Positions 1-29,841 of a stretch of DNA of 29,841 bases are shown in pieces; the first letter of the stretch is position 1, and each line of letters starts with the position of its first letter. The stretch comes from a virus (Duplodnaviria > Caudoviricetes). The DNA is taken from IMG/VR virus record IMGVR_UViG_3300038393_000414, positions 1 through 29,841 of that record; one strand, 5' to 3'. Under the pieces are notes generated by a model. The model did no database searches and was not told the DNA's origin. It was given only the letters and a program-made list of their open reading frames with translations. The position numbers and the translations under genes were made by a program.

Positions 1-422
1 GGGGTAGTTACAGGAACGAGTGCTGAAGTTCCGTCTGTGTACTGAAGAGAGCTTCCGTCAGTAATCCAAAGATACTGATCGGTAGCTGCCATGTCCGGCG
101 ATTCATCATCAGCTCCGTCAATCAGACCGGGGATTTGCGTAGAAGTAATCGTACGGTTCAGTTCCATGTGATGCTTCCAAAGCTGATTACCAGAAACGTG
201 GAACAGATCGTCGTTACTGAAACCCGGTTCGTGGTAAAGCCGACGTCCCGGACCAACACCTACTTCCAGCAGCTCAACAAGAGCAGGACGCTCAATCAGA
301 GCAACTTGGTTTTCTGTGTTAGTTGGATTAGCTTCAAAGAAACGGTTCTTAACGTAGACCGCGGGTTCATCAGCCCGATTGCGAATCCACTGACCTTTAC
401 CGAGAGGGACTTCTACTTCCAC
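1..422 (-). CDS. P22 gp10-like tail hub / packaged-DNA stabilization protein (5' part only; runs off the window)
   Basis: Not in the ORF track. Hand translation from GTG at 422 gives MEVEVPLGKGQWIRNRADEPAVYVKNRFFEANPTNTENQVALIERPAL..., open to the window edge. Overlaps the gp4-like stop and occupies the P22 gp10 syntenic position. Confidence 0.65.
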   Translation of the reverse strand, partial: MEVEVPLGKGQWIRNRADEPAVYVKNRFFEANPTNTENQVALIERPALVELLEVGVGPGRRLYHEPGFSNDDLFHVSGNQLWKHHMELNRTITSTQIPGLIDGADDESPDMAATDQYLWITDGSSLQYTDGTSALVPVTT

Positions 423-1156
423 GGTAGATACCTTCCAGTGTTAAAATCAATATCCGTGTAAGAGTTGTACCAAGAGCCTTTCGGGTCTGAAAGCCAACCA
501 AAGGTAGTAAGATCGCTAGGCATCAACGTTTTCTGCTCATAGCGAGAATGGAGTTGGCTCTTCATCCTACGCATGTAGGCAATCGTCTCAGGAGCAAGGC
601 TCTGCCCGTAACTCGGGTCTAACTGAGAAGCCAACATGATGGTGAAGTAGTCTTTGAACTCGTCAGGGAAGGGAAGGAAGTCATTGAGGTCAAGAGTGTT
701 AACTCTTAGCCAGTTGCTCTCGTTCGCCTGATAAATCCACTGACCAATGAAGTCAGCGGTATCAAGAACAAGAGGATCACTGTATTCAATGCTGCTGCCG
801 TTAGCATTCAGAATTACGTTGTACGTGTCGAAGTTACCGATAACGTCAACAACAGCAAAACGCTGACCGTCCTGCGGCATCGGGTCTAGATCAAAAGAAA
901 GCGCCTCAGAGGCGTTTACAACCAACCGAACGTTCCGAGGAACAAAAGGAGAACACAGAATTGACTGGTCGAAATCTCCACCGATACGAATGTCAGTTAG
1001 AGGATCGCCAGCCTCATTTCCAATAGTAGAAAATAGAATAGAGTTAAGAATGTCGAGGGCTTCGGTCTGCTGATCGCCAGTAGGGTCCACACCCAAGGGC
1101 ACGATATTGCTTATCCGATAAGCGCGCTTGATAATGTCAATAGCAATCAGTGCCAT
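413..1156 (-). CDS. Head-tail adaptor, P22 gp4-like
   Basis: N-terminus DIIKRAYRISNIV...EALDILNSIL resembles the P22 gp4 family; lies directly after the coat gene. Confidence 0.65.
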   Translation of the reverse strand: MALIAIDIIKRAYRISNIVPLGVDPTGDQQTEALDILNSILFSTIGNEAGDPLTDIRIGGDFDQSILCSPFVPRNVRLVVNASEALSFDLDPMPQDGQRFAVVDVIGNFDTYNVILNANGSSIEYSDPLVLDTADFIGQWIYQANESNWLRVNTLDLNDFLPFPDEFKDYFTIMLASQLDPSYGQSLAPETIAYMRRMKSQLHSRYEQKTLMPSDLTTFGWLSDPKGSWYNSYTDIDFNTGRYLPWK

Positions 1157-1171
1157 TTATTAACCTTACAG

Positions 1172-1207
1172 TAAAAGGGGAGGGAGCCCCGAAAGACCCC
1201 CTCCACC
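1172..1207 (-). terminator. Rho-independent terminator after the coat gene
   Basis: Minus strand reads GGAGGGGGTC-TTTCGG-GGCTCCCTCC followed by CCTTTT: GC stem with a UUCG loop. Confidence 0.75.
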
Positions 1208-1213
1208 AGTTAG

Positions 1214-2515
1214 TTACGCACCGTTAACGCGGACAATCCGACGACGATCACGGACGTTCGCAGTAGCAACGCAGTCAAAGCGAATGCTCTGGTCACCCGT
1301 GGCCCAGTCGGTGTGCTTCCACATACGAACACTCATCGGAACCTTCGTCAGCGACACGCGGTCGTTGGTGTCAGTGAACGAGGACGGAAGGTCCATCGTG
1401 CTGACCACAATCGCGGGCTTCTGAATCAGGAAGCGAGGAGTGTAAGCCGTACTAGCCGTACCGAAGAAAGTCACAACCGCATTATCCGCAGGCTTCACAT
1501 CAACCGTACGATGAGCCGAGTTCTGATCGGTATCGCCGATGATGATCGCCGGGAAGATACGCAGGGTAGCAGCGCCCGTACCGTCAGCAGTGACGTCACC
1601 AACGACGCGGAACTGCTGGGCGTGGGTCTGGACCTGCTGCTTGCGGTTGTCCCAAGCCTTGATGGTCGTGCCCGAGTTCGAGAGAGTGAAGATTTCACCA
1701 TCCTTAATCGTGGCATTCGCACCGAAGCCGTCGCAAATGAGCGTCTGCGTCAGGTAACGACCGTTAGCAGTCGTGGACTTGCAGACGTCGGCATAGTTGA
1801 CGTTCTGGTTCGCACCGTTCACCGCACCGTTGGTACGAGTACCCGGAGTGATGGACGAGAGCTGCTGAGTGAACATCGTCGGAAGACCGTCGATTTCACC
1901 AACGAAGCCCTTACGGAACGTCTGGGTGGAAAGGCTGTCAGTAGCCGTGTAGGCAACGACAGAGGTTGCAATCGCCTGACGGTCATCGTACGACAGCACG
2001 AGGCGAAGGTCGGAGTCATCAACACCTTCCTTCTTCAGGCGCGTATAGGCAGAGGCAACGTCTGCATAAGTTGCAACGTTGCTACCAGCCGTACCGACAG
2101 CGTTGTTGGCCGCGAGACCCGCAACACCCATGATGTAACTGTCAAGCTGTTCCGCGAGGTTGTTCGCAGCAGCCTTAATAGCCACACTCTCACGAGCGTC
2201 ACCGATGTTCTTAATGCGGTCGAACTCGGCCCAACCCATCGAAACGCCGAAGGAGTCGTTAACCGAGAACATCTCGGAGCCGAATGCAGTCGCCTGAACA
2301 CCGCCGGACAGGTCCTTAATACCGCCAGTCGTGTGCGTCACGACGTAACGGGGTTCGACCTGCTCGGAAACCATGAAACCATTACGAGCGTCATAAGAGC
2401 CGTCGTACTGCTTCCACGTCACGAGGTCAGCGGCGAGTAGGTTATTCTCAAACCTAGCCGCGAAGGCGTTGAGTACCAGCCTTGACTGGTCAACAGTATT
2501 AGTAGGTGCAGTCAT
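1214..2515 (-). CDS. Major capsid protein, P22 coat (gp5) family
   Basis: 433 aa downstream of the scaffold; TGTRTNGAVNGANQ, IKDGEIFT and QQFRVVGDVTAD...LRIFPAII motifs are typical of P22-like coats; RBS AGAAAGGT. Confidence 0.88.
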   Translation of the reverse strand: MTAPTNTVDQSRLVLNAFAARFENNLLAADLVTWKQYDGSYDARNGFMVSEQVEPRYVVTHTTGGIKDLSGGVQATAFGSEMFSVNDSFGVSMGWAEFDRIKNIGDARESVAIKAAANNLAEQLDSYIMGVAGLAANNAVGTAGSNVATYADVASAYTRLKKEGVDDSDLRLVLSYDDRQAIATSVVAYTATDSLSTQTFRKGFVGEIDGLPTMFTQQLSSITPGTRTNGAVNGANQNVNYADVCKSTTANGRYLTQTLICDGFGANATIKDGEIFTLSNSGTTIKAWDNRKQQVQTHAQQFRVVGDVTADGTGAATLRIFPAIIIGDTDQNSAHRTVDVKPADNAVVTFFGTASTAYTPRFLIQKPAIVVSTMDLPSSFTDTNDRVSLTKVPMSVRMWKHTDWATGDQSIRFDCVATANVRDRRRIVRVNGA

Positions 2516-2571
2516 TTGGGATTTTGTACCTTTCTAAGTTCCCAAAGCGCCTTCGCAGAGTAGTCTAGGAT

Positions 2572-3567
2572 TTAGTCCTTAAAGAACTCTCTTTTGAAGG
2601 CAGCCAGATCACGAGTATCTGGGCGTACGGAGAACCGTCCACCAGACCCGCGAGTCCGCACTTCAGGCGGGGGCGGAGTCTTTGATACTCTCTTGTTGCT
2701 CTCACGCTCCTCTTGCTTGGGCTTTGTAAGCTGTGCTTCTAGGCGACCAATTTCGAGGGTTGCAGCAGCAGGACCAGAGGCAACTATCTTCTGGGCCTCG
2801 CCGATATTTTGGCTGAGGTAATACATGATTTCAGGACCGTGATCGCACGACATAATAGTACCAGCAAGGTACTCGCCGTACGCAGGAGGAATATCCTTAA
2901 ATACTTCCACCATAGACGAGATTTTCTCACGAATGTCAGGCAGCTCTTCTTCAACGGCTTCTAGGTTTTCAACCCAGTGCTGTTGGATTAGTTGCTGTTG
3001 TTCCTGCATCTGGCGAGCCTGAGCCTGTTCCTGCCTCTTCTGCTCAGCGGCTTCCATCTCCTGCATAACCGTAAACCTCGTAAGGTTTGCAATATAATTA
3101 GGATCAATTTCACCGAGAGGATAGAGCGGTTCGCCCTTGTCATCTACGTCATCCGGAGTAGGAGCTTTTGGAGCTTCTGCCTTTACCGGAGCCTGTGGTT
3201 CTTGTTTTACTTCAGATCGAGACCTTGCTAGCTCAAGTTCACGCCGGAGAACTTCAACTTCACGTTCTGCCGCCTTCTTGTCTGCATAAATCTCGTTTAG
3301 ACGTTCCTGATAGGACTTACGGCGATTTTGCTTTGCACGAGGTTGATTATCCTCTTCCTCGTCTTCATCTTCTGATTCCTCTTCGGACTCATCAGAATCT
3401 TCGTCTTCACCTTCGTCTTCGTCAGTTGCGAGGTCGTCGTCCTCGGTAACCTCTTCCTGATCTTCTGCTTCCTGTTCTACAGTATCTTCACTGAAAAACT
3501 GGTTCTTAAAATCTTCGAGGTTGTTGTCAATATCGACAAGTTCGTTATTACTGTTGTCGTCAGTCAA
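2572..3567 (-). CDS. Scaffolding protein
   Basis: Acidic N-terminus, coiled coil, YYLSQN...EIGRLEAQL motif; lies between portal and coat; TTG start with AAAGGA RBS. Confidence 0.8.
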   Translation of the reverse strand: MTDDNSNNELVDIDNNLEDFKNQFFSEDTVEQEAEDQEEVTEDDDLATDEDEGEDEDSDESEEESEDEDEEEDNQPRAKQNRRKSYQERLNEIYADKKAAEREVEVLRRELELARSRSEVKQEPQAPVKAEAPKAPTPDDVDDKGEPLYPLGEIDPNYIANLTRFTVMQEMEAAEQKRQEQAQARQMQEQQQLIQQHWVENLEAVEEELPDIREKISSMVEVFKDIPPAYGEYLAGTIMSCDHGPEIMYYLSQNIGEAQKIVASGPAAATLEIGRLEAQLTKPKQEERESNKRVSKTPPPPEVRTRGSGGRFSVRPDTRDLAAFKREFFKD

Positions 3568-3615
3568 AATGGCATCCTTTATAAGATGATCCCTAGTTGC
3601 GGATTAGTTGATGAG

Positions 3616-5886
3616 TTAGGGTTGAGACTCACCGTCCGAGTTTAAACGTTTAGACAGAGCACGAATCTTGAGCTGCGTCAGAGTGTCTTGATTCTGCGCT
3701 CTCATCTTCGCGTCTTCTGCTTGATTATCTATTTGCTGTTGGCCCTGATCGTGGGACGTCAGTTGATCGTGTGCGTCCATCAACATCTGGCCTGTGTCAA
3801 CATTCTTCTGATGCTCTAGCTCTTCTTCAGCCATAGCCTGATCGGCTTCGTGCTCAAGTTGCCGGAGTTCAAATTCTTTATCCTTGGCAGCAAACTGAGC
3901 ATAGGCGGCAAGCCTGTCTGTCTCTGCCTTGAACTCTTCGATGGAAAGTCTACGCATCTCAATATCCTGCTTAGTCTTGAGCGCTGCGTTCTCCATCTCC
4001 ACCTTCTGAAGCTGTTGGCCCATCTGCTGCACGGCTTCTTGCAACTGAGCTTGCTGCTGCATCATTTGTTGGGCATTCGGACCTTGATCGCCAAGTTCAG
4101 CCTTTTCCTTGTCGGAGAGAAGCTGCGGTGGAATGGTCTTAACCAGACGTTCAGCGAGTTCCTCAGAACCCGGCCAATCCTGCGCCTTGACCACGAGGTC
4201 ACCAGCAATCTGCATAAGCTCCGGATAGACCTGAATAGCTTCCATCATAGCCTCGGCAGCTTCCACCCTACGAGTCGTGTAAGAAGCACCAGAGGTAGTG
4301 GTTACGTCATATTTACCCAGCGAAATGTCAGGACTGTTAGGATCGAGAGGATCGTTAATCTTAACTAACTTGGTCTTCTCGTCCTCTCCGATGATACGAA
4401 TTATACGAGTTCCGTCGTAGACCTGACCAATGAGCTGATTGATAACGTCACCGGCTTCCAAGATAGCAGCATTCCCATTGTCGTAGTAGGTAAGGGAAGC
4501 AATATCTCCTTCACGTTGCCGGGCCATAATAGCTCGCCCAGAGGTTTCATTGGACTTGATTCCAAGACTTGCATCATGAATCCCCGTAACATCTTTCATG
4601 TCCTGAGTGTTAAGCTGCGCCTCATTCAGCAAAGCCATCTGCATGGGAGGTGGATCAAGACGCTTAATGTTCTGGTCAATGATGGCTTCGTCGTTAACCA
4701 CCAGCAAAGGATCACGAGTAAGGTGAGCCTTGCGAATCTTGTCTTCCTTACCCTCAACGGCACTCTCAGTGGCAATCCACTGCGCCTTCGGGGCGTAGCC
4801 AAGCTGCTCAGCTGCAACCGAGCGCCAGAAGTTCTTAAGGCGAACAAGGTCCTTCATGAAGCGAACTAGGCCGTACCGATATCGACGGTCTCCCATAGTC
4901 ACTGTACGACCAGCCATGCGGATAATCGGAAGACGATTCATCTTCCATTCGTACGGACCTGCGAGAATTTTGAAACCTGTGACGAGGTGCATCTGAGCAT
5001 ACTTGCAAGGGGCAACACGCGTCTTTACCGGAGTACCAAACTTCTCCATTTCATCTGGTTCAACATTCTCATCGAAGGTTCGAATACTTCCGTCGTCGAA
5101 CATGACGAGCATTCGATCTCGTTCAATAATACGCCAGTGTTCGGTAACTCGAACAGTGTCAGAATCAATCCAGCCAGTGGCCGAAAGATTACGACGCTCC
5201 ACGTCACTCAAAGTAGAAGGATCGCTCTCAGGCCAACGACGATTAAATTCCTTCTGAGGAATAACGTCATCTACAAAACAGTGAGTCGCATCCCGCCCTG
5301 TAGGGTCAATTGACAGCCTATCCCAGACAACGGAAAGAACGTCGTCAATAGGCTCAATGGTGATATCTTGGTCAAAGACGTCTTCCGCAGCGTACTTAAC
5401 GCCGATACGAAAAGCTCCGTCCCCACACTGAATCATCGACTCAAACGCGCTGTCGTAAGTACGAGTAGCTCTGTTGTTTGTTTCGATTGACCGTATGAGA
5501 TCGGAGCGAATGTCGGCAACGTTTTTGTCGCCATTTTCCATCGGAAGAACTTTAATACCGTTTTTATTTTCTCGCCAGTCGCCGACTAGCTGGGCTGTAA
5601 ACTGGGGAATGGTATTAATTACAAGACACGGAAGTCCGGCACGTTGACGGAGAACTTGAGGGTCCCACTGTTCACCGGCTACAAACTTCTTGTCCTCAAG
5701 AGCTGCAATACGGTTGTCATCATCAAATTTCAAGTCAAGCTCATACGTCTCCCGCATATCCTGAAGATAGTCCTCAAGGGTATCGAAACCTTCGGGTACG
5801 TAGGAGGCTGCTGGCGTGTCGAAATCCTTCTCCGGAAGGATAAGTTTATCGACTTCGCCTGTAGAGTCTGATTTCTTTTTAGCCAT
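3616..5886 (-). CDS. Portal protein, P22-like
   Basis: 756 aa; EDKKFVAGEQW, PCLVIN, YGLVRFMKD, SNETSGRAIMARQREG motifs and a Gln-rich C-terminal barrel. Confidence 0.92.
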   Translation of the reverse strand: MAKKKSDSTGEVDKLILPEKDFDTPAASYVPEGFDTLEDYLQDMRETYELDLKFDDDNRIAALEDKKFVAGEQWDPQVLRQRAGLPCLVINTIPQFTAQLVGDWRENKNGIKVLPMENGDKNVADIRSDLIRSIETNNRATRTYDSAFESMIQCGDGAFRIGVKYAAEDVFDQDITIEPIDDVLSVVWDRLSIDPTGRDATHCFVDDVIPQKEFNRRWPESDPSTLSDVERRNLSATGWIDSDTVRVTEHWRIIERDRMLVMFDDGSIRTFDENVEPDEMEKFGTPVKTRVAPCKYAQMHLVTGFKILAGPYEWKMNRLPIIRMAGRTVTMGDRRYRYGLVRFMKDLVRLKNFWRSVAAEQLGYAPKAQWIATESAVEGKEDKIRKAHLTRDPLLVVNDEAIIDQNIKRLDPPPMQMALLNEAQLNTQDMKDVTGIHDASLGIKSNETSGRAIMARQREGDIASLTYYDNGNAAILEAGDVINQLIGQVYDGTRIIRIIGEDEKTKLVKINDPLDPNSPDISLGKYDVTTTSGASYTTRRVEAAEAMMEAIQVYPELMQIAGDLVVKAQDWPGSEELAERLVKTIPPQLLSDKEKAELGDQGPNAQQMMQQQAQLQEAVQQMGQQLQKVEMENAALKTKQDIEMRRLSIEEFKAETDRLAAYAQFAAKDKEFELRQLEHEADQAMAEEELEHQKNVDTGQMLMDAHDQLTSHDQGQQQIDNQAEDAKMRAQNQDTLTQLKIRALSKRLNSDGESQP

Positions 5887-6191
5887 TATCGCCTTGAAAG
5901 TAGGTGCATCAACAGACCACCAAGAAAGTCATTAGGATTCAAACCTGTTGAAGGAGGTGGTAAACGGGAAGGAGCCGGGCCTTGATCTGTAGGGTCGGTA
6001 GGAGTTCCGGGAGCCTGTGTCGTAGCTTGCTGGGCTTGACCAAACAAACCGCTCAAAAGGTCGTTGAACGGACCTTTACCCGTCATTATACCGTAGGCAG
6101 GACTTAGATACGGCAGAACCTTGCCAATACCTTCGCCCGTGATTGCTCCCGCTAAGGGGCTTATGAAACTAAGAGCTTTACCAATACCCAT
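5886..6191 (-). CDS. Hypothetical small protein, possibly virion- or membrane-associated
   Basis: 101 aa exactly fills the terL-portal gap; its stop overlaps the portal start. Confidence 0.7.
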   Translation of the reverse strand: MGIGKALSFISPLAGAITGEGIGKVLPYLSPAYGIMTGKGPFNDLLSGLFGQAQQATTQAPGTPTDPTDQGPAPSRLPPPSTGLNPNDFLGGLLMHLLSRR

Positions 6192-6193
6192 AT

Positions 6194-7603
6194 TTAAAGA
6201 GCCATCCAGCTAGTATCAGAGTGTCCTCTGTAGGGGTTGTAGTCTTCCATTCCGGGAATGTAGACAGGCTTGTTAGCTTCTTCTGTCTTAGCCCGGCGAC
6301 GACCTGTTACTTTGTCGAATATAAAAGTTAGACCCCAAACTAGGGCATCCATACGGTCAGGAGATTTGTTGTTTCCTCGGTCGTAGTCAGCCGAGAAAGA
6401 ACACATTTGATCTTCTAGTTCGTCGAATCGCCCGACGTGGTGAACTCGATTCTGTTCATAAAGTGCGGAGATAGGTTCAGCACGAACAAGCTTTCCCCGA
6501 GTCGCGTGTACCAAGGAGACAGGAACATTTCGATCAGCGGCTCGGATAACGGCTTCAACCATGTCGCCTCCTTGATTTTTCTCAGCAATGATTCGATCTG
6601 CATCAAATTCACGGTAGAGAGCGACAGCTGCTCTTGCCCATTCATCAGGAGACCCTCTAAGAGAGCGATCAGCGAGGACGTATCCTCGATTGTATCCGTC
6701 AGCATCTCGGGCAAGTCCCACACATACAATACCTGTTTCATCCGACCCCTCCTCCGATGAAATAGCTGGATCAACAGCCACTACGATACGCTGTAGTTCA
6801 TCCGGCGCTTCAGGGCGTCGGTTCAGGTCGATACTGCTGCGAGTCCACAGAGCACCGGGAATATCTTCAAGAAGCTCCCCTTCAAGCTCTTGACGACCCA
6901 GACGTGTTCCACCATATCGCTCTTCAATCTGCTTAAGGAAGGGTCCAGCAAGATTGCCGACGTTATCATAAGTCCGTCCACGGGTAACTACGGTATCAGG
7001 ATCGTTAATGAGCTTCTTGATTAGGTCCATCGGTCGCGGAGTCGTAGTGACAACCTGCTGGGGATGGGTTCCAAGACGGAGACCGAACTGCAACTGATCC
7101 CACGAATCTTGCATGTATTGCCACTTCGCCAGCTCGTCACACCAAGCAAAGTGATGCTGAGGTCCGCGAAGCTGATCTGGCTGCGTAGCGTTGTAAGTAA
7201 AAGCCATGCTACCATTAGGCCAAGTCAACTGTCTGTTGGCAGGAGAATATTCCGGCATGAAATCCGGAGAGGAAATGGTAAGGATGCCGCTGTCACCCTC
7301 TACCATAACCTTGCGGGCGTCAGCTGCCGTTTCCGCAACCAAAGCGATTCGGCATCCGGGATTCTGCTGGGCCTTCATACGGACCCATTCAGCTCCGCAG
7401 CGAGATTTACCGAAACCGCGTCCCGCAAGCAGGAGCCAAGTGGTCCAAACACCTTCGGGAGGGAGTTGATTAGGCCTAGCCCAAAATTCCCAGTTGTACT
7501 TCAAAGCAGCCAAGGCTTCAGGAGTCAAAGCCTTAAGAGCAGCTTCGCGCTCTTCTTCTGACAGGGATGCTAAGATTTCAGCGGGAGATTCTTGTCTAGC
7601 CAT
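6194..7603 (-). CDS. terL: Terminase large subunit
   Basis: Walker A AGRGFGKS, LRGPQHHFAWCDE Walker B, TTTP motif, nuclease VAVDP and SPDRMDA motifs. Confidence 0.95.
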   Translation of the reverse strand: MARQESPAEILASLSEEEREAALKALTPEALAALKYNWEFWARPNQLPPEGVWTTWLLLAGRGFGKSRCGAEWVRMKAQQNPGCRIALVAETAADARKVMVEGDSGILTISSPDFMPEYSPANRQLTWPNGSMAFTYNATQPDQLRGPQHHFAWCDELAKWQYMQDSWDQLQFGLRLGTHPQQVVTTTPRPMDLIKKLINDPDTVVTRGRTYDNVGNLAGPFLKQIEERYGGTRLGRQELEGELLEDIPGALWTRSSIDLNRRPEAPDELQRIVVAVDPAISSEEGSDETGIVCVGLARDADGYNRGYVLADRSLRGSPDEWARAAVALYREFDADRIIAEKNQGGDMVEAVIRAADRNVPVSLVHATRGKLVRAEPISALYEQNRVHHVGRFDELEDQMCSFSADYDRGNNKSPDRMDALVWGLTFIFDKVTGRRRAKTEEANKPVYIPGMEDYNPYRGHSDTSWMAL

Positions 7604-9259
7604 TTACGGGTTAGGATTCACCGGAATCGGAACTAGGTGATTCGGATTCACCTGACCATAGGAGGGCTGATAAGTACCGATTAGTTCTTTACCGTTGCCG
7701 AGAATACCTGAGTTACAGTTTAAATGCTTGTCCATGCAGTTGTCAGTCCACATCATCATCACAGTTGGGTCCCAAGCACCGAACCAGTCAGCGTGAAGCG
7801 TCGAGCCCGGCTTCTCAGTAGGAGCCATGACGTCAGAGGATAGTGACCAAGTACTTGTGGTGTCTCCTGCTTGGATTGAGTAGTAGATGTTCAAAGCGAA
7901 CTCAGGAATGATGTACGGATGAGTTGAAGGACAACCGGGGAAACCAAGATGGGTATCCTGCATGTAAGCGAGGTGAGACATATGGTTAGGAGAGTCGAGC
8001 TGAGTCCCATTCCAACACGTCGGAGCATCGAGGTTAGCAACTAGGTGATGCCCAACAGAGCAGACCGCAAGAGCGTCCCTCATGTTGTCAAAACTGCCTG
8101 TGTTGTTGTCACAATACCACTTGAAGTGGCTAGTAGCTGCCGTAGTAGTCGAAAGATGGTCTAGATCACGTCCGAAGATGTAACGAAGACCAAAGGGCAG
8201 GGCTAGACAGCCTTGAGTAATGCGTGTGTCGTTGCACTGTGTAGAGGATTTAGGATATCTCTTGTAGTATACAACATTCATATCCGGCTGAACAACGTGC
8301 CCGTTACCATCTAGAACCGCAGGAGCCCAGTAAGCAGAACGATTGGCAGCCGGTTTAGTAGGATCTCCGCAAGTTGTCTGACCGTGAGCACGAAGCGTCT
8401 CGTAGGTGGAGTTCGAGTTTGCGTCGAGATTGCCGTAGAACTGGTGCAGGTGGCTCTTTCCGGGCTGATTAAAGGCACGGAGAGGGTCGTCGTAACGAAG
8501 CTGACCCGCTCCACAGACAAATCGGAAAGCCGACAGAGTGTCGCCTACGTTCTCACCCGGAATTACGGAAGGTTCAATCGAGAGATTGTAGTCGAACTCA
8601 GAAGCAATAGGAGTAATACCCGTCAGTCCCGGAGATACAGTAGTAGTCTGAGTCCCCGTTGGTGTTGGATCGGTCCCAGTCGGGCAGTCAGCATCCGCAG
8701 GAACAACCGAACCATCGGGGCAAGTCTTCGTAGTTGGAGGAGTAACGGGGGTTGTACAATTATCAGTGATCGGAATTACAGACCCGTCAGGACAAACCTG
8801 AGTCGTTGGAGGCGGAGGATCAGTTGGGGTAGGTGTCGTAGGTTGAGGATCGTCCTCGATAATCGTAACGTTTACCGTGCAATTCGCACACGTAGCATTG
8901 TTTAGAGGTGTGAGTTGAACACTGAAAACTCGGTTGCCCACGTAAACGTCGTTGTTGATGATCGGAATAGAAATGGTGTTGGTAATACGACCAGAACCGA
9001 AAGTCATACTGCCAGACATGGCAACGTAGTCAGTTCCAGCCTTGGCCGTGCCGTCTACCGTCTTATAAGAATAGGCTGAAGGCTTTTTAAGACCTCCAAC
9101 CCGCTGGATTGCTATAGTAGCGTAGGGAATGGTTTCTGAAACAGAAGTATCTTGTCCCGAAATTGTGGGTGTAGTTTGTGCAGGACGGGGAGCCGCCCAA
9201 GCGCCACCAGAGATAAACAAACCAACAGCGGCAAAAGCCGTAAGAAGTTTCTTAATCAT
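7604..9259 (-). CDS. Secreted protein: signal peptide + Calx-beta domain + Pro/Thr linker + DUF1996 domain
   Basis: Signal MIKKLLTAF...AWA; Calx-beta YKTVDGTAKAGTDY...TFGSG...IPIINND; DUF1996 motifs DDP..SHLHQFYGN, NRSAYWAP, CWNG..LDSPNH.SH, CPSTHP, LHADWFGAWD. Confidence 0.85.
   Translation of the reverse strand: MIKKLLTAFAAVGLFISGGAWAAPRPAQTTPTISGQDTSVSETIPYATIAIQRVGGLKKPSAYSYKTVDGTAKAGTDYVAMSGSMTFGSGRITNTISIPIINNDVYVGNRVFSVQLTPLNNATCANCTVNVTIIEDDPQPTTPTPTDPPPPTTQVCPDGSVIPITDNCTTPVTPPTTKTCPDGSVVPADADCPTGTDPTPTGTQTTTVSPGLTGITPIASEFDYNLSIEPSVIPGENVGDTLSAFRFVCGAGQLRYDDPLRAFNQPGKSHLHQFYGNLDANSNSTYETLRAHGQTTCGDPTKPAANRSAYWAPAVLDGNGHVVQPDMNVVYYKRYPKSSTQCNDTRITQGCLALPFGLRYIFGRDLDHLSTTTAATSHFKWYCDNNTGSFDNMRDALAVCSVGHHLVANLDAPTCWNGTQLDSPNHMSHLAYMQDTHLGFPGCPSTHPYIIPEFALNIYYSIQAGDTTSTWSLSSDVMAPTEKPGSTLHADWFGAWDPTVMMMWTDNCMDKHLNCNSGILGNGKELIGTYQPSYGQVNPNHLVPIPVNPNP
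8681..8812 (-). repeat. Two PPTTxxCPDGSVxPxxxxC peptide repeats in the linker
   Basis: PPPTTQVCPDGSVIPITDNC and PPTTKTCPDGSVVPADADC in the translation. Confidence 0.8.
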
Positions 9260-9809
9260 TCACCGCTTTCTTTAGTTCCATTTTATCTGCCAGCCTACGA
9301 ATGCTGTTAGTAAATTCCTGTGCCTGTTCAGCAACCCGGCGCGTCTCCATTTCAATTGGGCCACCGTCACGACCGGAGATTTCCTGCCGTTCGATGAACA
9401 TTCCCATCGCGCGAGCCATAAGCTCACAAGCGCGTAGGACAGCCGTGTGATTTCCTTCTGCTTCAGCCCGCTCTAGCGTAGACTGAATCTTCTTCATGAC
9501 GTATTCGGGCTTGAGGGTTGTTTCCTTAGCGTTCTGAATCGTCAGTTCGTCCATCGCTGCCCGGATTCCAGGATGAGCCAGCATCTCGTGAGCCAGTCTC
9601 GCAGCGTGTTTAGTGTTGTAACCAGCGCGAAGCACCGCAGCGGCACCGTTAAAGTCCCTCAAATACTCTTCAACAAAGCGCCGCTGCCTAACGGTCAAGT
9701 TGTCGATCACCTCCTGAATGTTACCGGCATCCAACGCAGCTTGGACTTTGGGCTTAATTGAGTCCCTGATGCGCTTGGGGGAGTGGATGCGTGTTTTAAC
9801 TCTTTGCAT
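9252..9809 (-). CDS. terS: Terminase small subunit
   Basis: LTVRQRRFVEEYLRDFNGAAAVLRAGY HTH signature; C-terminal GMFIERQEISGRDGGPI. Confidence 0.9.
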   Translation of the reverse strand: MQRVKTRIHSPKRIRDSIKPKVQAALDAGNIQEVIDNLTVRQRRFVEEYLRDFNGAAAVLRAGYNTKHAARLAHEMLAHPGIRAAMDELTIQNAKETTLKPEYVMKKIQSTLERAEAEGNHTAVLRACELMARAMGMFIERQEISGRDGGPIEMETRRVAEQAQEFTNSIRRLADKMELKKAVND

Positions 9810-9810
9810 T

Positions 9811-10116
9811 TTACTTCCTGTAGATTGGAATTTCAGGGTCAGGTCTGTAACCCGGAGCCTTTAGCGAGCGTAGAAGGTAAATATCTCCTAGAGTAAGATT
9901 GTTGTTGTGCATCATTTGGATTTCGGAAGGAGTAAGACTGTTCAGAGAGTCGTGAAGCCACTTACCGTATCCACCAACAGCCCGTATGTCGTCCATCTGG
10001 TTGTTGATGTAGTTTTCTTGCTGGGCTTGACTCTTGTAGAATAGCTTAGTTAGAAGTGAAAGGCCCGTGTCATCCCTAAAGTTCTTGCTTTCGGGGTCGT
10101 TCCGTAGGGCAACCAT
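9811..10116 (-). CDS. Hypothetical protein
   Basis: 101 aa, tightly abutting both neighbours. Confidence 0.65.
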   Translation of the reverse strand: MVALRNDPESKNFRDDTGLSLLTKLFYKSQAQQENYINNQMDDIRAVGGYGKWLHDSLNSLTPSEIQMMHNNNLTLGDIYLLRSLKAPGYRPDPEIPIYRK

Positions 10117-10397
10117 TAGAGCTTCTTAGGGGCTTTGGTCTTCTTTGACCTACGATTGTAGTGACGATTGACTGATTCACTCAGAACACGGAGATTTGAG
10201 TCACCATTCCCAGCACCTGTACCGGAGATGTGGTCTACGTCTTTCCCGTCACCCTTGTGAACCCGGCCTTCACGCATAAGCTTGCGCCGAGCAGCGTTAC
10301 GCTCTGCCCGGTTCTTCTTTTGCTGGGGTTTGGCATTGTACTTCTTCTGAGCAGCTTGCCGTCCCGGAGTGTTAGGTAGTGTGGTCTTCCCCTTCAT
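10116..10397 (-). CDS. HNH endonuclease-like basic protein
   Basis: KDVDH...NGDSNLRVLSESVNR HNH motif. Start moved to ATG 10397 because the longer ORF's 5' end is the promoter itself. Confidence 0.75.
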   Translation of the reverse strand: MKGKTTLPNTPGRQAAQKKYNAKPQQKKNRAERNAARRKLMREGRVHKGDGKDVDHISGTGAGNGDSNLRVLSESVNRHYNRRSKKTKAPKKL

Positions 10398-10404
10398 ACT
10401 ACAT

Positions 10405-10433
10405 ATTATACACTTTTTTAGATCAAAAGTCAA
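10405..10433 (-). promoter_or_regulatory. Sigma70-type promoter of the packaging/structural arm
   Basis: TTGACT-N17-TATAAT, 7 nt upstream of the HNH ATG. Confidence 0.8.
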
Positions 10434-10481
10434 GTAAAATCGTACAAAGGAGGTAATTTTTCTACATTTTTTATTTTTTAC

Positions 10482-10510
10482 TTGACAAACTGACCAAAAT
10501 ATAGTATAAT
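10482..10510 (+). promoter_or_regulatory. Consensus sigma70 promoter
   Basis: TTGACA-N17-TATAAT followed by the palindrome ACTTATATAAGT. Confidence 0.85.
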
Positions 10511-10594
10511 ACTTATATAAGTCAGCGAGGGTAAAGGATCACATACTCCCCGGTTCCCGCCCTAAAAAATTCTATATTCGTAGAGAAGCTCTTG

Positions 10595-10623
10595 ATGGTG
10601 TGCCGATTCGGTGTTACTGTCAA
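10595..10623 (-). promoter_or_regulatory. Possible second leftward sigma70 promoter
   Basis: Minus strand TTGACA-N17-CACCAT. Confidence 0.45.
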
Positions 10624-10777
10624 GGGCTTTTTGTATATTCTCGATATGACTTTTCTAATTTTTTATCTAGTATGAAAGGCTGCCTTTTTGACCGATACAG
10701 GCCATTTGATTTCACCCGTCCCCCCCGACCCCGGCACCCTCTTGTGATGATACAACGTCACAGGGCGGCGCTCCTCT

Positions 10778-10854
10778 TGAGAATGAGAAGCAAGAGCAAC
10801 ACACTGATAAAGCTTCGCTCTCGCATTAAGCTATTGATAATGCTTCTCATTAAC
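10778..10854. promoter_or_regulatory. Fur-box-like sites (one strong, two degenerate)
   Basis: GATAATGCTTCTCATTAAC at 10836-10854 matches the classical Fur box at 15/19; weaker 7-1-7 sites at 10778 and 10805. Confidence 0.5.
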
Positions 10855-10894
10855 CACATGTACGCGGGAGATGGAGAACACACGCGCGTAGGGA

Positions 10895-11078
10895 GAACAA
10901 ATAGGGAACAGTGCATGAACGAAGCGCAAACAAACAGGACAATTCGAGAACACTTCGAGAACGTCACTCAACTCATCGCTCAAAACACTCGGCTCACCGC
11001 ACTACAAATGTAGCACCACCGTGAACAAACGAGCAACACTACAAATGTAGAGCGAACAAACGCGAACAAACCGTGAAA
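10895..11078 (+). promoter_or_regulatory. Cluster of alphaproteobacterial LexA (SOS) boxes, GAAC-N7-GAAC
   Basis: Perfect copies at 10895-10909, 10906-10920 and 10948-10962; one-mismatch copies at 10917, 10937, 11023 and 11064. Confidence 0.65.
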
Positions 11079-11093
11079 GCGCTACAAATGTAG
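11002..11093. repeat. Three identical inverted-repeat motifs CTACAAATGTAG (TACA-N2-TGTA, BlaI/MecI/CopY-type core)
   Basis: Exact copies at 11002-11013, 11039-11050 and 11082-11093. Confidence 0.85.
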
Positions 11094-11121
11094 TCAGCTA
11101 AGCCACTGAAAACAAAGACAT

Positions 11122-11150
11122 TTGACTTTCAATCCGCCATGTGGTCTAAG
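11122..11150 (+). promoter_or_regulatory. Putative early promoter
   Basis: TTGACT-N17-TCTAAG with an A-rich upstream element, ahead of the first early ORF. Confidence 0.45.
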
Positions 11151-11262
11151 GGACGGGTTCCGAGACGCAACGGCGTCTTTGAGGCGCGGCCTACGGGTCG
11201 TTCGGAACGCTCACAATGCGGTAGCGCTCTTTGAGCGCGGCCCATAGCCGAAAGGCAACGTA

Positions 11263-11496
11263 ATGACTAGGCATCAACGCCGCAAGCTTGCGCGGAAGCG
11301 TAAGGATGCAAAGGCTGATATCCTCAATCGCCGTGCGCTGCACGTGCTACAGCAGGAGAAAGCCAAGCTAAACCTTTCGCGTCCCAAGCCAAGGGAGCGC
11401 ACTAAGGCGGGATTGGTTAGCTCGATTTATTCGGGCGCACCTAATCCGCTTGGATACACGCGGCCCTTGACATGGAGCAAGGGAGCGGCTAAGTAA
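11263..11496 (+). CDS. Small basic early protein
   Basis: 77 aa Arg/Lys-rich; GAAAGG RBS. Confidence 0.65.
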   Translation: MTRHQRRKLARKRKDAKADILNRRALHVLQQEKAKLNLSRPKPRERTKAGLVSSIYSGAPNPLGYTRPLTWSKGAAK

Positions 11497-11935
11497 CCCT
11501 AGACGTGCTAGAGCGCTGTAACGGTGCGCCGCGAAACGCTCTAGCCGTTTGGCCCACGATACGGGCAAAGGTAGGTCGCAAAGCCAGCCACGGGCGGTTA
11601 ATCCCCGCTACGGAAAGCAACGTGCCCTGATAGCAAAGGGAACGACACGTTGGATAGCACGACACTTCACGCGAGTAAGTGCCTACGTAATTCGCGGAGC
11701 GACTTTCGAGCCGTTCCTAACGTGGTAGGTTGCTGAAAGGATATAACCGTGGACACGCATCCCTTCGGGCGGATGCTGTAAGCTAGCCGTATCGCTCGCG
11801 GGCCTACTGCGCCCGATAACGTAAGAGCCAACGCACTAAAAGCGCAAAGTCTTACGGATATGTTAACCTAAAAGCACACGAGCAAAGCCACAGAATTGTG
11901 GTAAGGTGTTACGCACTTACCCTATTCGTAAAGTG
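11497..11935 (+). ncRNA. Candidate structured non-coding RNA
   Basis: No plausible ORF; a run of stems including GCTAGAGCG/CGCTCTAGC, CAACGTG/CACGTTG, GCATCC-cTTCGg-GGATGC and CGTAAGA/TCTTACG. Confidence 0.45.
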
Positions 11936-11940
11936 GCGCA

Positions 11941-12012
11941 CTTAATTGTGTAGGGCGGTGTTAGCGCATCTCTCCCCAAACCCCCACGTTAGCACCGTCC
12001 TACCCAGTTAAG
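11941..12012 (+). other. Long RNA hairpin, putative RNase III site
   Basis: 25 of 26 positions paired (G-U included), C-rich loop. Confidence 0.6.
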
Positions 12013-12030
12013 CGCAAGGGAGACAGCGCA

Positions 12031-12285
12031 ATGAAACCACCTCGTGCATATGAACAAGCCCAAAAGTTGCGGGCACAGTTGGGAACGGTTGACGTTGCAA
12101 TTCAGCGTCGTCAAGTGTTCCCTCTCATGGCCGATGAACACGGCTCATCCATCGGCGCTCAGATTGACGCGCTCTTGTGTGACGTTGCGGCGGAACACGA
12201 AGGCGTAGTCAAGAGCGTCACTCTCAACTTGTTCGACGACCAACTAGACGCGGTGTCGGACTACTATCAAGGACCACACGAATGA
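12031..12285 (+). CDS. Hypothetical early protein
   Basis: 84 aa; AAGGGAG RBS. Confidence 0.7.
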   Translation: MKPPRAYEQAQKLRAQLGTVDVAIQRRQVFPLMADEHGSSIGAQIDALLCDVAAEHEGVVKSVTLNLFDDQLDAVSDYYQGPHE

Positions 12286-12440
12286 ACACACTTACCCTAC
12301 GCCACCGCTACGCCGTGTTCTGCTACTACGGCGAAGTGAAGGAACGTGTCGGCACGATACTCGCGAACAACGCGAGCCACGCTAACACGAAAGCTCAACA
12401 GCTTTTCAATCGGCACTGTTGGGCTGAACGCATCGAGTAG
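12282..12440 (+). CDS. Hypothetical early protein (52 aa)
   Basis: ATGA overlap with the upstream stop; AAGGA RBS; MNTLTLRHRYAVFCYYGEVKERVGTI... Confidence 0.65.
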   Translation: MNTLTLRHRYAVFCYYGEVKERVGTILANNASHANTKAQQLFNRHCWAERIE

Positions 12441-12519
12441 CACGGTTGCTCTAGGCACACGCGTAAGCGGTTAGCAGTCTGCTAGCGACGGGGCTGCGTG
12501 TGTGTCTTAACCAGCTGTG
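12441..12519 (+). other. Long RNA hairpin, putative RNase III site
   Basis: CACGGTTG/CAGCTGTG base stem plus a 13-bp AGGCACACGCGTA/TGCGTGTGTGTCT stem. Confidence 0.55.
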
Positions 12520-12585
12520 GGACACACGCAACAATCCCGTTGCGTGCTCTACCTAACTGGAAGCCAACGCAAAGGAGAAAAAGCA

Positions 12586-13323
12586 ATGGCACGTAAGAAG
12601 TATGTTGGTGACGCGGCTATCGGTCGTGCAATCAAGTCGCTTGGCGGTGTGCTCAACAACGTCAACGAACGGGTGCAGGACATTGCTGTGTCCATCATCG
12701 AACACGCGGCTGGTCCGGGCAACGGCGACATGAGCCGTGCTCTCGACCTGTGCAAGACGGTCGCTCGTTACAAGACGCTCAACGTCGCCTATCTGGTGGG
12801 CTTCTTCGCCTACTACGGCAACGCGAACGTCAACCTGCGGGCGAACGACGGTGCCGGCAAGGTGTCCCTCATTTCGAAGGACAGCAAGCGGTATCGCGGC
12901 TTCGACCCCGCTGGCGCGGCGCATAACAACTGGAACGAGGCGTTCGACGACAAGGGCAATCGTGCCAAGTGGTACGCTGGTCCTGAACCGGCTGAGTTCC
13001 AGCCCATGACAATCGGCGACCTTGCGGCTCGTATGCAGGGGTTCGTGAAGAACACGAACAAGCTGATTTCGCCGGAGAACACGAAGGAAGTGAAGGGCAA
13101 GAACGTTCCTGTCTTCTCGCTTTCCGAAGGCGACCGGCAGCAGGTCGAACACGCTCTCGCTTTCATCGACCGCATCGCCAACACGCTGGCGCGGCACGAG
13201 GAAGTCGAGCAGGCGGCGAAGAAGTTTGCCGAAGCGCAGGAAGCGCTTGAGCAGGACAACGACGTCGTCGAAGCTATCGAGAGCGTCGTGGTCGAGGGTG
13301 CCCGCAAGGCAGCCAACGGCTAA
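12586..13323 (+). CDS. Phage early protein of unknown function (245 aa)
   Basis: AAAGGAG RBS before MARKKYVG; GC-rich, host-like codon usage. Confidence 0.85.
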   Translation: MARKKYVGDAAIGRAIKSLGGVLNNVNERVQDIAVSIIEHAAGPGNGDMSRALDLCKTVARYKTLNVAYLVGFFAYYGNANVNLRANDGAGKVSLISKDSKRYRGFDPAGAAHNNWNEAFDDKGNRAKWYAGPEPAEFQPMTIGDLAARMQGFVKNTNKLISPENTKEVKGKNVPVFSLSEGDRQQVEHALAFIDRIANTLARHEEVEQAAKKFAEAQEALEQDNDVVEAIESVVVEGARKAANG

Positions 13324-13560
13324 TCAACCTTTGGTCCCGCCAGCACAGACAAGGGCGAAGGTGTCACACTGGCTCCCCAGCGCGTGACACGGGTGGTGTC
13401 GGGCCAACCACCATCTACGAACGCAGCGCTGATAGCGCAGCTAACTCTCTTTAGTTGGGTAGTACCAAAGCTACGGACACGCGAGCCGTAACCCTAGTGG
13501 CGGGGATTAATGCCCTTTGCTTATACCATGGAGGGTAAAGGCGGAGCCACTACTACCCTA
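13324..13560 (+). ncRNA. Candidate structured non-coding RNA or leader
   Basis: Stems GTGTCAC/GTGACAC and GGTGGT/ACCACC; GGGTAGTA/TACTACCC encloses TACGG/CCGTA and TAGTGGC/GCCACTA. Confidence 0.4.
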
Positions 13561-13576
13561 CTAAGGAGAGTGAACA

Positions 13577-13816
13577 ATGGTACGGGCAGCACAATCTATC
13601 ATAATTTGCGTCGTGCTAGCCAACGAGATACGCGGGTTCATCCTCGCTGCTCCTGTGATGTACGCTCTGTACTGTGCAGGTGGAACGTGGATGGCTGTGT
13701 GGCTTGGTGTCTGTTCGTTAACAGGCATAGCCTTGTCTGTGCTCGTTCCTCTTTATCTTGTGAGGAGATTGTCAAAATGGCTCGGGCTTCGGATTACATC
13801 ATCGCAACCATCCTAA
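13577..13816 (+). CDS. Small membrane protein
   Basis: 79 aa hydrophobic; TAAGGAG RBS. Confidence 0.7.
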   Translation: MVRAAQSIIICVVLANEIRGFILAAPVMYALYCAGGTWMAVWLGVCSLTGIALSVLVPLYLVRRLSKWLGLRITSSQPS

Positions 13817-13914
13817 CCTTGGTGTTGGCGTGGTTGCTTGTGGTTCCTATTGTTGAGCACGTCGCTCGGTCTATGGACGACAGCGCCAACATGATTGCGG
13901 GAGCGACAAAATGA
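13777..13914 (+). CDS. 45-aa single-TM peptide resembling a mature Flp/Tad pilin
   Basis: GAGGAG RBS; MARASDYIIATILTLVLAWLLVVPIVEHVARSMDDSANMIAGATK. Confidence 0.6.
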   Translation: MARASDYIIATILTLVLAWLLVVPIVEHVARSMDDSANMIAGATK

Positions 13915-14102
13915 TTGCAACCGTTCAACAACTACGTGAGGCGTTGAACGACGCACCTGACGACATGCCGTTGCGGGTCATGGTTAACCGTGGTGTTCTC
14001 ATTGGGGTTGACAACGTGCAATGGCTCGAAGGTCGTTGCGTCATCGTCGCACGACACACTCTAACCATAGTGAAGGAGAAGGATGATGGCGACACCGCCT
14101 AG
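13911..14102 (+). CDS. Hypothetical protein
   Basis: ATGA overlap; MIATVQQLREALNDAPDDMPLRV is a common small phage protein start. Confidence 0.7.
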   Translation: MIATVQQLREALNDAPDDMPLRVMVNRGVLIGVDNVQWLEGRCVIVARHTLTIVKEKDDGDTA

Positions 14103-14616
14103 ACGTGGGCGGGGGGCAAAACCAGCGCCAGTTGTGGACGTGGTTGAAGATAATCTATCATCAGTCGCGGCTGAAATGCTGGCTCCAACAGAAGCTAACA
14201 TTCGTGAAGTGCGTTCACGTATTGAGGACGTGTTCAACGCTCTCGGCACGGACCAGCTTCCGGGTACGGTCATGCCAGTTGGCAAACGCAACAATTCGGC
14301 TGAGGCCGGTGAGTTTGTGTTGGCTGACTTGCTATCCAAGTTGGCTAGCGACCGTCTCAAGAAAGCCCAAGAAGCTGCTGAAAAGGCGGGGGTTTTCGGG
14401 GACAAGAGCGAGTACGTTCCCGGAGACACGGTGATGGTGTTCTCCGACCCTAACTTCTCGATCAACGTCAAGATGGGTAAACCGTCGAAGATGATTAAGA
14501 AAGAGAAGGTCCAAGCCGCTGCTGACACGTACTTGGGGCCGAAAGCCTCTGAGTTCATGGAAGCGTGCATGGGCGAACGGGCGGCGACCAAGCAAATCAT
14601 CGTTTCGATGAAGTAA
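14083..14616 (+). CDS. Hypothetical protein
   Basis: 177 aa; AAGGAG RBS. Confidence 0.8.
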   Translation: MMATPPRRGRGAKPAPVVDVVEDNLSSVAAEMLAPTEANIREVRSRIEDVFNALGTDQLPGTVMPVGKRNNSAEAGEFVLADLLSKLASDRLKKAQEAAEKAGVFGDKSEYVPGDTVMVFSDPNFSINVKMGKPSKMIKKEKVQAAADTYLGPKASEFMEACMGERAATKQIIVSMK

Positions 14617-14621
14617 CGGCC

Positions 14622-14900
14622 ATGCCACGGTGGGCTAAAGAACTTCATCCAACGCACGGTGATGTGTCTCGCATCAACCAGCGTAAAGACGCCAGCAAAC
14701 GCGTTCCAACTGTGCAGGACGTTATGGACCTGCCGCCCGCTGACGCTGGCGTCTACATGCTGACCGAGAACGAAATCAAGAAGCTGCGTTCTCGCGTCTA
14801 TGCGTTGAACAAGGACAACCACTACGGCTGGCGTTGGAGGACGCTAGTTGAACCGGGACGCGGAAGATACAATCAGCTTCTTATTTGGCGTATTCATTAA
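14622..14900 (+). CDS. Hypothetical protein (92 aa)
   Basis: MPRWAKELHPTHG...; starts 5 nt after the previous stop. Confidence 0.7.
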   Translation: MPRWAKELHPTHGDVSRINQRKDASKRVPTVQDVMDLPPADAGVYMLTENEIKKLRSRVYALNKDNHYGWRWRTLVEPGRGRYNQLLIWRIH

Positions 14901-14901
14901 T

Positions 14902-14950
14902 CACAATTGCAGAAGGCATCATCAAAACGGTGGTGCCTTTTCCAGTTGTG
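14902..14950 (+). other. Long RNA hairpin, putative RNase III site
   Basis: CACAATTG/CAGTTGTG plus a 13-bp upper stem, one C-C mismatch. Confidence 0.6.
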
Positions 14951-14953
14951 TGA

Positions 14954-15280
14954 AAAGGGCGGGGGCTCGACTAAACACACTGGCTCCATCGGGGTCATGA
15001 TGGTGAACTACCTTCCTATGCAATCATGCTAAGGAAGCTCCTTCCAACGGAAAGGACTGTAAAGCGGGGGACAACCCAAACAAGGTTGTTAACGTGACCA
15101 GCCACGGTTCAAGTGCTGGAAATCCCAAAGACTGAACTGAAAGTAACCAAGTCGTTTAAAAGCCCACCACGGGCCGATACACACGCTTGGCTGTTGCATA
15201 CCTAAACACTGCGTTTCGCTGCTCTGAGATTGGTCAGAACGCCACTACGGTGGTCTTTATCAAGCCACTCAGGGCCCTTT
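14954..15280 (+). ncRNA. Candidate multi-branched non-coding RNA
   Basis: Possible closing helix AAAGGGC/GCCCTTT encloses about ten hairpins, including GGTTCAA, TGAAAG and TACG loops. Confidence 0.45.
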
Positions 15281-15306
15281 ATACTCTTGGAACAAGGAAC
15301 AGCCGT

Positions 15307-15453
15307 ATGGCTAACGTTCGTTTTGTTATTGGTTCTGGAAACAACCGTACCGTTTTTGATCGTGCTCCCAAGCACACCGCCAAGTGGGACGAGCAGAAGA
15401 AGGGCTTCCGCCTGTCGCTCGGTATGCCCGCTCATGGCGAAACAAAGGCGTAA
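15307..15453 (+). CDS. Hypothetical protein (48 aa)
   Basis: AAGGA RBS; MANVRFVIGSGNNRTVFD... Confidence 0.6.
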   Translation: MANVRFVIGSGNNRTVFDRAPKHTAKWDEQKKGFRLSLGMPAHGETKA

Positions 15454-15658
15454 TCTATCATCGTTCCCGCCGCTACGTTGGTGGCAAAAGCGGAAACGTG
15501 AAAAGAGACGTCTAGCCTTACTCGCACTTGTTCGACAGGTGCGTGAAGAAATGGGAGATTACGACCGTGATTTATCCGGGTTTCGGCCCCATCCCAAGAA
15601 AGGCGCTCCCGCAAAGAGCGTGGACAAGGTGCGCCGACTTTCTCGATCCAAAACCTGA
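15434..15658 (+). CDS. Hypothetical basic protein (74 aa)
   Basis: MAKQRRNLSSFPPLRWWQKRK...; start uncertain. Confidence 0.4.
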   Translation: MAKQRRNLSSFPPLRWWQKRKREKRRLALLALVRQVREEMGDYDRDLSGFRPHPKKGAPAKSVDKVRRLSRSKT

Positions 15659-15733
15659 AACAATGGACGGCATTATAACGTCAAGTCACTATGACCGTCG
15701 TTGGACTGTCATGAACGGAAAGGTGTTGAAAGC

Positions 15734-15904
15734 GTGAAGAAACCGCTTCGTCGTGTGGTTAAGAACCACGCACTACGTAATGAACTGATTGCCAAGGGTT
15801 TCATCGTTCCGAACCACATGGTTCCGGCGTGGCTCAAGGCTCGTGGTTACTTGGAGGCAGCTAAGGCTGCGGCTAACAGAAGGGGACAGTTCTTTCATGT
15901 CTAG
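15734..15904 (+). CDS. Hypothetical basic protein (56 aa)
   Basis: GTG start after GAAAGGTG; KKPLRRVVKNHALRNELIAKG... Confidence 0.6.
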   Translation: MKKPLRRVVKNHALRNELIAKGFIVPNHMVPAWLKARGYLEAAKAAANRRGQFFHV

Positions 15905-16055
15905 TCTAGCCCGTCGCATTCAGCGGCGCATCGGAGCCAAGATTAACGACGCCGACGTTGAGAAGCCTCGGTATCGTATCTGTGAACGTGTGAAGGGTCT
16001 GACACATCGTCAGGCTCAGCGTGGAATTACTAAGCCCCCGAAGGGAGACGAATAA
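15897..16055 (+). CDS. Hypothetical basic protein (52 aa)
   Basis: AAGGGGA RBS; MSSLARRIQRRIGAK... Confidence 0.6.
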   Translation: MSSLARRIQRRIGAKINDADVEKPRYRICERVKGLTHRQAQRGITKPPKGDE

Positions 16056-16321
16056 TGCTTTACGTTATTCTTGGTGTACTGGCTTACACTCTAATTGGTG
16101 TCTGTTTTAGGGCTCATCTTCTGTGTTCTCTGTCACGTTCCACCGGCTACCTATCCTATAGCGACACAGAGAAGTGTGATTGGCTACCTATTATCTGGCC
16201 CTTCTACCTTCTCTATCTGGTAGCTACTCAGCCTTTCAAGTTACTGAACAACCTGTCGATCAAGTTAGCTAAAGCTTGTAAGCGATTTAAGACAGGTTCT
16301 GCACCGGAAAGCTTTTACTAA
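16055..16321 (+). CDS. Small membrane protein
   Basis: TAATG overlap; two hydrophobic segments with IIWPFYL. Confidence 0.7.
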   Translation: MLYVILGVLAYTLIGVCFRAHLLCSLSRSTGYLSYSDTEKCDWLPIIWPFYLLYLVATQPFKLLNNLSIKLAKACKRFKTGSAPESFY

Positions 16322-16354
16322 TCCGCCGGTCCTGTGCAAGGGACGTGAGCGGTA

Positions 16355-16526
16355 GGTGAGGGTGTGGTTGGTCCGTAGTAGACACGTCATGCTAAGTCGA
16401 ACAAGCTGCCTCACTTTTGAGTGACGCGGGTTTGTTCGCCGTTAACCCCCTACGTAATTCGGAGTTGGTCCCTTCAAAAGGACTTTGGTGGGTGGGCCCA
16501 TTCATCAGGGTAGCCACACCCTCATC
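16355..16526 (+). ncRNA. Candidate multi-branched RNA closed by a 16-bp helix
   Basis: GGTGAGGGTGTGGTTG (16355-16370) pairs with TAGCCACACCCTCATC (16511-16526); three internal hairpins. Confidence 0.5.
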
Positions 16527-16548
16527 GCTAACATTATTGGAGTGAACA

Positions 16549-16719
16549 GTGCAAAGAAACAGTGAAGAACGGAAGCAGAAACTCGCCGACAGGCGAGAGC
16601 GGCAGCGGCATCGTCAGCCCAACGTGTGGGCAGGACACGCTACCAAGAACTTGAATGCTGCGTATCGTAAGTCGATCTGGCCGGAAGGTAAGACGGTCAA
16701 GCCGGGAAGGATGGCATGA
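16549..16719 (+). CDS. Hypothetical basic protein (56 aa)
   Basis: GGAG RBS, GTG start, ATGA overlap with the GGCT gene. Confidence 0.6.
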   Translation: MQRNSEERKQKLADRRERQRHRQPNVWAGHATKNLNAAYRKSIWPEGKTVKPGRMA

Positions 16720-17156
16720 GACGTATCTTAGTGTACGGCACACTACGCCAAGGTCAGCGAGCCAATCGTGCGCTCGGGTCTGCACAGTTCGTGGACACGG
16801 TGAACGTCACCGGCTACGACATGTACAATCTCGGCGGGTTCCCCGGTGTGGTGGAGAACGAGAACAACAAGGTAGGTATCGTAGGTGAAGTGTACGCCTT
16901 GCCTGACGGTGAAGAGGGCAACGAGATACTTCGTCACCTTGATTATTACGAGGGTTACTATCCTCAGAACTTAGAGCGTAGTAATTATCTTCGCAAGGCG
17001 ATTGAGGTTCTCGGACAGCCTACGTTTATCTACGTGTTCAACAGACCAATCAACTTGAGTTGGTATCAGCCCATTCCGGGCGGTGATTGGAACAAGCGCA
17101 ATGAGGGGAGTAATGCGAATCTATCATCAACTTCGCGGCCTGTGGGACTGCATTAA
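16716..17156 (+). CDS. Gamma-glutamylcyclotransferase (GGCT/AIG2-like)
   Basis: ILVYGTLRQG, LGGFPG, GEVY and LDYYEGY motifs. Confidence 0.9.
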   Translation: MRRILVYGTLRQGQRANRALGSAQFVDTVNVTGYDMYNLGGFPGVVENENNKVGIVGEVYALPDGEEGNEILRHLDYYEGYYPQNLERSNYLRKAIEVLGQPTFIYVFNRPINLSWYQPIPGGDWNKRNEGSNANLSSTSRPVGLH

Positions 17157-17194
17157 GTGCGGGTTGCACTTGGCTGACTGTCAGTGTTGGAAGC

Positions 17195-17989
17195 ATGACT
17201 GAGATTAGTCCAGAAGCTCAAAAGAAAATCCAAGAAGTTGTTAATCATTATCCCGGCGGATGGACCAGTGGTGTGTGTGCGTTCCAACTCCTCGACAGGA
17301 AGACAGGGGCTTACCTTGGTGGACGTAAAGACCACGGCGAGTGTCACGCGCCTCTGAGTTATCCTCGTGGAGGGACTGAAACGTCTATCTGTGTCAGTGC
17401 TCACAAAGCCAAGTGGCACAAGGAGCACCCTGAGTTCATGGTGTGGTTGGCGGAGGAAGCTCCTTTCAGTCACGGTGTGCTCAACGCTGACAACAGGGAC
17501 GAGTATCTTCAACACGCGGCTGTGATTGACGTGGAGAAAATCGGTACTGCTGGTGCGTTGTGGCAGTGCAAAGCCATGCGTCACTTCACCGAGGATACGT
17601 TTAAGTTAAAGTACTGGGACGAGCTTCGTTCACACGGCCTTGACGGACTTCAAGCGTTCCTTGGTGCCGACATTCTAAACTTTGAGGGAGGTCCGGGACC
17701 ACACACGCACGTTTGCTTGTTCTCGTACGGACCGCCTGACAAGTTGCGCAAGTTCTACGACAAGGTGAAAGGTGCGAAGCACTGGGATGGAGGTCAAGCT
17801 TGTCAGGACGGCGGATGGAATTTGTACGGAGAGAACCGAATGAAAGTGTGGGGTAATCTCGAGCACAAGATTGTGAAACAGTCAGACGGTTGGGGTGGTT
17901 TCACCGAAGTCAAGAAACCGTGTGACTCGGCCGAGTACGCTGCCAAGATTAAAGAAATTACGGAAGGAGACCCGAAGAATGTCAAATAA
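17195..17989 (+). CDS. Hypothetical protein within the amidoligase cluster
   Basis: 264 aa with phage-like codon usage; no family recognised. Confidence 0.8.
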   Translation: MTEISPEAQKKIQEVVNHYPGGWTSGVCAFQLLDRKTGAYLGGRKDHGECHAPLSYPRGGTETSICVSAHKAKWHKEHPEFMVWLAEEAPFSHGVLNADNRDEYLQHAAVIDVEKIGTAGALWQCKAMRHFTEDTFKLKYWDELRSHGLDGLQAFLGADILNFEGGPGPHTHVCLFSYGPPDKLRKFYDKVKGAKHWDGGQACQDGGWNLYGENRMKVWGNLEHKIVKQSDGWGGFTEVKKPCDSAEYAAKIKEITEGDPKNVK

Positions 17990-18743
17990 GACGAAGAAGA
18001 AACAGGAGGAAGTGCGCGAGGTTGCACGTCCGCGTGTGTACGTGGTGGGTGGAGGTTTCGAATACATTCGCCTGATGTATCGTCTCGGTTGTGACGGAGC
18101 CAAAGGATTGGACGACGCCGACGTTGTTCTGTTCACGGGCGGCGAGGACGTCAACCCTGAACTGTACGGTGAAGTGCCAATGGCTAAGACACACTTCAAC
18201 CGTATTCGTGACGACTTCGAACAGGCTATCTACAAGGGTGCGTTGGAGCGCGAGCTTCCAATGGTGGGTATCTGTCGTGGTGGTCAGTTCTTGAACGTGA
18301 TGAACGACGGTAAGATGTGGCAGCACGTCAACAATCACTGCGGTAATCACATCGCTCGTGTTGAAGTCGCTCCGTTCCGGGACGATGGAAAGCGTAGGAC
18401 GGTTGAAGTTACGTCCACCCATCACCAGATGATGATACCGGCAGCCCACGCTATCGTGCTCATGACTGCGCTTGAAGCATCGGAGAAAGACAGTCCGGCG
18501 TACGCCAAGGTTGGTAAGGTTGCGAACGAACCTGACACCGAAGCTGTGTTCTACGACGGAACCAACTGTCTGTGCTTCCAGCCTCATCCTGAGTTCAACG
18601 CAGCTCCGGCTGACTGCGTGGACATTTTCGAGGAGTTCCTGAACGACTGGATTTTCCCTCGCATTCCACTGCGCGGTGACGCCAAGAAGATGGAACAGGC
18701 AATCATGGCTCAGGCTGGTGCTGGTAGTGTGACCCCTCGGTAA
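17979..18743 (+). CDS. Class I glutamine amidotransferase / peptidase C26 (gamma-glutamyl hydrolase-like)
   Basis: FTGGEDV, GICRGGQ nucleophile elbow, THHQ and QPHPE; AAGGAG RBS before ATG 17979. Confidence 0.9.
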   Translation: MSNKTKKKQEEVREVARPRVYVVGGGFEYIRLMYRLGCDGAKGLDDADVVLFTGGEDVNPELYGEVPMAKTHFNRIRDDFEQAIYKGALERELPMVGICRGGQFLNVMNDGKMWQHVNNHCGNHIARVEVAPFRDDGKRRTVEVTSTHHQMMIPAAHAIVLMTALEASEKDSPAYAKVGKVANEPDTEAVFYDGTNCLCFQPHPEFNAAPADCVDIFEEFLNDWIFPRIPLRGDAKKMEQAIMAQAGAGSVTPR

Positions 18744-18895
18744 TGTTAATATGCCGAGTTTCTCCGATTGTTTGGTTAGTATTTCCAGATAAAGAAGGAC
18801 CAAGGCGTATCTACATTGTCTTAAAAGAGACAAAGAAAATGAATCTCTTTGAAGGTGAAAAGATTGTAAAGGAGAAAATTAAGTGTGTGGACTAG
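18743..18895 (+). CDS. Possible small AT-rich ORF (50 aa)
   Basis: TAATG coupling; fills the gap between the two amidotransferases. Confidence 0.4.
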   Translation: MLICRVSPIVWLVFPDKEGPRRIYIVLKETKKMNLFEGEKIVKEKIKCVD

Positions 18896-20136
18896 TTGGA
18901 ATGGCGGGTTATCTCGAACCTTTCAAGCACAAGAACGTCATGAAGGACATGTTGTTCTTGAATGCTCTGAGGGGACGAGACAGCACCGGCCTTAGTTGTG
19001 TAAGCCGAGACAAGTTCGTCACCACCCGCAAGATGACTGTGCCTAGCTACGAGTTCATCGAGTATCCTGTCGTAGACAAGGCCATGAAGTATGGCGATCA
19101 GGTGTGGATGGGCCACAGTCGTTACAAGACAACGGGTGAAGTCAACAGGCAGAACGCTCATCCGTTCGAAGTGTTGGATGACGAAGGACTTATCCTTCTT
19201 GTTGGTGCTCACAACGGCACACTAAACAACAAGTGGGCAGTCGAGCAGATGGCTGGTGGTGACAAGTACGACACCGACTCTGAAGCTTTGTTCAATGCGT
19301 TGGTGGAACAGAAGGACTTCAAGACTGCAATCAACGGCCTTGAAGGAGCGTGGTCACTTTCCTTCTACGATCCGACTACGAACAGTGTTCACTTCTGCCG
19401 GAACAAGGAACGGCCTCTGTGTTTCGCGTGGTCTAAGGACCGCAAGGTTCTTCTGTGGGCTTCGGAAGCGTGGTTCATTATCAACGCTGCTCGTCGTAAC
19501 AACATGGAACTTGCTGCCAACGACAGAGGTGTCCACTGTTTCTCTACCACCGAGGACAAACTTTACACGCTGAAAATTCCTCAGGGCAGGGACGAGGTGC
19601 TTCCTGACATGGAGGTGGAAGGAGGTTATTCCGGCAAGCCGCCCCGGCCCACGTTTCAAAACGGGTGGAACCGCATCTGGGGTAACGAATCCGACGACTA
19701 TTGGAAGGAAGAGCAAAAAGCAACGTCGCAAGGAAAGAAAGAAACAACGACAGATCGCAAGGCGGATGGGACAACGATAATCACCATCGGCGAACCTCCT
19801 AAGGAAGAGCCTAAGGGTGGTGGTATTCGTGGTTACGAGGGTGAAAAACTAACTCTCGAAGGTTTTCGTAAGATACGGGACAAAGGCTGCGTCTGGTGCG
19901 GAGATGAGTTTGACAAGGAAGGTAAGTTCGCTTTCCTTGACAGCGAGGCTCTGGTTTGTGGCAACTGTGTTTACGGTCGCCATCCTCAGGGAGACTGCGT
20001 TCGGCCAGACGAAGACGATATTGACCCATACGAAGACTTCGACGACGACCTCCCGTTTGAACTTGGCCCGGCAGCTGCTAACTCTGAAGAGTACAAGCAG
20101 CTTATGCGTCAAACCGCCGCCAAAACCGTTGGTTAA
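18883..20136 (+). CDS. Class II (Ntn) glutamine amidotransferase with a C-terminal CxxC..CxxC domain
   Basis: N-terminal CGLVG, RGRDSTG, GHSR, NAHPF, HNGT and TDSE; CVWC...CGNC. Confidence 0.92.
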   Translation: MCGLVGMAGYLEPFKHKNVMKDMLFLNALRGRDSTGLSCVSRDKFVTTRKMTVPSYEFIEYPVVDKAMKYGDQVWMGHSRYKTTGEVNRQNAHPFEVLDDEGLILLVGAHNGTLNNKWAVEQMAGGDKYDTDSEALFNALVEQKDFKTAINGLEGAWSLSFYDPTTNSVHFCRNKERPLCFAWSKDRKVLLWASEAWFIINAARRNNMELAANDRGVHCFSTTEDKLYTLKIPQGRDEVLPDMEVEGGYSGKPPRPTFQNGWNRIWGNESDDYWKEEQKATSQGKKETTTDRKADGTTIITIGEPPKEEPKGGGIRGYEGEKLTLEGFRKIRDKGCVWCGDEFDKEGKFAFLDSEALVCGNCVYGRHPQGDCVRPDEDDIDPYEDFDDDLPFELGPAAANSEEYKQLMRQTAAKTVG

Positions 20137-20154
20137 TTTGAAAGGAGAACCTCT

Positions 20155-20820
20155 GTGTCGCTAGCTATTAAGTATGAAACACCTGACGACGCCAAGCTTC
20201 GGCTCCGTAACACCGTTGTTCTGTACAAGGGTGAGCCGGTTCTGATTAACGACGTCGCTCGTGGTGAAGGTAAAGACGACATTCTTCGCGTCTTGTTTCA
20301 ACCACTACCTACACCGGGCGTAGACAGGTTTGGACGTAAGCAGCCTGATCCTGAAGCGATGGAACGGAAGTACATTTCGTCGAAGCATTTCGACATTGCT
20401 CCGTTTCGTATGGGATACGTGAACGGTCAGAAGTTGGGTGCTTTCTTCTGTTCACGTATTCCTAATCGTGTGCAGAAGCAGGGTCTTTGTAGTGAGAACT
20501 TTCAAGGTGTTTACAACACCGGAGGAGGCGTACACTTCTCTACTTTCTTGGCAGCCAAGGACGTAGTAGATATGGTTCACAATCGTTATCCGTCAATCGA
20601 CGAAGCTATTCGTGGGCTGGAAAAGTCACCTGCCGTTGCTTTCCACCGTGAGTTCTGTGTGATGAAGGACGAGGTTATTCCTGACTTTATCTACCTTTAT
20701 CACAAGGGTCAGAAGGTCGGCATGTATTCGAAAGGAGAAAAGAAAGTGCAGCTTGGTAACAAGTTCAACTGTCTCAAGGAAAGTCTTGAGGAGCTTAAGT
20801 TGAAGGTCGGAGGTTTCTAA
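20155..20820 (+). CDS. Conserved uncharacterised protein of phage amidoligase clusters
   Basis: RLRNTVVLYKGEPV...GYVN...R.P.R..KQGL pattern recalled from PaP3/phiEco32-like clusters; AAAGGAG RBS. Confidence 0.75.
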   Translation: MSLAIKYETPDDAKLRLRNTVVLYKGEPVLINDVARGEGKDDILRVLFQPLPTPGVDRFGRKQPDPEAMERKYISSKHFDIAPFRMGYVNGQKLGAFFCSRIPNRVQKQGLCSENFQGVYNTGGGVHFSTFLAAKDVVDMVHNRYPSIDEAIRGLEKSPAVAFHREFCVMKDEVIPDFIYLYHKGQKVGMYSKGEKKVQLGNKFNCLKESLEELKLKVGGF

Positions 20821-20823
20821 TAA

Positions 20824-22062
20824 ATGGAACCAAAGGTCTTTCTTAATCACACAATATCAGAAGTAATTGGTGGTAGGGTTGTCGAAGGTAACAAGTTCGG
20901 TCTGGAACTGGAATTGGAAGGCCGAAACGTAGGGTTGCAGGACGTCGCAGTTCGAGGGTGGCAGCGTCACGCTGACGGTTCTCTACGGGGCGAGTCTGTC
21001 GAGTACGTCACTTCTGGCGCGAAGGACTTGGACGAGACGAAGAAATCTATCATCGACTTGTTCAAGAAGTTCAAAGACAACAAGGTGAAGTTCAACGACA
21101 GCATTCGTACTTCCACCCACGTTCACCTGAACTTTACCACCAAGAAGGTCAAGGACGCCGTTAACTTCTTCTCGCTGTTTACTCTGTTGGAAGAAGTTCT
21201 TCAGTATTACTCTGGTGAAGATCGGAAGGGAAATCTCTTCTGCATCTCTTCTAGGGAAGCTGAAGGTATCATCGGTATTTTGGCTCAGGCGATTGCAAGG
21301 TCTAGTCTGGACAAGTTTGCAGGTGACCGTTACAAGTACGCCGCTTGCAATCTAAGCACGTTGTACAAGTTTGGAACCATCGAAGTCCGTACGATGAAGG
21401 GAGCAACGTCTGCCGAGCAGATTACTGCTTGGGTGGACATTCTCAACGACATGTACACGTTTGCTCAGAACATGGTCAGTCCTGGTCAGTTGATTACGGA
21501 CCTGTCCCAACTCGGAGCCGAAACATTGATGAAGCGTGTGTTCTCGCCCGATAGTTACCGGGAGTTGATGCTTCACTGGCCCGCAGGGCACAATCTCCAC
21601 TACTCGTTGATGGAAGGGGCTCGTCTTCTTCAAGTCTTCGCCTACGAATTTGACGAAGCCTTTAGGGCAGAAGTAAAGATTGAAAAACCTAAAGTACAGG
21701 AAGGGATGCCCCTACCAAGACGCATTCCGGAAGGTATCTTGAAAGGATCTATGTACGGTATTTGGCTTCCTAGTGGCGCTCCTTGGAACGTTACTGGTGA
21801 GTTTGGTGGGCCCTTCTGGCGAGACGGTGAACGGGTTCAAGACGAAAAACGTGTTAAGTGGGATGCAAAGCAAGGAAGATTCCGTTTAGATTACCCCGAC
21901 GGGCCTTACTTCTGCAACTGGCGTAAGCACCACAACATTCCTGATGAAGGCAGGGGTCCGGTTCGGGCAATGCCGTTTTGGGACGAAGAGCCTGATATTG
22001 ATGATGACGATGAACCAGAAGAAGATGATTGGGGTTTTGACGAAGAAAGGGATGAAGACTAA
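20824..22062 (+). CDS. Putative amidoligase (Amidoligase_2, glutamate-cysteine-ligase fold)
   Basis: FGLELELE, DGSLRG..VEY, STHVHLN, RYKYAACNL and GTIEVR motifs; acidic tail. Confidence 0.88.
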   Translation: MEPKVFLNHTISEVIGGRVVEGNKFGLELELEGRNVGLQDVAVRGWQRHADGSLRGESVEYVTSGAKDLDETKKSIIDLFKKFKDNKVKFNDSIRTSTHVHLNFTTKKVKDAVNFFSLFTLLEEVLQYYSGEDRKGNLFCISSREAEGIIGILAQAIARSSLDKFAGDRYKYAACNLSTLYKFGTIEVRTMKGATSAEQITAWVDILNDMYTFAQNMVSPGQLITDLSQLGAETLMKRVFSPDSYRELMLHWPAGHNLHYSLMEGARLLQVFAYEFDEAFRAEVKIEKPKVQEGMPLPRRIPEGILKGSMYGIWLPSGAPWNVTGEFGGPFWRDGERVQDEKRVKWDAKQGRFRLDYPDGPYFCNWRKHHNIPDEGRGPVRAMPFWDEEPDIDDDDEPEEDDWGFDEERDED

Positions 22063-22064
22063 TT

Positions 22065-22907
22065 ATGGAAATTAAGCTTGGTTGTGATCCTGAACTGTTT
22101 GTTGTTAACGCTGATGGTAAGCCTCGTGGTGCGTACGGGTTGGTTCCGGGTACGAAGGAAAGTCCTCACAAGGTGAACAAAGGAGCCATTCAGGTAGATG
22201 GTATGGCGTTGGAGTTTAACATCGACCCTGCCAACACCGAGGATGAGTTCGTAGGCAACATTCAGACTGTGATGCAGGAACTCAGGGCTGCAACCCCGGT
22301 TGAGTTCAAATTCTTCATCAAGCCGAGTGTTAGGTTCCACCACGCCATTCTGAAGGCTGCGCCTGACGAGGCTAAGGAACTTGGGTGTATGCCGGACCTC
22401 GACGCCTACACGATGAAAGAAAATCCGAAGCCGGACGCCAACACCACACTACGAACTGCTTCTGGTCACATTCACATCGGCTTTACCGAGGATGCGGACC
22501 CGACCAGCGAAGAACACATGATTAAGTGTGCTACGCTCGTCAAGCACTTGGACCTGTTCCTTGGACTTCGTTCGTTGGAGTGGGACAAAGACCAGACGCG
22601 TCGTAAGCTCTACGGCAATCCGGGTGCAATGCGTATCAAGCCGTACGGTGTCGAGTACAGGGTGTTGAGTAATCAGTGGCTCGAAAGTGAGGAACTGGTT
22701 CGGTTTGTGTACAAGCAAACCCTCCGGTGCATCGACAACCTTAAGGCGAACGGAGGACTTGACATTAAGGATTACGAAAAGGTTGCCTTCGACATTAAAC
22801 GAGGTGTTCCGTATTACACACGTCGTAATGATCGAGTTTTTATGGGGTTGTCGAAGAAGGCCCTTGCAGCAGTTGAAGCTGCTTATGAATTGAAGATTGT
22901 AGCATAA
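22065..22907 (+). CDS. phiEco32-like COOH-NH2 ligase type 2
   Basis: LGCDPELF, QVDGMALEFNIDPA, GCMPD, RTASGHIHIG, RRKLYG.PG..R.KPYGVEYRVLSN. Confidence 0.92.
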   Translation: MEIKLGCDPELFVVNADGKPRGAYGLVPGTKESPHKVNKGAIQVDGMALEFNIDPANTEDEFVGNIQTVMQELRAATPVEFKFFIKPSVRFHHAILKAAPDEAKELGCMPDLDAYTMKENPKPDANTTLRTASGHIHIGFTEDADPTSEEHMIKCATLVKHLDLFLGLRSLEWDKDQTRRKLYGNPGAMRIKPYGVEYRVLSNQWLESEELVRFVYKQTLRCIDNLKANGGLDIKDYEKVAFDIKRGVPYYTRRNDRVFMGLSKKALAAVEAAYELKIVA

Positions 22908-22908
22908 A

Positions 22909-23676
22909 ATGGCGATTAAGGTTTACCCGTACAAAGCAGGTAGCCGGGGTGCTAAGGCTTTGGCCGAGGCGCTGGGAGCGCGTGTCCTGAAACGTCAGGG
23001 CAGCAAGTACCGCTACCGTGAAGGTGATTTGATTATCAACTGGGGGGCTTCTGACTGTCCCTTCAATTTTGCCAACACTCATCGCCGAACGGCTAATTCA
23101 CCTGAAACGATTGAGCCCGCCAGCAACAAGCTGACGTGTTTCAAGATGATGCAAGAAGCTGGTGTTAGTATCCCTCGGTTCTGGACAGACAAGAACGACA
23201 TTCCGGACGATACGTTCCCCATCATGTGCCGTACGAAGCTTCAGGCTCACAGTGGTGAAGGGATTGTCGTGGCAGAGCGTCGTGACCAGCTGGTGGTAGC
23301 CCCTCTGTACACCCAGTACATCAAGAAGAAGCACGAGTACCGTATTCACGCGTTGAGGATGCCGGGCAAGGGAACATCTATCATCGTTGCCCAGCGTAAA
23401 GCTAAGAAGAACGACAGAGACGATGCTAACTTCATGGTACGTAATCTCGACAACGGTTTTGTGTACGTTCTCGACGATGATCCTCCTGAGTGTGTTCGTA
23501 ACGAGGCTGTTAAGGCTTTGGAGTCCACGGAGCTAGCTTTTGGTGCGGTGGACGTCATCTACAACGAGCATCAGAACAAGGCGTACGTGCTGGAAATCAA
23601 CACGGCACCCGGTCTTGAGCAACGTACTGCTGAGGCTTACGCCAAGGTCTTTCAAAAGATTTTGCTTGACAACTAG
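22909..23676 (+). CDS. ATP-grasp peptide/amide ligase
   Basis: IINWG, NKL, HSGEGIV, YTQYI..KHEYRIH, FGAVD and VLEINTAPG. Confidence 0.92.
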   Translation: MAIKVYPYKAGSRGAKALAEALGARVLKRQGSKYRYREGDLIINWGASDCPFNFANTHRRTANSPETIEPASNKLTCFKMMQEAGVSIPRFWTDKNDIPDDTFPIMCRTKLQAHSGEGIVVAERRDQLVVAPLYTQYIKKKHEYRIHALRMPGKGTSIIVAQRKAKKNDRDDANFMVRNLDNGFVYVLDDDPPECVRNEAVKALESTELAFGAVDVIYNEHQNKAYVLEINTAPGLEQRTAEAYAKVFQKILLDN

Positions 23677-23694
23677 GAGAAAGTAGTGTATAAT
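23666..23694 (+). promoter_or_regulatory. Consensus sigma70 promoter
   Basis: TTGACA-N17-TATAAT followed by ACTTATAGAAGTCAGCG. Confidence 0.85.
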
Positions 23695-23725
23695 ACTTAT
23701 AGAAGTCAGCGGGGTGATACTCCCT

Positions 23726-24625
23726 ATGCCTAACAACAGAATTAACGGAATACAAGCCGCATGGGATCGACTAGCGGGTCGAAACAACGGAGAGGCACCG
23801 GCTGAACCACAGGTAGTCCAAGCCGGAGCAGGATGGGCTGATATCTTCAATGACCAGCCAATTGTACCTGCTCAACCAGCGTGGAGGCCCGTTCCCATGG
23901 AGTGGAGACCCGCTCCCATGGAGAAGGCCCGTAACGGTAAAGAAGGAGAAGAACTGTTCCACCTAATTCTCTCCGGTATTCGGGAGATTTATGACGTAGA
24001 CGCTACCATCGCTGGTGGTGCCGTACGGGACCTTGCCTTTAAAATAGATCACGTAGTCAAGGACGTGGACGTTTTTATCCCTCTTACTTGGGAAAAGTTT
24101 GAACCTAACGTGGATGAATTAGGGTGGCAGCAGACGCCTTTCCTGTTGAAGAAGGGTGGCTACGAGAACTGTGTTGTTCCGAGCACTGCCCGAGGACAGG
24201 GACAGGTTCAGTACAAGCTTGTTGACCTTGTGTTCATGGACAAGCCACTCACTCCTGAGAACGTGGCTTCATTTCCAATCTTTGCTCAGAGGTGTGTGTG
24301 GACGCTGAACGAGGGTTTGGCAATCTCTCCGGAAGCTAAGCAAGACCTAGAGAACAAAACATTCACCATCGACCCTACGATTACTAACAAGGAGAAACTG
24401 AAGAAGATCGTAGCGAAAGCACAGGAGTGGTGTAAGCGTCCCGGCTACGAAGGATGGAAGGTGGTTGAGCCTGACATTGCTGAGTGGTGGGAAGCGAAGA
24501 AGGAAGTAGTCGAACGAAAGTACTTGACTGCTAATCCTTTTGATTGGTCACCTCAAGAGTTAGCTATGTACGCTGAAAAAAAGCTAGCGTTTGATGTAGA
24601 GAAAGGACGATATTACATTGCCTAA
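23726..24625 (+). CDS. Nucleotidyltransferase (poly(A) polymerase/CCA-adding head-like domain)
   Basis: IAGGAVRDL...KDVDVF signature; start is ATG 23726 or GTG 23714. Confidence 0.8.
   Translation: MPNNRINGIQAAWDRLAGRNNGEAPAEPQVVQAGAGWADIFNDQPIVPAQPAWRPVPMEWRPAPMEKARNGKEGEELFHLILSGIREIYDVDATIAGGAVRDLAFKIDHVVKDVDVFIPLTWEKFEPNVDELGWQQTPFLLKKGGYENCVVPSTARGQGQVQYKLVDLVFMDKPLTPENVASFPIFAQRCVWTLNEGLAISPEAKQDLENKTFTIDPTITNKEKLKKIVAKAQEWCKRPGYEGWKVVEPDIAEWWEAKKEVVERKYLTANPFDWSPQELAMYAEKKLAFDVEKGRYYIA
23881..23922 (+). repeat. 21-bp tandem duplication (WRPVPME/WRPAPME)
   Basis: GTGGAGGCCCGTTCCCATGGA followed by GTGGAGACCCGCTCCCATGGA, 19/21 identical. Confidence 0.85.
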
Positions 24626-24788
24626 CGTAAGTGAACTACAGAGAATGACTGAAGAATTGGAAGACCTGAAGAGTATGCTGAGAACAGTGTACTGTCCCAA
24701 GGACATCAAAGAGAATACGCTTCGAGAGATTCGTAAGCTTGAGGCCGCCCTTGGGATTGAAGGTAAACACTACAACGGAGGTATGTAA
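24618..24788 (+). CDS. Hypothetical protein (56 aa)
   Basis: AAAGGA RBS, TTG start; MPNVSELQRMTEELEDLK... Confidence 0.6.
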   Translation: MPNVSELQRMTEELEDLKSMLRTVYCPKDIKENTLREIRKLEAALGIEGKHYNGGM

Positions 24789-24977
24789 TTGACTCCTGAA
24801 ATTAAGGAAGAACTTAAAAGAATTAAGAAGAAACATTATGGAGAAGAGAGCGGTTATGCTGGTGATTTCACCACAGCTGAAGAATTTCTTCACGAAGTAA
24901 GTTGGCTATTTGGTTGGACAACCCAGCAAGCTTATCAAGCCACTGAGTTTCTATTTAGACCGGAGAATAATAACTAA
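24789..24977 (+). CDS. Hypothetical protein
   Basis: GGAGGT RBS, TTG start. Confidence 0.65.
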   Translation: MTPEIKEELKRIKKKHYGEESGYAGDFTTAEEFLHEVSWLFGWTTQQAYQATEFLFRPENNN

Positions 24978-25013
24978 TGTACCGTCCAATTAGTTCAGCT
25001 AGAAAGGTAGCAA

Positions 25014-25241
25014 TTGTACTACACGCACGTAAACAGGAACGTAATCGACGCCAACCGGAAGCACGGGCGAAACGACCCGCCCGTAAAGTTCCAAAGAGGA
25101 AAGTACGGTAAGGCGACCTATGCACACGAAGTGCGACTTCCGGCGGGATGCCGTGTTATATACGACGCTGCTGGTAGGATACTTCCTTGTGGGGCGCGTC
25201 TTGTCATTGCGTCGGAAGAAGAACCGGAAGTAATTCGATGA
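25014..25241 (+). CDS. Hypothetical phage protein
   Basis: HVNRNVIDANRKHG...LPCGARLVI; GAAAGGT RBS. Confidence 0.7.
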   Translation: MYYTHVNRNVIDANRKHGRNDPPVKFQRGKYGKATYAHEVRLPAGCRVIYDAAGRILPCGARLVIASEEEPEVIR

Positions 25242-25600
25242 TATGGCTACTATTCCTTCTGTTTACCAAGCATCTAATCTTCGACTTCCTTTATCAACCT
25301 CCGTACCAGTGGCAGAACAAAGGAACGTACGGACACCTTGGAGGCATCGTTCACTCAGGTCAGCACATCCTAGCGACCCTGATGATACTGATGTTTTTCT
25401 GCGGCCTGACGACTGGCCTGATAATCTCTCTTGGTGAGTTCTTAGTCCACTACCACATGGACTGGTTTAAGATGTGGTACAATAAAAAGAAAGGTTGGGG
25501 ACCTACAACTCACAACGAGTTCTGGGTTTTGACTGGAATTGACCAGTGGGTTCATGCCCTGACATATCTAGGAATTGCAAGTGCGTTGTTATATTTGTGA
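25238..25600 (+). CDS. DUF3307-family membrane protein
   Basis: KHLIFDFLYQ...KG...H...HYHMDWFK...FW..GIDQWVH. Confidence 0.8.
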   Translation: MIWLLFLLFTKHLIFDFLYQPPYQWQNKGTYGHLGGIVHSGQHILATLMILMFFCGLTTGLIISLGEFLVHYHMDWFKMWYNKKKGWGPTTHNEFWVLTGIDQWVHALTYLGIASALLYL

Positions 25601-25820
25601 CGTAGAGTTGACTGAGGGTGAGATTTCGCTTGACAAGGAAATGAAGAGCGACCCCTGCACCACGTGCCAGCAGATCATCTACGAGACAGCCTACAGTGGT
25701 AAATTCAAGAACGCGTCGTTTGACGTGAACGACCCAGATGATTACTCCGACGACTTCGAACCGGATGATGATCTGTTTGCAGACTTAATCGAACAGGAAA
25801 CTTTTCTCTTGACAACTTAG
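25575..25820 (+). CDS. Small zinc-finger protein with an acidic tail
   Basis: CYIC...CTTC; Asp/Glu-rich C-terminus. Confidence 0.7.
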   Translation: MQVRCYICDVELTEGEISLDKEMKSDPCTTCQQIIYETAYSGKFKNASFDVNDPDDYSDDFEPDDDLFADLIEQETFLLTT

Positions 25821-25837
25821 TAAAAATAGTGTATAAT
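25809..25837 (+). promoter_or_regulatory. Consensus sigma70 promoter for primase/polymerase
   Basis: TTGACA-N17-TATAAT. Confidence 0.85.
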
Positions 25838-25865
25838 CCTCGTATAAGTTACGAAGGAGAGTACA

Positions 25866-27491
25866 CTGATTTCTACCAAACAAAAAGACCCTGAAGGTCA
25901 ACCGTGTCCCAAGTGCCCGTCCAGCGACGGTTTCAAAGAGCAAGCCAACGGCTGGTCACATTGTTTTAGTTGTGGATTTAACGCACCACCTAAAGACGGA
26001 CGAATTGAACAAGGAGGCAAAGCAACTGCCACAGTTCACAAGATCAAACGACCCCTTATCCCGTTGGGGGAGCGCTTTGTCGAACTACCTGACCGCAAAA
26101 TCTCTAAGGCAACGTGTGAACGCTACAAAGTCTGGCGCGAGGACGGGAAGGATTACTTCGCTGCCTTTAACGAAGGCAAGCACGTCGGAACCAAGTGGCG
26201 GTCCCTAGAAAACAAACGTGACCAGCGGTGGACAGGTGAGCAACATGACCTTTTCGGTCAACACCTGTTCCCTGCTGGCTGTGCCAAATCTATCACCATC
26301 ACCGAAGGCGAGTACGACGCCATGTCCGCCTACGAAATGATGGGTAGTCGCTGGCCCGTAGTGTCCGTCTTGAACGGCACGGGTTCAGCTATGCAGGACA
26401 TTAAGAGGAACTATGAATATCTCAACAGTTTCGAGCACATTGTACTCTCGTTCGACGCCGATGAAGCCGGTAACGCTGTCGTCAAGCCCATTGCAGGACT
26501 TTTTCCAGCGGGTAAGGTACGCATCGTCCGACACCAGAAACACAAGGACGCGAACGATTACAAGGTAGCCGGAGACGGTGCCACATACACGAAGGAATGG
26601 TGGGATGCCCCGAAGTACACGCCTGACGGTCTTAAAATCGGAACGGACATTTGGGACGAAATCATCAACAGGCCCAGCCATTACCAAGTTGATTACCCTT
26701 TCAAGGGTCTTAACAGGCTCACCTACGGCCTTCGACTATCCGAAATGGTTGTCCTTACGGCTGAGACTGGCATTGGTAAAACTAGCGTTCTCAAGGAAAT
26801 TGAATACGCCCTCCTTCAAAATCCAGAGCTAAAAGAGAAAGGATACGGGGTTGGGTTCATCCACCTTGAAGAGCCGAACTATGATACTGCTTTGGGCCTT
26901 ATGTCAATTCATAATTCAAAGCCTTATCATCTGCCTGACACTGAACGTACGGTGGACGAGCTTAGAGACGCTTATAACGCTGTTATTAACAGTGAGCGCG
27001 TTGTCATCTGGGATCACTTTGGTTCCAACAGTGTCGAAGCTGTTCTCGACAAGATTCGGCACATGGCTGCTCTCGGTTGTAAATACATCGTACTTGACCA
27101 CCTTTCTATCGTTGTTAGCGATCAAAGTGGTGACGAACGTAAGCAGCTAGATGAAATCGCCACCAAGGCTAAGACTCTGTGCATGGAGCTTAATCTGGCC
27201 CTTATTTGTGTCATCCACCAAAACCGTCAAGGTCAAATCCGTGGCACGGCGGGTGTCGAGCAACTGGCGAACATCGTAATCAAGATGTATCGCAACAACA
27301 CGGACATGGACGAGTGGCGTCGTAACGTCACCAAGCTTGTCGTAGAGAAGAACCGCTTCTCGGGTCGTACAGGCCCTGCCTGTTGGCTGTGGTGGAACGA
27401 CATGACTAATCGGCTCGTAGAGCTGACACCTGAGGAGATACAGAGATATGAAGAAGGTGGAACAATCCGAGACTACGAACAACCGTTCTGA
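25866..27491 (+). CDS. T7 gp4-like DNA primase-helicase (non-canonical start)
   Basis: In-frame Cys4 ribbon CPKCPSSDG...HCFSC upstream of the ORF-track start; TOPRIM ITEGEYDA and FDAD; Walker A TGIGKTS; LDHL; KNRFSGRTG. Confidence 0.93.
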   Translation: MISTKQKDPEGQPCPKCPSSDGFKEQANGWSHCFSCGFNAPPKDGRIEQGGKATATVHKIKRPLIPLGERFVELPDRKISKATCERYKVWREDGKDYFAAFNEGKHVGTKWRSLENKRDQRWTGEQHDLFGQHLFPAGCAKSITITEGEYDAMSAYEMMGSRWPVVSVLNGTGSAMQDIKRNYEYLNSFEHIVLSFDADEAGNAVVKPIAGLFPAGKVRIVRHQKHKDANDYKVAGDGATYTKEWWDAPKYTPDGLKIGTDIWDEIINRPSHYQVDYPFKGLNRLTYGLRLSEMVVLTAETGIGKTSVLKEIEYALLQNPELKEKGYGVGFIHLEEPNYDTALGLMSIHNSKPYHLPDTERTVDELRDAYNAVINSERVVIWDHFGSNSVEAVLDKIRHMAALGCKYIVLDHLSIVVSDQSGDERKQLDEIATKAKTLCMELNLALICVIHQNRQGQIRGTAGVEQLANIVIKMYRNNTDMDEWRRNVTKLVVEKNRFSGRTGPACWLWWNDMTNRLVELTPEEIQRYEEGGTIRDYEQPF

Positions 27492-27576
27492 TTGTGACCA
27501 TTCCCATGGATATATTCAGAAGATGTTTTGTCGAATTTGCAAGAGGTGTCGTGTAGTTGTATCTTACGGCCACTAA
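27448..27576 (+). CDS. Possible overlapping 42-aa Zn-ribbon peptide
   Basis: GAGGAG RBS; MKKVEQSETTNNRSDCDHSHGYIQKMFCRICKRCRVVVSYGH. Confidence 0.4.
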   Translation: MKKVEQSETTNNRSDCDHSHGYIQKMFCRICKRCRVVVSYGH

Positions 27577-29413
27577 CAAACACTGGGCAATTGATATTGA
27601 GACGGATGACTTAGACGCAACCGTTATTTGGGTGGCGTGTGTCCGCAACGTAGTCACCAAGGAAGAACACACCTTACGCGGACAAGAGGCTATTAAGGAA
27701 TTTATTGATGAGCATCGGGACGCCGTATGGGTTACACATAATGGTATTGAGTTCGATATTCCTACTGTCAATCGTATTCTGGGGACGAATATCCCGGTTA
27801 CGAGGGTGGTCGATACGTTCGTCCTGTCGATGCTGTTCATGCCAACACTCGAAGGCGGCCACTCCCTAGATGCGTGGGCTAAGCGCATCGGAATGGTCAA
27901 GTTTAACTTCAACGATTGGAGTCATTACAGTGAAGAAATGGCGCGATATTGCCTACAGGACGTCAGAATTACAGCTGAAGTGTTCTTACGCCTTAGTCGG
28001 CGTATGCTTGATATTGGGTTTACTGAGGTTGGATGCTCCATTGAACACAGGGCGTGGGCTATTATTCGCCAGCAGCGAAGGAATGGCTTTGCTTTTGATG
28101 TTAAGCGGGCTGGGTTGCTCTTTGCTGAAATCCGAGAACAACAAGACAAACTAAAGGAAAAGATTTATGAACGATTCCCTCCCGTACTTACTTGCGTTAG
28201 GGAGTATCGAAACGCTTACAAAGCAGATGGAAACTTTACAGCAAACTATCTGCGACACCAAGCCCGATTTCCAAAACTTGAGCTTACGGGACAAGGAGGC
28301 TATCGAGCCTTTGATTACGTTGAGTTTAATCTTGGAAGTCCGTCTCAGCGAGTTGAGAAACTGCTTGCTCTCGGCTGGGAACCGCGAGAGTTCACACCAG
28401 TCACCGAAAAAGGTGGCGGAGGAAATCCGAAAGCGACTGACGGAGGAGAACTTGTCCCGAGCCTCGCGGAGTTCGTCGAGGAAAGCGGCGTCGAAGAAGT
28501 CCGACTAATTGCACAGTGGATGGCCTTGGAAGGTCGGGCCAACGCTGTAGGAAACTGGATAGACCTTTACAACGAAAAGACAGGATGCATTCATGGCAAT
28601 TTGTGGTTGGCCTCCTCCCTTCGATACAGGCACGATAAACCGAATACAGCAAACATTCCATCCGTACGGGTTGACGACAATAAAGAACCAATCAAAGGTC
28701 TTGCCGGTTACTACACGTACGAAGCCAGAGACTTGTGGACTCATCGAGGTAAAAGAGGTGCAAGGAAACTCGTAGGTGTCGATGGTAAAGCTATGCAAAT
28801 GCGGAACCTCGCACACTGGCTCAACGACGATGCCTTTACTGCTGCGGTACTCGCCAAAGACCCCCACGCCGTCAACAGAGATAACTGGGGCTTGTCGCCT
28901 GATGATGCAGGACGACGGCTCGCTAAAACTCTATATTACGCCATTGTCATGGGCGCTGGTGATGCTCGTGTCGCATCCGAAGCGAAAATTTCGTTGGCGG
29001 AAGCTAAAGCAGCTAAGAAACTGGTTTTCGACAAGGCACCGAATTTCCCCATCCTCCTACGGAACTTGAAGAACGAGTACGAACGCACAGGTCGCATCAC
29101 TTTGATTGACGGTTCCAAGGTGGCGATGAAGTCAGCTCACACGGCTATCCCATATCTGCTGCAAGGTGATGAGAGCCGTATCATGAAGCTTGCGGCTATT
29201 TACATTCAGCAAGGGATTGAGAAGAACAGCTTTGACGTCTTGAAGGTTGGAGACATTCACGATGAACACCAGTACGATTGTTACGTTCCTCACATTGATG
29301 ATTTTATACTTCTCTGTAAGGATTGTTTTAAACGTGCTGGCGAGTTTTTTAAGTACCGTGTACCGATGGATTGCGACGCGAAGATAGGAGAGACATGGGC
29401 TCAAACGCATTAG
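27557..29413 (+). CDS. Family A (T7-like) DNA polymerase with 3'-5' exonuclease
   Basis: Exo motifs DIET, HNGIEFD and YCLQDV; polymerase motifs VGVDGKAMQMR, RRLAKTLYY and IHDE. Confidence 0.95.
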   Translation: MYLTATNKHWAIDIETDDLDATVIWVACVRNVVTKEEHTLRGQEAIKEFIDEHRDAVWVTHNGIEFDIPTVNRILGTNIPVTRVVDTFVLSMLFMPTLEGGHSLDAWAKRIGMVKFNFNDWSHYSEEMARYCLQDVRITAEVFLRLSRRMLDIGFTEVGCSIEHRAWAIIRQQRRNGFAFDVKRAGLLFAEIREQQDKLKEKIYERFPPVLTCVREYRNAYKADGNFTANYLRHQARFPKLELTGQGGYRAFDYVEFNLGSPSQRVEKLLALGWEPREFTPVTEKGGGGNPKATDGGELVPSLAEFVEESGVEEVRLIAQWMALEGRANAVGNWIDLYNEKTGCIHGNLWLASSLRYRHDKPNTANIPSVRVDDNKEPIKGLAGYYTYEARDLWTHRGKRGARKLVGVDGKAMQMRNLAHWLNDDAFTAAVLAKDPHAVNRDNWGLSPDDAGRRLAKTLYYAIVMGAGDARVASEAKISLAEAKAAKKLVFDKAPNFPILLRNLKNEYERTGRITLIDGSKVAMKSAHTAIPYLLQGDESRIMKLAAIYIQQGIEKNSFDVLKVGDIHDEHQYDCYVPHIDDFILLCKDCFKRAGEFFKYRVPMDCDAKIGETWAQTH

Positions 29414-29425
29414 TTAAAATAATGC

Positions 29426-29454
29426 TTGACAAACACACTAAATTAGTGTATAAT
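29426..29454 (+). promoter_or_regulatory. Consensus sigma70 promoter
   Basis: TTGACA-N17-TATAAT. Confidence 0.85.
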
Positions 29455-29492
29455 GATTGAAGTTAGTTAGAGAAAGGTATTGTTAGAAAGTT

Positions 29493-29841
29493 ATGGCGAA
29501 TTATATTTATTTGACTGGTGAGATTTACTGGGCGAAGATTCTGGGTGAACCTGTCGCCAACTACAATCGTGACGGAAACGAGTGGACGTTTGACTTTGAG
29601 CCTGACGCGGAGTCGTTGAAGGTTCTTCTGGACAACGGCCTTGAAGAGAAGATTAAAGGGCGTGGTTACAACCACGGTCGCACAGGTCAGTACTCGGAAC
29701 GTTCTCCTTTTGTTCGCTTTGTTCAGAAGGAACTGCGGTCTAACGGTAAGAAGAACGATCCAATTGCCGTAGTGGACGCTCTCAATCGTCCGTGGGACCC
29801 TGAGACGAAGATCGGTAACGAGTCCGTCGTAGAGGTTAAGG
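29493..29841 (+). CDS. Single-stranded DNA-binding protein, T7 gp2.5-like (runs off the window)
   Basis: Hand translation MANYIYLTGEIYWAKILGEP...VVDALNRPWDPETKIGNESVVEVK; the WAK and IGNxS patterns and the position after the polymerase fit a phage SSB. Confidence 0.7.
   Translation, partial: MANYIYLTGEIYWAKILGEPVANYNRDGNEWTFDFEPDAESLKVLLDNGLEEKIKGRGYNHGRTGQYSERSPFVRFVQKELRSNGKKNDPIAVVDALNRPWDPETKIGNESVVEVK

What the first reader, a model, noticed from the sequence alone, without database searches (positions are those of the whole stretch)
10778..11111. Composite array of host-regulator operator-like sites near the presumed genome end (candidate operator-decoy system)
Seen: a ~340 bp non-coding block containing Fur-like boxes, then at least seven GAAC-N7-GAAC-type sites interleaved downstream with three identical CTACAAATGTAG motifs, ending in an IHF-like site (TAAGCCACTGAAA, 11099-11111). 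Known: these match the consensus sites of Fur, alphaproteobacterial LexA, BlaI/MecI/CopY repressors and IHF. No repressor or integrase gene is in the window, and none of the sites overlaps a recognisable core promoter. Inference: the DNA itself may be the effector. It could be a multi-regulator sponge that derepresses host SOS, iron and envelope regulons as genomes replicate, a landing pad that coats and protects or ratchets the first-injected end, or a sensor that ties early transcription to host state.
Basis: partly seen in the sequence, partly recalled or inferred. Interest (0 to 1): 0.88.

Follow-up and report, generated by a model that had tools for sequence, protein, structure and literature searches.

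The report
Borrowed-repressor cap on phage genome end
A 350-base gene-free stretch at the likely first-injected end of a soil phage's DNA is tiled with matches to docking sites for several unrelated proteins of its likely bacterial host, and related phages of other hosts carry different, host-matched sites there, so these viruses likely coat their leading end with borrowed host proteins, a protection that would work before any viral protein is made.

Summary
The array is real and larger than reported. With matrices from alphaproteobacterial host promoters, the block holds the window's two best Fur boxes, its best LexA box and three BlaI-type operators; 0 of 2000 shuffles match any class. It starts at a C-run; depth rises 1.5-2.3-fold there in two of eight runs, marking a likely terminal repeat. 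Among 36 non-redundant relatives, 19 have Fur boxes (all within 161 bp of the C-run), 13 LexA, 11 sigma54; the other non-coding stretch has 2, 2, 0. BlaI sites occur in only 2. Cultured LUZ24/Zobellviridae phages carry different, host-matched sites at their left ends (tf gamma-LexA x3, VpV262 sigma54 x6; recalled patterns). Five (near-)complete relatives encode no integrase, Fur, LexA or Cro-like gene. Fixed position with interchangeable factors favours a protein coat on the leading end (0.45) over promoter control (0.25), packaging aid (0.15) or a sponge (0.12). Binding is untested. This scan noted similar arrays before on other phage DNA (T5 injection-stop type).

The parts
10405..10433 (-). 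sigma70-type promoter for the leftward packaging/structural operon (HNH-like, terS, terL, portal)
   Evidence: 11 of 12 consensus matches; a like promoter was the anchor in all 39 loci used
10482..10510 (+). perfect sigma70-type promoter pointing at the terminus; the same element recurs at 23665, 25808 and 29424
10585..10634 (+). long G-U-rich hairpin plus T run; likely terminator of a ~115-nt RNA that would stop about 85 bp before the C-run
   Evidence: fold z = -2.6; a related hairpin is seen in L012, L013, L016, L017, L089
10715..10739 (.). C-rich run, likely at or near the left genome end / start of the direct terminal repeat
   Evidence: present in 38 of 39 loci; ICBM1, ICBM2, LUZ24, tf, RIO-1 and Phriendly terminal repeats begin at or up to ~20 bp before a C-run; depth step in runs X2 and X11
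10744..10761 (.). Zur-like palindrome, weak in this strain (9.1 bits); stronger at this position in L012, L013, L044, L089, L183
   Evidence: matrix from only 5 of 13 host cobW/zigA upstream regions; not enriched over the control stretch (6 vs 5 of 36)
10776..10794 (.). Fur box 1 (alphaproteobacterial type), 14.6 bits
   Evidence: agrees with Caulobacter Fur sites in PMC2724300 Table 3
10803..10827 (.). Fur box 2, degenerate here (5.2 bits), 11.6-11.9 bits in L009
10827..10839 (-). exact IHF consensus match (recalled pattern), overlapping Fur box 3
   Evidence: same place in 4 close relatives
10833..10851 (.). Fur box 3, best in the window (20.2 bits)
10861..10890 (.). element X (TACGCG ... 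CGCGCG, with alternating purine-pyrimidine tracts); kept in relatives in both orientations, not a host motif; binder unknown, possibly a phage signal near the right edge of the repeat
   Evidence: 2 matches vs 13 for the reversed control in 151 host genomes
10893..10963 (+). two chains of GAAC half-sites at 11-bp spacing (10893-10932, 10935-10963): alpha-type LexA operators; the first has the three-to-four-unit form seen upstream of host lexA genes
   Evidence: (29 of 30 host lexA upstreams)
10972..11000 (+). element Y: two 8-bp repeats 21 bp apart, shared with host promoters of SIMPL, creD, ntrY and amidohydrolase genes; regulator unnamed (likely an envelope-stress response regulator)
   Evidence: 7 phage loci, both orientations; 38 matches in 31 of 151 host genomes vs 3 for the control; neighbours named
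11002..11093 (.). three BlaI/MecI-family operators (11002-11013, 11039-11050, 11082-11093) interleaved with weaker LexA-type repeats (11021-11038, 11052-11078)
   Evidence: 31 of 32 host blaI-family upstreams; identical 12-mer upstream of host gene L351
11122..11152 (+). candidate first early promoter (weak; placed by eye from alignment with relatives, not shown active)
   Evidence: not called by the scan
11263..11496 (+). first early gene, basic 77-aa protein of no known family, kept in close relatives

Best explanation
The block is a tiled set of matches to host operators (Fur x3, IHF, LexA, BlaI-family x3, one unnamed host motif, perhaps Zur) at the likely left end of a likely lytic LUZ24/Zobellviridae-type podophage of a likely alphaproteobacterial host, and it likely works as a gene-free landing pad that coats the first-injected DNA with borrowed host proteins. 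Shown: the motifs, their match to operators in host genomes, their confinement to the first ~450 bp after the C-run, their order (Fur first, LexA later) and their exchange for other host-matched sites in relatives. Inferred: that this end enters first; that these proteins, DNA-bound in an unstressed cell, occupy the sites within seconds; and that the dense coat would slow end-loading nucleases (AddAB/RecBCD) and hold the end in the cytoplasm until RNA polymerase engages the first early promoter and phage proteins take over. On this reading the identity of the proteins matters little and occupancy is what is selected. The host is likely of the order that holds the Kordiimonadaceae genome G001 (Sphingomonadales in GTDB, recalled).
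For: (1) Operators match host-derived ones: BlaI core upstream of 31 of 32 host genes, exact form 26 times vs 0 in 91 kb of flanks; LexA form upstream of 29 of 30 host lexA genes; Fur matrix; element Y in host promoters. (2) Position: 38 anchored loci give Fur 48 hits in 15.9 kb of cassette vs 2 in 16.1 kb of neighbouring non-coding DNA and 7 in 271 kb elsewhere; LexA 18/3/9. In 36 non-redundant loci, Fur 19 vs 2, LexA 13 vs 2, sigma54 11 vs 0; all 44 Fur hits lie 12-161 bp from the C-run. In five whole relatives (248 kb) 10 of 14 Fur hits and 3 of 3 strict sigma54 hits lie in the 2.25 kb of cassettes. (3) End: depth 158|235|354|208|152 in X2 and 97|161|92 in X11; cultured relatives start at a C-run; tf DNA stays attached to heads by its left end (PMC3517423). 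(4) Interchangeable, host-matched factors: tf 3 gamma-LexA boxes (expected 0.09), VpV262 6 sigma54 sites (expected 0.04) and 3-4 FadR-like, LUZ24 and K4 one SOS box each, RIO-1 a MetJ pair, ICBM1, ICBM2 and GP100 a Zur box; alpha-type Fur/LexA/BlaI matrices find nothing in those 9 left ends, and gamma-LexA is in 0 of 36 cassettes of this clade. (5) Sigma54 sites and element Y occur in both orientations, and no site overlaps a called promoter. (6) About 305 of 352 bases are covered by motifs as I delimited them. (7) The need is stated in print: a leading end meets RecBCD before any phage protein exists (10.1101/866236 section 4.1.3).
Against: No binding, terminus mapping or phenotype is shown. 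Only 2 of 8 runs gave a readable depth step, from contigs, so the repeat's edges are uncertain (about 10715-10760 to 10850 or beyond); X4 shows no doubling. Injection polarity is not established even for tf. RecBCD is known to evict single bound proteins (recalled), so shielding needs density or is only a delay. Several relatives show few or no recognised sites (L027, L038, L121, L123, L134, L135 have none above threshold), and RHph_I3_11 showed none, Phriendly little. In five whole relatives only 1 of 13 LexA hits and 0 of 5 BlaI hits lie in the cassette. Identity inside motifs (0.62) is only modestly above spacers (0.50) among four close relatives. Some relatives (L033, L098, L113; by eye also L112, L114) have a forward sigma54 site, mostly with IHF sites and repeated enhancer-like boxes, the layout of a working promoter. 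Patterns for cultured phages were recalled and chosen after looking (12 patterns x 10 phages).
Confidence: 0.45

Rival explanations
1. The sites are cis-acting control elements of the first early promoter: upstream activators, counter-silencers against H-NS-like proteins, or sensors that tune entry into lysis to iron, zinc, DNA-damage and envelope state, with IHF bending the DNA.
For: The array lies directly upstream of the first early gene. Caulobacter Fur activates from upstream sites at sdh and nuo (PMC2724300). CtrA sites in terminal repeats of alphaproteobacterial phages regulate phage genes (PMC9437464). Some relatives have a complete forward sigma54 promoter layout. The order of sites is kept among close relatives.
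Against: No site overlaps a called promoter; Fur boxes are 270-350 bp upstream. Sigma54 sites and element Y often point the other way, and VpV262 has six sigma54 sites in two orientations. The factor set has no common physiology across relatives.
Confidence: 0.25
2. Host proteins bound here act late, on concatemers: as a roadblock or bend that helps duplicate the terminal repeat or positions terminase, as IHF does at lambda cos (recalled); part of the block could be bound by phage proteins.
For: Fur boxes fall within a terminal-repeat-sized distance of the C-run (12-161 bp). A conserved promoter-terminator unit points at the end. Element X is phage-specific. An unrelated phage contig (L008) has five BlaI-type sites beside a small ORF that reads like a terminase small subunit by eye (no Pfam match).
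Against: LexA, BlaI and most sigma54 sites lie beyond the likely repeat; in VpV262, RIO-1 and LUZ24 the sites lie outside the annotated repeat. Motifs change among phages whose terminase small subunits are 60-70% identical, and they match host operators.
Confidence: 0.15
3. The block is a DNA sponge: as the genome replicates, it titrates Fur, LexA, BlaI-family and other repressors and derepresses host iron, SOS and envelope genes to the phage's benefit.
For: Multiple high-scoring sites per factor; multicopy Fur boxes are known to titrate Fur (recalled); no cognate regulator gene in five near-complete relatives.
Against: Titration does not need a terminal position, yet sites avoid the neighbouring non-coding stretch. 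No NrdR-type box, the most useful target, was found in 38 cassettes. Sigma54, IHF, MetJ and FadR sites make little sense as a set. Titration may still occur as a side effect.
Confidence: 0.12
4. The motifs are chance look-alikes in an A/C-rich repetitive end region.
For: The region has a strong A skew and GAAC/AAAC repeats can arise by slippage; the Zur call is not above control.
Against: 0 of 2000 dinucleotide shuffles reach the Fur, LexA or BlaI counts; cross-phage enrichment and the switch of box type with host group.
Confidence: 0.03

Closest known systems
Phage T5 injection stop signal (Repeat Region 3 of the left terminal repeat)
   Same: Non-coding, cis-acting block tied to DNA entry, dense in repeats; Davison (bioRxiv 10.1101/866236; abstract, passages and section 4.1.3 read) proposes that host DnaA binding halts injection. 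My scan of NC_005859 9140-10260 finds a gamma SOS box, a DnaA box and Fur boxes there.
   Different: T5's block is about 9.3 kb inside the genome and marks a pause before A1/A2-dependent second-step transfer; here the block is at the likely very end, was not scanned for DnaA boxes, and its factors change between relatives. The paper does not mention LexA or Fur.
CtrA-site clusters in terminal repeats of alphaproteobacterial phages (lytic deferment; Mascolo et al. 2022, PMC9437464)
   Same: Host regulator sites concentrated at the ends of non-temperate alphaproteobacterial phages (passages and section 21 read).
   Different: One regulator, promoter-associated, shown to control transcription; here four to six unrelated factors, none overlapping a called promoter; a CtrA pattern was seen in 1 of 38 cassettes.
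Bacillus phage phi29 Spo0A boxes and Spo0J sites; LexA-controlled switches of temperate phages
   Same: A phage carries sites for host regulators without encoding them (as summarised in PMC9437464).
   Different: Those sites repress named promoters or drive spore entrapment or prophage induction; this clade has no integrase or Cro/CI-type gene in five near-complete relatives.
End-protecting proteins of T4, Mu and P22; IHF at lambda cos
   Same: Would serve the same purpose (guarding or shaping a free DNA end); the first three are named in 10.1101/866236 section 4.1.3, lambda is recalled.
   Different: Those use a phage-made protein delivered with the DNA, or one host factor at packaging; here the proposed cap is encoded only as DNA sites and built from several host repressors.

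Membership tests
alphaproteobacterial Fur box | 19-bp 9-1-9 palindrome found upstream of host iron genes | tested here: met
   De novo matrix from 30 feoA upstreams; window sites rank 1 and 2; agrees with PMC2724300 Table 3; box 2 weak in this strain
alphaproteobacterial Fur box | iron-dependent binding by Fur | not testable with these tools
   needs gel shift or ChIP
alphaproteobacterial LexA operator | GAAC repeats at 11-bp spacing as upstream of host lexA | tested here: met
   29 of 30 host lexA upstreams; best window site in the block; 6 sites of 8 bits or more vs 0.33 in shuffles
alphaproteobacterial LexA operator | overlaps a promoter that it represses | tested here: not met
   no promoter called in the block; nearest candidate starts 44 bp after the last repeat
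BlaI/MecI/CopY operator | TACAnnTGTA core upstream of host BlaI-family genes | tested here: met
   31 of 32 and 13 of 25 host upstreams; identical 12-mer at L351
BlaI/MecI/CopY operator | flanking bases of the main host subfamily | tested here: inconclusive
   16-bp matrix scores only 8.3 and 5.9; flanks resemble minority operators such as L190, L338, L351
   not within one mismatch; exact match at 10827-10839 instead
Zur box | palindrome as upstream of host zinc-starvation genes | tested here: inconclusive
   9.1 bits, rank 5 in window; 6 vs 5 of 36 against control; matrix from 5 sites only
ChvI site (for element Y) | GCC repeats 11 bp apart or the MEME motif of PMC9731502 | tested here: not met
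   compared by eye with passages; element Y does not fit
direct terminal repeat of LUZ24/Zobellviridae type | short repeat starting at a C-run, with about doubled read depth | tested here: inconclusive
   C-run present; depth 1.5-2.3-fold in X2 and 1.7-fold in X11; six other runs uninformative or flat; contigs only
T5 injection stop signal | internal position kilobases from the end, followed by second-step transfer | tested here: not met
   block starts at the likely terminus; T5 iss is annotated at 9140-10149
T5 injection stop signal | A1/A2 genes and an ordered DnaA-box series | not tested
   no A1/A2 family appeared among 34 ORFs scanned, but no directed search was made
temperate-phage host-repressor switch | integrase or phage repressor gene | tested here: not met
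   0 of 5 relatives for PF00589 and 0 of 5 for PF01381, four of each at least 90% complete; the window itself is 62% complete
LUZ24-like / Zobellviridae-type podophage | amidoligase-GATase-ATP-grasp cluster, T7-type primase and polymerase, divergent early and packaging arms around the ends | tested here: met
   no cultured relative above 60% protein identity, so family rank is not assigned

The most novel reading that the evidence does not exclude
Podophages of the LUZ24/Zobellviridae group solve the leading-end problem with a gene-free cap: an evolvable strip of operators for whichever tight-binding proteins their host offers (Fur, LexA, BlaI, sigma54, IHF, MetJ, FadR, Zur), which self-assembles a protective coat on injection. 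The strip would also be a readable signature of the host lineage.
Probability: 0.3. Interest if true: 0.9.

Novelty: new variant of a known kind. Interest (0 to 1): 0.74.

Why it matters
How a lytic phage without a terminal protein keeps its first-entering DNA end intact before it can make any protein is an open question stated in print (10.1101/866236). A cap made of borrowed host repressors would be a new, protein-free answer, and it can be tested now in cultured phages (tf in Pseudomonas putida has three LexA-type boxes at its mapped left end). It would also give a comparative handle on the unexplained T5 injection-stop repeats. Whatever the function, the box types track the host group, which offers a way to predict hosts of uncultured phages and to find unnamed host regulons (element Y).

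Tried and rejected
DNA search of the block against cultured phages: no match. Scan of viral contigs for paired CTACAAATGTAG: 7 loci, none of this clade; 5 looked like coding or simple repeats, L003 and L008 like operator arrays. hemP upstreams were useless for a Fur matrix (9 loci, mostly inside operons). TerS search in bacterial genomes gave 2 distant hits and no host; the DUF1996 protein gave no host signal. Rfam: nothing above threshold in 10400-12600. Atlas search of the first early protein: best score 0.78, no lead. Element X is not a host motif; element Y is not ChvI-like and was only weakly above control in a second host family (10 vs 2 matches in 101 genomes); no creBC genes were identified near the one creD locus examined. 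Contig ends of relatives near the C-run (+81 to +158 in L089, L016, L035) are suggestive but scattered and were not counted as evidence. The X3/X4/X5 allele of Fur box 2 scores lower (3.5 bits), not higher, than the window's, which corrects an early note of mine. KOPS or Chi readings of the C-run were considered from recall and dropped because the window does not fit. No structure or complex prediction was run; no protein partner was in question.

Full report
Setting. The window is a 62%-complete virus record. Left of 10433, genes on the minus strand encode an HNH-like protein, terminase subunits, portal, scaffold and capsid; right of 11263, genes on the plus strand include small early ORFs, a gamma-glutamyl cyclotransferase / amidotransferase / amidoligase / ATP-grasp cluster, a primase-helicase and a family A polymerase. 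This is the layout of LUZ24-like and Zobellviridae podophages, with the ends lying between the two arms. No cultured phage exceeds 60% protein identity and the block has no DNA match among them. Runs that hold it are soil and rhizosphere metagenomes (12 of 17 rows hold half the words or more).

Observation. The motifs are at the stated places. To avoid judging by remembered consensus, I took operators from host genomes. A Kordiimonadaceae genome served as centre for sampling its order (Sphingomonadales in GTDB, recalled). Upstream of the BlaI-family genes examined (the 30 best matches plus two more), 31 of 32 have TACAnnTGTA within one mismatch, the exact form 26 times against 0 in 91 kb of flanks; 29 of 30 lexA genes have GAAC repeats at 11 bp, usually three in a row. 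In a second host family 13 of 25 BlaI genes have the core, one with the phage's exact 12-mer. De novo search of 30 feoA upstream regions gave aTTGAgAATcATTcTCAAt, in line with Caulobacter Fur sites (PMC2724300, passages and Table 3). With these matrices the block holds the two best Fur sites and the best LexA site of the window; 0 of 2000 dinucleotide shuffles reach the Fur (2), LexA (6) or BlaI (3) counts. Corrections: only three LexA pairs are exact, Fur box 2 is weak in this strain, the BlaI flanks fit a minority host subfamily, and the IHF match is at 10827-10839, not 11099-11111. The BlaI and LexA matrices were built from regex-selected host sites, so their cores are partly circular; the independent evidence is the enrichment upstream of the host genes.

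Relatives. A TerS alignment fetched 80 viral and 80 metagenome loci, and the first early protein 10 more. Sixteen loci with TerS identity of 37% or less lacked the layout. I kept 34 closer loci with enough upstream DNA (duplicates and short ones dropped), 4 and the window; 38 of these 39 could be anchored on a C-run about 290-570 bp (once 1000) after the late promoter. In the 450 bp after it, Fur gives 48 hits in 15.9 kb, against 2 in the 16.1 kb of non-coding DNA before it and 7 in 271 kb elsewhere; LexA 18, 3, 9; BlaI 7, 0, 3. After clustering to 36 loci: Fur 19 vs 2, LexA 13 vs 2, sigma54 11 vs 0, IHF 11 vs 3, BlaI 2 vs 0, Zur 6 vs 5. All 44 Fur hits lie 12-161 bp from the C-run; LexA hits spread to 373. 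These loci are related, so the counts are not independent events. Six loci show no site above threshold, though several carry other repeated motifs. In five whole relatives 10 of 14 Fur hits and all 3 strict sigma54 hits are in the cassette, but only 1 of 13 LexA and 0 of 5 BlaI hits. Sets of five relatives gave no integrase, Fur, LexA-binding or HTH_3 domain, so the binders are likely host proteins.

New elements. Element Y (10972-11000) recurs in 7 phage loci in both orientations. Its pattern has 38 matches in 31 of 151 host genomes of the sampled order against 3 for the reversed control, mostly just upstream of SIMPL, creD, amidohydrolase, ntrY and DUF885 genes. It does not fit published ChvI motifs (PMC9731502 and bioRxiv 2021.04.17.440287, passages). 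It points to a host in or near that order. Element X (10861-10890) is kept among phages but not in hosts. A Zur-like palindrome follows the C-run but is weak here.

The end. Terminal repeats of ICBM1, ICBM2, LUZ24, tf, RIO-1 and Phriendly begin at or just before a C-run (tf ends mapped in PMC3517423, passages), and L182, L183 and L185 share ICBM1's bases before the run. Contig depth in run X2 is 158 up to 10774, 235 and 354 over 10745-10835, 208 to 11292, then 152; in X11 it is 97, 161 over 10689-10849, then 92. Six other runs did not resolve this. The likely reading is a terminal repeat from about 10715-10760 that covers the Fur boxes, with the LexA and BlaI sites on the left end only.

Generality. 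In the first 600 bases of ten cultured relatives I looked for twelve recalled host patterns. tf has three gamma-type LexA boxes, two inside its repeat (0 of 300 resamplings); VpV262 has six sigma54 sites in both orientations and three to four FadR-like boxes (0 of 300 each); LUZ24 and K4 have one SOS box; RIO-1 a MetJ pair; ICBM1, ICBM2 and GP100 a Zur box; Phriendly little; RHph_I3_11 nothing. The patterns were chosen after looking, so single hits are weak. The LexA box type follows the host group: gamma-type in Pseudomonas phages, alpha-type here, with no cross-hits in the cassettes.

Mechanism. Three features need explaining: fixed position at one end, dense tiling, and free exchange of unrelated factors and orientations. 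A sponge does not need the position; promoter control does not fit reversed and stacked sites that miss the promoter, though some relatives do look like working sigma54 promoters; a phage-protein signal would not track host operators. A landing pad fits all three. The leading end is the one part of the genome exposed before any phage protein exists (10.1101/866236, section 4.1.3), and repressors that are DNA-bound in unstressed cells could coat it at once. I put this at 0.45; whether the coat mainly delays AddAB/RecBCD or mainly anchors the end cannot be told from sequence. Every step after the sequence match is inferred.

Known systems. The closest are T5's injection-stop region, where my scan finds SOS, DnaA and Fur boxes (lead from earlier notes of this scan), and CtrA clusters in phage terminal repeats (PMC9437464, passages and section 21). 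The block works like these in recruiting host proteins to phage non-coding DNA but fails membership on position and on promoter overlap. Literature searches for operator arrays or decoys at phage ends returned 0 papers or nothing relevant among those listed (25 of 64; 20 of 68, tf paper aside; some searches gave the papers above). The tf paper has no mention of LexA or SOS. The library lacks most subscription papers; I did not see the original descriptions of VpV262, RIO-1, LUZ24 or the cobaviruses, nor any supplements, and these could mention the repeats.

Verdict. A real, conserved, host-matched multi-operator strip at the likely left end of a large uncultured phage clade, with counterparts in cultured phages. 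New variant of a known kind; interest 0.74, because it makes the leading-end question testable in available phage-host pairs.

Noticed in passing
window 11497-12030: A ~530-bp stretch without a credible gene after the first early ORF is conserved in blocks in L178, L179 and L181; 17 of 70 predicted pairs show a two-sided change (four sequences only). No Rfam match. Candidate structured RNA or processing-site array.
   Followed up: partly
window 10482-10634: A perfect sigma70-type promoter and a conserved hairpin-T-run would give a ~115-nt RNA ending about 85 bp before the C-run; it may prime or signal terminal-repeat duplication.
   Followed up: partly
window 10715-10739: The minus strand has four G-tracts (possible G-quadruplex); four C3 tracts occur near the anchor in 29 of 38 loci, with no chance control run.
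   Followed up: partly
L393:173-490 (Vibrio phage VpV262): Six sigma54-type sites in both orientations followed by three to four FadR-like boxes just after the terminal repeat.
   Followed up: partly
L400:96-275 (Pseudomonas phage tf); L392:144-300 (RIO-1): tf has three gamma-type LexA boxes at its left end; RIO-1 has a run of 8-bp-periodic MetJ-like boxes.
   Followed up: partly
L170:4520-4890 (Roseobacter phage CRP-6): About nine copies of a 16-bp motif and five of a second 15-bp motif in the non-coding end of the record; binders unidentified.
   Followed up: no
L008:1956-2112: An unrelated GC-rich phage contig carries five BlaI-type operators upstream of a small ORF that looks like a terminase small subunit by eye (no Pfam match). 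L003 has a four-copy array of the same core.
   Followed up: partly
cassettes of L023, L026, L033, L034, L044, L094 and of L033, L038, L039, L098, L112-L114: Two further repeated motifs in relatives (an ACGCAACAAT-type array; a TGTCGG...TTACA box ahead of sigma54 and IHF sites) have no assigned regulator.
   Followed up: no
host loci L364-L386: Element Y defines an apparently unnamed host regulon (SIMPL, creD, amidohydrolase, ntrY, DUF885); in G187 and G180 the creD site lies about 5 kb from the blaI-family gene.
   Followed up: partly
window 7604-9259: A Calx-beta plus DUF1996 protein sits between terS and terL; relatives have other large inserts at this spot.
   Followed up: no
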